From contig CAWDOY010000009.1 of the NCBI GenBank assembly GCA_963803975.1, positions 1-64,000 of the forward strand: DNA of 64,000 nt. The letters run 5' to 3'. This document shows, piece after piece, positions 1 through 64,000 of the stretch (the first letter of the stretch is position 1; each line of letters begins with the position of its first letter). The notes below the pieces were generated by a model. That model was not told the DNA's origin, searched no databases, and saw only the letters and a list, made by a program, of their open reading frames with translations. The position numbers and the translations under genes were made by a program. The DNA comes from an uncultured delta proteobacterium (GTDB taxonomy: Bacteria; Desulfobacterota; WTBG01; CAIYCZ01).

Positions 1-200
1 CTCATGGTTTATCCTCTATTTTATATGTGCCCACCGCTTCTTCAAACGCAACATGGTACCGCGCACAGCTTATTTCAAACTGCAGATGATAAATCTTGCG
101 GCAATTATTATCTATTTAAGAATGGGCTTTGGCATTGCTCCGGCAGAATATCACTATATTGTAACCCGGTTCCAGTACCTTTTTGGAGGAGGCATGTAAT

Positions 201-1793
201 ATGGCTTTGACTGCTTTTACCCGCGAGGAATTTGTCAGGCATGTGCGAAACATGGCCCTCATGGGACTGGTGTTATACATCGGGGGAATTCTGACCGGGT
301 ATGTGACCAACTGGGTTTGCCTGATGCTCGGACTGTGCGCACTGACGCTGTTCTTTACTGATTTCTATTACGGCAGGACCAAAGGAGCATCGTATTTCTG
401 GTTTTTTGTTTTCATATACGGCATGGGTAACTACAAGCCCTTCCGCTTTCCCCTCAACGCAGAAGCCTGGAAAGTGCAGACCAATGACATAATAGACTGG
501 ATCGTGGGCGGCAAGGGCGTGATGCTGTTCCCCAAAGCTGACTGGGTGATGCTGACGCCTCTTCTGGCCTATACACTGTACATTGCCATCCGGCTTCTCA
601 AGACCCCGCCGGACCCTGCAGCAAAAGCAAAAATGACCGTTCCCACCAAGAAATGGCGCATGTTTACCCAGACGTTTGTGCTGGTCTGGTACTTTGTAAT
701 TTTTGCTTCCGGCATGACCGCCCGGCCCATCGAAAACCCGGAGCTGCTGTTCTGGGCCCTTGCCATGCTCCTTGGCTCCCTGCTCCTGCCGTTTTTCATC
801 GGCCGCTGGTTCTGCGGCTGGTTCTGCCCGGTCGGCGCACTGCAGGACGGCATACTGAAGCATTTTAAAAATTACACGGGAATTAAAATTACCGATAAAT
901 TCCGCTCCCAGATTAACCGTATTTATGTCCCTGCCATTATGGTTGGGACGATAATTGTTGTCTATACCTTTGAGCGGGTATTCCAGCTTGCTTCATCCGC
1001 GGAGATGATCACCTCTCCTGACTGGAAAAATCTCTGGAAACCGATGGTGTGGACAAAAACCCTCACCAACGGCATGTTCCTCGGGTCAATCCTGTTTGCC
1101 TACCGCGTGTACTGCCGCTATTTCTGCTGGTATATAGGCTACCGGGTAACGCTCGGTCATCCGTCCCTGTACCGGGTGCCGTTTAAAACAGAGCGCTGCC
1201 AGATTTGCCCGGAATGCCCGCCGGAACAGCACTGCACCATGGGATACCAGTTTCAGTCAAAGCCCGAAGGGGAAGAGGGGCTTTCCATACGAAACATTGG
1301 TGAAGCGCCGGCCACCTGCACCCTCTGCTATGAATGCCGGGACACCTGCCCCCACGGCGTGTTCCGCGGCAAGATTAAGCGGATCAATGTCGTGCCTGAG
1401 CGCTGCGTTGGCTGCAGGCTCTGCGAGCTTGCCTGCTCAGGGGGAAGGCTTGGCGTATTTGATCCCGTTCGGTCAAATATTCAGATCGAGATGGAGGGCA
1501 TTCCCGAGCTCCCGGTGCCGAAGATCAAGGACACCTGCGATGCCTGCAACGGCGATCCCAAGTGCATCAAGGTATGTCCGGCCCGGGTGATTATCTGGGA
1601 CAAGGAAGGGGTACGCAAAGATATAAAAGTCAACCGCCCCGGTGTGGTAAAGAAGTTTTTCAGAAAGATCAACCCATTCTCAAAGGCACCGGCAGCGTGT
1701 GATACCCTGTGTGGCGCGTATCCCCAGGGGTGTCCCAGCTGTGAAAGCAACAAGGCCCTGCCGCAAGAGCAAGCCAAAGGAGTAGCCGCATGA
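201..1793 (+). CDS. Polytopic membrane 4Fe-4S protein (NapH/MauN-like) fused to a C-terminal multi-ferredoxin domain
   Basis: GGAGGAGG RBS before ATG 201. Many hydrophobic helices; GRWFCGWFCPVG and YCRYFCW motifs; CTLCYECRDTCP, CVGCRLCELAC and CDACNGDPKCIKVCP. Stop overlaps the next ATG (ATGA). Confidence 0.85.
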   Translation: MALTAFTREEFVRHVRNMALMGLVLYIGGILTGYVTNWVCLMLGLCALTLFFTDFYYGRTKGASYFWFFVFIYGMGNYKPFRFPLNAEAWKVQTNDIIDWIVGGKGVMLFPKADWVMLTPLLAYTLYIAIRLLKTPPDPAAKAKMTVPTKKWRMFTQTFVLVWYFVIFASGMTARPIENPELLFWALAMLLGSLLLPFFIGRWFCGWFCPVGALQDGILKHFKNYTGIKITDKFRSQINRIYVPAIMVGTIIVVYTFERVFQLASSAEMITSPDWKNLWKPMVWTKTLTNGMFLGSILFAYRVYCRYFCWYIGYRVTLGHPSLYRVPFKTERCQICPECPPEQHCTMGYQFQSKPEGEEGLSIRNIGEAPATCTLCYECRDTCPHGVFRGKIKRINVVPERCVGCRLCELACSGGRLGVFDPVRSNIQIEMEGIPELPVPKIKDTCDACNGDPKCIKVCPARVIIWDKEGVRKDIKVNRPGVVKKFFRKINPFSKAPAACDTLCGAYPQGCPSCESNKALPQEQAKGVAA

Positions 1794-3682
1794 GCAGAGC
1801 GATGCTGTATAAAGGATATACCAGAAAAATCCTCAGGGTAAACCTCACCGAAGGCACGGTAAAAGCGGAGGAGCTTCCCAACGGGCAGCTGAGAAAATAT
1901 ATCGGCGGTGCCGGCCTTGCCGCGCGGATGCTCTATGATGAGCTCGCCCCGGGCATTGACCCCCTGTCTCCGGACAATAAGGTACTCTTTCTTGCCGGAC
2001 CGCTGGCCGGGACCATTGCGCCCACGGGAAGCCGCATCGGGGTGTATACCAAGTCGCCGCTCACCAACGGTTTTTTCCATTCTTCAGCAGGGGGGTATTT
2101 TGCCCCGGAGCTGAAATATGCCGGCTACGACGGCGTGATTATCGAAGGTGCCAGCAAAACCCCGGTGTATCTCTATGTCGATAATGAGCGGGCAGAGCTG
2201 CGCGATGCCTCGCGCGTCTGGGGAGAGCGCACTGATGCAACCCAGCAGTGGTTGAAAGGCGATATCGGGGACGAGGCAGCGCAGCTCGCCGTGATCGGCC
2301 CTGCAGGAGAGCGCATGGTCAGGTTTGCCAACATTACCTCAGGATGCCGGAGTCTGGGCCGGGGCGGCATCGGCGCAGTGCTCGGATCTAAAAAGTTTAA
2401 AGCGCTTGCCGTAAGGGGAAAAGGAAAGCTTGAAGTTCATGATATGGAAGGCACCCTGAAACTCTCTCGTGAAATCATGCAGATTATGAAGGGTAACCCC
2501 TCCACGGGACAAGTTCTTCCCTGGTTCGGGACACCGGTACTGGTCAATGCCAACAACAGCCTCGGCGTATTTGGCGCGCGCAACTGGCAGCAGGAGACGT
2601 TCGAAGGGGCTGAAGGTTTGAGTGCTGAAACCATGCGGCAAAAAATTGTGGTGCGTGATAAAGCCTGTTTTGCCTGTCCGATCAAGTGCAGCAAATACAG
2701 CGTGGTGACCAATGCCCCGTTTGAGGGATACACGGTTGAAGGCCCTGAATACGAAAACATCTTTGCCCTGGGCTCCATGTGCGGCATTTCCTCCATTGAA
2801 GCGGTTGCCGCAGCAGAGCGTGAATGTGATGACCTGGGTATGGATGCCATAGAAACCGGCGTCTCCATTGCCTTTGCCATGGAAAATTTTGAAAAAGGAA
2901 ATCTCTCTGCCCGGGATACTGACGGCCTGGAACTGAGATTCGGCAAAACAGAGCTTATGCTTCCCCTGATAGGGAAAATCGCCCGGCGCGAGGGATTCGG
3001 CAATCTCCTGGCAGAGGGCGTGAAACGGGCAGCTGAAAAGATCGGTAAAGGCTCCGAGGCTTTTGCCATGCAGAACAAGGGCATGACCTTTGCCGGCCAT
3101 TCGGCCCGCGGCCTGCCGGGCTTTGCCCTTGGCTATGCCACCGGCCCCCGCGGCGGGTCACACCATGACAGCCGCCCCACCGGCGAGCGCTGCGGCATTG
3201 TGCAGCGCGACACCATTGAAGGCAAACCCGCCTATACGGTAAAAGTCAATCACCTGATGATATTTACTGATTCCATGATTATCTGTCATCTTGCTGAAGC
3301 GATCTGGGGCCCCATAGAGATTAATCCGGTGGTGGTCGATATTTTAAACCGGGTTACGGGGATGGATGTCACCACCGGGGAGGCGGAACTCACTGCCGAG
3401 CGCATCTGGAATGTTATCCGCGCCTTTGCCGTCCGTGAGGGATTGCGGCGCAAAGACGATACCCTGCCCCGGAGGTTCCTCACCGAACCGATACCGGATG
3501 GTCCTTCCAAGGGTATGGTTATAACAGAAGAGACGCTGGAAAAGATGAAAGATGAATATTACGAAATAAGAGGCTGGGACAGGGCCACCGGCATTCCCAC
3601 GCCGCAGCGGCTGCTGCGCCTTGACCTTCCCGATATTGCTGAAGACATGAAACAGATATTAAGCCAGGAACAGGGGAGGTGA
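1790..3682 (+). CDS. aor: Aldehyde:ferredoxin oxidoreductase family protein (tungstopterin enzyme)
   Basis: 630 aa with ILRVNLT, YIGGAGL, TKSPLT, GRGGIGAVLGSKK, CFACPIKC, EGPEYE, CDDLGMD, DDTLPRRF and YYEIRGWD motifs. Confidence 0.95.
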   Translation: MSRAMLYKGYTRKILRVNLTEGTVKAEELPNGQLRKYIGGAGLAARMLYDELAPGIDPLSPDNKVLFLAGPLAGTIAPTGSRIGVYTKSPLTNGFFHSSAGGYFAPELKYAGYDGVIIEGASKTPVYLYVDNERAELRDASRVWGERTDATQQWLKGDIGDEAAQLAVIGPAGERMVRFANITSGCRSLGRGGIGAVLGSKKFKALAVRGKGKLEVHDMEGTLKLSREIMQIMKGNPSTGQVLPWFGTPVLVNANNSLGVFGARNWQQETFEGAEGLSAETMRQKIVVRDKACFACPIKCSKYSVVTNAPFEGYTVEGPEYENIFALGSMCGISSIEAVAAAERECDDLGMDAIETGVSIAFAMENFEKGNLSARDTDGLELRFGKTELMLPLIGKIARREGFGNLLAEGVKRAAEKIGKGSEAFAMQNKGMTFAGHSARGLPGFALGYATGPRGGSHHDSRPTGERCGIVQRDTIEGKPAYTVKVNHLMIFTDSMIICHLAEAIWGPIEINPVVVDILNRVTGMDVTTGEAELTAERIWNVIRAFAVREGLRRKDDTLPRRFLTEPIPDGPSKGMVITEETLEKMKDEYYEIRGWDRATGIPTPQRLLRLDLPDIAEDMKQILSQEQGR

Positions 3683-3688
3683 TACACG

Positions 3689-5161
3689 ATGAGTCGCGCT
3701 AAATTCTGGATTTTAATTTCAACAGCAGTGGTACTCGCTATAAGCATCTCTGCGGCATTCTCAAACAAGCAGGACGACCAGAACTACCGTCACGACTATG
3801 TCTACCAGGATACAAAAATAGTGGGCAAGCCGGGAGTGCTGCTGACTGCCCTCGGGCAGCCTGAAGATTATGATTTTGAGTTCTTCAACCGCTACATCAC
3901 CCTGATCTTTAAGACCGCATTCCCGCCCGCGCTCAAGCTCCTTATCATGCAGGACAACGGCACCGTGCTCATGGACCCGGAGCATCTCGCGGACACCGAG
4001 GAGTATGAGCCGAAAGTCCTGATGGACTGTTTCGGCAAAACCGAAGATGAGGAAGAAGAGCCCTATGTGGACATCGAAGATCTCAAATGGGTGCCCTCCC
4101 GGGATGGAAAAACACCCGGCCATTTTCTGCTGGAAAAGAAGAACGGCTATATAGACGCTGTGGAGAAGGTCGGGGTTAAGATAGTTGCGTCATATTATCC
4201 GAAGATGCCGAATCATAAAGTCCCCTATACCCGGCAGCACCTGGAAATTTTTAAAGAGGCTGAAGAACTGCTGAAAAAAGAGTTCCCCGAGGTCCCCATG
4301 CGCTGGGCCTGGACCATGGATCCGGAAACAGTTGAAAAGGCAATTGATGAATTAATCAGGGAAGATAAGGTCAAGACTATCGTGCACTGTGATATATTTC
4401 CGGTCTATTCATCGCTTGAACACTTTAACACCCTGTACCAGGATGTTAAGGATGCGGCGGCAGAGCGCGCCAAGGTGGTCTTCACCCCGTATCCCGGCGC
4501 ATACCCGTCTTTTCGCAAAGGCATAGAATTGATGGCTACGGATGAAATCCTTCCCCTGCCGAAAAAAGAGCGCAAGCTCCTGGTGCTCACCCGGCACGGC
4601 TGGCCTGATACTCCCGGAGATCCGTATCCTGAGCTTGCCCGCGTTTACTATGTGAACCTGAAGACTGAAATTGAAAAAGCGCTTGAAGGGACCAACACCC
4701 TGGTGGTCTACGCCGACACGGACTTTGCCGGAGACGATGTCGACAAGAAGCATACTAAGCTTGCAAGCTTTGAGGCCCTGGATTACGGCCTGGAAGAAAA
4801 GTATGACCACATCATCTTTCAAATGGTCGACTTTACCAGCGAGAACACCGACACCATCTTTGCCATGCGCCTTGAAACTTTTGAACCCCTTAAATTCAAG
4901 TATGAGGGGAATGTTCCCTACTCTGACTGGTCCAAACCCTTCAGAACCGAGCTTAAAGGAGGCAAGGATTTTCATTACACGCTGAAAGAGGAAAACAGGG
5001 AAAGCACCAGCAGGGTGGTTGTGCTTGGGGTTCCGGTCGGGCCGCGCTATCGACCGTACGTCTCGCAGGGCCTGGTTGACTGCATTGCCACGGTGTTAAA
5101 GGGAGAAAAGTGGCCGCAGCTGATTCTTGAAGTAAAAGAAAAGAAAAAAGGAATGTTTTAA
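3689..5161 (+). CDS. Exported ferrochelatase-like (class II chelatase fold) protein
   Basis: N-terminal signal/anchor. GVLLTALGQP, IFPVYSS, LVLTRHGWP and DFTSENTDT occur in the same order as the ferrochelatase motifs. Confidence 0.6.
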   Translation: MSRAKFWILISTAVVLAISISAAFSNKQDDQNYRHDYVYQDTKIVGKPGVLLTALGQPEDYDFEFFNRYITLIFKTAFPPALKLLIMQDNGTVLMDPEHLADTEEYEPKVLMDCFGKTEDEEEEPYVDIEDLKWVPSRDGKTPGHFLLEKKNGYIDAVEKVGVKIVASYYPKMPNHKVPYTRQHLEIFKEAEELLKKEFPEVPMRWAWTMDPETVEKAIDELIREDKVKTIVHCDIFPVYSSLEHFNTLYQDVKDAAAERAKVVFTPYPGAYPSFRKGIELMATDEILPLPKKERKLLVLTRHGWPDTPGDPYPELARVYYVNLKTEIEKALEGTNTLVVYADTDFAGDDVDKKHTKLASFEALDYGLEEKYDHIIFQMVDFTSENTDTIFAMRLETFEPLKFKYEGNVPYSDWSKPFRTELKGGKDFHYTLKEENRESTSRVVVLGVPVGPRYRPYVSQGLVDCIATVLKGEKWPQLILEVKEKKKGMF

Positions 5162-5203
5162 TCGTATTGAACCCGTAACCATAAAACGCTCAGGAGGCGG
5201 AAT

Positions 5204-6500
5204 ATGCTCAAAAGAATTAAACAACTGTCACTGCTTTTTGGATTGCTTTTTTTATTTTTCTCGGACGCTGCCAGCGCTAATGATCTGAGGGGTTATTTCC
5301 CCTTGTATGATGGAAGGTTCTGGAATTTTACGGGATCACCGGACGGCACTACCTCAACCTGGGCGGTCAATGGAACGCTCACGCTGAAAGATGTCGGGAG
5401 GGTGACTCTGCTGGCACTTGATAACGGAAGATTCCTCTGCCTGCGTGAGGACTGGGAGGGAATCCGTATATATGGAGAATATAGTTCTGATGAGTATCTC
5501 ATTCCCGATAAGCCGCTGCTGTTTTTGCCCAGCGCTCTAAAACCTGAGGAACCGATTGAAGTATCAGTAACGCTTAAGAAATTTTCTGACCCGGAGGGAA
5601 ATATTAATTTCAAAGAGACCGGAAAAATTAATCAGAGCATTAAATTCATCCATAAAGAGTTTGAGGATGTGACCGTCTCCGGGCGATTATTTAAAAATTG
5701 CGCTGTTGTTGAAAAAATTACCAGGGAGCAGAATACGGTGACCGCGGAGACGATATATCTGGCCCCCGGCGTCGGCCCGGTCAAAAGGGTCCTCTTGAAA
5801 GGGAAGGAAAAAGTTGTTTATATCGTCAGCTCCTTTGCGGGTAGTGATACGGTTGCAGCTGAAAATTTTCCCCTGAAGGCGCTGCTGCCGTTTAAACCGG
5901 GCATTACCTGGACCTATAGGGACCAGAAGGGAACTGTCTGGCGGACTACCACAAAAAACAAAGAACCCGTTCAGGGCACGGCGAGCCTGCCCTTTGCTGA
6001 AGAAACCGGGGATATTTATTATTACACTCTTGACAACCGCGGACTGTTATTGACCCAGAAGTACTGGTCCCTGGTGGGCGGCTGCACTGATTTTCGCGCG
6101 CCGGATGCTCCGCTGGTGGTATTTCCGCCCACATTAAAACTGGGGGCCTATTATTCATCGATATCCAATGCAAGCGTTCATACCTGGCCGAGCATGACGC
6201 TGATGGAAGATTTTTATCCGGAGATGCTCTGTGCAAGCATAGCTGTTTTAAAGGAAGATGTGACGGTCCCCGCAGGGAAATACCGGGATTGCCTGAAAGT
6301 ATGCCATTTTCTCCGTGTCAAGAAACTTCAACATGAATAATGAGCAGGTCCGGATCGGTTATATCTGGCTTGCGAAAGATACGGGCGTTATCAAGAAAAA
6401 GCTGGTCGACATGACCAACTATTTTAACCCCCAGCGAATAAACAGGATCACCTCCATCAAGTTCTGGGACTTAACGAAAATAGATAAAAAGGGCAGTTAG
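5204..6500 (+). CDS. Secreted two-repeat beta-rich hypothetical protein (frame change near 6310)
   Basis: Signal peptide ending ASA. Two copies of an EDVTVxxG..xC...W/YLAxxxGxxK module; the second is completed by ORF 6315-6500. Confidence 0.7.
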
Positions 6501-6677
6501 CCGCGCATTCCCCGCCCCCCAAAAAGAGTGCTCAACACTGCAAAAAATATTTATGACTCTCACTTGATAACGCTGGCAGTTGTGTGATAGGATGCGGTAG
6601 TATGCTTTAAAACTACTACAGCTGCCGGCTGGTAACTGAAACAATGATAAAACCGTAAAAAAGCTGAAGGAGGCGTT

Positions 6678-7287
6678 ATGAAGAGAAGCTGCAAATTCCT
6701 GCTGGCGTGCACTGTTGCCGCGCTTATTTTCACCCTGCCACTTGGCGTATGCCCAGGAGAGCGGTGCGGGGAAAATCCTTATCCTGTATTATTCCCGGAC
6801 CGGCAATACCAGAATGACCTGCGAGGCATTGCAGAAGGCTTTGAATGCACAAATGCTTGAGATCAAAGATTTGACAGACCGTTCAGGCTCCTGGGGCGGG
6901 CTTACCGGTATGCTCAATACCCTGTTTAATATGGAAACCGGCATTGAGCCTGAGCATCCGGATCTTTCTTCCTACGCAAATATTATACTTGCATCGCCAC
7001 TCTGGGCAGGGAAATTTGCTCCGGCAATCCGGACCGTAATCGCACGCAACAAATTCGATAAGAAAAATGTTGCTGTCCTCACGACCGGCAATGCCCTGTT
7101 AGATCCGGCAAATCAGGAAAAGAATAAAGCCCCCATTATTGCCACGGGCGGTAACGTGGTTGGTTATTTTCAGGTTGCCGTGCAGGAAAAGGTAAATGAT
7201 AAAAAGGTGGACCGGCCAAAGGAAAAAGTTATGGAGGATACGCTCAAACTGGTCCCGGAAATCAAAAAGGCTTTTAACCTGCCATAA
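6678..7287 (+). CDS. Flavodoxin-fold protein with signal peptide, paralog 1 (frame change near 6745)
   Basis: AAGGAGG RBS; MKRSCKFLLAC signal; ILYYSRTGNT FMN-phosphate loop; ASPLWAG. Confidence 0.8.
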
Positions 7288-7317
7288 ATAATGACTAGGA
7301 AAACACGGAGAAAAACT

Positions 7318-7938
7318 ATGCGTTATATTAGTTCCTTATTCACTGCAGCCTCCCTGCTCATTGTTCTTGCTGTTCTCTCAGCACCCCTGAGCGAAGCTTT
7401 TTCACAGGAAAACCCCGTGAACAAAACATTAATTCTGTACTATTCCCGCACCGGCAACACCAGGCTGTGCAGCGAAGCATTGCAGAAAGCTCTGGGTGCA
7501 GACGTGCTGGAAATAAAGGATCGTAAAAATCGCGCCGGCGGATGGGGCTTCTTCACCGGGGCAATCGGTTCGCTGTTCAACGTGCACACAAAAATTGAGC
7601 CTCTGCATCCCGACCTCGCGCCTTACAGCAATATTATCATCGCATCCCCCATCTGGACCGGCACGCTTTCCACCGCGATCCGCACCCTGATAGACAAGAA
7701 CCGGTGGGACGGGAGGAGGGTGATGCTGTTCACCACCACCAATGCCGCGGAAAAAGAAAAGTACATAGAAAAAAGCAAAGCACGCGTTGCACAGCGGGGC
7801 GCGCAGGTGGCCGGCTACTGCCAGGTTGTGGTAAAAAAAGAGGTGGCCGGTAAAAAAGTTGATAGACCAAAGCAGGAAATCATTGAAGACGCGCTCAAGT
7901 TTGTCCCGGAAATCAAAAAGGCATTTTCTCTTCCCTGA
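7318..7938 (+). CDS. Flavodoxin-fold protein with signal peptide, paralog 2
   Basis: Signal peptide; ILYYSRTGNT; ASPIWTG; closely similar to paralog 1 including the VPEIKKAF end. Confidence 0.85.
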   Translation: MRYISSLFTAASLLIVLAVLSAPLSEAFSQENPVNKTLILYYSRTGNTRLCSEALQKALGADVLEIKDRKNRAGGWGFFTGAIGSLFNVHTKIEPLHPDLAPYSNIIIASPIWTGTLSTAIRTLIDKNRWDGRRVMLFTTTNAAEKEKYIEKSKARVAQRGAQVAGYCQVVVKKEVAGKKVDRPKQEIIEDALKFVPEIKKAFSLP

Positions 7939-7993
7939 CTAAAAGTGCCGTAACTACCACACACAGCATTACACACAAATAAAGGAGGACAGT

Positions 7994-8646
7994 ATGTTTC
8001 ACAGAAGCTCTGGTCGGACGTTATTGATATCAAACGTACTGATGTTGTCCCTGATGTTCGTCTTGCTCCTGACGATGACCGGCAGGGACACGGTCAGCGC
8101 ACAATCAGCCCCGCCGGCGGCAGCAGTTGCAGTGCACGGCTCAAAGCCGCTGATCATCTATTATTCACTCACCGGTAAAAACAAAATCATCTCTGAAGAG
8201 CTGAAAAAGCAGCTCAACGCTGATATCGCGAGAACTGAAAATAGTTTCTGAGCGCTCCGGCATCTGGGGTTTTATCGTCAGCGGATATGAAAACATATTT
8301 GACAAGGATGCGGAGCTGCAGCCGTTTACCATGGATTTGGCATCCTATAATCCGATCATCATCTGCTCACCCATCTGGATGCAAAAGCTGTCTTCGCCGG
8401 CCCGGACCTTCTTGAAAAATCCGGCCCTCAAGGGAAAGGATCTCTATATTTTTGCATCATTTCAAGGCCGCTGGGGCGAGGATAAAGAGGCGGAGCTGGT
8501 AAAAAATCTGACCGGGACGGGGATCGTCGTAAAGGGTGTTTACCGGATGGTGCTGGGCAAAAAAACCGAAGAAGAGATAAAAAAAGAGGTTATAGCCCAG
8601 CTGGAGAAAAAACCCATCCTCTATACAAGCGGCAGCCACTCACTGA
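7994..8646 (+). CDS. Flavodoxin-fold protein with signal peptide, paralog 3 (frame changes near 8230 and probably 8625)
   Basis: AAGGAGG RBS; signal peptide; IIYYSLTGKN; CSPIWM. The end is approximate. Confidence 0.7.
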
Positions 8647-8743
8647 TATATCGCCGGCAGCGGGCATTGTTTCTCCGACGGCCCGCGCAGCAAGCTGCTT
8701 TTGTGCACGGCACCGGCAGGGCCGTTTTTTTGAAGCAGCTCAC

Positions 8744-8793
8744 AAAAAGAGCCGCACAGAAGGATAAGAGGGGGCAAATCCTTCCGGCGGCTC
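8744..8793 (-). terminator. Intrinsic terminator-like hairpin with a C-rich loop
   Basis: Minus strand reads GAGCCGCcgGAAGGAT-ttgccccctctt-ATCCTTCtgtGCGGCTC-TTTTT. Confidence 0.65.
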
Positions 8794-8895
8794 ACGAACC
8801 TCCGGTCTCCCGGAGGAGCATGTTCATGATCACCAGGGGGAGCGTATCTGCCGGCATTGGTCAGGCATACACGCTTCCCGCAGTTTTTTGCAGCC

Positions 8896-9219
8896 TTATT
8901 TTGCTGCTTTTTTCTTGGCAGCGTATACTTTGATCTTCTCGGCAGTATTGGTACCTTCTTTGAGGATCACCTTAACCTTATCCCCCTGCTTTAAGGTGGA
9001 AATCTCCTTGGGATCTACCACGACTTTCTTTTCTGCGTTGGTCGTCTTCTCTTTAATTACTACTTCATTCTTTGCTGCATCAATGGAAACGATCTCACCC
9101 TTTACCACCTCGGCTTTAGCCTTTGGCGCCGGTGCTTTTGCTTCCTCTGCTGCAAACCCCACTGCAGAAAAACTTATCATGACCAGTCCCGCTACTAATA
9201 CCATCAGTATCTTTTTCAT
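8896..9219 (-). CDS. Small secreted Lys/Ala-rich protein (OB-fold-like)
   Basis: AAAGGAGGTG RBS; MKKILMVLVAGL...GFA signal; VKGEIVSID...LKQGDKVKV pattern. Confidence 0.8.
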   Translation of the reverse strand: MKKILMVLVAGLVMISFSAVGFAAEEAKAPAPKAKAEVVKGEIVSIDAAKNEVVIKEKTTNAEKKVVVDPKEISTLKQGDKVKVILKEGTNTAEKIKVYAAKKKAAK

Positions 9220-9284
9220 CTCGCACACACCTCCTTTCTTATTATAATTAATGCACGCACAATAGCATATCTATAATTAAATAA

Positions 9285-9304
9285 AGATTAGAAGCAGATT
9301 AGAA
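9285..9304 (-). promoter_or_regulatory. Tandem direct repeat, probable OmpR/PhoB-type operator
   Basis: AGATTAGAA-gc-AGATTAGAA (11-bp period) between the sensor kinase stop and the small secreted gene. Confidence 0.55.
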
Positions 9305-9308
9305 AATT

Positions 9309-10796
9309 CTAATGGTTGGAAGCGAGTGCGGGCAAAAAGACGGTAAAGGTCGTACCCCTGTTCAGGCTGCTCTCTGCTGAAATGGTTCCATGGTGTGCTT
9401 CTACAATGGATTTGGCAATGCTTAAACCAAGGCCAAACCCGCTGCTGCTCCGTGCTTTATCCACCCGGTAAAAGCGATTAAAAATATGGGGCAGTTCCGC
9501 TGGCGGGATGCCGATGCCGGTATCCTGTACGGTAATGTGCACCGTATCCGCTGCTGCAGCGGCAGCTGACACCGACACTGCTCCATGCGGCGGAGTATAT
9601 TTTATGGCATTATCCAGGAGGTTGAGAAAAACCTGCTTCAGCTTCTGCTCATCTCCCGGTATCATGAGGGCCTCATCTGCCAGGAGGGTAAGCGACAGGG
9701 TTTTTTCGCGGGCCAGGCCTGCCATGTCTTCCACTGCTGCCCGCAGCACCCGCTGCAGATTAAACTCCTTGACGTCAAGTCCTGTTGCCTGATCTTCGAC
9801 GCGGGCCAGCAGTAATAAATTTTCCACAATGCTGCTGATCCGCCGTATCTCCTCCAGGCTGCTTTCCAACACCTCTTCATACTCGATAACCGGGCGGATT
9901 CTTTTCAGGGTCACCTCCAGCTCGCCTTGTAAAATAGTCAGCGGCGTCTTCAGCTCATGGGATGCATCCTGAATAAAGTGTTTCTGGGAGGAGAATGCCT
10001 TCTCCAGCCGGTCAAGCATATCGTTAAACGTTGCTGCCAGCCTTTCAATCTCATCCCGGGTGCCGGGCATCTGGATGCGCAATTTCAGATTCTCGGCAGT
10101 GATTTTCTGTACTGTCTTTATGATTCGATCAACCGGATTGAGGGTAATTTTTGCCAGAAACGCACCAATGATACCGGTAACAAAAATGGCCAGGGGCAGC
10201 AGCACAAAAAGTATTTCCTTAAAGTCATCAAGCGCCCCCTGTATGGTATCCAGAGGACAGGCCACCTGCACGATATACATGATGTCCTTATCCTGAAAAA
10301 CAGGCTTGGTCAAAACCCGCACGGTGAGATCTACGGCGTCGGGAAATGCAAAGGTGGTGGTATCAAAGCGGTGTGTTCCCTGCAGGGCGGTGGTAAAAAA
10401 ATCCCGGGAAAAGGTAATATTGCCGGGGATATTTTTTGAGGAAACCAGAATGGTGCCTTTTGCGTCAAAAATCTGCACGATAATATTCAACAGCTCAGGC
10501 GCGTTGGATTCTTCATCGACCCAGAGCCGCGCAATTTTTGAAAAATTAACAGTATCAATTTTTTTTACGGCATCGGTCTTTTTCCCTGCCTTTTTTACCT
10601 GCAGTTTTTCAACTTCCCAGTAGGTATCAATGGAATCCTCAATGCCCTCGGCCCGGGATTGCAGCAGGTTATCAGCATTGCGGTACAGGTCATTCTGTAA
10701 TTTATTATAGAGCACTATGGTGAACACGGTAATCGTCAGCGTCAGCAGTACCATGTACAGCAGAATGATCTTAAACCGTATGGTGCGGAACAACAT
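9309..10796 (-). CDS. Sensor histidine kinase (HAMP-HisKA-HATPase, CusS-like)
   Basis: Two TM helices; DASHELKTPL H-box; NLLDNAIKYT; DTGIGI; FYRVD; GFGLGL. Confidence 0.95.
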   Translation of the reverse strand: MLFRTIRFKIILLYMVLLTLTITVFTIVLYNKLQNDLYRNADNLLQSRAEGIEDSIDTYWEVEKLQVKKAGKKTDAVKKIDTVNFSKIARLWVDEESNAPELLNIIVQIFDAKGTILVSSKNIPGNITFSRDFFTTALQGTHRFDTTTFAFPDAVDLTVRVLTKPVFQDKDIMYIVQVACPLDTIQGALDDFKEILFVLLPLAIFVTGIIGAFLAKITLNPVDRIIKTVQKITAENLKLRIQMPGTRDEIERLAATFNDMLDRLEKAFSSQKHFIQDASHELKTPLTILQGELEVTLKRIRPVIEYEEVLESSLEEIRRISSIVENLLLLARVEDQATGLDVKEFNLQRVLRAAVEDMAGLAREKTLSLTLLADEALMIPGDEQKLKQVFLNLLDNAIKYTPPHGAVSVSAAAAAADTVHITVQDTGIGIPPAELPHIFNRFYRVDKARSSSGFGLGLSIAKSIVEAHHGTISAESSLNRGTTFTVFLPALASNH

Positions 10797-10802
10797 ATAG
10801 CA

Positions 10803-11469
10803 TCAGTCCTTTATCATGTAGCCCCTGCCGCGGATTGTATGGATCAGCTTTTTTTCGTACCCCGAATCAATCTTATTGCGCAGGTAGTTGATATACACAT
10901 CGATGATATTCGTGCTGGTATCAAAGTCAATCTCCCAGACATGCTCGGCAATCATGGTCCTGGTAACCACTTTCGCCGGCATTCCTCATGAGATATTCCA
11001 GCAGCGCATACTCTTTCATGGTCAGAACGATCTCGTGGCCGCTGCGCGCTGCCGAGTGGGCCGCCACATCAAGCACCAGGTCCCCCGCCTGCAGCCTGGT
11101 CTCATGCCTCACGCCCTTTCGCAGCAGGGCACGGATGCGTGCCTGCAGCTCTGCAAAGGCAAACGGCTTGGTCAGGTAATCATCCGCCCCGGAATCAAGG
11201 CCCTTCACCTTATCCTGCACCGAGTCTTTGGCCGTAAGCATCAGGACCGGGGTAGCTATGCCATCGTGGCGCAGCTGCCGGCACAGCGTTATGCCGTCTT
11301 TTTTAGGAAGCATAACATCAAGGATAATGAGGTCATACTCATTTTCCGCTGTCAGCCGGTAGCCTTCTTCACCATCAAAGGCCGTATCAACCGTATATCC
11401 TTCTTCTTTGAGACCCCGCTTGATGAAGGAAGCAATTTTACGTTCATCTTCAATGACCAGTATGCGCAT
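10803..11469 (-). CDS. OmpR-family response regulator (frame change near 10975)
   Basis: MRILVIEDE, LDVMLP, DDYLTKPF. The other frame gives NIIDVYINYLRNKID...IHTIRGRGY and a stop at 10803. Confidence 0.92.
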
Positions 11470-11689
11470 CAGGTTATACCCTCGGGTATGTGTAATCGTT
11501 GGAACCAGCCCGGCACTGTTCTGCGCCGATGCTTTTTGCGAAAATAGCAGAGCAGCGCGAGGAAAATCAAAGCAAAGTTGAAGACAAAGGGATTGACAGG
11601 AGAGGAAAAATTGGTAAAGATGAGAAACTCGTAGCTATCAGCATTCAGCCGTTCGGCTTTCAGCTATATTAAAATAAAAGATTCTATTT

Positions 11690-12838
11690 ATGGACTTTGA
11701 ACTAACCAAACAGCAGAAGCTTGCCCGGCACGTGGCGCGGGAATTCGCTCAGCAGGAGCTTGAGCCCCGCGCCCAGGAACTGGATGCAACCATGGCCTTC
11801 CCCCGGGACGCCGTGCAGAAAATGGCCGGCCTCGGGTTCATGGGGATTTCCATCCCGAAAGAGTACGGCGGCGCGGGGCTTGACACCGTGAGCTATACCC
11901 TGATCATTGAAGAGCTTGCCCGGGCCTGCGCATCAACCGCCATAATCGTTGCCGTGCATAACTCGGTATGCGCCTATCCCATACATCTCCTCGGCACTGA
12001 AGAGCAGAAACAGAAATACCTCGTGCCTCTGGCGCGGGGCCAAAAGCTTGGCGCCTTCGCCCTAACCGAGCCGAATGCCGGCTCAGACCCGGCATCGATT
12101 GAAACCACGGCTGAGCTGCGGGGCAAACACTATATCCTGAACGGCACCAAGATATTTATCACCAGCGGCGCAAGCTCTGACATCGTGATGGTCATGGCAT
12201 CAACCGACCGCGCGAAAAGGGGCCGGGGCATCACGTGCTTTATCGTGGAAAAAGGGTTGAAGGGATTCTCGGTCGGAAAGAAGGAGGATAAGCTCGGCAT
12301 ACGGGGATCTGACACCTGCGAGCTTATCTTTGAAAACTGCGCGGTGCCGGCTGAAAATGTCCTGGGCAGCCCGGGAGAGGGGCTCACCAGCGCCCTCACC
12401 ACCCTTGATACCGGAAGAATCGGCGTCGGGGCGCAGGCTCTGGGAGTTGCCCAGGCAGCTCTCGACGAATCCGTCAGATACAGCAAAGAGCGCAAACAGT
12501 TCGGCAAACCCCTGGCGGATTTCCAGGCCATCCAGTGGATGATCGCTGACATGGCGACTGAAATCGCCGCCGCGCGGTTTCTCGTGCACCAGGCAGCGTG
12601 GCTCAAGGACCAGGGACGGCCGTTTTCAACCGAAGGCTCCATGGCCAAGCTCTATGCCTCTGAGGTTGCCATGCGCGCCGCTTTAAAAGCGGTCCAGATT
12701 CACGGCGGCTACGGGTGCATGAAAGACTACAAAGTCGAGCGCTTTCTGCGCGATGCCAAGGTAATAGAAATTTACGAAGGCACATCTGAAATCCAGCGGC
12801 TCATTATCGCGCGGAATGTCATAGGCAAAAGAATTTAA
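11690..12838 (+). CDS. Acyl-CoA dehydrogenase (short-chain / butyryl-CoA type)
   Basis: FALTEPNAGSD, LNGTKIFIT, KLGIRGS, RKQFGK, QIHGGYG and IYEGTSEIQR. Confidence 0.95.
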   Translation: MDFELTKQQKLARHVAREFAQQELEPRAQELDATMAFPRDAVQKMAGLGFMGISIPKEYGGAGLDTVSYTLIIEELARACASTAIIVAVHNSVCAYPIHLLGTEEQKQKYLVPLARGQKLGAFALTEPNAGSDPASIETTAELRGKHYILNGTKIFITSGASSDIVMVMASTDRAKRGRGITCFIVEKGLKGFSVGKKEDKLGIRGSDTCELIFENCAVPAENVLGSPGEGLTSALTTLDTGRIGVGAQALGVAQAALDESVRYSKERKQFGKPLADFQAIQWMIADMATEIAAARFLVHQAAWLKDQGRPFSTEGSMAKLYASEVAMRAALKAVQIHGGYGCMKDYKVERFLRDAKVIEIYEGTSEIQRLIIARNVIGKRI

Positions 12839-12851
12839 ATCCTGACCAAAT

Positions 12852-12970
12852 AAGTTCAAATATCAAAATCCAAATGACAAATAAAGTTCAAATACTAAAA
12901 TCCAAATTTTATAAGGAGTCATTTGAGTTTTGATATTCATTTGGCATTTGAACTTTGGCCTTTGTCATTT
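12852..12970. repeat. AT-rich imperfect hairpin made of short CAAAT/ATTTG units (copy 1)
   Basis: AAGTTCAAATAxxAAAATCCAAAT twice at a 32-bp period, then complementary ATTTGAGTTTTGATATT, ATTTGAACTTT and TTTGTCATTT. Confidence 0.8.
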
Positions 12971-13016
12971 ATATCTGGTTAGAATACGTGTTTAGATTTT
13001 TTTCGGAAAAATATAG

Positions 13017-13824
13017 ATGCCCAGGAAGAAAGACCTCCACATCATCGTAACCATCAAGCAGGTCCCGGACACCCACGAGGTGCGGATCGACCCGAAGACC
13101 AACTCCCTCATCAGGGAAGGGGTCCCGAGCATAGTAAACCCTGAAGACCGCAACGCGGTTGAGGCGGCCCTGCAGCTCAGGGAAAAGCACGGGGGGAGCA
13201 TTACGGTGCTGACCATGGGGCCGCCCCAGGCGGAAGACGCCCTTGCCGAGGCCCTTGCCATGGGAGTCGACCGGGCAGTGCTTCTTACCGACCGCGCCTT
13301 TGCCGGCGCTGACACCCTGGTCACGGCCTTTACCCTGTCGCGGGCGATCCGCAGACTTGACGCGTTTCAGCTCATCATCTGCGGCCGCCAGGCAATCGAT
13401 GGCGATACCGCGCAGGTCGGGCCGCAGCTGGCAGGGTTTTTAAATATCCCCCAGGTGACCTACGCAACAAAACTCGCACTGAAAGACAGCCTCCTGACCG
13501 CTGAGCGCTCTCTTGAGGACACCATGGAAACCGTACAGGTGAAGCTGCCGGCACTTGTTACCGTGACGGGAGACATCAACCAGCCCCGGAATCTGTCCTT
13601 GTATAATATTATAGATGCCTGCAGCGGCAGCCGTATCACCCGCCTGGCAGGCAAAAGACCTTGACGTGCCCCATGACATGCTCGGTCTCTCCGCCTCGCC
13701 CACCTGGGTGAAAAAAATCTTCACGCCGGAGCAGCAGAAAAAGGGAATGATTATCCCCGGCACTGAAAAAGAGATGGTGAAAACCCTGCTTGATAAACTG
13801 AAGGAACTGAATTTTATCCAATAA
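13017..13824 (+). CDS. etfB: Electron transfer flavoprotein beta subunit (frame change near 13645)
   Basis: IKQVPDT, TMGPPQA, AGADTL, GRQAIDGDTAQVGP; C-terminus GLSASPTWV in ORF 13615-13824. Confidence 0.93.
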
Positions 13825-13829
13825 TTATG

Positions 13830-13903
13830 CTCCCCTCCTTACCAAGGAGGGGCTGGGGGAGGTATCGTTCTCCCCTCCTTGCCAAGGAGGGGTCGGGGGA
13901 GGT
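13830..13903 (+). repeat. Doublet of ~34-bp REP-like palindromes upstream of DUF559
   Basis: CTCCCCTCCTT(a/g)CCAAGGAGGGGnnGGGGGAGGT at 13830 and 13870. Confidence 0.92.
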
Positions 13904-13919
13904 CTTCCAAGCCGGTACA

Positions 13920-14283
13920 ATGACAAGGCTCTTTAACAGAACCGCGGAAAAAGAAAAAAGAAGAGCATTGCGAAATGACATGCCGGAGCCGGAGAAACGC
14001 ATCTGGGCACGGCTCAGGGCTAGAGCAGCTGAATGGCTGCAAGTTTCGGAGACAATACAGCATTGGAAAATTTATAGTGGACTTTTACTGTCCGGAAGCA
14101 AAGCTTGCCATAGAAATTGACGGGGATACTCATTTTACTCAAGAGCTAAGACCGTATGATACTGCGAGGCAAAAATATATCGAATCTAAAGGAATTCATT
14201 TTTTACGTTTCACTAACAAAGATATTACTGAAAATATTGACGGGGTGCTCGTGCATATAGCAGCTTCCCTCAAGCACGAATAA
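13920..14283 (+). CDS. DUF559 / Vsr-like endonuclease (frame change near 14022)
   Basis: RRALRNDMPEPEKRIWARLR followed by KFRRQY.IGKFIVDFYC...LAIEIDGDTH...FLRFTN. Confidence 0.9.
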
Positions 14284-14286
14284 TTC

Positions 14287-14407
14287 ACCCCCTCCTGCTC
14301 CCCCTTGAAAATGGGGAGAGACCTAAATTGATCTTTCCCCTCCTTACCAAGGAGGGGCTGGGGGAGGTATCGTCTCCCCTCCTTACCAAGGAGGGGTTGG
14401 GGGAGGT
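14287..14407. repeat. One inverted divergent palindrome plus a second direct doublet downstream of DUF559
   Basis: ACCCCCTCCTGCTCCCCCTTGAAAATGGGGAGAG at 14287-14320; direct copies at 14336 and 14374. Confidence 0.9.
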
Positions 14408-14451
14408 CTTTAATTTTAACTCCGTGCTCTCTGTGGTTAATTTTTAAGATT

Positions 14452-15634
14452 ATGATTAAACTTATCCCCGAAAAATGTGTAGCGTGCAAGCAGTGCATCA
14501 AGATCTGCCCGTTCGGCGCCATACAGCTTGAAGGTAAAACGCCGGTCCTGACAGATGCCTGCACCGGATGCGGGGCATGCGTGGACGCGTGCCGCTTTGA
14601 AGCGATTGTGCTCTCTGCTAAAAAAAGCCCGGGCATGAAACACCTCGACACGTATCGGGGCATCTGGGTCATTGCCGAGCAGCGCGACAGCACCGTCCAT
14701 CCGGTCACACTTGAGCTGCTGGGAAAAGCGCGCGAGCTTGCGCAGCTGCGCTCAACCGGGGTTGCGGCAGTTCTTCTGGGCGCCGGCATTTCCGATCTTT
14801 CCCCGCTTCTCATCCGCCATGGCGCTGACCTGGTCTATACCGGCGATGCGCCGCTTTTGAAGCATTACCGCACCCTGCCCTACGCGCGCATCATCGCTGA
14901 GCTCATCGTAGCCCACAAGCCGGAGACCGTGCTCTTTGGCGCCACCACCATGGGCAGGGACCTTGCGCCCCGGATCGCCAACCGGCTCGGCACCGGCCTC
15001 ACCGCTGACTGCACCGGCCTCGCGATAAGCCCTGAAGACGGCGCACTCCTGCAGACCCGGCCCGCGTTTGGCGGCAACATCATGGCAACCATCGCCTGCC
15101 CCGGCCACCGCCCGCAGATGGCAACGGTGCGGCCCGGCGTGATGCAGGCGCTGTGCATGCCTGAGCGGACCGGCGAGACAGTTCCCGTTGAAGTGAAAGA
15201 AAAACCAGGAGACAGTCTCCTTGAAATTATCAAGCGGGTGAAAAAAGAGCGCTCGAGCGTAGAGCTGGAAAAAGCCCAAATCATTGTCTCAGGCGGCAGG
15301 GGACTGGGTGCAGCGGGAAACTTTAAGTTAATAAAAAAACTGGCTGCTGTTTTAGAGGCCGAGGTCGGCGCTTCGCGGGCAGTGGTTGATATGGGGTGGA
15401 TCAACCGCGATCACCAGGTCGGCCAGACCGGAAAAACCGTGCGGCCGATCCTCTACATTGCCTGCGGCATCTCCGGAGCGGTGCAGCACCTTGCCGGCAT
15501 GCAGAGCTCTGATATCATTGTTGCCATTAATAAAGACCCCAAGGCCCCCATCGTCAGCGTCGCGCAACTTTGCCCTCATCGGCGACCTGAACCGCATCAT
15601 ACCTGAGATGATTAATCAACTGCAAAGCAAGTAG
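14452..15634 (+). CDS. etfA: Electron transfer flavoprotein alpha subunit with N-terminal 2x[4Fe-4S] domain (frame change near 15565)
   Basis: CVACKQCIKICP and CTGCGACVDAC; GLTADCT; RPAFGGN; QVGQTGK; GISGAVQH; AINKD. Confidence 0.93.
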
Positions 15635-15802
15635 ATTGCTGCGTCCCGATATTCCGGCAGCGGCCAGCTCAAGCTTTGTTGTGGATCACTATGCCCTGCA
15701 ATGCGGACGATGTGAAGATGCGCTTTATGAGGCGCTTACAGCGCACCAGCTATAGACTTTGCACAACCTGCGGTCTGTAATTCAACAAAATGGGCGCTGT
15801 CA

Positions 15803-16046
15803 TTATTGTTTTTGCTTTAAGCCCTGTTGGAATAGTCGCATGCGCTGTGCCAGTTCTCCATCAAGATATGATAATTTTTTTTGTTCTTCAAGAGCACTGT
15901 TTTTCTCGCCTATTTGTAAATATGCAAGCCCCAGGTTATTATGCGCATCAGCATGATCCGGGTTCAGCCTGATAGCCTCCTTGTAAGTTGTCATTGCTTC
16001 CTCATAGAGGCCTGATTCGCAGAAAAAGATTCCCAAGTAGGGGTAT
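15803..16046 (-). pseudogene. C-terminal fragment of a TPR protein, truncated at an element end
   Basis: YEEAMTTYKEAIRLNPDHADAHNNLGLAY TPR. The frame begins exactly at the GGGGTCAAACC motif. Confidence 0.7.
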
Positions 16047-16110
16047 GGGGTCAAACCGCAACTATCAACTATTTATCCCTGCAACTCTTTTTTCAAAATA
16101 TTTCAAGCAC
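16047..16110. mobile_element. Remnant end of a RAYT-type element
   Basis: GGGGTCAAACCGCAACTATCAACTATTTATCCCTGCAACTCTTTTT matches 38818-38866, including the last transposase codons. Confidence 0.8.
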
Positions 16111-16150
16111 TCAAAGCACATCTTGAACCTTTGCTGCTTTGTGAAAGGCA

Positions 16151-17095
16151 TTAAGCATGTGATTGGCTCAATGCCTTTTCGTACCATTCAGTTTTCATCA
16201 ATTCTTTAAATCCGACCGATTTGTAAAGGCGAAGCCCCCCCCGGTTCTCACCGTCCGCTGTTAATTCGACGATGGTGATACCGTTGCTTTTGAGATATGA
16301 CAACCCGGCCAGCAGAACTTTTCGACCGATACCCTTTTTTTGGAAATCAGGATCTACCCCCAGCATATGGATCTCGCCGGTCATTATCCCTGCCGCTCGA
16401 TTCTTTTCACTAAGCATCCGTGTCCAGCAGTACCCGACGGGTTTATCTCCCCGGTAGGCCATGATGATATTTTTCGGAGAGCAGCTGCTTAGATTGATGC
16501 GGTAAGCAATTTCATCCCGCGTATTGGGATTAAAACCCCAGGCATCCGCAAACGAGCGGTTCTGTATATCGGTTAACAGCTGCTCTTCACCCTGCTTGAG
16601 ATTGCGGATGATATATGCTCCCGGCGTGCCATCAGGGAGTTGCATGGCAGCGAGGTCCAGCTTAAACACAATGAATCTGCGGACATATCGAAGCCCCAGG
16701 ACTGACACAAAATTCCTGGCCGCCAGGTTGGTTTCCGCTATGCATACCTGAACGACCTTAACCCCTGTTTTTTTTGCATATTGGATGGCGCGGTCAAACA
16801 GTTCAGTTGCAATACCCTTGTTTCTGTGCAGCGGATGGACCAGACCATCCAGCAGCGCGCGGCCAATACCCGGTTCCAGGAAAATGGCGACATAGCCGAC
16901 TAAACGTCCGCCGCGCTCTGCGATAAACAGATCACTGTGCGGGTGAAAACTGGGATGCCCCAGATTCTCTGCTAAACGCTGCTTTGAAATATGGCGTCCG
17001 GATCGATCGCGCTTTTCAGTCGCAACCTGCAATCGGACATAGTCGTCAAAGTCACTCGGGCGATAGTTTCTAACTATGAAATCGGGTTTCTTCAT
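16151..17095 (-). CDS. Tandem-GNAT acetyltransferase (MshD-like architecture)
   Basis: Two GNAT domains with VHPLHRNKGIA and VDPDFQKKGIG acetyl-CoA motifs. Confidence 0.88.
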   Translation of the reverse strand: MKKPDFIVRNYRPSDFDDYVRLQVATEKRDRSGRHISKQRLAENLGHPSFHPHSDLFIAERGGRLVGYVAIFLEPGIGRALLDGLVHPLHRNKGIATELFDRAIQYAKKTGVKVVQVCIAETNLAARNFVSVLGLRYVRRFIVFKLDLAAMQLPDGTPGAYIIRNLKQGEEQLLTDIQNRSFADAWGFNPNTRDEIAYRINLSSCSPKNIIMAYRGDKPVGYCWTRMLSEKNRAAGIMTGEIHMLGVDPDFQKKGIGRKVLLAGLSYLKSNGITIVELTADGENRGGLRLYKSVGFKELMKTEWYEKALSQSHA

Positions 17096-17277
17096 TTTAT
17101 TGTAAGATTCTATATCATAAAAACAGCAGCAAATAAAAACACAAACTTTTTCAACAACCTGTTCGGAGAAGCTTTTAACCGGGTTGGGATCATTTGGTAA
17201 GGGATGCTTTTTGATGCTAAAAAAGTTTCACGAGCCGGGGCTACATAGCGGTAAGGCACGGATGATGTAAAATCTGG

Positions 17278-17919
17278 CTATGATGAAAGCCACACAACAT
17301 CCCCGCAAAGCTTCGGGTCATGGGGTTTTGAGGAAAAAATATCGAAATTCTGTTTTTCTTTTTTGAGAGTTGTAGCGCCGCCGTGCCCGGGATACACTTC
17401 CGTCTCATCCGGAAGCACAAAAATTTTACTCGTTAAGGATTCAACGATTTGCTTAAACGCAGCGGGGGACCATGTTTTTCCCGGCCCTCCCGGAAAAATC
17501 GTATCGCCTGATATTAAATAGCTGCCCGTCAGAAAGCACAGGCTGCCAGGGGTGTGCCCCGGCGTATGCAATACGGTGATTTGAATTTCTCCAATCGATA
17601 CCACGTCGCCGTCACTTAAATTTTGATCAGGCTCCAGCGGCAAATTACCGGCATCGGCACTGTGTACCGCAACCGGAACGCTCAGCTTTGATTTTAACTC
17701 CAAAAGCGCACCGACATGATCCATGTGATTGTGGGTCATCAGGATGCATTTGGGATTTGTGCCTTTGAGTCGTTCCAGAATTTTGTCTGCTTCTCCCGGG
17801 GCATCGACGACAGCGCTCATGCTTGTTTTGGGGCAGGTTAAAATATAGGTATTGGTGCCGAAGGGCCCCAATTCAAGTTTTTCAATCCGGATGCTTTCAT
17901 TTTTTACGACAACTGCCAT
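17278..17919 (-). CDS. MBL-fold metallo-hydrolase (glyoxalase II-like)
   Basis: THNHMDHVGA, HTPGHTPGS, SGDTIF and YPGHG; GGAAGGT RBS before ATG 17919. Confidence 0.9.
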   Translation of the reverse strand: MAVVVKNESIRIEKLELGPFGTNTYILTCPKTSMSAVVDAPGEADKILERLKGTNPKCILMTHNHMDHVGALLELKSKLSVPVAVHSADAGNLPLEPDQNLSDGDVVSIGEIQITVLHTPGHTPGSLCFLTGSYLISGDTIFPGGPGKTWSPAAFKQIVESLTSKIFVLPDETEVYPGHGGATTLKKEKQNFDIFSSKPHDPKLCGDVVWLSS

Positions 17920-18379
17920 TTTATACCTTCCTGGCTTAGTGCTTCGATTCGCAAATACGGTAACGTATGGGATCCAAAGAAATGTCTTGCAATGCTCACT
18001 CAGCCCTAAAATTTGCACCCCTTTAATTTTTAAGCGCGGCTATTAAAATCACACGACTGCCCGTAATGGCCGCACTTCACGCGTCACCTGCCAAACAAAA
18101 CCAGATCCCTCTCGCCTTATCTATATAAAAAAAGCAATCCTAAGTAATACTGAATGCTTCGATGGCTGATGTCTTAAAAAATGTCTTTTACTTTTAGTAG
18201 TGATAGCGCGCCTGGAGGAAATCGATACGGTCGTCGCTGACGACATACACAATGCAATGTTCCTTGGTAAGACGTGTGATATACCTTGACAGCAATTGCC
18301 AATATTATATAGGCTCCGGCTTCCAATACCGGAAAAGGGTGCGCACAAAACGCTTCTGCTTTGCGGACAGCTATACTGA

Positions 18380-18642
18380 GATCAACCGCAAGACTTTAGA
18401 TCTTCGGAGATTTGGCTGGAAGACATCGTGGCAAATTTGAATTAGTGCTGGAGGGGCATGAGACTGCTGCAGAAAAGAGATTCGCGACACGCGGAATGAT
18501 CTCAGCGAAAAGATTGAATTGAATCTCTTCCCTGATTAACGTGCTGAATAAAAAAATTGATGGTGTAGCTGCCGATCTTACTGCGCACCGTGCCGACACG
18601 GAACGTCACAGCACATATAAGGTTTCGGAAAATAAAAAATAA
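18380..18642 (+). pseudogene. Degraded or frameshifted small coiled-coil hypothetical protein
   Basis: Pieces in different frames read FELVLEGHE / EIRDTRNDLSEKIE / NKKIDGVAADLTAHRADTE...ENKK*. Confidence 0.45.
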
Positions 18643-18885
18643 ACCGGCGGGGTCTCAGTAACAAAAGGACTAACAGAGGACGGGATTTTTTAAAAACCGT
18701 CTCTTTTAATTTATGACAACAGTAACTTTCAGCTTATCATCCATAGCTGAGACAATAGAAAAAATTGAATAAGAAAGATTTAGAAACGCTATCCCTCTTG
18801 CTGACTGATCAGAAAAAATAATTACTGCAGAGAAAGAAGGACTTAATAAAGAGAAAAGTAAAAACCGTATCCCGGGATGAGGTTT

Positions 18886-19572
18886 TTACCCTCTCTCCCC
18901 GAATATAGCCGTCCCAATCCGCACCAGGGTTGCCCCTTCTTCAATAGCTATTTCAAAATCACCTGACATGCCCATGGAGAGTTCTTTAAGTGAGACATTG
19001 GGTATCTTTTCATTGGCCAGCTCATCCCGCAGTTTTCGCAGGGCAATAAAGTACGGCCGTGCCTCTTCCGGGTTTTCAAACCACGGCGGCATGGTCATGA
19101 GCCCCTGAACAGAGAGACTGGGAAGCAGCGCGACCTCCTGCAGCAGCTGCCGCGTGCCGGCAGCGTCAATCCCTGATTTTGTCTCCTCACCGGAAATATT
19201 TACCTGGATGAGCACCGGCAGTATCTTATTTCTTTTCCCGGCTTCCTTGTTAAGCTCTTGCGCCAGGGTCATCCGGTCAACCGAGTGAATCAGGGAGAAC
19301 AGTTCAGCCGCAGATTTTGCCTTGTTTGACTGCAAATGGCCGATGAAGTGCCACTCCGCCTGCCCGCCAAGAAGCGCAATTTTCTCCCGCGCCTCCTGTA
19401 TATAATTTTCACCCAGTATCATTGCGCCGGCGTTCAGTGCTTCCCGTATAACTTCCGCAGAGACGGTCTTGGAAACAGCAACCAGTCGAATCTCATCAGG
19501 CTGTCTGTTGCAACGCAGTGCCGCCTGCTTCATCCGCTCGCGTACACATGCAAGGTTATCTGCTATGGCCAT
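18886..19572 (-). CDS. yggS: PLP homeostasis protein, YggS/PROSC family
   Basis: LVAVSKT, GENYIQE, WHFIGHLQSNK, LSMGMSGD and VRIGTAIFG. Confidence 0.96.
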   Translation of the reverse strand: MAIADNLACVRERMKQAALRCNRQPDEIRLVAVSKTVSAEVIREALNAGAMILGENYIQEAREKIALLGGQAEWHFIGHLQSNKAKSAAELFSLIHSVDRMTLAQELNKEAGKRNKILPVLIQVNISGEETKSGIDAAGTRQLLQEVALLPSLSVQGLMTMPPWFENPEEARPYFIALRKLRDELANEKIPNVSLKELSMGMSGDFEIAIEEGATLVRIGTAIFGERG

Positions 19573-19781
19573 CACGTAAAGGTACTCTATGGTTCAGGGT
19601 TTATGCTAACAGAACTATAATCGAATATAGACCACTCAACCATAAGATTCAACCGGCTTTTGTACAGACAAATAATCTTTGACTACTGTACGACTTTTTT
19701 ATTATAGTACTACCAGGATGTTTTTGACCAGCCTGATAGTGTTGTAAAAAAAATCTGCCCGTCAAACAGCTAAATCACACC

Positions 19782-20282
19782 ATGAAAAATTGCCGGCAAA
19801 AAGGCTTTACCCTTATAGAAATTATCATCCTCGTTTTGATTATCGGGGTGCTGGGTGCCGTTGCAATTGCAAAATATGTTTCCCTGACCAGAGAGGCGGA
19901 ACAGGCAAATTTTAAGGCAGTGCTCGGCAACCTGCGGTCCGCTCTCACTATTTATGCAAGCGGGCGAATAGTCAGCAGTCAGCCGATAACTGCTCACAAT
20001 CCATTTGATGACCTGGGCAATACACCGTCAAACTATGCCGGAGCTTTTGGCGATGTTGACGTGGGCAACTGCAATCCGGGGCAATGGGCATACCAGGCAG
20101 GGGTCCCCGCGAATGGCAACTGGAAGGTTGTCGTGTACCGCCCCAAAGAGAGAATTTCTGCCGGATTCAGCTGGGCAGGTGAAAACTGGATTATACTCGT
20201 GGTCTCGGAAGTCCAGGACGCACAGGGCAGGGTTACTGGTCTGTCTTTAGGCAATCATTCATCCTATCCCTACCAGTGGTAA
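19782..20282 (+). CDS. Type IV pilin / pseudopilin-like protein
   Basis: Prepilin cleavage motif QKG|FTLIE followed by a hydrophobic helix. Confidence 0.88.
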   Translation: MKNCRQKGFTLIEIIILVLIIGVLGAVAIAKYVSLTREAEQANFKAVLGNLRSALTIYASGRIVSSQPITAHNPFDDLGNTPSNYAGAFGDVDVGNCNPGQWAYQAGVPANGNWKVVVYRPKERISAGFSWAGENWIILVVSEVQDAQGRVTGLSLGNHSSYPYQW

Positions 20283-20293
20283 ATAGTGAAACA

Positions 20294-22584
20294 ATGAAAA
20301 AATTCATTATTGTTCTTATCCTCTTCCTTTGTATGCTTTCCCCTGCTCTGCTCCCGCCCCCGGCAGAAGCTTCCCCGTATTACTGGTCACCATTTACTGA
20401 TAAGGATGGGCTCATATATAATTCTATAGTTTCTCTTACCATCGACCCCGGGGGCTACGTATGGATAGGGACCGGCGATGCTGCTGTACCTGAGAAAGGC
20501 GGCTTGTCGGTATTAGACCGGATGGGCCAGTTTGTTTCATATACAACAGCACAGGGCCTCGGCAGTAATTACATCCAGGGTATCGCTTTCGAAAAAGTTC
20601 CGGAAGCGCAGCTTGATGCCGCAGATCAGGGAGCAATCTGGATCGCGACCCGCAAGGGCGTGAGCGTCCTTACCCGCAGGGGCGAGTGGCTGCCGGTTCT
20701 GCCGGGCAACAGCACGCTGCCGGGCGATGATGTAACCGCGGTTTTTATTGACCGGGCAAACACCAAATGGATCGCCGTCAGGGGCGGCGGCGTGTGCGCC
20801 ATAGACAGCACCGCGGCCTGGGTGAACTATTCGGCAGCACAGGGATTATGCAGCAATACTATCCTCTGCATCACCCAGGACAGCAGCGGCAGCATCTGGC
20901 TCGGCTCCCAGGACAGCGGGGCAAGTTACCTTGACCCCAAGGGCGCCTGGGTAACATTTTCTTCTGAAAACTCCGGCCTTATCGGGAACTGCGTCAGACA
21001 GGTTGTGGAGGAAAAGCCGGGGACGCTGTGGTTTGTCACCGCAAGCGGCGTGAGTGTCTTTGATGGCCGGAACTGGATGTCATACACCGCAAAAAACAGC
21101 CCTGTCGCAGGTTTCATCCCTGCCAGCATGGCAATTGACCGGGCAGGAAACAAATGGATTGGCACTGAAAACGGCGGATTATTCAAGCTCGATGCCTTGA
21201 GCGGATGGACTCGCTTCACCAGGGAAAACAGCGGGCTTATTGATAATAAGATAACAGCCCTGGCCCTTGACCAGGGGGGAACACTCTGGATCGGAACGCC
21301 TTCCGGCCTGTGCAGCGCATCCGCTTTACCTGAGCGCTCACCGGCCATTACCGCAACCGGCAAATGCAGCAGCGCACGCCCCTTGGGCTGGGCAAGGGCC
21401 GCTACAGCCCGTTTCAGGATGCAATGGTCTGGTCTCTCCTGGAGCAGACCTCATCATTGGTCAGCCTTTCTTTTTACCTCCCGACGCTCTTTGACACGGG
21501 CAAGCTCTGGTTTTACGCTGCATTCTGGGCTGACGGGAATTTCAAGGTGCAGGATAGCCGCTACCATATTACCGGAACCCGGCAGGGAAGTCTCTCTGCA
21601 GCCCTACAGGGAACGTTCTCCCAGGCACAGATCCTCATAGCCGGGGCTACGCTGCTCAACACCGGGGACATAGCCATTGATAAAAACCGGGCCTATCCGT
21701 TTCCTCAGCAAGCCGCGGAGGACCTTGCCGTGTACCTGCAGCCCGGAAAGAATATCCCCTGTGATGACCCTGAGGTGAGAGCGCTTGCTGATTCCCTGGT
21801 CCCGGCGGAGTCCCGTACTGACATGTACCGCGCGGCACGCGCTATTGTCTATTCGCACGCTGTTCAGGATATCGCGCTCGACACCACGCGGGATACTGCC
21901 TCCGGCGTAGAAACCCTGCAGGTGCTGAAAGAGAAAAAAGGCGGGCGTCAGGAAAAAGCGCGGCTGCTCTGTGCTCTGGCACGTGCTGCGGGAATCCCGG
22001 CACGGATCGCTCTGGGCAGCGGGGCAGCGGTGTGGGCGCAGCTCTTCATAGAAGGGGCCGGCTGGATGCCGGTTGAGCCCTCATACCCCCTATATGATTA
22101 TGTGCGGCCTTCCCGCACCTTTATGCCCAAGTCTTTTTCTTCTGCGGACGCTGCCGCCCTGGCCATTTCAGGAGCTGATGATGATGTGCAGCGCTTCTCC
22201 TGGGAGCCGCAGGTCAGGGCTTCCTGCAAAAATGCTGCGCCGGAGCAGCTGCCACCCCTTGCCAGTGCGAACCTGCTCTTACTTAAAATTAACGGGGAAG
22301 ACCGGGTGCCGGATGATGCTAAGGTAAACCTGGGGAAAAATATATTTGTGCTGGCCGCTGAGGAGCAGGGAGAAACCTTGCTTCTTTTTCATGACCGGGC
22401 AGGAAGGACGATAAAATCAGTTCCCCTCTCTTTTAATGGCCTGGCCTGCACCGTAAATATCGCCGGCCAGCTCCCGTGGCGGTTTATTCCCCGGCGCATC
22501 GGCCGGATTCTGGCCCTTGAGAATCTTGAGTACCAGGCAGATAGTTCCGCGCCATCCCCGTCCCCGCTGCCAGCCCAACCATAA
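20294..22584 (+). CDS. Secreted beta-propeller (Reg_prop repeats) fused to a transglutaminase-like domain (frame change near 21360)
   Basis: Signal peptide; repeated I..D..G..WIGT..G blades; ARLLCALARAAGIPAR...W.Q.FIEGAGWMPVEP. Confidence 0.8.
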
Positions 22585-22591
22585 TCAAAGC

Positions 22592-22698
22592 AGGGTTCAG
22601 GAGGATAGGTGAAGAGGTTAAAGAGGTCAAGAGGTGAAAAGGGTGAAACACCGTTACTTGGGTGCCTCTTAGCCTTTTTACCTTTTAGCCTGTTTCCC
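22592..22698. repeat. Imperfect hairpin of short AAGAGGT-type units between convergent genes
   Basis: GAAGAGGTTAAAGAGGTCAAGAGGTGAAAAGGGTGAAA followed by GCCTCTTAGCCTTTTTACCTTTTAGCCTGTTT. Confidence 0.6.
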
Positions 22699-24219
22699 TT
22701 ACCCTTCCCTATTTACAAACTCCACCGCAACCTGATCCGCAACGCTGCCGGTATCAACCGTTATTATAATTGTTATATCAAACTCTTTTTCCAGTTCGCA
22801 CAGAGCAGCGCGTTTCTGGTTCAGCAGATACTGCGCTATCTGCGGCGCCAGGGTTGCATGCACCAGCGCCAGCTTGCCGGCGCTGGCCTGGGTGTGAATA
22901 TTTCTCAGAATGCTCAGTGACAGCAGTTCCGTGGATTTGACCTTGCCCCTGCCTCCGCAGACGGTGCATGGCGTATAGCTCAGATCAGAAAGCGAAGGCC
23001 GGATCTGCTCTCGGGTCATCTCCAGCAGCCCGAATTTTGATATTGAGGACAGTTCAATGTTTGCCTTATCAACCTTAAACGCATTCCTGAGATGGCGTTC
23101 AACCTGCTGCCGGTTCCTGGTGCTCTTCATGTCAATGAAGTCAATCACAATCAGCCCCCCCAGGTCACGAAGACGCAGTTGCCGGGCAATCTCATCCGCT
23201 GCTTCCATGTTGGTGATCAGGGCGGTCTCTTCAGGGTCCTTGATTTTGGTGAACCGTGCTGAGTTGACATCAATGGCAACCAGGGCTTCCGTTGGATCAA
23301 TAGAGATACTGGCGCCGGATTTTAAGGAAATTTTTCTCTCATGAATTGACGCTATCTGCTCTTCCAGCTGGTAGCGTGAAAACAGCGGCTCCCGCTCTTC
23401 ATAGTGCTTGACCTGCCGGTAGTTCTTGGGAATGACCTGCCGAAAAAAATCTCTGACCTTTTTGTACATCTCTTGATTATCCACGATGACTTCTCCGATA
23501 TCTGAGGTATAGTAGTCACGGATGGCCTGGATAACGGTGCTGCTCTCCTGATAAATAAGAGCGGGGGCCGGGGAGGCTTTGCTTTTTTCCTGGATGGCCT
23601 TCCACAGGCGCAGCAAATAGGCCGCGTCCCGCTGCAGGTCTTTTTTATTTTTGCTGAGCCCTGCGGTTCTGACGATAACGCCCATGCCGTCGGGCAGATG
23701 CAGCTGGTGTGCGATCTCTTTCAGTTTTTTGCGCTCCGCATCATCCTCTATCTTACGGGAGATGCCGCTCCGGTTAGACCCCGGCGTAAGCACCAGATAC
23801 CTGCCCGGCAAAGACAGGTAGGTGGTGAGTGATGCTCCCTTGGTATCCTTTTCCTCTTTTACCACCTGCACCAGCACTTCCTGGCCATTGTGCAGCATTC
23901 TGCCGGGGGAGATGGAAGTTTTGGACGGAGAATCGATGCTGTAATAATCCGGATGAACCTCATCCAGCGGCAGAAACCCGTGCCGACTGCTGCCGTAATC
24001 CACAAACGCGGCGCGGAAACTTTGCACAATCTTTTGCACCGTTCCTTTATAGATATTGCCCCGCTGTTTCTCGCGGCTGCTGATTTCAATTGCCAGGTCC
24101 GAAAGGATGCCGTCTTCAATGATGGCAATGCGGCTCTCCTCCGGATGGGAAACATTGATGAGCAGTTTTCTTTTGCTGACGGATTTGTCACGGCTGTGCG
24201 TGAAGGAACTGAAGAGCAT
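22699..24219 (-). CDS. Ribonuclease E/G family protein
   Basis: GNIYKG, AFVDYG..RHGFL, DPTEALVAIDVNS, LRLRDLGGLIVIDFIDM and CTVCGGRG Zn link. Confidence 0.95.
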   Translation of the reverse strand: MLFSSFTHSRDKSVSKRKLLINVSHPEESRIAIIEDGILSDLAIEISSREKQRGNIYKGTVQKIVQSFRAAFVDYGSSRHGFLPLDEVHPDYYSIDSPSKTSISPGRMLHNGQEVLVQVVKEEKDTKGASLTTYLSLPGRYLVLTPGSNRSGISRKIEDDAERKKLKEIAHQLHLPDGMGVIVRTAGLSKNKKDLQRDAAYLLRLWKAIQEKSKASPAPALIYQESSTVIQAIRDYYTSDIGEVIVDNQEMYKKVRDFFRQVIPKNYRQVKHYEEREPLFSRYQLEEQIASIHERKISLKSGASISIDPTEALVAIDVNSARFTKIKDPEETALITNMEAADEIARQLRLRDLGGLIVIDFIDMKSTRNRQQVERHLRNAFKVDKANIELSSISKFGLLEMTREQIRPSLSDLSYTPCTVCGGRGKVKSTELLSLSILRNIHTQASAGKLALVHATLAPQIAQYLLNQKRAALCELEKEFDITIIITVDTGSVADQVAVEFVNREG

Positions 24220-24316
24220 GTGCTAACCTTTCATAGTAGGGGTCGTATCAATAATTCGGGTTCCGCCGATAACCGTACCGCACGGCAACCATACACCGCC
24301 GGGTTCAGGCCCTGCC

Positions 24317-24592
24317 TTAGTCACCATACCGTGCATGTGTCTCGTCATGTTTTCGCAGGCGGAGCAAAACATTCTTGAGCAATGCGCCATCACGCACGTT
24401 AACTTCAGGCGGATTTATAATCTTTAAGTAGTGCCATTTTATGAATGTTGCTTCAGCATAGGCTTCGGGAAACGGTCCCATGGTCTTGGTAAACGCCGGG
24501 CCTTTGGCAAAAAGAACCTCAGGCTCGCTGCCGTCTACTGCTATGGCCACATAGGATTCCTCGATGTTTTCTTCAAATAATACCGCAACCAT
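24317..24592 (-). CDS. Small hypothetical protein
   Basis: Open frame of about 91 aa between rne/rng and the AMMECR1 gene on the same strand; no motif recognised. Confidence 0.45.
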   Translation of the reverse strand: MVAVLFEENIEESYVAIAVDGSEPEVLFAKGPAFTKTMGPFPEAYAEATFIKWHYLKIINPPEVNVRDGALLKNVLLRLRKHDETHARYGD

Positions 24593-24795
24593 GCGAGGCA
24601 TACGCAGTATTCCCGATAATAAAATGCACAAGGATCCTATAGCTATTGCAGATAGAGCCCGGCATCATTGGCCTGTATCTCCGCACTTATTTTTGCAGCA
24701 GCAGGAGCGGTGAAGGCAAGGCAGAGCAGTGTCGCAATAAAGATACCCGACGCATACGCAGTAATGAAGCGTCGCATACGTTTCTCCTCCTTGCA

Positions 24796-25428
24796 TTACC
24801 TCGCTTGTTCTTTAAATACCTGGGCGGTAAAAACATAGAGCTCCGCCCCCTCTTTCCACGCCCCGTCAGGAAGACCCGCCTTCTGGCAGACGGCGTTAAG
24901 AAAATCAGCCCTGTTCCAGCCCCATTCAAGAGGCACCTGAGGAAGGAGCACCCCCCGGTGCATGCCCTTGGAAATAATAAGGCCATGTTTTCCTATTTCA
25001 ATTGCCTTGATGGTAGCAATCTTTTGGGGGGGTGTCAACACTGAGATTTCTATGTTCACTGCTTGCTCTTCCCCTGACTGTAGGGAAGCAAACCGCTGGT
25101 CGCGGGTAGCTGCTTCCACCGTGCAGTCCCGTACTGCTTCACGCAGGGCCTTTGCCCCGTAGATATACCCGATGCAGCCGCGCAGCTCGCCATTGTTTTT
25201 ATTCTTCAGGGTAACGAAAACACCGCACTCTTTTTGCAGGCTGGCAGTTGCGGGGTACGCTGACAGCGCCGGCACCTGCTGCTTGTTAAGATACAGCCGC
25301 AGGGTATCGCGCGCTATCGTCATGAGCACCTGCTGCTCGTTGTTATTGAGGAACTCGGCGGCCAGGGAAAGCGGGCACGAAGAAAACAGTACCAGCACAG
25401 AGAGGATTGCGGTGAGGATCGGGGACAT
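24796..25428 (-). CDS. AmmeMemoRadiSam system protein A (AMMECR1 domain) with signal-peptide-like N-terminus
   Basis: GVFVTL, LRGCIG, DQRF, IEISVLT, GKHGL, LLPQV and KAGL; CAGGAG RBS. Confidence 0.9.
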   Translation of the reverse strand: MSPILTAILSVLVLFSSCPLSLAAEFLNNNEQQVLMTIARDTLRLYLNKQQVPALSAYPATASLQKECGVFVTLKNKNNGELRGCIGYIYGAKALREAVRDCTVEAATRDQRFASLQSGEEQAVNIEISVLTPPQKIATIKAIEIGKHGLIISKGMHRGVLLPQVPLEWGWNRADFLNAVCQKAGLPDGAWKEGAELYVFTAQVFKEQAR

Positions 25429-25618
25429 GTGCAGCTCCTGCATCCATTCATGGTTTTTAATAATTTTTATTCTAAGATTTTTATTTGTTCAAAGCAAAGA
25501 AAAATTTGAAAATAATGGAAAAATAAACTATAATCCGTTCCCAACATCAATGAAACGCGCCATCGGGGATGCAGAATTTTTATATCACAAAAAAATTTCA
25601 GCCATCACAAGGCGACGC

Positions 25619-28600
25619 ATGGTGACAGCCTCTGGAAAAAACAGTTTCAAGCTCCCCCAATTTCTTGCCGTTATTTTCATTCTGTTGTTTATTGCCATCT
25701 CCCTCACCGGATATCTCTACTATCGCAGTCAGAAGACCATCATAATAGCAGATAAGAACCGGGAGCTGTTAACGCTTGCGGCCCTGAAAAAATCGGAAAT
25801 CGCAACCTGGCGGCAAGAGCGCATAGAGGATGGGGAGGCTATTTTTGAAAATATCTACTTCCCCTATCGTATCCAGGAATGGCTGAACAATGAATCGCTG
25901 CCAGGGCACCGGGGAGAAATTCTCTCGTGGATGGCAGGCCATCGCAGCCGCCCGGATTATACGGATGCTCTTCTGCTTGATGCGCAGGGCACGGTCAGGC
26001 TTTCAACCGCTGCCCGGAGCGAACCGATTGACGGGCAATTACATAAAAGTGCCGTTGCCTTACTGAGCGCCCGTAAGCCTGTGCTTTCAGACCTGTTTAT
26101 GTCAGATAGCGCCGGCCATATTTATATTAATCTCGTGATCCCGATTATAGCTCCCGACGCCGGCGATTCCCCTGCCGTTGGCGTTCTGGTGTTCCGCATT
26201 GACCCCCATAAAACCCTCTATCCCCTTATCCAGAACTTGCCCATACGCAGTGCTACCGGAGAAACGCTCCTGATCAGACGCGAAGGCAACAGGGTGCGGT
26301 ATTTAAACGAGCTGCGGCACAGAAAAAACACTGCCCTGACCCTGGAGCTTCCGCTCACCGACCAGCACTTGCCGGCAGCTCGTGCCGCACAGGGGCAGGA
26401 AGGCTCGTTTGAAGGCATCGACTATCGGGGGATGGCGGTTCTTGCCGCAGTTACGGCGATACCGGATTCCCCCTGGTTTCTGGTAGCAAAAATAGATGAA
26501 GACGAAGTGCTCGGCCCGTTCCGGAAAGAGGTCTGGTTTATCACCCTGCTGGTGCTGGCACTTATCTCTGTGGCGGGTGTCAGCATTATGCTTTTCTGGC
26601 GGCAGCAGCAATCAGAGGCTGAGCGCCGGCAGTATGCGCTTGAGCTTGAGCGCCGGAGTATCTCGCAGCAGTATGAATATCTGAAGAAATATGCAAACGA
26701 CATTATCCTTCTGTTTGACGAGCAGGGAACTATCCTTGAGGCCAATGACCGCGCCCTGTCTGCATATGGATACAGCCGCGAAGAATTGCTGCAGACTCCC
26801 TGTCAGCACAGCTGCGAGCGCCTGCATCCCGTTCATCTTTGGAGGCAGATATCCGGAAAATAGCTGAACAGGGCGGACTGGTGTTTGAAACCCTCCATCA
26901 GCGGAAAGATGGAACAACCTTTCCTGCGGAAATCAGTGCCCGGGTAGTCGCGGTTGAGGGAAAAACGCTTTATCAGAGCATCATACGTGATATTACCGAC
27001 CGGAAACAGGCTGAACAGGCATTGCGGGAAAGCCAGGAACAGTTCCGCGCGGTTATGGAAAAGGCAAATGATGCGGTATTCTTTGTTGACACTACCGGGA
27101 ACATTCGCTTCTGGAACCGCAAGGCAGAGGACCTATACGGCTACCGGGAGGATGAAGTGCTGGGGCAGCCGTTCAGCACAATCGTGCCAAAACAATTTCA
27201 GGAAGCGCATCGCCAGTGGCTGGAGAAATTCCTGGCAGCTGATGAGGAAACCGCCCCGCGCGCTGCGGTCGAGGGGCTGGGTGAGCGCAAGGATGGCAGC
27301 GTATTCTATGTCGAGACCTCCACCGGCATTTTAAAGCGGGGGCATGAGAAGTTTTTAATCGCTATTGTCCGGGACATCTCCCAGCGCAAAAAAACTGAAG
27401 AAGAGATAAAAAGAAAAGACAACCTGCTCACCGGCGTTGCCCAGGCTACCGGACCCCTCCTCTCGCAGGGCGATTTAAAGAGTGCCGTCACAATGGCATT
27501 GTCAGCACATCGGCCGCGCTGCGGAGGTGGATCGCGTGTATGTTTTTAAAAATCATGCTGATCCGCAGACTGGTGAGCACCTCATGAGTCAGATCTACGA
27601 GTGGGCGCATGAAAGCGTAACAGCGCAGATCGATAATCCCGAGCTGCAAAGCCTTTCCTATGCGCATTTCTCCGGCTGGCACGAAACCATGGCGCACGGC
27701 ACACCAATTAAAGGCCTGACCCGGAATTTTCCTGCTCCTATCCGGGCAATTCTTGATCCTGAAGCTATTCTCTCTATCCTGCTGGTGCCTATTATCATCG
27801 CCGACACCTTCTGGGGGTTCATCGGTTTTGATGACTGCAAAAAAGAGCGCGCCTGGTCGGACAGCGAAATATCCATTCTCTTGACGCTTGCAGGCAGTAT
27901 CGGCAGCGCCATGCAGCGCCATCAGGCGGAACAGGAGCTTATCAGTACCCGGGATTTCCTGGAGAATATTTTCAGCACCACTGCTGACGGAATCATGGTG
28001 AGCGATGCCCGCGGCTATTTAGCTGCGTGTCAACACTGCAATGGAGAAGATGCTAGGATTTTCCCGGATGAGCTCACCGGAAAACACACTGCAGAATTAG
28101 GCCCCCAGGATGAGCACCACTATGAAATAGGCATGCACATGCTGACTGATTTCCGCGAAAAGGGTTTTATAAATAACTTTGAAGCCGAATGGTTGAGAAA
28201 AGACGGCACGCTGCTGCCCTATTGAGCTCAATATCAGCCGCTTGCAGGATAGGGCACGGCAGCAACGCTGGGGGCAGTGTCGGTCATACGCGACATCACG
28301 CGAGCGCAAACAAATAGAAAAAGAGCTCCTGAGCACCAGGGATTTTCTGGAGAATATATTCAATTCCAGCGTGGACGGTATTATAATCAGTGATTACCGG
28401 GGATATATTACAAGGGCCAATGCAGCCGTTGAAAAAATGCTTGGTTTTGTTCAGGATGAGCTTATCGGCAAACATACTGGAGAGTTGTTACTCCAGGATG
28501 AAAAACATATCGAGATGGGCAGCAACATGATGAATCTTTTGTTTGAGAAGGGTTTCGTCAACAACATAGAGAATGAGTGGCTGCGCAAAGACGGCACCGC

Positions 28601-29873
28601 CGTGCCGCTTGATATCAATATAACCTTGTTGAAAGACGGCGAGGGCGTTCCAATTGGAGCAGCCGCTTTCGTTCGTGAAATCACTGAGCGTAAAAACGCG
28701 GAGGAGGAGAAAGCACGGCTGCAGACACAGCTCTATCTATCACAAAAACTGGAGGCGGTGGGCCATCTGGCAGGGGGCATTGCCCATGACTTCAATAACA
28801 TCCTCACGGCAATTATGGGCTATGGGAGCCTGCTGCAGACAAAACTGAAGGAGGATGACCCGCTGCGAAATCATGTCGACCAGATCCTGACGTCAGCCGA
28901 GCGGGCCGCAGCGCTGGTGCGCAGCCTGCTTGCCTACAGCAGGAAACAGATCATCAACCCGCGGCCGGTTAAGATTAATGAAATCGTCATCAATGTGGAA
29001 AATATGCTGCACCGCATCATCGGCGAGGATATTAATCTGCAAACCGTGCTCTCAGAGCAGGATACCACGGTGGTGGCAGATGCCGGCCAGATTGAACAGA
29101 TTCTTACCAACCTTGCCACCAACGCGCGCGACGCAATGCCAGCGGGCGGCGCTTTGACTATTGAAGCCGGCGTAACCGAAATGGATGAGCAGTTCATAAA
29201 GGCCTACGGCTATGGAACGCAGGGCATATATGTTCTGCTCACGGTGAGCGATAGCGGCAGCGGCATGGATGAAAAGACCCGGAGCCAGATATTTGAACCG
29301 TTCTTTACTACCAAAGAGGTGGGTAAAGGAACGGGCCTCGGGCTTTCAACCGTGTACGGCATTGTCAAGCAGCACAACGGCTTTATTAACTGCTACAGTG
29401 ATCCAGGCGCGGGAACAACCTTTAAAATATATCTGCCCCTGGTCAAAACAGCAGACCCTGCTGTTCAGCCATCAGCAATTTCCACCCCGCCGGTCCTCAA
29501 GGGCGGCAGCGAAACAATACTGCTGGCAGAAGATGATGATGACCTGAGAAAGCTCATCAAACAGGTTCTTGAGGACTTTGGCTATACGGTGCTTGCGGCA
29601 GCGGATGGTGACGAAGCGGTGGGACTGTTCAGGGAGCACCACGACGCCATCAATCTGCTGCTCCTTGATGTCATAATGCCGAAAAAGAACGGCCGGGAAG
29701 CGTATGCTGCGATGCAGAAAATAGAGCCAGCGGTTAAAGCCCTCTTCACCAGCGGCTACACCGCGGACATAATTCATAAACAGGAACTTCTGGAAAAGGG
29801 GCTTGAATTTATTTTGAAGCCCGTCTCACCTACCGAGCTGCTGAAAAAAGTGAGGGAGGTGCTTGATAAGTAG
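25619..29873 (+). CDS. Membrane hybrid sensor kinase: Cache - PAS - PAS - GAF - PAS - PAS - HisKA - HATPase - REC (several frame changes)
   Basis: Consecutive ORFs 25172, 26839, 27482 and 28242 give two TMs, PAS ends (RDITDRK), a GAF (WGFIGFDDC), LAGGIAHDFNN, FFTTKEVGKGTGLGL and a receiver (LLDVIMP). Confidence 0.88.
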
Positions 29874-29950
29874 GAATTGGGGGTTCGGGATTCAGCGATT
29901 AGTGATAAAAATTTCCCTAATCACGAATCCCCAGCCCCAATCCCCAATTT
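29872..29950. repeat. Imperfect hairpin of heptamer-like units between convergent genes
   Basis: AATTGGGGGTTCGGGATTCAGCGATTAG ... CTAATCACGAATCCCCAGCCCCAATCCCCAATT. Confidence 0.65.
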
Positions 29951-30183
29951 CACTCTGCAACAATATTGGTTATGGTCCTCACCACTCCCGGTATTGCCTG
30001 AATGCTCGATATGATCCGGCCCCAGAGAACCTGTATATCCTGGGCACTGGCAAACACGATAATATCATAGGGACCGGTGACAATGTGGGAGGAAGCAACC
30101 CCGTCGACCTGCGCGATTGCGTTAGAAACCTCCCGTGATTTCCCCTGGGTAACCTCGACAAAAATATAGGCACTTGTATCCAT
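29950..30183 (-). CDS. Stand-alone Lrp/AsnC ligand-binding domain protein
   Basis: AGGAGG RBS; AYIFV...VTGPYDII...IQAIPGVVRTIT. Confidence 0.88.
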   Translation of the reverse strand: MDTSAYIFVEVTQGKSREVSNAIAQVDGVASSHIVTGPYDIIVFASAQDIQVLWGRIISSIQAIPGVVRTITNIVAE

Positions 30184-30511
30184 ACGCAACACCTCCTTCT
30201 TGTTTTTCCTGCTATTTATTTCTCTCTATTTTAAAAGAAAACCAGAAATCCTGCAATGCCTGAAATTTTATTTTTTCAGCTGCGTTCATGTTTTACTGGT
30301 TATACCTACATATTGTTTATCTAAAATAAAGACATACTATATATTGTTTTTTCTTGACAGAAAGGTTTGTTTTTTTGTATATATGGATGCAATCGAATTT
30401 TATCGCATATTAATATTTCAATGCGCACGATTAAGTATCAGATAAATAGCCCGCTATTTTTAATCGCAGCATACGGTTACTGTTCATAAATTCACCCTAA
30501 AAAGAGGGGCG

Positions 30512-31609
30512 ATGATGGAGCATAATAAAAAGCCGGGGCGCACACTTCAGGACTATGCCCATCTTTTCCTCTCCAGAAATCAAGACCACGAAAAATCAGC
30601 TGCTGCCCCGCAGAAAGCCGCTACTGCTGATATAGCTGCGGGGCTGCCCGGCAGCCAGCCAGCGGAAGATGAAACGATTGCCCCATCCCGTCGTTTTTTT
30701 TCCATCAACCCTCCTCAAGAAAAAGATCGCACTGAGCAGCCGCTTGAACCGGCTGCTGAAAAATCCCCGAAATTCCCCTGTGCGATTGCCCTGTGCTGTC
30801 CTGACCGGCCGCTTGCTAATTCATTTCTCACCTTTAACCTGTGCATCAATGGTGTGCAGAGAGGTCTGCAGGTGCTGGTCATCAATGCCGACCTGAGCTT
30901 TCCCAGCATGAATTTTCTGGCCTCGCTGCAGCCCCAGGCTATGAAGAGCATCGCAAGCCAGCCGGAATCAATGCGCGCGCGCAATCCTCATACTCTTCAG
31001 GTGTTCACGCTCGATATGGATATAACGGTCCTCAATTCACCCTGGCCGGATGAACAAAACCCTGTCGTAGAGGAGATTTCCGAGGCCGGGCGCAACGCTG
31101 ATATTATTCTCATTAACACCGCTATCGGGTTCAGCGCCAATGCCAAAGCCCTGTTTAAAGCTGCGGATGAGACTATAATCATTTCCGGCACTGAGCCGGC
31201 GCAGCTCATTAATGCCTACAGTACGGTCAAAATGATATATCAGATCGCCGCACCGCAGCCCCGCATCAGTGTCATAATGACCGGACTGGAAGATGCAGCG
31301 CTGCGGGGTTTTAATAAACTGCAGGAAGCGGCGCAGCAGTTTCTCAACAGATCACTCAACTCCTATGGTTATTTCCCCTGGGACGCTGACGTTATTAATG
31401 CGATCCTGCGGAAAACCGCGCTGCTGGCTGATGGTACTGCGGCACAGCGCCTGCAGGAGATCAGTGAACGCGTGTTCACGGAAAATACCCGGCAGCAGAA
31501 AGCGCGTGAGCCTCAGGAACCCGGGTTTACAGAAAAACTGTTTGTTACCAGTGGTCAGGAAATGGGAGTTACCTACGATGCAAGCAGGCAACAGCGCTGG
31601 AGCCGGTGA
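30512..31609 (+). CDS. MinD/FlhG-like protein with degenerate Walker A
   Basis: VLVINADL, DIILINTAIG, EPAQLINAYSTVK and YGYFPWD match FlhG/MinD; no GKGGVGKT. Confidence 0.7.
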   Translation: MMEHNKKPGRTLQDYAHLFLSRNQDHEKSAAAPQKAATADIAAGLPGSQPAEDETIAPSRRFFSINPPQEKDRTEQPLEPAAEKSPKFPCAIALCCPDRPLANSFLTFNLCINGVQRGLQVLVINADLSFPSMNFLASLQPQAMKSIASQPESMRARNPHTLQVFTLDMDITVLNSPWPDEQNPVVEEISEAGRNADIILINTAIGFSANAKALFKAADETIIISGTEPAQLINAYSTVKMIYQIAAPQPRISVIMTGLEDAALRGFNKLQEAAQQFLNRSLNSYGYFPWDADVINAILRKTALLADGTAAQRLQEISERVFTENTRQQKAREPQEPGFTEKLFVTSGQEMGVTYDASRQQRWSR

Positions 31610-32184
31610 TGGCAGGAGATAACAGAAAAACAGCGACCTTTAGAAAGGCAGAACCGGCAGACCGGAGCCTGCTCGTCGCGCACCTTCTCAGCAGCCCCGG
31701 GGCAGTAGCGCATGGTTTTACCTTTTTGCCGGCGCGCGAAATCCCCGGTGAAGAATTTCTCCTTGGCATGAATGAAGAAAAACGGCTCTATGTTGTGGAG
31801 CTTGCCCGCCAGTTTGAAGAAGGCCTTCTCTATCGCTCGCTTGCGCACCTTAAATGGACCATGAACAATGTTTTAACCTGGGGAAAACAAGACGAATCGC
31901 TTGCCATTGACCAGCGGCTCATGCCGGGCATCATCTATATAGTTCCTGATTCACCACCAGCCTTTATTGAGGCATTTGAATTTATCAACGACACTATTCC
32001 CCTTGCTGTTATCAGATACTGGTATCTGGAATCAGACCTTGAGCACGGTTTCTACTTTGAACCGCTCCTGGTGCAGGAGAAAGGGAGCCGGGAAAAAGCA
32101 CCCGCTCAAAATGACACCCCGATTGCTTCCCTGCGGGAGCAGGCAGGCCTGACCCCGGAAGAGATTAAGAAATTCCTTTCTTAG
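31606..32184 (+). CDS. Hypothetical protein
   Basis: 192-aa ORF overlapping the upstream stop (GTGA). Confidence 0.65.
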   Translation: MMAGDNRKTATFRKAEPADRSLLVAHLLSSPGAVAHGFTFLPAREIPGEEFLLGMNEEKRLYVVELARQFEEGLLYRSLAHLKWTMNNVLTWGKQDESLAIDQRLMPGIIYIVPDSPPAFIEAFEFINDTIPLAVIRYWYLESDLEHGFYFEPLLVQEKGSREKAPAQNDTPIASLREQAGLTPEEIKKFLS

Positions 32185-32372
32185 AATATCCATCAGTACT
32201 GCTCTTAATTACGTGAGCGTGCTCTTTACTCTTTTTATTCACATACCATCAAAGTATCCCGGCGCTGGTATTTTCAAAAACTATTAGAATAGAGTTGTGT
32301 TATAATTGTATAGGTACTATTCAGCAAAGTAGTTACCATACCTGTTCCACCATACAACATGAGGTAATGCCG

Positions 32373-35300
32373 ATGCAGAAAACAAGCGTTATAGTAGCGG
32401 CTATCGTTTTCTCTGTCATTTTGTATCCTTCGGCAGGCAATGCGCAGCAGCAGTCGTATCTGATCCGGGCCGTGGCGCGGCTGCACGGGGCTATATCACC
32501 ATCGGGATGGATAAAGGCCAGTGCCGGCGGCAGTCAAACATTCATCATAACACCGGATAAAGGCTATCGGGTGCAGGAGGTACGGGTTGACGGGCTCTCG
32601 CAGGGGCCCATTCAAACCTACACATTCAATAATGTTCAGAAGCGCCACCGGATTGTGGCCGCCTTTGTGCGCGATGAAGGACAAAGCGATTTCTCCTCAG
32701 CATTGCCCCAGCGCGGGCGGGGATTTGGCGGCGCCGGCCCGCCCGGAGACGGAGGTGGTGGTGAGGTAAAGGATAACGAGCGGACCATTGAGGAAGGAGA
32801 TATTGTCAAGCACTATGACAATACGCTGTTTGTGCTGAACCAGTACCGGGGACTGCAGCTTATAGATATAGCTGACAAAAATACTCCGTCGCTGCTCTCA
32901 ACCGTACCGGTCTATGGATACCCGGTTGAGCTGTATGTGCGCAACGGCACTGCCTATGTGGTTATTTCCAATTATTTCAACTGCTGGTACGATACCGTAA
33001 AGGCTGCAGCCGAATCATTTCAGGGCAGCCGGATTGTAGCAGTGGATGTCCGTGACCGCAGAGCCCCGCAGATACTCGGCGGGATTGACATCGACGGCTC
33101 TATTACCGACACCCGGCTGGTCGGCTCTATTCTCTATGTGGTTGCCAACCAATACTCGTATTACTACTACACGACACCGGAGAACGGGAACCGTACCTCC
33201 ATATCCGCCATTTCTATCGCTGATCCTGCACAGGTACAAGTTGTGGATCAGATGTCATTCCCCATGACCAGCAACTCATATCAGAATTCCGTGCACGTCA
33301 CCGCTGATGCCATATTTCTCGCCCAATATGGGTGGGGATATACGGACAGCAGCGGTATCTGGAAGGAAAAGAATGCCACGGACATCACGTATATCGATAT
33401 CTCAGACGAACAGGGAACGATCAGGAAGGGCAAGACCTTTACCGTTCCCGGCGTGGTGATGAACCGGTGGCAGATGGACTATTATAACGGCTACTTCCGG
33501 TTAATAACCCCTGAACAGTACTGGGGCAATGGATACCCGTCGCTCTATATCTATAAGGTTGACGGCATTGAAACCATAACTCCGGTCTCAAGCCTCACCC
33601 TGAAAATTGACCGGCCTGAAGCCCTCATGTCAGTGCGCTTTGACCGCGATGCCGCCTACGCAATTACCTATGAGAGAAAGGACCCGCTCTTCACTCTTGA
33701 TCTTAAAGACCCTGCGCAGCCCCGCCAGCTTGCGGAAATTCAAATGTCCGGCTGGATCGACTATATCGAGCCGAAGGCCGACCACCTGGTGGCACTTGGC
33801 CATGACGATGTTAATGGCATGACAACCCTTGCTGTTTCTCTTTTTGATGTGGCCCGCATTGATAACCCCGTGCTGGTGCAGCGGGTGACGGTGGGCGAAG
33901 GCTACGGCTGGGTGCCGGCAGATATCAATAATATGCATAAAGCGTTCAGGGTGCTTGATGACCTGCAGCTCATTCTGGTGCCGTTCAGTTCGTGGTCATA
34001 CACAGACAATAGAGACATCTCCGGCGTGCAGCTCATAGATTATTTTTATGACAGCACGAAAAAGGGTCTTACCAAGCGGGGCCTCATTGACCATGCCGGG
34101 TGGATTGAACGCGCCCTTCCCTATGACAGCAGTACCATCCTCACGGTTTCCAGCGAAGCGTTTCAGACTGTTGATATCAGCAACCGGGACCAGCCCGCGA
34201 TCATAAAAATGCTTGAGCTGGCACGTAACGCTGTTGATATCAGCGGCCTTACTGAAGACACCGCGCTTGAGCTTTCAGCAGATACCCGGTGGTATTCCTA
34301 TAACCAGGCACAAAGCAGGCTTTCAGTTGTTCCGCTGAAGAATCCGGATACACCGGAGCCTCTTAAGACACTGGATTTGCAAGGCTCATTTGACCGGCTT
34401 TTTTCAATGAAGAACTGTACCCTGCTCTCCGGCTACCGCTATGATGAGAAACAGGGGAACCTCATCACCGTAAAGACCCTGTCGTATGATGGCACTGACT
34501 TTACCACGCTCGGGTCACTCGAGATTCCCGGGTTCAACAGCTATTACTGGCTCGATATGCAGCCCCGTTATTACCCGTATAGTCAGTCTGTCGAGGTGGA
34601 GAAGCTCTCTGACACCGCGCTCGTCTATACGGGATATGAATACAGTTACGAGAACCCCATGAGCACTTCATGCACGGTGCTTATGAAGGCCGTCGACGTA
34701 TCAGAAAAGCAGAAGCCGCAGCTGGCATCAGACATCAAAGTTGCGTTACAGGCAGGCACGCCAACATCTATTATGTGGATAGGCCCTAAAGCATATGTCT
34801 CCTACGCTGAGCCCATTACCGCAGGTAATGCCGGCATGCAGTATTACAAGTGCTATTTTAAGGTGGTTGATTTTACCGATATCAATAACCCGGCCGCCTC
34901 GGACAGCATCAATATCCCCGGCTATGTGGCAGGGAGTTCAGCAAACGGGAACTACCTCTATACCATAGACTATCAGTATGCAGCGACGCCGGAAAGCTAC
35001 CAGTATGAGGTCTATCTGAATACCCTTGAGCCCATCGGGGACAAGGCATACTTGCGCGACCGGGAAAAGATCGTGCCGGCCCCGGCTGACAGCCATGAAT
35101 CCTTTTACTGCGGGAGTGTGACAATTAAGAACGAGAAAGCCTACTATGTCATAAACCGCTCGGCATGCTCTGATGATTACAGCTCATGCCAGTATGATGG
35201 AACGCTGGTCACCGCGGATCTCTCCGATCCGGGGAATATTCAGTTCCCGTCATCGCAGGCTCTCCAGGTGCAGAGCGCTGATATTGTTGCTGCGGTTCAG

Positions 35301-35490
35301 AATAAGCTGTTCCTTTACACCTACTCCGGTTTTGGCGGTATTATCATCTACGGGCTTGATAACCCCGGTGAACCAGCGTTTGAGACATTTTACCGGACCG
35401 ATTCCTACCCGTCGCAGATCAAGGTCATACAATGACGCGGCCTATCTGCCGTCCGGCATGTATGGCGTGAAAGTGATACCGCTGAAGTAA
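32373..35490 (+). CDS. Secreted beta-propeller domain protein with an N-terminal bacterial repeat domain (frame change near 35430)
   Basis: Signal peptide; GAISPSG...TYTFNNV..H.I.A.F repeat; IEEGDIVK, SVRFD...TYERKDPLFTLDL and SLFDV propeller motifs. Confidence 0.85.
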
Positions 35491-35512
35491 CAGGCAGGCA
35501 CACAAAACAATT

Positions 35513-35550
35513 ACGGGGAGGCTGAACCTTTAGCCTCCCCGTTTTCTTTT
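35513..35550 (+). terminator. Intrinsic terminator
   Basis: ACGGGGAGGCT-gaaccttt-AGCCTCCCCGT followed by TTTCTTTT. Confidence 0.8.
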
Positions 35551-35567
35551 CACTGCTGCCTGCTGTT

Positions 35568-36128
35568 TTATTTTTCAAGAATAATGCGCTGCGCTGTTTC
35601 CAGCAGCGCTTTAATATCCTCCGGTTTTGCCAGGCCCTGCCCCTGCCAGCGTATGATGCCCTGCCGGTCCAGCAGAAACGCATACCCGGAATATACATCT
35701 TGAATTTTCAGAGCCTGCTTGTACGGCTCGACATCGCCGTAAAAGGTTATGACATTTTTATGCTTCTCATTGGGTATGGCTGCCCGCATGCCGCTGTCAA
35801 TCAGCGGCGCCATGAAAACAAAACGCCTCCTGATCATGGGGACTTCATAAAAGAAGCAGCCCTGCCTCTTGCCGAACTCCTTCTCAAACGGCCCCAGCCA
35901 TGAATCATTCTGGCTTTGGGAATCGCGCTTAAAGGACATCACAATCAGGGTGACCTTTCCTGTTACCGAGTCCGGAAGCGTCACTGTATCCCCTGCCAGA
36001 GAATCAGTGGTCAGGGTTGGAAATTTCATGCCGATTACGCCCTTGTTGCCGGCCTGCTCTGCAGTGATGCCAAGAGATGCCATGCTGAGCACTCCCGTAA
36101 TAAGTGAGATTGACAATACCTTGTTCAT
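35568..36128 (-). CDS. Secreted thioredoxin-like fold protein (ATP10-like)
   Basis: Signal peptide; FP.L...SLAG..VTLP...GKVTLI; FLLDRQGIIRWQG.G; no CxxC. Confidence 0.75.
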   Translation of the reverse strand: MNKVLSISLITGVLSMASLGITAEQAGNKGVIGMKFPTLTTDSLAGDTVTLPDSVTGKVTLIVMSFKRDSQSQNDSWLGPFEKEFGKRQGCFFYEVPMIRRRFVFMAPLIDSGMRAAIPNEKHKNVITFYGDVEPYKQALKIQDVYSGYAFLLDRQGIIRWQGQGLAKPEDIKALLETAQRIILEK

Positions 36129-36176
36129 ACTTGAGCTCCTCGTTCCCGGGTACAGCTGTACTTCATGAGGATAGCA

Positions 36177-37388
36177 TTAAGCAGGCAGCTCTGCAAGCAT
36201 CTGCTCAAAAAACCGTTCTATGCTTTCCCTGGCCGAAAGAGGCACGCCGGCAGAGAGCGTCAGGTTGCTTCCATATCCGCTGAAGCCGATGTAGAGAACC
36301 GGGGGATACACAACAGGAGGAAGAATCCAGCCATTCGCGGGATGGCGGTCAAAGAAAACCGTCCCGGGTTCTATCAGCCCCAGGTTAGTCAGCCCGCTGG
36401 GATAGTTCCGGCTTTTAATTCTTTCATGCAACAGCTTATCGCAGGCTTTCACCAGCAGGTTGTAGGGGACCAGCCCGGCAAGGGGCACCGTGCACAGCTC
36501 GCTCAGCCCGATCCAGCCGGACTTCTTGCGTTTTGTAATCGAGCTGACCCGGGACAGTGTCGCGGCGAAGTCCCTGCCCGGTTCCCGGCCCAGGTTTATG
36601 TGCTCGTAGGTGCTCAGGTTACAGATTCCTTCCGCCTTCCCCGAAGGAATGTACCAGCGCCGCAGGTCTACCGTAGTCTGAATTCTGAGCGCAGCCCGAC
36701 CGTCCCATGCTTCCGCCTTTGCCAGCGCCCGGTAAAATGCCGCAATCATCAGGTCATTTATTGTTGCCTGGTGCTGCCGGCCGTAGGCTGCGAGGCACGC
36801 GACGCGCTCAGAAGAAAGATGCCGGATGATAAACGTTAACGGCGTGCGCGGACCCGCAGGAACCTGCAGGGCATGAGACTTCTTGGGAATTTGATTGGAC
36901 AGGGTGGTGCGCAGAAAATTAAAAACCAGCGCCGGGTAAATGTACCACGGCAGGTGACGCATAATCTGGCCGCAGCCACGGGCTCCGTGGATGTTAGGCT
37001 GGGGCAGGTAGCCGCGGTTGTTTGCAAGCTGCGTATAGATGCGCGACAGCTGCGCAGCGATATCATTCAGCCCGGCTGCATCGCACGCCTGGTGTGCAAC
37101 TTTCAAAAGCAGGCGGTCACCGCCTGCTGCGCGCAGAACACAAGCGTTGATCTGCGGTCCCTGGCGGCTGTCAATGGGACGGTCTCTGAAGCAATCGAAT
37201 TCAGTTTGATCTGTAGTAAGAAAGAAGGTGTCCTGGCGCGGCGTTGTGAGCCGTTCCCAGTAAACCTTTTTCTTCTCTGTTACCAGCCGGCAGCCCAGCA
37301 CCGGCTGGGCATCAAGCATAAGATCAAGAGCGCGCGCCAGCCGCTCCGCGTCAAGCCCGTGCTCAAAAACAAGCTCCATCTGCAGCAT
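36177..37388 (-). CDS. Stand-alone condensation-domain / acyltransferase protein
   Basis: KVAHQACDAAG (HxxxD), ATINDL and TVDLRR. The frame stays open about 36 codons upstream, so the start is uncertain. Confidence 0.8.
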   Translation of the reverse strand: MLQMELVFEHGLDAERLARALDLMLDAQPVLGCRLVTEKKKVYWERLTTPRQDTFFLTTDQTEFDCFRDRPIDSRQGPQINACVLRAAGGDRLLLKVAHQACDAAGLNDIAAQLSRIYTQLANNRGYLPQPNIHGARGCGQIMRHLPWYIYPALVFNFLRTTLSNQIPKKSHALQVPAGPRTPLTFIIRHLSSERVACLAAYGRQHQATINDLMIAAFYRALAKAEAWDGRAALRIQTTVDLRRWYIPSGKAEGICNLSTYEHINLGREPGRDFAATLSRVSSITKRKKSGWIGLSELCTVPLAGLVPYNLLVKACDKLLHERIKSRNYPSGLTNLGLIEPGTVFFDRHPANGWILPPVVYPPVLYIGFSGYGSNLTLSAGVPLSARESIERFFEQMLAELPA

Positions 37389-37544
37389 GAAGTCTGCAAT
37401 GCCGATATCCTGCCCGCTGGAGATTATTTTATCTATTGCCGCTGCCGGAAAATGGTCCGGGATTTTATCAGCAAGTGATACTTTTATAATTAGGTGCTAG
37501 ATATAATCGGGCTGGCTGTTATCGATGAATGCAAAGGAATTCAT

Positions 37545-37565
37545 GGGGTCAAACCTCAACTATCA
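37545..37565 (+). repeat. Solo copy of the RAYT end motif
   Basis: GGGGTCAAACCTCAACTATCA is 21/21 identical to the element's right end. Confidence 0.85.
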
Positions 37566-37638
37566 CAGAGAAACGCGAGCGGCGCATATCTCGGCCTTCA
37601 GAAAAAAATGCGGGGGCATTGCTGCTCCCGCGCTTCTT

Positions 37639-38283
37639 TTATTGCAGCTTGTCGCTTACATCATAAGCCCATGATACAACATCAGCATAATCGGTCCAGT
37701 TGCCCGGTTGCGCAAACATGGAATGCAGCATAATCCAGTCCTTGGGTAACAAAATCCGGTAATCGAGAGCCCCTGCAAACACCACAGCATCCTTGGGGAC
37801 GATTTCGGGAAACTGGGTAGTTATCTTCTTGATATAATTCTCTGCATATTCCTTTTCCTTGCCCCCCAAATCCATACCCAGAATCATGCAAACGCAATAA
37901 TAGGCAACCTTCTTAGAAGCAAGCTCAGTCTTATTCTTCTCAAGAAACGCCACCGCTTTCTCATTCCAATTTTCAATATAGATGTTGCTTCCGAGAATCA
38001 CGGAATCATATTTGGAAAGATCGATCGTGTCATTGTCGGCAAATTTCAAATCGACTTTGAACCCCTCGTTGCTAAGCACCTCGGCAATGACGTCGGCAAT
38101 CCTGTAGGTGGATCCATAATTGGTTGCAAATGCGATAAGGACCCTGGCGCCGGTATTATTGTCGCCGTATGATTTCTCGACCACATAATCCGGCAATCCC
38201 CTTTTTGCATGGCTTAAGCCCGGCAGGCACAACAGCATCATGCACACAATGCAACCGGCAATAACAAACAGCTTCTTTTTCAT
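37639..38283 (-). CDS. Flavodoxin-domain (HemG-like) protein with signal peptide
   Basis: AAGGAGG RBS; MKKKLFVIAG...SHA signal; LIAFATNYGSTYRIA; YDSVILGS; FAGALDY. Confidence 0.85.
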   Translation of the reverse strand: MKKKLFVIAGCIVCMMLLCLPGLSHAKRGLPDYVVEKSYGDNNTGARVLIAFATNYGSTYRIADVIAEVLSNEGFKVDLKFADNDTIDLSKYDSVILGSNIYIENWNEKAVAFLEKNKTELASKKVAYYCVCMILGMDLGGKEKEYAENYIKKITTQFPEIVPKDAVVFAGALDYRILLPKDWIMLHSMFAQPGNWTDYADVVSWAYDVSDKLQ

Positions 38284-38817
38284 TGGCTGGCCCTCCTTTT
38301 GTAGTTTTAATTGTTAACCACTATCCTTCATAATTTTAACTTAAGAGATTTCATCAACATTTGCAAATAATTTCTCATGGAGAGGCAATGGGATCACCCA
38401 TTAAAGGTCCTATTTGTTTTTTGGATCAAATTCATTTTATTATTCTACTAACGTCCTAAAAATTTTCCCAAAGCTGCACCATATAAAATACAAGATATGG
38501 TCCTTTATAGTAAGGATACAGTTAAAACAAACTCATATAGGCCATAACAATTATGCGCATTTGGTATTAAGGTTCATTTCAACTATAGCCAATAAAACTA
38601 CAGGCACACCTAATATTGACCTAACCACCACCTATTTGCATATTTAAAATTCTCACTGCTCAACAATTGAGCAATCCTGCATAAAAGCACGCTGTTTAAA
38701 CGTGAATAAAATATATTAGGTGTACTTCACAACAGGAAGCGATAATGGGGTCAAACCTTTATAGGGTTTAGGCTTGGAGACATAACAGAAGCATCCAGGT
38801 AGTAATAGGAGTGCAAT

Positions 38818-39926
38818 GGGGTCAAAAGACCTCAACTATCAACTATCTATCCCTACAACTCTTTTTCCAACGACTCAAACTGCTGCAGCAATTCTTTACG
38901 CTGTTTCATTGCTTCTTCAAGGCGCTTTCTGTTTATCCATATCGCTGCACCGCTGATATTGCCTATCCTCCGCCCTAACTCTGCTATACTAATCTTTCTG
39001 CTTAAATATCTCCTGCATAATTCTATAAATACGGATCGAGCCTCCCTGTGATTACTACGCCTCACATACAATGCTGCTGCTTCTTTTATAGTGTATGCTT
39101 TTGCTACGACCGCAGCTACCGCTTCGACTGATTTCGCTTTCCTGCCCACTTCCCCGATACCCGACTGCTCTTTTGGGTCGATTTTCATGCCAGTCAAAAA
39201 TCGATCTTGTATATAATTATTAAAATGTTCCGATCCCAATACTGCCTGCCCTCTGACTTCTTCCCACATGCTCTTCTTCATTTTATTTGCCATGCCCTCA
39301 AGCACAAACTGCGCGTACACCTTCCTGCCTTTTCCATCATCCCTTCCCGTCAACATTCCCAACACCTTTTCGTAATGAACAAAAGGCTGACGCCTTCGCA
39401 GTGAAACATAGCCGGCATAGCTGCTCCACTCATACTTCCTTATGATGTCTGCCTTTTCCTCAATACTGTACGGTGAAACCCTCTTTATACTCACAGGATT
39501 TAAATGTACATACCGGCTCAACTCCAATAAATAATTGTCCGCATCTATCAGTATCGCCTTATAGCGTCCCTGATATAAATGTCCGCTCCGGTTATGTTTT
39601 CGATTGTAATATACCGTGTAGGCTGTGCTGAATCTCTGCATGAACTTCTGAAGGTTTGCTTCGAGGGTATTGACAACCAGATGAAAGTGATTGTTCATCA
39701 ATACATAGGCGTGCAGGTGGACATTATAAAGTGCCATACTTGACGCCAGTATCTTAAAAAATTTCTGCCGGTCGGCATCTCCTTTAAAGATCTCCCGCCG
39801 CTCGTTCCCACGGCTTGTTATATGATACCATGCGCCTGAATATTCTATTCGTATAGGTCGTGCCATGTTTCATGCATAACAAAACAGACGGATTATGTCA
39901 ATAGTTGATAGTTGAGGTTTGACCCC
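38818..39926. mobile_element. RAYT/HUH-transposase element bounded by ~26-bp inverted repeats
   Basis: Left GGGGTCAAAagACCTCAACTATCAACTAT (38818-38846) and right ATAGTTGATAGTTGAGGTTTGACCCC (39901-39926). Confidence 0.85.
38853..39866 (-). CDS. REP-associated tyrosine (Y1/HUH) transposase with C-terminal helical domain
   Basis: MARPIRIE, YHITSRGN, YVLMNNHFHL (HUH), GHLYQGRY, SRYVHLNP and WSSY. Confidence 0.93.
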   Translation of the reverse strand: MARPIRIEYSGAWYHITSRGNERREIFKGDADRQKFFKILASSMALYNVHLHAYVLMNNHFHLVVNTLEANLQKFMQRFSTAYTVYYNRKHNRSGHLYQGRYKAILIDADNYLLELSRYVHLNPVSIKRVSPYSIEEKADIIRKYEWSSYAGYVSLRRRQPFVHYEKVLGMLTGRDDGKGRKVYAQFVLEGMANKMKKSMWEEVRGQAVLGSEHFNNYIQDRFLTGMKIDPKEQSGIGEVGRKAKSVEAVAAVVAKAYTIKEAAALYVRRSNHREARSVFIELCRRYLSRKISIAELGRRIGNISGAAIWINRKRLEEAMKQRKELLQQFESLEKEL

Positions 39927-40212
39927 GTTTGTTCCATTTGTACGCACATTATCGTCATCTGCTTTGAACAGATTGTGACTGTATGGAATGTTATTGTTAT
40001 CTACCGAATAAAAGATTCTCAACGTTGCAGCCAATAATACAGGAGTACTGTCCAAGCTGCACGATAAGTTTAAAACAAACTGCACAGGCATATATTATGT
40101 GCATCAGGTATAACTAGATTCAATACTTGACAACATAACTATAATAGGCTATAACACCTATTTGCTATCTCTGCAGACTAATTCAGACTCAGTCAACTGT
40201 GAAATAATTTAG

Positions 40213-40503
40213 TCAACTATAGTTATATGATAACAGCAATAATACTACCACCATTACACCAATGAAAACAGGGAAAACGTCACCATTAATAACGCTGCCA
40301 TACATAAGTGATATTATTGCATATTCCAGATAAGAAAATTGCCATTGTAATAAATGAAACAGTTGAAAACATCTTTTTAAACAAATTAAAACAACTAACA
40401 CATCAGTATTCGCAGAACCAAAACTATGTACTAAGGAACATCCGCAGAAAAGCCGCGATTGATAGTATTGAATAATTGATATCTCTTTTTCTATTTTAAT
40501 CAT
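40213..40503 (-). CDS. Candidate Rhs immunity protein (AT-rich, probably frameshifted)
   Basis: Starts immediately after the toxin stop; AT-rich; hydrophobic C-terminus. The call rests on position only. Confidence 0.4.
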   Translation of the reverse strand: MIKIEKEISIIQYYQSRLFCGCSLVHSFGSANTDVLVVLICLKRCFQLFHLLQWQFSYLEYAIISLMYGSVINGDVFPVFIGVMVVVLLLLSYNYS

Positions 40504-43500
40504 TCATATTATAAGATTGCAGACCAACCATGGAGGCCAAGTAACCGGATATGGTCCATTCTCTGATAGCATGTTGACATAACATCCAAAAGCATTACTG
40601 TTACTATGATAAAACATTTGCAACCTTATGCATACTACAACATTAAGATTACAATATTTACAATAAGGGTCCTCTCCACATCGTTTTTCATAATTTGTCC
40701 ATGATTTTTCGCACATTTAAATGCCGTAAAACACATATCATGATCATTGCAACAACTTCTAATGCATTTTGTTTCAAATATATTTGGCACTCTATCACAA
40801 CCCGACTTTTGTGAAGCAAAAGGCCTCTCTGGATCAATTTTTATAGTGGGATTATTCTCTGCGTATACATATGGCAGGAGTTTATTGGGAACGAGAGGGA
40901 AAATAGGAGCTACAAAATAACTTTTGCTATTTTGCATAAAAAGTAAACGCAACGGATCACTCGTCACATACCTCCCCGTCCTCGGATCATAGTATCGGTG
41001 CCAGTTATAGTGCAGCCCGCTTTCTTCGTCATAGTACTGCCCCGGGAAGCGGAAGTTGTTGGTGACGGTGGATGACAGATCAACTTGCGCTTCGCCAAAC
41101 GGGTCATAGGCTGCCTTCCACACAACGTTCCCTCCAGCATCGGTCATGGCCAACGGTGTCCCCAGGTGGTCATTGTGATAATAAAAAATATTATCACTGC
41201 CGTCAATCATCGCAAGCCTGTTCCCGCCTGCATAGACATAGCCTGCAATCAGGCTTCCCATTCGCCGCAGTTTCCGCAATAAGATTTCCCTCCAGGTCAT
41301 AGTGATATATCGTCGTCTTCCCCGCTGCCACTTTCTTCACCCGCTGCCTTTTGCATTATATAGATATTCGCCCCGCACTGACCCGTTCTCAACTGTTATG
41401 AAGCTGATTATTGGCATTAAAGGAATAGCTATACTATGCCGTCAGCGGTGATATTGCCGTTTGCATCATGGGTGTAGGGGATGACGCTTCTCCCGTTATC
41501 AATTGATGCGATCAGGTCTTTCCCTGATGAATACGTATAAGTATCACTTCCGGTATAAATCACCGGCCGGGGCAGTGTATCAAGCTGGTTGATAGAGCGT
41601 ATATTGCCGCTGAAATCATGGGCATAGGTCCTGTTGACAACGGTTCCCGCCTGAATTCCCTTAATCTGATATTTGGTATCACGGCTCACGGTTGTCTGAA
41701 TATTCCCGGCAGAAAAGTTCATTGTCTTAAATTCACCGAACGGTTCATAACTGAATCCTGCAGCTATTGTTTCTCCATTCAGAGCAACGCTTGCGATATT
41801 TCCGATCGCGTCACGCTGGTAAGCTACCACGGTACCCTGAGGATAGGTAATTTTCGTCAGAGCATTGTTCCTGTTATACTCATAGCGGGTTACATAGTTC
41901 GTGCCGCCGATGGTGGCGCGCTGCTCTACAACGCTGCCCCGCTCATCATACTCATACCGCGTTGTACCGGAAGCATCAGTCACCGTGGTCATTCTGCCCG
42001 CGCCATTTTGCACATCAGCTTCATCATAGATATATGTAATGTCCGGCTCATCAGGATTATCAATTCTTGATCAATCTGTTAAGCGCGTCATATTCATAGC
42101 TGACGGTGACGCCCTTTGCATCGGTTTTCGTCTTCACATTGCCTGCTTCATCATAGGTATACTCTGTGCTGCCCGTATCAGGAGAATTGATTGCAGTCAC
42201 TCTCCCGAAATCATCGTAGGTATAGCGGGTAACTTTTCCTTCCGCGTCCTTCACCATGGTAAGATTATCGTGAGCATCATAGTCGTATTCAGTGCGTGCT
42301 TCCTGCGGCGCCCCCTCAGCCTGCACAACGGTTTTTAATCGGTTGAGCTCATCATACAGGTAGGAGGTGCTTATATTATCAGGCACAGTCATCATAAGGC
42401 TGCGGTTGCCGTTAGCATCATAGGAAATGGCACTATAAGAATTATCCGGGTTCTTTATTTTATTCACACGGTTAAACTGGTCATATTCAAAATCAAGGTA
42501 TTTCCTTAATGCGCCCTGCGGATCGCGGATCTCTTCCCGCGTTTTATTCCCGGCATCATCATAGGAATAGGACATATAATTTCCCAGATTATCGGTAATT
42601 TTTACCAGGCGGTTCGCGTTGTCATACGCATAATCAACCTTGTTCCCCTCCGGCATTGTTACGGAAGAAATGTTGCCATTGGCATCATAGGCATAGGTGG
42701 TGACGCGGGAGCCAATGGTGACTGTTTTGATCCGGTTTGCATAGTCATAGGTGTAGCTGGTGACAACGCCATTCAAATCAGTAACGGAACCCACGTTGTG
42801 GTTCGCGTCATACCCTGAATAGGTGACCACGCCGCTCGGAGTTGTGACGGAGGTGAGATAGCCCTTTGACCGGATCATAGGCATTAACCGTCACGTCCTG
42901 AACATCTGTTCTCGGCCCGTTTGTCTGAGTAAGCTGCCCGTGATCATTATACTGATGCGTCGTGGTATAGGAAGCCAGCTGCCCGCGGGAATACCCCTGT
43001 ACCGTCTCAGACAGCAGATTGCCCGCAGCATCATACTCATAGGTTGTCACTTTGCGGCGGGCCGGATTGTCAGCGCCGGGCTCGCTCATGGTCAGAATTT
43101 TATTAAAGACCGGGTGATAGGTATAGGTGACGGTCCGCTCAAGCGGGGTATTCTTTGCTTCGGTTCTCGTGAGCATGTTTCCCCGCTCGTCATAGGTCAT
43201 CCCGGTGATCACGCCGTTTGCATCAATGCTGCGCCTGATATTCCACTTCTCATCAAAATCATAGTGCGTTGCGGATGCTCCGCAGGATGAACAGCCGCCA
43301 CTGGTTTTCCCGGTCTTCTCGATGAGCCAGCTCTCGCCGTTGAATTCATTTCCCTGGCTGATGATTACCGTCTCCCTGCCGCCCCGTGAATCAGTGGTGA
43401 CCACCATGCTCTCATCATGTATAGACTTCATCTATCGCCACGTTGTCTATATAGATATCGCTCACGCTGGCCGTGCGCCTGGACGATGACCGAATCCAGT

Positions 43501-45173
43501 CGGCCTGCTGCGCGCTTGAACAGATATTTACCGGCGTATTCGCAGTCCAGCCAGATTTCAAAATACTGATACCCGTGGTCCAGCCGCGTATCCGCTTCGA
43601 TTTCAACCCGGTGCCACGTGCCAGCCGCCACGCTGCTGCGGATAAACTCCCGCAGTTCTTCCCCGCCGTTCACCAGTTCTGAATACAGGTTGCGCTCTTT
43701 GGTAAAGGTAAGTGTTACCCCGTATTCATCACTCCCCCTGGTGCTGTCAAAAACCTTGACCCGGAAGTCCTGGTTCGTCGCTGGCGCAACCCACAGGTCA
43801 AAGGAAAGCTTCAGTGCCGCAACACCGCCCGCCTCGCTGGTAAATCTGATGCTTCCCGGATGCAGCCGCACTGCGCTGTTGCCGCTGTGGCTGGGGTCAG
43901 GATCATCCGCCTGGTTAACCGTTCCGGTCACCGCTGCCCACTGAGGGCTGATGCCGGCCTGAAAATCATCTGCGAACAGCGCGCGCTCCGGCGCGTAGTC
44001 AATCTCCACGCTCCCGGTACCGCCGGCATTGCTTTTACTGATAATGCGCCCCTGCCGATCATAGCCGTACGTGGCGACAATATTGTCATTGTCGTCAATC
44101 ACTCTGGTGAGATTGTGTGGCTCATCGGGATCAGAGTAAATAAACTGTTTTCTTGAGCCGTCCGGATAACTAATTACCGCCAGGTTTTCATTCTCATATA
44201 AAAAGACGTGCTGGCTGCCGTTCGGGTCGGTGGCGGTTTTCAGGTGGTTATCCTCATAGGTAAACCGCAGTTCCCTGCCATGGTCATCGGCAGCCTTCTG
44301 CAGCAGCCCGTCCGTGGTATAGGTCAGGGTCAGCGTGTTATTGCTGAGGTCCGCTACGCTCGCAAGCCTGCCGCTACTGTTGTATGTGTAGCGCGTGCCG
44401 TCCCTCAGCGTTGATATAAACACCGCGCCCTGTTTGCGCAATATGCTTCTGTCATAGGGTGCCGACTCATAGGTCCCGTCACCGCGTGAATGATAGACCC
44501 AGCCGAATCCGGTTTCACCCCGTATGGTAACAGTGCCCGAGGATGAATTTTCATGGAGGGTGAGCATATACGTATGCGACCAGCCCTTCCCCATGCCCCG
44601 GTCAAGCTGCAGCTTATTATTATAGTGAATCTCAAACTGCGGTGCCGGGCTGTGTGGCGCTAATTTCATCAGGGTGAGCATAAAGCCGCCACCGCCGCCT
44701 CCTCCACTGCCGGGACCACCGCCGCCAGGACCGCCGCCGCCAAGACAGCACATATCTTTAGGGCAGTCAGGAGGTGGAAACCCGCCGCCATCAGGAGAGC
44801 ACGTAGTATAATATTCATCCGAGCAATAAATGCGTGTGCCATGATGCATTTCCTGGCACTGCGCCATGCTGTCGTAAGCGCAGAGGTCAATGGGAAAGCA
44901 GGTGGGCTGGCAGAGGCATGAGTCACCCCCGCAGTCATACTGCCGTTCATACGCGGCATATTTTATAAACGGATACCCGTAGAGTTCGCCCACCCACGGT
45001 TCGCACCACTGTTCCACATATACCGGCATGTAGGGGGCCCGGTTACAGCTGTTGCCGAGGCAGGCAGAAGGGAAATCAACCAGGTAGGGACAATCCCCGG
45101 CTGCCCTGGAGGAGAAGCCAAAGACAGATAATAATATTATGAGCGCTGCTGTTCTGTTAAATGTTCGCACCAT
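40504..45173 (-). CDS. Rhs/YD-repeat polymorphic toxin with Sec-type signal peptide and PLA2-like tip (multiple frame changes)
   Basis: Consecutive YD-repeat ORFs; core YYHNDHLGTP...FPGQYYDEESGLHYNWHRYYDPRTGRY...NNP...IDP; tip CCNDHDMCF. Confidence 0.88.
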
Positions 45174-45184
45174 ATTCTGTTCTG

Positions 45185-47870
45185 TTAATCGCAGTTTGTT
45201 TTCAGCGTTTTCCTGAACGCACCCGCGCCACCCATTACTCTCAGCGATCTATTCACTGCTGCGGCCGGGCCATAGCGGTTCGTGGCGCCGCCGGTCTCAA
45301 CTTCCTCCAGCAAATACTGCCAGCGATTGCCCGGCCGCGGCGGAACATCAGTATAGGAGTACCGGGCACCGGTTGTCGCACTGCCCTGTGCCGGGATCAG
45401 TGACGTATTAATTTTCTGATAATCGCCCTGTACCGCTGACTTGCGATACAGGTTAAACCCCGCGGTTCTATTCTCCGTCTCAGTCTCCCACTGTATAATG
45501 ACCCCCATTTGCGTGGGGGTTGCGCTGAAGCGCGAAACCTTAACAGCAGTGGGAGGCGCCTGACCGGTTTTATTAACCGCGAGCCGGTTTCCTACCCGGT
45601 CATAGGCATAGGTGATCGCTGAGCCGTCCGGATACAGCGCAGCGATGAGCCGCCCCAGAGCGTCATAGCGATAGGTTACCGCATTATCTGCGGGCTCCTG
45701 ATTTCCCGCAATAAAGAACCCGACCCGCACAATATCGGTGTAGACAGCGTCTGCGGTATGCACTTCAAGCCTGACCGTGGCAACAGGCTGATCAATGCCG
45801 GTCGTGTCCCACGCTGCCAGCTCCGCATTGAGCCGTGAACTGTAGACCGGACCGCTGATTGATACCCACGAGGCGGGATTTTCTCCGCTGCCGTATTGTA
45901 CCTCATAATACTGGCCTGCTCCCGGCTGGGCAGTGCCGGCTATAATGATTTTAGAACCGGGGGTGAAGAGGCTTCCTGAAACAGGCTGATTAATCCGAGC
46001 GACGGTCTGATTGCCGAGCATGAGCATGCCACGGACCGGCGCTGCCACCCCCGAACTGTTTTCCGCTTCAATCCGGTAAAAGCAGGGGCCGCTTACCACG
46101 CCGCCGCCCGTGCCCGTGCCGTTCCAGATGACCGCGTCACCCGCGCTGGTTCCGGTTGTTGACCAGAGGGTTTCCAACTGCTGGTTTATAATGCTCAGCG
46201 TCCAGGTGGCTGCCTGGGAAAGCGCAAAAGAAATCGTGGTGTGCCCGGTCAGCGGCTCAAACTGCTTCGGGCTCGCGCTGGCAGAGGTGACCCTGAGGGG
46301 CTCGGTGAACTCTTCTTCCAGCCAGGGCTCGTAGCGCACGGTGCTTGAAACCACCGCGGAGGAGCAGAAATCATCGCCTGGGCCGTTTGGGGTGCCCCAG
46401 AAATTAAGCTCCGCGCTGACCGTTTTTTTATTATGCTGATCAATAATATCGTAGAGTGAATTTGCAGTAGAAATTCGAGTTGTGAATCAACACTGAACCG
46501 GCATTCTGGCCATAGAATCGAATCCCGTCGCTTTTACTGTAGCGGATGGTGCTGTGCTGCAGGGTGGATGCCGAGGGTACGCACTCATTAAAAACCAGCG
46601 CAGCATCCAGTTGAGTGGTTGCATTCTGTTCTTTGTGTTCTCCGGCATATTCCACCGTACAGTAATCAAGTCGGCTGTTTTCAGCGCTGGGACTCCAGGT
46701 AAAGCTAATGCCGTCCCAGTACTGGCCGGGGCTGATAGCGGTCAGGACAACAGGGTGCGCCTTGGTACCCTGGGCATTGAGGATGCCCCATCGTTTCTGG
46801 TATGTTGTTCCCCCGCCCAGATTCAAACCCAGGCCGGGACTGAATTTAACGATTGTTCCCGGTTCAATGGTGAGCGTCAGGGTCTTTCCGGCGCTGTCAG
46901 GGATTGTTATATCCTTCTCCCGCACCAGGTAGGGGATACCAAAGTTGTGCCAGGTTATGTTCTCAAAAATGTTGCGGCCGATTACTTCAATTGCCTGCTG
47001 GCCGTTATCGGAAAACGTATTATCTGCAGCAATGCGCATGATTGCAAGAACGCGCAGAGGATACGAGCCGTTCTCTACAAAACGATTGCCTGCGCCAATA
47101 TCAGGGTTGCAGTTATATCCTGAACAATACAGCCCATACGTCCCGTTGCGGGAGATTTCACAATTCTGAAGCACGGGGGAGCATACACCGGTTACACTGC
47201 TCCCGCTCTGAGACTCTAAACTAATTCCCACCTCTTGATTATTGGTAATAATAGAATTGCTGATCTGTCCGCCGGCATGGATAGTATCACCACTGGCAAA
47301 ATAAAAGCCGTTATGCAAACTGTTATGGATAGTGCAGTACTCTATTAGAACATATGAGCACCGATTTATGACATTGGCCTTACCATTTTCGTTATAGCTA
47401 TCCGGTGCAGCGCCATACTCAATAACGCAGTGACTCAATTTATTATACAGTCCCGCACATTGTCCTGTCGGCGGTAACCACATGAAGGATATTCCCTTCC
47501 AATACTGGCCGGCAACATTTGTGGTGAATGTGATGGGGTATTTGTCACTTCCCTGAGCTATGAGGAATCCATATTCTTTATTAGAAAAATTTCGTCCTAT
47601 TCGCATCCCCTTCCCTGGATTGAATTTAATAATAACAGGGGCTTCACCGCCGCCGGTAAGGGCTGTAGTAATCGTGAGGGTGGCACAATTAATTAAACTG
47701 ATATCAGAGGTGACAATGTAGGGGCTGCCGTCAGGCGTCCAGGTTTGATTGGAGGAGTAGGTCCCTCCCACGTTGGTCGGGCCGGCTGCGTAGGCTGTCG
47801 AGGAAAACAGCAGCAGGAAACAGATTAGTAACTTCTGAAAAAATACAGAAACCCTGAATGCTTTATGCAT
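45185..47870 (-). CDS. Large secreted protein: right-handed beta-helix + FlgD-like Ig + YD hairpin + C-terminal Ig-like domain (frame changes near 46350-46460)
   Basis: Signal ending AYA; WTPDGSPYIV and I.NN...GI repeats; SASPKQFEP...VIWNG; YRYDALGRL; WETETE...GFNLYR. Confidence 0.75.
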
Positions 47871-47965
47871 GCAGCGCACCGGTAAGAATTATCGCCAATT
47901 TTTTGCAGATCCCGTTGAGTAGCAGTATGCCTGTCCCAATGGCTGCAAAAAGAAATGCCTGCTGG

Positions 47966-48598
47966 CTATCTCTCCATGATGCTTTCTATCTGAATATCCC
48001 GTGAGAGCGTTACGATGTGGGTCCAGTTCTTGTTATATTTTTTCCCCAGCTCACGCGGGTCTTCGATCTTTCCGTCAAGCTCAAAGTTTGAAAACACATC
48101 TCCGTCCCGCGTCACAAACACCAGGTGTCCCTGCCGGTAGGTGTCCTTGAATTCCAGAATGTCATAGATGGTGCCGGGCATGAGCGCCGCGCACAGCCAC
48201 GCGCTGTCATCGCAGTCGCCGTACATTTTCACGCACGTCGCCCACGGCTGGGTGATGGTATCGAGTTTGCCCCCCGCCGGGTCCTGCTTATAGGAAAACA
48301 TGTTCAATGCCTGGCCAAGCGCTCTGGGCCCGGCTTCAGCCGCCATTTTGAGCTGGTTGAGCTTTGATTCTCCCAGGGCCTTTTGCCCGCCGTAGAGCTG
48401 CTCGTCAATGTCCACCTTGGCAAGAGACGCCGTCCGCCACAGGCTCATGAGCACCCTGATCTGCAACTCATAGGTTGCCTCCACAACTTCCGGAGGGACT
48501 TTGGGCTTTGCTGTGCGGTGCTTTTTATGCCCGCCGACACCACCGCATCCGCACAGTATTATAGATAAAATGATTATTGTAAGCGCTGTATGTTTCAT
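47966..48598 (-). CDS. Lipoprotein with transglutaminase-like cysteine-protease motifs
   Basis: Lipobox LCGC; GDCDDSA and GHLV motifs. Confidence 0.65.
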   Translation of the reverse strand: MKHTALTIIILSIILCGCGGVGGHKKHRTAKPKVPPEVVEATYELQIRVLMSLWRTASLAKVDIDEQLYGGQKALGESKLNQLKMAAEAGPRALGQALNMFSYKQDPAGGKLDTITQPWATCVKMYGDCDDSAWLCAALMPGTIYDILEFKDTYRQGHLVFVTRDGDVFSNFELDGKIEDPRELGKKYNKNWTHIVTLSRDIQIESIMER

Positions 48599-49006
48599 AT
48601 ATCCATAATTTGCCATAATAATGTATCGCTATAAAAAATAACTGATTATATTTTATTTTCTTATTTGACAAAGTCTTACCTATCATGAGCTTTTAATATA
48701 AGTCAATCACTTATTAGTTCCTGTAGAAAATTATTTGCTCTTTATGGTCAGTAATTATTTTATATGTATATAAAAATATATTTTGACATTTAAAAACTGA
48801 ATATATAGTGTTTTAGTGTGTTGCTCAAATGCTGCATTAGAATGCAGCCCTGTAGAGATGGTCTATGCCAGGCAGCAGGGAGGGGCTGAGTAAGCATGAA
48901 TCTTGGGGGAGAAATTTTAAACCTGCTGAGAAGAAAATATTCTGTAATGTCACAGAGGCATTTGTGTTAAAATATATATAGATATAGAGCTGCCATAGAT
49001 GTGTGC

Positions 49007-49936
49007 ATGAAACAGTTTAATTTTCACAGACAAATATCACCGCTTTTTTTACTGCTGACTCTGCTGGCACTCATAACCGGCTGTGCCACAAAGAGAGAAC
49101 AGACAATAGTGCCGGCCTACCCCGGCCTCTATACGGGTGCGGCGTTGCCTGGAGAAGGTGAAACAATATTTGATCGTGAAGCGGCGGACGACTTCATCTT
49201 CGACACCCCTCAGCCGGAACAGACAGACACCTGTTCAGGCACTGCCGGCAGGGAAGCCCCCTATTATGGCCCAGCCGGATGGCGCTATACCCCCTATTAC
49301 GGTTATGGCCGCACCTTTGACCCGTTCGACCCGTATTACTGCGACCCGTTCCTGGGCGAGCCGTTCTGCTCCAGTTACAAATCGTTCCACGACCCGTACT
49401 GGTATTATTATAATGCGTACTTCTATCCCTATCAGCCCTACTACCCATTCTATCCCTATTTCCCCTATTACGGCTACTATTACTATGATGATGATGACGA
49501 TCACCATCACAAAAGAGGCTTCTGGCATAGTCTTAAGCACCGGGCTGACGAGCGCAAAGACGCCCGCGATAACCGGGTCAATGAATGGCGCGAAAAAAGA
49601 AAAGACGCGTGGGATGAAATTCAGGATGCCATCCGCGACCGGCGCGACGCGCGCATGGAGCAGTGGCAGGGCATCAGGGACCGGGCGCAAGACCAACGCG
49701 AGGAGCGTGTAGAGCACTTGCAGGATTTCCGCGGCCGCGTGCAGGACCGCGTCCGGGAGATGGGAGAAGAGCGCAGGGAGCGCTGGGACAATTTTTCCAA
49801 CAATGCGGGGAACGCGTTTTCAAGGATTGGGGAGCAGCGGCAGGAGCGGATAGAACAACGGCGGGACTTCTTTAAAGAGCGCGGCCTGCTCCGCAATGAT
49901 AATCACCAGCCCCTTGTTAATCGGGGCGATAACTAA
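49007..49936 (+). CDS. Lipoprotein with a Tyr/Pro-rich segment and a charged coiled-coil tail
   Basis: Lipobox ITGC; YPYQPYYPFYPYFPYY; DDDDDHHH; R/E/D/Q-rich helical repeats. Confidence 0.7.
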   Translation: MKQFNFHRQISPLFLLLTLLALITGCATKREQTIVPAYPGLYTGAALPGEGETIFDREAADDFIFDTPQPEQTDTCSGTAGREAPYYGPAGWRYTPYYGYGRTFDPFDPYYCDPFLGEPFCSSYKSFHDPYWYYYNAYFYPYQPYYPFYPYFPYYGYYYYDDDDDHHHKRGFWHSLKHRADERKDARDNRVNEWREKRKDAWDEIQDAIRDRRDARMEQWQGIRDRAQDQREERVEHLQDFRGRVQDRVREMGEERRERWDNFSNNAGNAFSRIGEQRQERIEQRRDFFKERGLLRNDNHQPLVNRGDN

Positions 49937-50117
49937 TAATGGCAGCGGGAACGGACTCTTCAACGGCGGCGTATTGCGCGGCTGGGGCGGCAGGCGGTAA
50001 CAGCGGTGACTTGTTGGAAAAGAAAATATGGCAGATAAAAGAAGAGCGCAAAGGTTGCGCAAACGCCTGACAGCTGAACGCGCCTGCGGGAAATTTTAGT
50101 TTAAGCCAGATACCCCA

Positions 50118-50152
50118 AAGGCGGAGCCGTTGCTGGCTCCGCCTTATTTTTT
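50118..50152. terminator. Intrinsic terminator between convergent genes
   Basis: AAGGCGGAGCC-gttgct-GGCTCCGCCTT-ATTTTTT. Confidence 0.8.
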
Positions 50153-50276
50153 GATATTATTGTAATCCGATAGTCATGGTCATCGTCAATGCAGTCCTCT
50201 TTGCCATGCTTGTGCCTGGATTAAATATCTACTGAGCATCGGTTTTTTCAAGCTCTCAAAAATTACTGCTTTTAGC

Positions 50277-53138
50277 TTACCCGACCGTTGCCAGGGCCTC
50301 AAGCGGCAGGCGCTCAACCGCAAGCACCTTGTGAAATTTTCCATGTCCGATGCGGGCGATCTCCCGGGCAAGCTGCTCGCCCTGGCTTTCTCCCTGGCTG
50401 ATAAAGATGACTGAGATCTTAATGTCCTTGCGGCTGGTTTTCCCTGCTTCGGTGAGCGCGTGCTGGGTGCCGATGAGTTCTTTCCGCTCCATGCTTATCT
50501 CGCGCGAGTAGGAGACCACGCGCCGGGTGTCGCGGCTTGCGTCCTGTTCTTCGATGAGCGCTGCGTTGGGCTGGCCGTCGGTTATGAGCACGATGTACTT
50601 GGGGTTGCTGTTTTTTTCTTTGAGCAGTATGCGCCGCGCGCAGATGAGGCCGTTGCCGATGTTGGTGTACTGCTCGGCCTTCATGGTCATGGCGGCTTCA
50701 AGGATGGGCTGCATCTTGTCGGTGAGCGGCACCACCACCTGCCCCAGGTTGGAGAATGATACAATGCCCACCCGGTCCTGCTTTGCCAGGGCCGCCTTTG
50801 CCAGTTCCGCGATCGCCATCTTGGCATAGCGCAGCTTGGCATGGTCTTTCATCGATGCTGAGACATCAACGCAGATGGCGACATCAAGCTGCTGCGAGGG
50901 CCTCTTCTCAAACGAGCGCAGGTCCGAGCGGTTGATATCATCAATCGCTTTTCCCTTTCTCATGAGCCGGCGCAGGCTGTGGCGGACCGAGATGTGGCGG
51001 AACACGTCGCCGGTGCGAAAGCGCCGCACATCGCTTTTGTCTATCTCCATTTCCGGCTTGAATGCGCGCCGCGCAAGAGACTGGCTCTGCTGGCGCTTCA
51101 CCAGCTTCTCCAGGAGTTTGCCCAGGGCAAGGCTTGAAAGGGTAAAGCGCTTGCCCCCCTCCCCGAGCGCTACCATCCCCTTCTTTTCCAGGTCGTGGAT
51201 GAGAATTTTCAGCTTCTCGTAATCAATCTTCTGCTGGGAAACTTCCAGCCCCTTTTTTTCGCTCAGGGTGTAGTGCACGTAGAGGTCTTCCAGAGAGGAA
51301 GTCTGGGAGCGGCCCTGGTGCTGAAAGTCCATGAGCTCGGCCAGCATCTCCCCGAGAGCCTTTGGCGGAATGGAAATCTTTTCTCCTTTTGCCCCCGGCG
51401 GCTTGGGCATCCCCTTGGCATTGTTCAGGTATTTGGCAAGCTCTTCAGGGGTTATCTCCCCCGTGGCCAGCATCTCCTCAAGGCTCTTTTTCAAGTGCTT
51501 CTGCCCTTCATCGCTCATCGTCATATCCGAGGAGCCGGAGAGATCAAGGTAGCCCCGGTCTTCAAGCTCTTTCAGCAGGTCCTGGTAGTTTTGCTGCATG
51601 TTATTGAGCAGGCCCTTCTCCATGGCATCTTTTAACGCCTGCTGCACCAGCGGGTGGTTCATCGCTTCCTCGGCAAACCCCGGATTATCAAGCGGCAGCC
51701 CCTCTCCGGGACCAAGCTGGCGCACAGCCGCATCAGTAAGCCCCATGAGGGCCCGGGCAATCTCCTCGGGCGTGAGCGGCCGTGCAGGACCCGGCGCGCG
51801 CTCCTGTGCTTCGGGGAACAGCGGGATGCTATACACCACCCGGCTGATAATGCTTTTCAGGATTTCTGCAATGGAAGCGTCTTCACCGGGGCTCGCCTGA
51901 TTGCGATGGCAGAGCGCAATACAGGCAGCCTCGGCAAGCGTCCTGCGGGTAACCCGCCCGCGCAGCAGCCCGTAGGCCTGGGCAATGTCCCGGGTGGCAA
52001 GGGTGCCGCGCACCCCGCCCGGCCGGGCAATGAGCGGATGGTGCCTGGTTGCCCCGGCTATGGCGCTTGCAAGGCGGTCAACCTCGTCAGGCGACAATTC
52101 CTCGCGCATCCGCTTCTGCAGCAGCTCATCAAGCACTTTTTCCATTTCACCGGACAAACCCGGCACGGTATGTTCACCGCCTGACAGCTCGCACACATCC
52201 AGCGGCGCCATGCGCAGACTACCCTGCTCCTGCGGTTCCGGAAATTTGTATATCTCTCCGTAGAGAGCTTTTTTATCCAGAAATGTTTTTGCCAGCGAAG
52301 GCAGGTCGAGCGCATGGGGCAATGAATACAGCACCAGCACCGTGCTGCCTTTCGCTTTCGCAAACCCTTCGTAGCGGCACAGGTCAAGGAGCCTGCTTAC
52401 CGTGTAGCAGGCCTCGTTGATGGCGTTTTCCCGTTCAAGGTTCAAGTCAAGCCCGGTGGAAAATACCGAGTTCATAAGGCGTGCGGCCTTTTTCCCCAGG
52501 GCCTGCTCGCTGCCGCCTGGATGAGCCTGTTCGGCAAAGAGGTTGTCAGCGGAGGCAAGAAGCTCGCTGTAGGTTTTCTGGTACTGGGAGGAAATGAGAT
52601 GCGGCCGCGCTGCCAGGGGCACGAGCGGAAGCCGTGAGCGATAGCAGTAGGCTGCAAGCTCCGGCAGAAAATCCCCCGGCTGAAAAATGCTTTCTTCATG
52701 GCAGGCCTGGCCCTCGCACAGGCCGACCCGGGCAGGTATCTTCAGGGCATAGAGCAGGGAAAAGCCGTAGTGCAGCGCTGCCCCTGCAGCAGCCGCAGAA
52801 GCATCGATGGCAATGGCTGCAGGCTGCAGCTTCCGTATGAACGGGGCAAGGTATGCCTTTACATTGATGCCGCGGCAGGGATAGGGGATAAAGGTCAGGT
52901 CTCTGACGGTTGCGGTGCGGGAAACATGTTCCGCGTAGGTGCCCTCGAGCCACTGTGATACATAGGAAGCAAGGTCCGGGCTCAGGCGGCGCAGCAGATA
53001 AAGCGGTGCGGCTGCGGTTTCCTCGGGCAGCGGCCCTTTCAGCTTCTTAAGCAGTGCCTGCTCTACATCAGGCAGCCGCGTGCCCCGCCACAGGGCAAGG
53101 CGCAGATCTTCTCTGGTTATGTCAATGGGGGAAACCAT
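50277..53138 (-). CDS. Large VWA-domain protein with an AAA-lid-like segment (ChlD-like C-terminal part)
   Basis: MIDAS DVSASM, DRVGIVSF, TNIGNGL and LITDGQPN; lid-like RPGGVRGTLA...AQAYGLLRGR. Confidence 0.8.
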   Translation of the reverse strand: MVSPIDITREDLRLALWRGTRLPDVEQALLKKLKGPLPEETAAAPLYLLRRLSPDLASYVSQWLEGTYAEHVSRTATVRDLTFIPYPCRGINVKAYLAPFIRKLQPAAIAIDASAAAAGAALHYGFSLLYALKIPARVGLCEGQACHEESIFQPGDFLPELAAYCYRSRLPLVPLAARPHLISSQYQKTYSELLASADNLFAEQAHPGGSEQALGKKAARLMNSVFSTGLDLNLERENAINEACYTVSRLLDLCRYEGFAKAKGSTVLVLYSLPHALDLPSLAKTFLDKKALYGEIYKFPEPQEQGSLRMAPLDVCELSGGEHTVPGLSGEMEKVLDELLQKRMREELSPDEVDRLASAIAGATRHHPLIARPGGVRGTLATRDIAQAYGLLRGRVTRRTLAEAACIALCHRNQASPGEDASIAEILKSIISRVVYSIPLFPEAQERAPGPARPLTPEEIARALMGLTDAAVRQLGPGEGLPLDNPGFAEEAMNHPLVQQALKDAMEKGLLNNMQQNYQDLLKELEDRGYLDLSGSSDMTMSDEGQKHLKKSLEEMLATGEITPEELAKYLNNAKGMPKPPGAKGEKISIPPKALGEMLAELMDFQHQGRSQTSSLEDLYVHYTLSEKKGLEVSQQKIDYEKLKILIHDLEKKGMVALGEGGKRFTLSSLALGKLLEKLVKRQQSQSLARRAFKPEMEIDKSDVRRFRTGDVFRHISVRHSLRRLMRKGKAIDDINRSDLRSFEKRPSQQLDVAICVDVSASMKDHAKLRYAKMAIAELAKAALAKQDRVGIVSFSNLGQVVVPLTDKMQPILEAAMTMKAEQYTNIGNGLICARRILLKEKNSNPKYIVLITDGQPNAALIEEQDASRDTRRVVSYSREISMERKELIGTQHALTEAGKTSRKDIKISVIFISQGESQGEQLAREIARIGHGKFHKVLAVERLPLEALATVG

Positions 53139-53154
53139 GGGGAACAGGTTCTAT

Positions 53155-53304
53155 CAGTTTGTTGAAAAGCTGTTTTTCCCGGGCTGGTCAAAAACATTCA
53201 GATGCAAGGCGCGCGACATCACGAGGAATGAGGCGTACTTCGCAGTACGCTGCAATGACGAGGGATAAGCGCAACGCAGCAGATGGGTGTTTTTCAACAG
53301 CCTG
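53155..53304. mobile_element. 150-bp MITE with 14-bp imperfect TIRs and CTAT target duplication
   Basis: ctat|CAGTTTGTTGAAAA ... TTTTCAACAGCCTG|ctat. TIRs match 12/14; no transposase. Confidence 0.8.
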
Positions 53305-54327
53305 CTATTTCTTTTTTGCCTGCTCGATTACTTTTTCGATAAGCAGGTCCTGCTTGTCGTAGTAGCGGCTTTCCGCGCTCACCACCAGCCGGCCCTGAAG
53401 CACCCTGCGGGCGGCCTTTTCCACGTGCTCGGCTTTCACCTGTTTGACATTTTTCAGCCGGGCCAGGGACTGGGCCTGCTCGTAGATGGAAAGGCTGGTG
53501 CGCACGCTGGGCAGCCGTTCAATTTCCTCGGGCATGGCGCGGGCCGCGTTGGAGATGGCGACCGCGCGGTGCAGCATGTCCTCGGGGACGCTGACCGCAT
53601 CGAGTGTTTTCCCGTACTGTTTCAGGATGGTTACCTCGTCTTCAAAATCCGGGTAGCTGATCCTGATCTCTTCAAACCGGTCAGAGAGGGTTTCGCTCAC
53701 CCGCTCAACGCCGGCAAATTCCTCGGGGTTCTCGGTTGCCACCACCAGCGTGTCAACCTGCGAGGTGAAGTCAAAACCGGCAATGGTGGTGATGCCCTCT
53801 TCCAGAACCTGCACCAGGGTGTTCTGGGTGCGCTGCGGCACGCGGTTGAGCTCATCAATAAACAGGATTTTCCGGTGCGCCTTCTGGATTTTTCCCGGCG
53901 TGAACGCCCGCGGGTCCTGGATGCCCAGGCGCATGGCCATGACCGGGTCAAGGTCGCCCATCAGGTCCTCAGGCATCATTTCGGGCGAGCCCTGGATGCG
54001 CACAAAGCGCTTGCTGCCGGGGGTCTTAACTTTTTTATGGCTCTTTTTGCCGCGGCAGTCCGGGCAGGACGGGTCCTCGGGATAGCAGTTGTAGCGGCAG
54101 TCGGCAATGGTTTCCATGGCCGGAAGAAGGGCGGATATTATCCGCGCCAGGGTGGTCTTGCCGGTGCCCGGCGGCCCCTCGAGCAGCAGGTGCCGGCCTG
54201 CCACCAGCACGGCAAGGATTGCCTCGCGCGTCTGCTCATCACAATAAAACCCTTCAAGCGGATTCTCTTTCTTTGCTACCCGGCCCAGTATGGCCTGCCT
54301 CAATTCCTCGCGCAGTGATTTAGCCAT
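53305..54327 (-). CDS. AAA+ ATPase, MoxR / Mg-chelatase ChlI-like
   Basis: EGPPGTGKTT, LFIDELNR, ATENP and LSDRF; ChlI-like insert DCRYNCYPEDPSCPDC. Confidence 0.9.
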   Translation of the reverse strand: MAKSLREELRQAILGRVAKKENPLEGFYCDEQTREAILAVLVAGRHLLLEGPPGTGKTTLARIISALLPAMETIADCRYNCYPEDPSCPDCRGKKSHKKVKTPGSKRFVRIQGSPEMMPEDLMGDLDPVMAMRLGIQDPRAFTPGKIQKAHRKILFIDELNRVPQRTQNTLVQVLEEGITTIAGFDFTSQVDTLVVATENPEEFAGVERVSETLSDRFEEIRISYPDFEDEVTILKQYGKTLDAVSVPEDMLHRAVAISNAARAMPEEIERLPSVRTSLSIYEQAQSLARLKNVKQVKAEHVEKAARRVLQGRLVVSAESRYYDKQDLLIEKVIEQAKKK

Positions 54328-54426
54328 GGCGAATTAGCTCCCTGAAATGTTTTGGCTTGCAAGCCTGCAAGCCGTCAATCTTATTTCTTCTGTCTATTGC
54401 CTGTTGCCTGGTGCCTGTTGCCTGCT

Positions 54427-54642
54427 TTAGAAACATCCCAGCTGGCAGTTCTGCACCTTGAGTCCGGCCACATCCAGAAAGGCTTTCATTTTGTTCATCT
54501 GGATATTGTTGTCCTCGGCAAACTTCTGCGACTGATAGCAGCTTATCTTGCCATCCTTGGCTAAACTTTTTAATTTGGCCTCAAGCTCCGGGGTCATCCA
54601 GTCCTCTCGTTTCGGGTTTACAAACATGTCTGCTCTGGTCAC
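54427..54642 (-). CDS. Small Cys-containing hypothetical protein
   Basis: AGGAGG RBS with GTG start; DGKISC...KVQNCQLGCF. Confidence 0.75.
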   Translation of the reverse strand: MTRADMFVNPKREDWMTPELEAKLKSLAKDGKISCYQSQKFAEDNNIQMNKMKAFLDVAGLKVQNCQLGCF

Positions 54643-54784
54643 GGTTAAGTCCTCCTGTAAATAGATTAGTTATTTCTTTGATACACCTATAGCATCGCTT
54701 CCGGTAAGCAGTATTGACTTAGGTCAAACAGATGCAAATATTCTTTTTAATACCACACCCCTTTTTTAACTGCCAGGCAATACG

Positions 54785-55000
54785 TTACCGGGCAGGCAAT
54801 TTCCGCCCGCTGGAGCTCTTCTTCTCTTTGGCCTCACATGCAAAGCGAGAACATGTCGAAAGCCACTGAAGTTTCTGCTCAGGATTCAACGCTTTGAACT
54901 CGGTGTGGCCGTCAAAAAGATTATCAGACATGGCGCGCACCAGCTCTCTGAATCTCCCTGTTTCATCAGTAACGTCTTTTTTCTTTCTGCCTGATTTCAT
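54785..55000 (-). CDS. Small partner protein of the nucleotidyltransferase (toxin-antitoxin-like)
   Basis: ATGA overlap with the upstream gene; LNPEQKLQWL motif. Confidence 0.65.
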   Translation of the reverse strand: MKSGRKKKDVTDETGRFRELVRAMSDNLFDGHTEFKALNPEQKLQWLSTCSRFACEAKEKKSSSGRKLPAR

Positions 55001-55521
55001 GACCGATTCCCCTCTTCTCGCAGGAGTTTTTCCAACGCCTGAATGTCAAAGATGTCTTTATCCCGCAAGGGTGTAATTGATCTTTTCAGTTCAAGCAGCT
55101 TCTTTTTAGACAAAAGCTTCACCGTATGTCCACTGATAGCAAGTTGCTCCGCACCACCCTTCAGCGCATTAAACGACAGTTCCTCGGTTAAAAAAATGTC
55201 AACCTGCCGGAAGGGGTTGCTGGTGTCAATAAAGGTAAAAACCAGCGCATTCTTTTCTTCGATAAAAACCCTGCGCTGTTCAGGATCAAGTAATGATTCA
55301 GCAGGAACAGGAGCCCGAGGGGTGAGTTTCAGCTTTTTCATGGCCGCGAGAAATTTTCGCAGATTGTGTGCGGTCATATCTATGGCCAGGTCAATATCCA
55401 TGGTCATGCGCTCAATGCCGTGCAGAACCAGCGCCACCCCACCGCAGATTATAAACCGCACCCCGTCTTCATCAAGTGTTGTAATGATTTCTTTGAGATG
55501 ATTTTTTTCTTGTTCAGCCAT
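54997..55521 (-). CDS. Minimal nucleotidyltransferase (Pol beta superfamily)
   Basis: ICGGVALVLHG..RMTMDID, VDIF and K...RDKDIFD. Confidence 0.85.
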   Translation of the reverse strand: MAEQEKNHLKEIITTLDEDGVRFIICGGVALVLHGIERMTMDIDLAIDMTAHNLRKFLAAMKKLKLTPRAPVPAESLLDPEQRRVFIEEKNALVFTFIDTSNPFRQVDIFLTEELSFNALKGGAEQLAISGHTVKLLSKKKLLELKRSITPLRDKDIFDIQALEKLLREEGNRS

Positions 55522-55538
55522 ACCAGTACTATACCACT

Positions 55539-55956
55539 TTATGTTGAGCTTTCGTGAATCAATATTTCCGTCACGCCCTGCTTCACTATTCTGAATGCCC
55601 GCACCTCCGGCTGCTTCCTGTTTTTCAGGGAGATTATGAAATAGACCGCGTCAGGGTGAAAGGCAAGGCTGATGTCCATGCCCGAGGGGTCTGACAGGGC
55701 CTTTGGGGTGCGAGTGATAAATACCCAGCAGGCTCCCGCTCCCTTCCCCCAGTTCGGTGAATATTTCTACCTGCTCCTCAGGGGACATGAAATAGGAGTC
55801 AGGCGCGGGGTGGACGCTGGTGACGGGGATCACGCGCTCAAAAACACCCTGCTGCCCGATGAGCACCCCGCAGCATTCATTGGGAAGCTCCCGCCGGGCA
55901 TGCTCTATCATGGCGCTGAGCAAATGGGATGAAAGCGTTATTGCTGCATGTTCCAT
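55539..55956 (-). CDS. JAB/MPN (M67) metalloprotease (frame change near 55685)
   Basis: PNECCGVL and GIYHSHP; the other frame continues PSGMD...YFIISL...VRAFRI. Confidence 0.88.
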
Positions 55957-55976
55957 ATTTTCCCCCGGCAAAATAA

Positions 55977-56005
55977 TTGACATATTTTGGGGACTGTGTT
56001 AACTT
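55977..56005 (+). promoter_or_regulatory. Sigma70-type promoter upstream of the riboswitch
   Basis: TTGACA-17 nt-TAACTT with an extended -10 TG. Confidence 0.6.
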
Positions 56006-56042
56006 TGAAATCCTGATAAGGAAGAGAATTTTCAACACATAA

Positions 56043-56125
56043 CAGGCCTTCCGAGCTGCTTGTATACAGGCAGCCGATAAGGCTGAAGCAACCCTTCAGC
56101 CCGCCGTGTTTGCGAAGGAAGCCTG
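56043..56125 (+). ncRNA. Moco/tungsten-cofactor-type riboswitch aptamer (variant lacking P3)
   Basis: TCCGAGC-hairpin-GCCGATAAGG-hairpin with GCAA-CGC CGTGTTT GCG-AAGG, closed by P1 CAGGC(C)TTCC/GGAAGCCTG. Matches my recollection of the Moco RNA motif; no covariance search was run. Confidence 0.72.
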
Positions 56126-56165
56126 CAGGACATTGTCGAGGTGCATGTTCTGTCAGGCTTTTTTT
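56119..56165 (+). terminator. Intrinsic terminator overlapping riboswitch P1
   Basis: AAGCCTGCAGGACAT ... ATGTTCTGTCAGGCTT-TTTTT. Confidence 0.8.
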
Positions 56166-56286
56166 ATGCACGTATTGTATGTGAATTCCTTCCACATTTC
56201 AATTCTAATTGCAAGCATCAGTTTACGCATTATATATAACATAAGCGTACTGCAGATTAATATCCCAATCCACAGAGGAACCATGT

Positions 56287-56758
56287 ATGAAGGCTTTTAC
56301 GTTTAAACCGGAAAAATGCGATCTGTGCCGGAAGTGCGAGGAAGCGTGCGTTGCGGTCTGCGGCCCGGCTCAAGAAAAAGTCATCCGAATATGTCCCCCA
56401 CATACGGGTATTCCAGAGCCCGGAGGGCCCCTATATCAGGCTCTGCAGGCACTGCGAGGAACCGCCCTGTGTTGATGCCTGCATCGGGGAATCCCTGCAG
56501 CGGGGCCCGAACGGGCTGGTCATCCAGGACGAGGAGCGCTGCATCGGCTGCTTCATGTGCAACATGGTCTGCCCGCACGGCGCCATGAAAACCCTCATGA
56601 GCCAGGAAAAGGCGTTCAAGTGCACGCTTATGTGCGGCACCAAAACGCAGCCCACCTGCGTGCTTGCCTGTGACCGGGGAGCCCTGTTCTTTGAAGAGGT
56701 TTCCGCCCATAATAAAAACATCCGACGCGCCAAGCTTAAGGAGTTACCACGAAAATGA
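56287..56758 (+). CDS. 4x[4Fe-4S] electron-transfer subunit, CooF/DmsB-like (frame change near 56370)
   Basis: CDLCRKCEEAC, CRHCEEPPCVDAC, CIGCFMCNMVCP and KCTLMC...PTCVLAC. Confidence 0.9.
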
Positions 56759-58005
56759 AAACCAACGGCAGACAACACCTGATTATCGGCAATTGCATCG
56801 CGGCAGTTTCAGCTGCAGAAGTGCTGCGGAAGCAGAACCCCTCCGACACGATAACCATCATCGGTGATGAAGAGGTCCCCTCCTATTCCCGGTGCCTCAT
56901 TACCTATTATCTCGGGGACATGATAACCCGGAAGCACCTTTTGTCTCACAATGAGAAGTGGTATGCAGACCGGGACATTGACCTGCACCTCTCAACCAGG
57001 GCGCTCTCGGTCGACGCCAAAAAACATACGGTTATTGCCGAGCACAAGGGCAAAAAGAAAAAGTTCGAATATGACAAGCTGCTGGTTGCAACCGGCTCCA
57101 CCCCCATATTTCTTAAAAGCTTTCCCTATGATCCGGCCGGCATTATCGGCATGCGCAACTACCGCGATGCCGAGACCCTGAAGCGCTGGGCAAAGAAGGG
57201 AAAAAAGGCGATCATCATCGGTGCCGGGTTTGTCGGCTTGAAAACAGCCTACGGCCTTGCCAGGCAGGGCGTACAGGCAAAAGTGGTGGAGCTGCTGCCC
57301 ACCGTGCTGGGGCGCATGACCGATCTTGAGGCCAGCGCAAGGATTGTTGAGCGCCTCACCAGCCACAAGCTGATCGAGATTGAGCTCAACAACTCGGTCA
57401 CCGCCACCCGGAAGCAGGGGGACAAATACGTGGTCACCTATCAGAACGGCGCGGAAGAAGCGGCTGACTTTATCGTGGCCTCGGTCGGCGTTAAAGCCTG
57501 TGTCGAGTTTCTCGAAGGCACCGGCGCAGCATTAACGCGCGGGACCCTGCAGGTGAACGAGCGCCAGGAAACCACGGTTGCCGACATCTATGCTGCCGGT
57601 GATGTCTGTATATCTCCCCACATCATTTCCAGAGAATGGATCTATAACGCCATCTGGCCGGTTGCCGCTTCCCAGGGCCGGGTTGCCGCCTATAACATGT
57701 CAGGACAGCCGGCTGCCTATGCCGGCGATATCCCTATGAACAGCGTTGATTTTTTTGAGATGTGGATCACCGCCATCGGCAATGTCCAGGTCGAGGGTGC
57801 TGACATTGAGACGCTAAAATACATCAGCCCGCGCGTGTATCAGAAGGTGTTCATCCAGAAGGGAATCCCGATTGCCTTCATGGCGGTTGGCAATGTGGAC
57901 GGCGCCGGTCTCATCCGCGGCGCAATTGTCGCCGAGATGCCGTGGAAAGAGTTTGTAAAGAAGCCCCAGGCACGGGTGCTGCCAATAGCGGGGGAAGGAA
58001 TGTAA
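56755..58005 (+). CDS. FAD-dependent NAD(P)H oxidoreductase (NADH oxidase / NirB N-terminal family)
   Basis: YSRCLI, YDKLLVATGS, IIGAGFVG, IYAAGDV and QGRVAAYNM; ATGA coupling to the Fe-S gene. Confidence 0.9.
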   Translation: MKTNGRQHLIIGNCIAAVSAAEVLRKQNPSDTITIIGDEEVPSYSRCLITYYLGDMITRKHLLSHNEKWYADRDIDLHLSTRALSVDAKKHTVIAEHKGKKKKFEYDKLLVATGSTPIFLKSFPYDPAGIIGMRNYRDAETLKRWAKKGKKAIIIGAGFVGLKTAYGLARQGVQAKVVELLPTVLGRMTDLEASARIVERLTSHKLIEIELNNSVTATRKQGDKYVVTYQNGAEEAADFIVASVGVKACVEFLEGTGAALTRGTLQVNERQETTVADIYAAGDVCISPHIISREWIYNAIWPVAASQGRVAAYNMSGQPAAYAGDIPMNSVDFFEMWITAIGNVQVEGADIETLKYISPRVYQKVFIQKGIPIAFMAVGNVDGAGLIRGAIVAEMPWKEFVKKPQARVLPIAGEGM

Positions 58006-58016
58006 ATAAAAACCCT

Positions 58017-58130
58017 AATGTCAAAGCTCAAATGACAAATGAATGTCAAATCCTGAATTACCAATGAAACAGGGAGACCACCTTTGACATTTGGATTTCA
58101 TTTGGCATTGGGATTTTGAAATTTGACATT
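58017..58130. repeat. AT-rich imperfect hairpin made of CAAAT/ATTTG units (copy 2)
   Basis: Ends AATGTCAAA/TTTGACATT; shares CAAATGACAAAT and TCATTTGGCATT with 12852-12970. Confidence 0.8.
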
Positions 58131-58165
58131 GTTTAGAATTCAGCTATTTAAATTTAGGATTTCTT

Positions 58166-59104
58166 ATGACCCAAAAAACCACCAGCTCTCCACAGAAGAA
58201 CATCCCCACTGCCCGCGTAAACGGCGTCATGATCAGCCAGTTCCAGCTGGAGTCAGGCGTTGAAGCGCTGCTGAAGCCATACGCGGATGTAAAGGGGAAA
58301 GTGCGCCTCCCCCAGGAGCAGCAGTACGCAGCGCGAAAAGCCGTGCTCGAAAACCTCATCATGCGGGAGCTTCTCTACCAGGAAGCATGCCGCAGGGGTA
58401 TCAAGGCTACGGACGAGGAAATAGAGAAAGTTATGGCTCTGGCAGTGGAAGAAGCCGGCTCCGAGAGGACCTTTAAGGCGATGATGGTGATGACCGGCTC
58501 AAGCCCTGAAGAGTACCGCAGCCAGATGATGAAAGATCTGGCGGTAAATAAAATGGCTGCCTCGGTGGTGGAGGGAAAGAAAAAACCGGTCACTGCGGAA
58601 GAGGCGCGCGCGTACTACGATGAGCATACGGCGGAAATGAGCGGCCCTGAGGCGCGCTGGCTCCTGCATATCATGCTGCCGCTTGATCAGTACGCCGCGG
58701 AGGCTGAAGAAAAAAAAGCGCGGGAGAAGCTCGAAAAGATACGCGCTGCAGGACCCGGCGGGTTTGCAAAAAGTCTGCGCACGCAGGGCGAGGACATGGG
58801 CTATGTCATGCGCGGCCAGCTGCACCCCATCCTTGATTCAGTAGTGTTCTCAACGCCGGCAGGCCAGATTACCCGGGTCATGCGGACCGAAGAGGGCCTG
58901 CATCTGATCCTGGTGAAAGAAGTATTGAAGGCGGGCGAGGTGCGGCCGTTCAATGCCGCCGTGGAAAAAGAGCTGCAGGAAAAGCTCTATGAAATGCGCT
59001 CAGTTGCAATGCTCCAGGAATTTACCGCAAAGCTGCACAAAAAAGCCGAGATAGAAATACTGGATACGTTTGTTGAAGCCCGGCTTGACATGGAGGAGAG
59101 CTGA
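58166..59104 (+). CDS. SurA/PrsA/NifM-like parvulin-domain chaperone lacking a signal peptide
   Basis: ARVNG..I, LENLI.RELLYQEA, HIML, GEDMGY..RGQL and TEEGLHLI. Confidence 0.8.
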   Translation: MTQKTTSSPQKNIPTARVNGVMISQFQLESGVEALLKPYADVKGKVRLPQEQQYAARKAVLENLIMRELLYQEACRRGIKATDEEIEKVMALAVEEAGSERTFKAMMVMTGSSPEEYRSQMMKDLAVNKMAASVVEGKKKPVTAEEARAYYDEHTAEMSGPEARWLLHIMLPLDQYAAEAEEKKAREKLEKIRAAGPGGFAKSLRTQGEDMGYVMRGQLHPILDSVVFSTPAGQITRVMRTEEGLHLILVKEVLKAGEVRPFNAAVEKELQEKLYEMRSVAMLQEFTAKLHKKAEIEILDTFVEARLDMEES

Positions 59105-59165
59105 TATTTAATTGACCTCAATGTATCGGCTGGTGTATAGAGGAATAATTAACGGAAGGTACATT

Positions 59166-59267
59166 ATGCCGAAAAATAACAATATTTTACTTCTAAAAAT
59201 ATGGGCCTCTATCAGCCTTCTCGCTGGTGGGGGCTTTTTATTTGTGGGTTTAGTTGGGACAAAATAA
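59166..59267 (+). CDS. Candidate 33-aa membrane peptide
   Basis: GGAAGGT RBS; MPKNNNILLLKIWASISLLAGGGFLFVGLVGTK*. Confidence 0.35.
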   Translation: MPKNNNILLLKIWASISLLAGGGFLFVGLVGTK

Positions 59268-59405
59268 TATGGGATGTCCCACATTTTTCTGAAGGTGCTG
59301 CCACATTTTCTCTCCCTTGAAATGCCTTGACACCCCACGCCCCCCAGCCTATATTTACTAAAGTACAGAGCGAACATTAACTCCCGAGTCCGGTGGAAAA
59401 TTGCG

Positions 59406-59600
59406 ATGCCGAAAAATGTTATAATGCGTACTCAGAAGAAAAAACCACCCGTACAGAACTCACAGTCGCACAGTGAAGACGGCATTGATCTTACGCTTAT
59501 CCGCTGGATGCTGTCTTTAACACCGGCCCAGAGGCTTCAGGTTTTGCAGCAGAATGTCAGCTCCCTTACGAGGCTGCGTAATGCAAAATACCACGTCTGA
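59406..59600 (+). CDS. Small partner protein of a nucleotidyltransferase
   Basis: GIDLTLIRWMLSLTPAQRLQ; overlaps the next start. Confidence 0.7.
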   Translation: MPKNVIMRTQKKKPPVQNSQSHSEDGIDLTLIRWMLSLTPAQRLQVLQQNVSSLTRLRNAKYHV

Positions 59601-59706
59601 TTTTCTGGAAATCCTGCGTACGCTTTCTGAATATAAAGTCGATTTTATAGTGGTCGGAGGTGTGTGTGCCGTGCTTCACGGCGCTCCCATGACCACGTTT
59701 GATCTC
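59581..59706 (+). pseudogene. Truncated nucleotidyltransferase
   Basis: VDFIVVGGVCAVLHGAPMTTFDL, then similarity to 54997-55521 stops inside the DxD motif. Confidence 0.7.
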
Positions 59707-60011
59707 CCGCTCCGCCGACAATTACCCCATCCAAAAGGGACTTTTTATCAATTATATTTACGAGGGTCTGATACCTATCAAGCACCAATATATCTATAAA
59801 AGTAAGGCACTTGGCCACGTTCTTTTCATGACGCAACCAATAAACTGAACGTACACAAACGTATCACTTCAAACTCAAAACATCAATTACAATAACGGAG
59901 GGAATAGAGATGAGATATCCGTTTTGTACAAGGCTGAGTAAAAGTTTGACATGGCTGGCGTCATTGGTGATGACTGTTTGCTGGGCAGTCTCCGTAAATG
60001 CAATTTCCAAT

Positions 60012-61728
60012 ATGAAAAGAATGCAGTCTCTCATTTATTTTAATATCGTTATGGTTATGCTTTTAGTGATTTCAGGGTGTGAACCATACCCGGAGTGTGG
60101 ACCTGCTGATCTTGTAATCAAGAATGCGAAAGTTGTTACGGTTGATAAGGAAAATCCAGAAGCCGAGGCCGTCGCGTTTGTTGGAGAGTTTATTGTAGAT
60201 GTAACTTCCAACAGGAAAATTGCAAAGTACATTCAGGAAGGGAAGACGGAAGTTATTGATGCCGCAGGGAGGCTTGTCATACCCGGATTCAATGATGCTC
60301 ATGCGCATTTTTCATCCATTGACCTGGATTTCATTGACCTCAGGTATATTACCGAACCGAATATCATTACAGAGAAGGTGAGGGAAAAGGTAGCTGTATC
60401 CCAACCGGGAGAGCTGATCATGGGTGGTAACTGGGACCATGAGATGTTTCCCGATAAAAGGTGGCCAACCAAAGAGTTGATCGATCCTGTTTCTCCTGAC
60501 AACCCAGTGTTACTCTTCCGGACAGATTACCATTCGGTATTGGTTAACAGCTATGTATTAAGGAATTCGGGAATAACTAAGGATACACCCGATCCGGAGG
60601 GCGGAGAGATTCAGAGAGATAGCGTGACAGGAGAGCCTACAGGTATACTCAAGGAATCGGCAAAGGGGTTGATTAAAACCGGGGAAATACCGGTTGAAAG
60701 AACTCCTGAAGAGATTAAGCAACGCCTGATCGAAGGTTGGAAGGCAGCATTTAGAATGGCTGCTGAACTTGGTGTGACAAGTATTCAGCATCCGGGAGAG
60801 GGAGATGCTGAATTTTACCAGGAATGGTTTGACCAGGGAATGCTCACTTGCCGGATGGATGTTGCCGGTCGGCTTACTAACGATACAGACGCCCTGGAAA
60901 AATACGATGAGTTGAGAGAGAAATATCCACCCGAAGGAAACTGGATCCGGTTTGGATACCTGAAAGGGCAAATTGATGGGACACTGGGTTCAGCTACCTT
61001 TATGCTTTATGAACCGTTCATCGGATGACCCGGATAATACGGGTTTACCTCAGATGACCTATGAAGAGCTGGAACAGAAAGTGGTGACATGCGACAGTAT
61101 GGGATTCCAGATCGGAATACATGCCATTGGCGATAAGGCCAATACCTGGATCCTGAATGCTTTTGAAAAAGCAGCCGAGGTAAACGGCTGGAAGGATAGC
61201 CGGCACCGCAGTGAACACGCTCAGATCCTTATTGAAGAAGATATTCCCAGATTTGCGCAACTGGGTGTCATCGCTTCCATGCAACCCACACACTGCATAA
61301 CAGATAAACGGTTTTGTGAAAAACGGATTGGTAAGGAGCGATCTAAGTATGCATATGCCTGGAGGAGTTTATTGGATGCAGGTGCAAAGATTGCTTTTGG
61401 AACCGATTATCCTGTTGAACCACTGGATCCAATGGAAGGATTATATGCAGCCGTTACCCGCAAAGACCGTATGGGAGAGGAAGGTGATGGCTGGTTCCCG
61501 GAGCAGAAACTGACCATGGAAGAAGCCATTGAACTCTATACCCTTGGGGCGGCATATGCCCAATTCATGGAGAACAGGAAGGGCATGATCAAAAAGGGTT
61601 ATTTGGGGGATGTTGTTATTGTAAACCAGGATCTGATGACCATCCCTGAAGAAGATATTATGAAGACAAAAGTTGATTATACCATAGTTGGAGGTAAGGT
61701 GGTTTTTAAAAGGAACGACACCGACTGA
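60012..61728 (+). CDS. Amidohydrolase_3 / YtcJ-like lipoprotein (frame change near 61020)
   Basis: Lipobox ISGC; PGFNDAHAH, GEPTGIL.E, DGTLGS, HAIGD, SEHAQ, FGTDYP and TIVGGKVV. Confidence 0.9.
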
Positions 61729-61829
61729 CTGAAGGCGCGGTCCCGGGGTCAGGGCGGCGGCGGTCCCATCGACTCTCGCAACATAATGCCCCCTTTTATT
61801 ATATAAATATGAATTAACCGCTATCGGAT

Positions 61830-64000
61830 TTATTCGTAGTCCAGACTGGTAAAAATAGCATTGGCCAACACACGGAACATATTTTTCGGATGCGCCCCGA
61901 AGGTTGGCGAGATCCCCAAAAGCGTGATATTGCCCGGCCCGCTCTCGCTGTGAATGACTACCGGTTTTCCGCGGGCTCCGCTGCTGGACCATCCCGACCA
62001 GTACCCTGATACAAAAAAATTCTCGTCATCCTTTATATACATAGCAGAATTGACGCCATTGCCGAGGCTCGAAAACCAATACGGAGAATTCAGATAGGCA
62101 TAGTCCTCTGAAGGAAGGCCGGCCGTAATGGGGTCTTTCGGTGAATTGACCACTTTGACAATACCATCGCCATCGGCCCGGTTCAGGGCAAAGTCCAACA
62201 AGGAAGCATTGTCAGCAAAGTCAACCCCCCCGGCCATGCCGATAAAGTTGCCGCCGTTTTTCAAAAAGTTAACAATATTATCGTACCCGACCTCATCAAG
62301 CTCCCACCGCCATTCCACTCGCTCGAAAATCAGCAAATCAAAATCACCCAATATGGATGGCGCGGCGTTCAACTCCGCGGAGGTGACCTCTTGATAGGTA
62401 AAACCGAGTTCTCGCAGGCTAAAAGTGAGCCCTGATTCTGTGGAAGGGTAGACGGCGATTCGCTGCGGCTCCAGCTGAACGGCACTGTCTGGAATTTTCA
62501 TGAGGGCAAAAACATCCAGCCCATATTCCAGCGCCAGGCGGTTTGCCTCCGCATGGTCAGCCCTGAAGATAAACGCGCCCACTTCCAGCGGGCTTTCAGC
62601 GCCCGCGGCACCTTCCAGACGCGACACATCGGTTCCGGCTGCAATCAGGTCATTTGCAGCCCTGATCGCCTCGTTGCAGTTCGGCAAATACGCGTACCCG
62701 GTGCCGGACCAGCCCTGCACGGAACCGCGCAGAGGCCACTGCTTTCGCAGGCGGGCTGTTTTGACAGTGAGCGGCTTCTCAGCCACGGCCAGCCGTACCC
62801 CCCAGAGCAGCGGGTGGGACCATGCGGACGGTTTGGCGTAGAATGACAGTCCCTCAATAGCGGAAAGGTCCACGCCGCTGCTGAGAATCGTGTTTGCCAG
62901 TCCCCGCTTGGGCTGGTTCATCCATACCACGCAGGTTCCCTTGGGATAAGTAATATTATCGAGGGTAAAGGCATGCAGTGCTTTTTCCACCTGAATATCG
63001 TTGGCCAGCAAAAAGTCGATCAGCATATGAGGCTGATGTTCACTTTGCTGTAAGGGCGGCGACAGGGCAATCACATATGCTTCCGGAAACTCCTGAATCA
63101 TCAGGTCTTCAAATTGATCGTATGGTATCTGGTCCAGGATTTCCTGGCTGACAGGCTGCTGGGGAAGATCGAGAAATCCCCGGCGGAATATTTCGATCTG
63201 GTCCATAACCATTTCCTGCTTGTTTTTGACCGCGAACTTCAGAGCCCCCATAACCGCCGTCACCAGGACCTCTACATCGAGTTCGTCCCCCCCCATCCGC
63301 CCCCAGTAGGGGGGCTTCCAGTGTGTGGCCGTACGATCCGTGGTACATGGCATACTGGGGGCCGTAGATCGGCGGCCAATCATCCCACGCACCAGCCATG
63401 TCGAGAATAGGAATCATAGAGTCCATGCCCAGTTGTTCCTTCACCTCTGCTTTCATGGCCAGGGCCTGAGCAAGGGCCCATCCCAGGTAAAGGTCATACT
63501 CGTAGTTGGGGTTGTGGGGCGGCGTGCAAGGCTCGATCAGCAGGGTGGGCATAAACCCGTGCATGTCCAGAAGCACCAGGGGATTCCAGTCGGCCAGCAC
63601 GGCGACCAGGGCTTTTGTTTCAGGCTGAGACTGGGTGATAAAATCACGGTTGAGGTTAATCCCGTACCCATTCACCCTGGTGCCGTTCACCCTGCCGTCA
63701 GGGTTTTGAATCGGGTTAATCAGCAGGATGAAGTTTTCCAGGATTTCCAGCGTTTCTGCGGACTCGTCATAGGCGAAGTGCTCGATCAGCTCCATGCAGG
63801 CATCAACACCCGGGAGTTCATTGCCGTGCGTCCCCCCATTCACAAAAAACGGGAGCTTAAAATCATCCAGGCGCTCGATTGTATCCTGGGCCCTTTCCGG
63901 ATCATGGGTCATCAGGCGGCGAATCTGCCTGTAGTGTCCAAGCCGTCTCAGGCCGTCCGGGGAAGTGATCGTCACGAGGTATAAATCACGCCCGCCAGCA
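61830..64000 (-). CDS. M14 zinc carboxypeptidase with C-terminal class I GATase-like domain (5' end outside window; frame change near 63300)
   Basis: HGNE, NPDGR, NLNRD, DMHG and HTLE; C-terminal GGNFIGMAGG. Confidence 0.88.

Follow-up and report, generated by a model that had tools for sequence, protein, structure and literature searches.

The leader of an Fe-S/FAD gene unit near the end of the window, a 64,000-nt stretch of contig C9 from an uncultured delta proteobacterium, contains a pared-down relative of the Moco/Tuco RNAs that lacks P3 and probably acts as a transcriptional ON switch for the tungsten-pterin cofactor. The RNA is a real new variant of this class, with homologs found mainly in the leaders of worSL, aor and fdh genes, which are the main home of the switch. 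The predicted logic is opposite to that of the textbook OFF example: the tungsten cofactor would likely switch genes for enzyme subunits on.

The promoter, the 83-nt fold and the terminator proposed in a preliminary description of this DNA were all found in place, with the pairs as described (Table 1). Transcription of the leader probably starts at about position 56012. The leader promoter is weak by consensus, and the promoter/terminator scanner flagged neither this promoter, in which the -10 box agrees with the consensus in only 3 of 6 positions, nor the leader terminator, which has a bulged stem. The extended promoter pattern recurs upstream of the Fe-S/FAD unit in 11 of 15 orthologous leaders, and the best promoter-like match between the terminator and the Fe-S ORF agrees in 8 of 12 positions, which lends no support to a further promoter there. 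The aptamer has a minimum free energy of -39.3 kcal/mol (z -4.95), a value equaled by none of 200 shuffled sequences. Five bases, G56121-G56125, are common to the 3' strand of P1 and the base of the 5' arm of the terminator, and the 3' arm of the terminator has the same CAGGC as the P1 5' strand; P1 and the terminator therefore compete for one strand. In the 5' arm as originally proposed (AAGCCTG), the AA pairs only with the U-tract. P5 had been described as a 3-bp hairpin, of which two base pairs are firm and the outer pair is C-A in 25 of the 34 homologs.

Table 1. Features of the leader, the downstream gene unit and the neighboring worSL locus
Feature	Position	Strand	Remarks
Sigma70-type promoter	55977..56005	+	TTGACA 55977-55982, 17 nt spacer, extended -10 TG-N-TAACTT 55997-56005
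Minimal P3-less Moco/Tuco-type aptamer	56043..56125	+	83 nt; fold, covariation, R1 model
Aptamer P1	56043-56052/56117-56125	+	9 bp, one bulge
Aptamer P2	56055-56074	+	8 bp
Aptamer junction CGAUAA	56075-56080	+	6 nt between P2 and P4
Aptamer P4	56081-56101	+	8 bp
Aptamer P5	56102-56114	+	firm 2-bp helix
Intrinsic terminator	56121..56165	+	stem 56121-56158, U7 56159-56165; fold z -4.5
Fe-S dicluster subunit, HycB/WorS/AorA-like	56287..56758	+	156 aa in orthologs; best matches WorS and HycB
FAD/NAD(H) oxidoreductase, AorC/PadH/FNOR family	56755..58005	+	416 aa; Pyr_redox_2
SurA/PrsA-like peptidyl-prolyl isomerase	58166..59104	+	third conserved gene of the unit
JAB/desampylase-like protease	55651..55983 (probable start 55956)	-	divergent; Prok-JAB E 2e-17; desampylase below cut-off
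Second copy of the minimal RNA	C9:65912-66002		just past the window; upstream of WorS and the 654-aa AOR
654-aa AOR	C9:66687-68648		8.7 kb downstream of the FAD gene

Copies of the RNA were gathered from 60 relatives searched at the DNA level, from GTDB contigs scanned with a pattern and from fetched regions, yielding 34 distinct copies, all from uncultured deltaproteobacteria/Thermodesulfobacteriota. In the DNA search, the matches to the 341-nt query were mainly confined to its RNA part. From the pattern scan, 22 of 27 loci were retained; the remaining ones (L036, L040, L041, L046 and L049) lack P1 and P2 and were discarded as chance loci, as were the chance matches L025-L027. In a sequence-only alignment of the 34 copies, 5 of 6 pairs of P2 and 4 of 7 pairs of P4 are changed on both sides, and 92.2% of the cells are paired, compared to 81.3% in shuffled and 26-56% in slid controls; an anchor-based, alignment-free count of covariation agrees. 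The conserved structure that had been predicted from the single sequence is thus apparent in the homologs, with covariation in P2 and P4. The upper part of P1 and the two inner pairs of P5 are invariant and accordingly outside the reach of the covariation test, and the lower part of P1 is imperfect and partly paired across the copies. The junction bases are invariant while the stems vary, and in two copies (L045 and L071) P1 and the terminator have changed in concert. The minimal RNA spans 60-78 nt. With the R1 model, for which 34 of these copies form the training set, 37 copies scoring at least 59.7 bits were detected in 18 of the 21 genomes of the order; the window copy, itself a training member, scores 82.2 bits. 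R1 matches below 29 bits in the phylum-wide search were ignored; unrelated stretches, some of them resembling group I introns, occur among them. In a metagenome scan with a loose pattern, none of the 80 loci listed exceeded 23 bits on R1, a result that has no bearing on the distribution of the RNA.

The RF01055 covariance model, the first check named in the preliminary description, does not match the window copy, either at the gathering cut-off of 36 bits across the whole window or at E 10 in a 401-nt segment, where the sole Rfam match (ssNA-helicase, E 8.9) is a chance one. The proposed Moco/Tuco ancestry is nevertheless upheld by matches in both directions: R1 recognizes 5 canonical Moco RNAs of the same genome (29-45 bits, E down to 2e-9), which carries 10 canonical RF01055 copies elsewhere, and RF01055 matches 6 of 16 minimal copies with 23-37 bits (1 above the cut-off, 15 of the 16 below it) and relatives that keep the GNRA loop with 35-55 bits. 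The P1-P2-P4-P5 multistem junction is present, with covariation in P2 and P4 and with unvarying pairs in the upper P1 and in 2 bp of P5, and the conserved junction nucleotides are retained, the invariant columns matching the RF01055 consensus. Two further predictions were borne out: P3 is replaced by the six-nt junction that joins P2 to P4, and the receptor in P2 is lost (0 of 34 minimal copies), to which the loss of the GNRA loop on P4 (also 0 of 34) can be added; in the canonical RNAs used for comparison, the loop is found in 33 of 33 parsed copies and the receptor in 47 of 55. The middle pair of P5 is G-C in all 34 minimal copies, which is flipped relative to the canonical orientation. As the RF01055 score and the tetraloop-receptor pair are wanting and the remaining family features are present, the leader RNA is, by its sequence features, a P3-less Moco/Tuco variant without tetraloop and receptor and not a plain member of the family. 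With the Tuco/Wco form of RF01055 it shares the arrangement of P1, P2, P4 and P5 around one junction without P3, the junction segments CCGAG, CGAUAAG and AAGG, a CGUGUUU-type P5 loop and the association with genes for tungsten enzymes, but it differs in the small size (60-78 nt), the absence of the GNRA loop and the receptor, the terminator that overlaps P1, the G-C/C-G pairs of P5 with an outer C-A, and the UUCC/GGAA of P1. The genome is of the tungsten-using type, with many AOR-family genes and a PBP_like_2 transporter of the tungstate type. Since the subtype mostly escapes Rfam, the tungsten-enzyme regulons of these anaerobes are under-annotated.

The order in which the leader folds is compatible with ON control. 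In prefix folding, P1 has a probability of 0.89-1.0 from 56126 to 56154, the aptamer being complete before the 3' arm of the terminator, which then displaces the P1 5' strand; without ligand, folding favors the terminator by 1.5 kcal/mol at 56158 and by 6.7 kcal/mol once the whole U-tract is included. We propose that the aptamer folds first during transcription, with P1 closed, and that, in the ligand-free state, the 3' arm of the terminator would take the P1 5' strand and cause termination; bound tungsten-pterin cofactor would keep P1 closed, block the terminator and allow expression of the downstream genes. In this folding model, a junction-bound ligand could plausibly pay the energy gap to the terminator. 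Stabilization of P1 by the ligand is suggested by analogy with the E. coli moaA RNA, in which the ribosome site lies in P1 and the cofactor represses, and the lack of P3 together with the nature of the downstream genes points to the tungsten cofactor as the presumable ligand. Under such control, large W/Fe-S enzymes would be made only when the cofactor is at hand, and the canonical copies of the same genome would shut off uptake and synthesis.

To examine how the wiring and the downstream genes vary in the family, we compared 100 Moco-like RNAs from the fetched loci, which represent a part of all matches: 45 with a GC-type P5 and 55 canonical ones with a CC-type P5. By a strict rule, among the RNAs having a terminator, bases common to terminator and P1 are found in 34 of 42 GC-type but only 2 of 39 CC-type RNAs, a count of geometry only, given that a forced P1 excludes an overlapping terminator by construction; by a lenient rule, the numbers are 43 of 45 and 5 of 57. 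The ON-type overlap seen in the window is thus a conserved trait of the GC-type RNAs, 34 of the 45 of which come from one order and are kin, so that the counted cases are related rather than independent. False parses (one L066 row and two L251 rows) were removed before the strict counts, the gene tally and the loop and receptor counts (the L251 rows remain in the lenient 57), and the parser missed some real copies (the second L053, L075 and L292-L294). Several canonical terminators hold a complement of P5, as expected of an antiterminator; at equilibrium, however, no more than 7 of 39 CC-type RNAs folded in an OFF pattern.

The genes under the two types also differ. According to a tally based on Pfam for representatives and on shared N-termini for the others, the first gene after the 45 GC-type RNAs encodes a WorS-type Fe-S protein in 22 cases (with AOR next wherever displayed), AOR in 10, a Tat-type FDH in 9, the Fe-S/FAD unit in 2 and an unknown lipoprotein in 1, with 1 contig end. 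The suggested tie of the RNA to AOR and FDH operons therefore holds for the family (AOR, WorS or FDH genes follow 41 of the 45 GC-type RNAs) and applies to the locus in the window indirectly. After the 55 CC-type RNAs, by contrast, 32 first genes are for uptake or cofactor synthesis, 4 for AOR (none with a terminator), 4 for XDH-family proteins, 3 for NiFe small-subunit-like proteins and 2 for aldehyde dehydrogenase, with 10 unassigned. The GC-type wiring also occurs over AOR genes in another phylum (L324 and L341, from two genomes of the phylum of an Oscillospiraceae MAG). The GC type is not always ON, as indicated by L085 and L299, which combine a GC-type P5 with a different platform, and by the Thermus RNAs of the 2008 alignment, which have a GC-type P5 and lie upstream of modA (PMC2408646).

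Several elements of this arrangement have precedents. Regulski et al. described OFF control in 2008, with direct ligand binding untested at the time owing to the instability of the cofactor, and proposed tungsten sensing by the P3-less Tuco/Wco form from gene context alone (PMC2408646). The genetically tested E. coli moaA riboswitch belongs to the same family and also has its control signal in P1, but it contains P3, acts as an OFF switch through the ribosome site in P1, does not respond to tungstate and controls cofactor synthesis (PMC2408646). In the 2008 set, six members lack the receptor, all with GNRA loops, and two GC-type RNAs with terminators overlapping P1 are already present among the alignment rows: Mth-1-1 of Moorella thermoacetica and Dre-1-1 of Desulfotomaculum reducens have a GC-type P5, no receptor and an AOR operon downstream (including, in the case of Mth-1-1, Fe-S, MoaD and FAD genes), and, in our reading of the rows, the terminator starts in the P1 3' strand. 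These two differ from the minimal RNA in the retained GCAA (GNRA) loop and the longer P2; the available part of the paper comments only on their lack of a receptor and does not suggest ON control (PMC2408646). A P3-less RF01055 RNA also precedes a tungsten oxidoreductase operon in Eubacterium limosum, where cofactor-linked production of the active enzyme has been proposed; that RNA is detectable with Rfam, the proposed control of WOR1 is translational, and the transcriptional copies in this organism (focA, fetABC1) rise under tungsten limitation, that is, behave as OFF switches (PMC11725836). No description of a transcriptional ON subtype of Moco/Tuco was found in the full-text literature, within the limited coverage of the search, and the subtype is absent from the available parts of PMC12318220, PMC12121620, PMC9971707, PMC9481103, PMC9495176, PMC11477304 and PMC6365974. 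As a natural form of 60-78 nt that dispenses with the tetraloop-receptor contact, the minimal RNA shows what the core of the class requires and is suited to probing and structural work, and the overlapping terminator offers, in single-round transcription, a gain-of-signal assay in minutes, which is apt for an unstable cofactor.

The identity of the enzyme served by the genes in the window is less clear than that of the RNA. The Fe-S/FAD unit is present in 15 of the 21 genomes of the order, and the PPIase gene follows the FAD gene in all 12 fetched regions of relatives; the JAB protease gene lies near the unit in 9 of these 12, a context of sulfur-carrier processing, and MoaD-like and ThiF/MoeB genes are also neighbors. 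The Fe-S ORF loses its frame near 56370 in this assembly, a break overlooked in the preliminary description; at 56370-56372 the contigs of all four runs are one base shorter and the frame is intact, so that the shift is likely an assembly slip; the site was placed by the run contigs, and removal of one base opens the frame anywhere in the tested range. AorC (8c0z_E, E 8e-42) is the best PDB match of the FAD protein, in a family shared with PadH and glutamate-synthase modules. The two proteins make up an NAD(H)-coupling module of a general kind, distant homologs of which adjoin glutamate-synthase and CODH-like genes, so that their description as electron-transfer partners of AOR has its basis in synteny; the Fe-S gene is, moreover, frameshifted here. 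The AorABC complex of Aromatoleum aromaticum (PMC6365974; PDB 8c0z) likewise contains Fe-S and FAD subunits and has MoaD-like neighbors, but the similarity is at the family level, and here the Fe-S and FAD genes are grouped apart, together with that of a PPIase, while AOR has a WorS of its own. The AOR gene thus lies outside the Fe-S/FAD operon, unlike in the three-subunit AorABC-type operon. As for the catalytic subunit, the aor noted 54 kb upstream does exist, at 1790-3682, but it is one of many AOR-family genes and no link to the unit was found; the AOR 8.7 kb downstream is the more likely partner. The assignment of the Fe-S/FAD pair to this AOR would follow from synteny, the unit and worSL lying within 9 kb of each other in 6 of 15 genomes, and the pair may couple the downstream WorS-AOR, itself under the second copy of the switch, to NAD(H).

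A competing reading that concerns the genes only, and that we regard as a possibility of some weight albeit on the unlikely side, is that the Fe-S/FAD pair provides the NAD(H) coupling for CODH/ACS, FDH or a 2-oxoacid oxidoreductase and not for AOR. Homologs with 33-35% identity outside the order are found beside glutamate-synthase-like genes in 7 of 8 cases and beside a CODH-like gene in 1 of 8 (ORF starts, assessed by eye), the best NCBIfam matches of the module are PadH and PadI-like, below cut-off, a tblastn search of the CODH/ACS cluster of this genome on C54 detected no module of the Fe-S/FAD type, and no AOR is present in the flanks fetched around the unit in 8 of the 15 genomes. This reading has to be set against the proximity of worSL in the 6 genomes, the JAB, MoaD-like and ThiF/MoeB neighbors, the AorC match and the HybA, AOR, MoaD and NirB-like genes headed by the GC-type RNA of Moorella.

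Turning to the ligand, the loss of the tetraloop and receptor and the flipped P5 pair could bring about a ligand change. Extended to the entire group, this becomes the doubtful idea that the GC-type RNAs are a distinct riboswitch class derived from the Moco motif, with a pocket retuned, through the loss of the tetraloop-receptor contact, the C-A pair and the flip in P5, to a different pterin species, the mature tungsten cofactor ready for insertion; if so, a single cell would monitor two states of the cofactor through sister RNAs, of which one activates the enzymes and the other shuts down supply. It is unlikely that the GC-type pocket serves an ON riboswitch for something other than canonical Moco/Tuco, such as another pterin state (mature bis-pterin versus precursor), the cofactor with Mo, or some redox signal or substrate common to the AOR and FDH operons. 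Compatible with a different ligand are the fixed differences beside the junction (the middle G-C of P5 in 34 of 34 copies and the outer C-A in 25 of 34), the contrast in loop and receptor between the two types, and the coexistence of GC and CC types in the same genomes at the head of different gene classes. However, agreement with RF01055 extends over the core of P1, the two junctions and the loop of P5, and intermediates connect the two types. Moreover, AOR and FDH operons have the W/Mo-pterin cofactor in common and no common substrate. The predicted sister ON and OFF forms within one genome provide a built-in comparison of specificity.

It also appears quite unlikely that the family works at worSL and FDH operons but that the window copy has become dispensable or is in decay, acting as a constitutive attenuator of a unit with a broken first gene. 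Such decay would fit the sporadic presence of the minimal RNA, which precedes the Fe-S/FAD operon in only 2 of 15 genomes, with remnant-like motifs at the orthologous leaders of 3 others, a count with an uncontrolled chance level; the absence of the element between homologous flanks in a genome of the same family (G003); a close strain that is ~89 nt shorter across the element, its contigs in two runs (one of DNA, one of RNA) linking 56004 to 56174 through 80 letters instead of 169; and the frameshift at 56370. Nevertheless, the window copy retains every invariant base and the 9-bp P1, the contigs of another run (X1) cover the element in near-identical strains, and the Fe-S frame is intact in all four runs. 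No contig from the RNA runs spans the element, which carries no weight, as such contigs give no information on termination. In the other genome with a copy at this locus (G014), that copy is closest to the worSL copy of the same genome, which fits recruitment or conversion. Finally, antitermination by a protein that binds the junction and protects P1, for example a cofactor-loaded enzyme or a maturation factor, would suit the small size of the RNA (60-78 nt) and the fact that direct binding by the Moco RNA was not tried in 2008 because of the unstable cofactor (PMC2408646), but is very improbable given the occurrence of the pattern in two phyla, the lack of a conspicuous associated regulator gene in the loci listed and the riboswitch-like invariant junctions.

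The minimal RNA that precedes the Fe-S and FAD genes has a second copy in the same genome, with a divergent ThiF/MoeB gene at the locus (table). Ten canonical Moco/Tuco RNAs, including two tandem pairs, are also present in this genome, on contigs C57, C38, C37 and C48 (loci L001-L008 and L057-L061). The genes that follow them encode MoeA/ModABC, XDH-family proteins, a porin/tungstate transporter, moaA, a tungsten aldehyde oxidoreductase (AOR) and secreted proteins, the latter without a Pfam match. The AOR-family genes of the genome are very numerous and spread over at least 15 contigs; a search with the model built from the minimal RNA copies (R1) detected no copy at the aor locus of the window.

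Features at and around the window, with coordinates
Feature	Coordinates	Remarks
Membrane polyferredoxin (536 aa), then aor gene	window 183-3682	
Nucleotidyltransferase, 174 aa	window 54997-55521	weak AbiEii/DUF6036 matches
Second RNA copy, WorS (Fe-S subunit type) and 654-aa AOR	G000:C9:65912-68648 (= L056:3913-6649)	RNA precedes WorS and AOR; just beyond window

At other loci, GC-type RNAs (named, like the canonical CC-type, after the form of P5) occur in tandem, with one terminator apiece, ahead of AOR operons (L053, L088, L298). In an Oscillospiraceae MAG, a GC-type RNA with an overlapping terminator stands in tandem with a CC-type RNA (L043:2456-2772), and the two overlie the start of a lipoprotein gene, possibly as a band-pass arrangement. 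NuoE/NuoF-like bifurcating modules are found downstream of GC-type RNAs in L293 and L339 (modules recognised by eye from ORF starts) and upstream of the Fe-S/FAD unit in genomes G005 and G008. The CC-type RNAs of L087, L261, L256, L301 and L303 precede genes for NAD-dependent aldehyde dehydrogenases and NiFe small-subunit-like proteins, which could be tungsten-independent alternatives that are turned off by the cofactor.

The switch seems to be missing from a close strain: in contigs from one DNA and one RNA sequencing run (X2 and X16), 80 letters replace the 169 between window positions 56004 and 56174. When folding is constrained to keep the aptamer, the 3' arm of the terminator (56153-56157) is predicted to pair with positions 56012-56016, where the transcript would begin; this pairing hinges on the inferred start site. 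The frame of the Fe-S gene is shifted by one extra base at 56370-56372 that is absent from contigs of all four runs compared and represents either an assembly slip or a strain lesion. Because the CODH and HCP-family genes on contigs C54 and C53 appear to be broken into several frames, there is a hint that the assembly of the window genome is indel-prone.

The 174-aa nucleotidyltransferase is possibly a toxin-antitoxin remnant. A short repeat element (58017-58130) sits between the FAD and PPIase genes and is abundant in the metagenomes compared, with a spike in depth and many loose contig ends.
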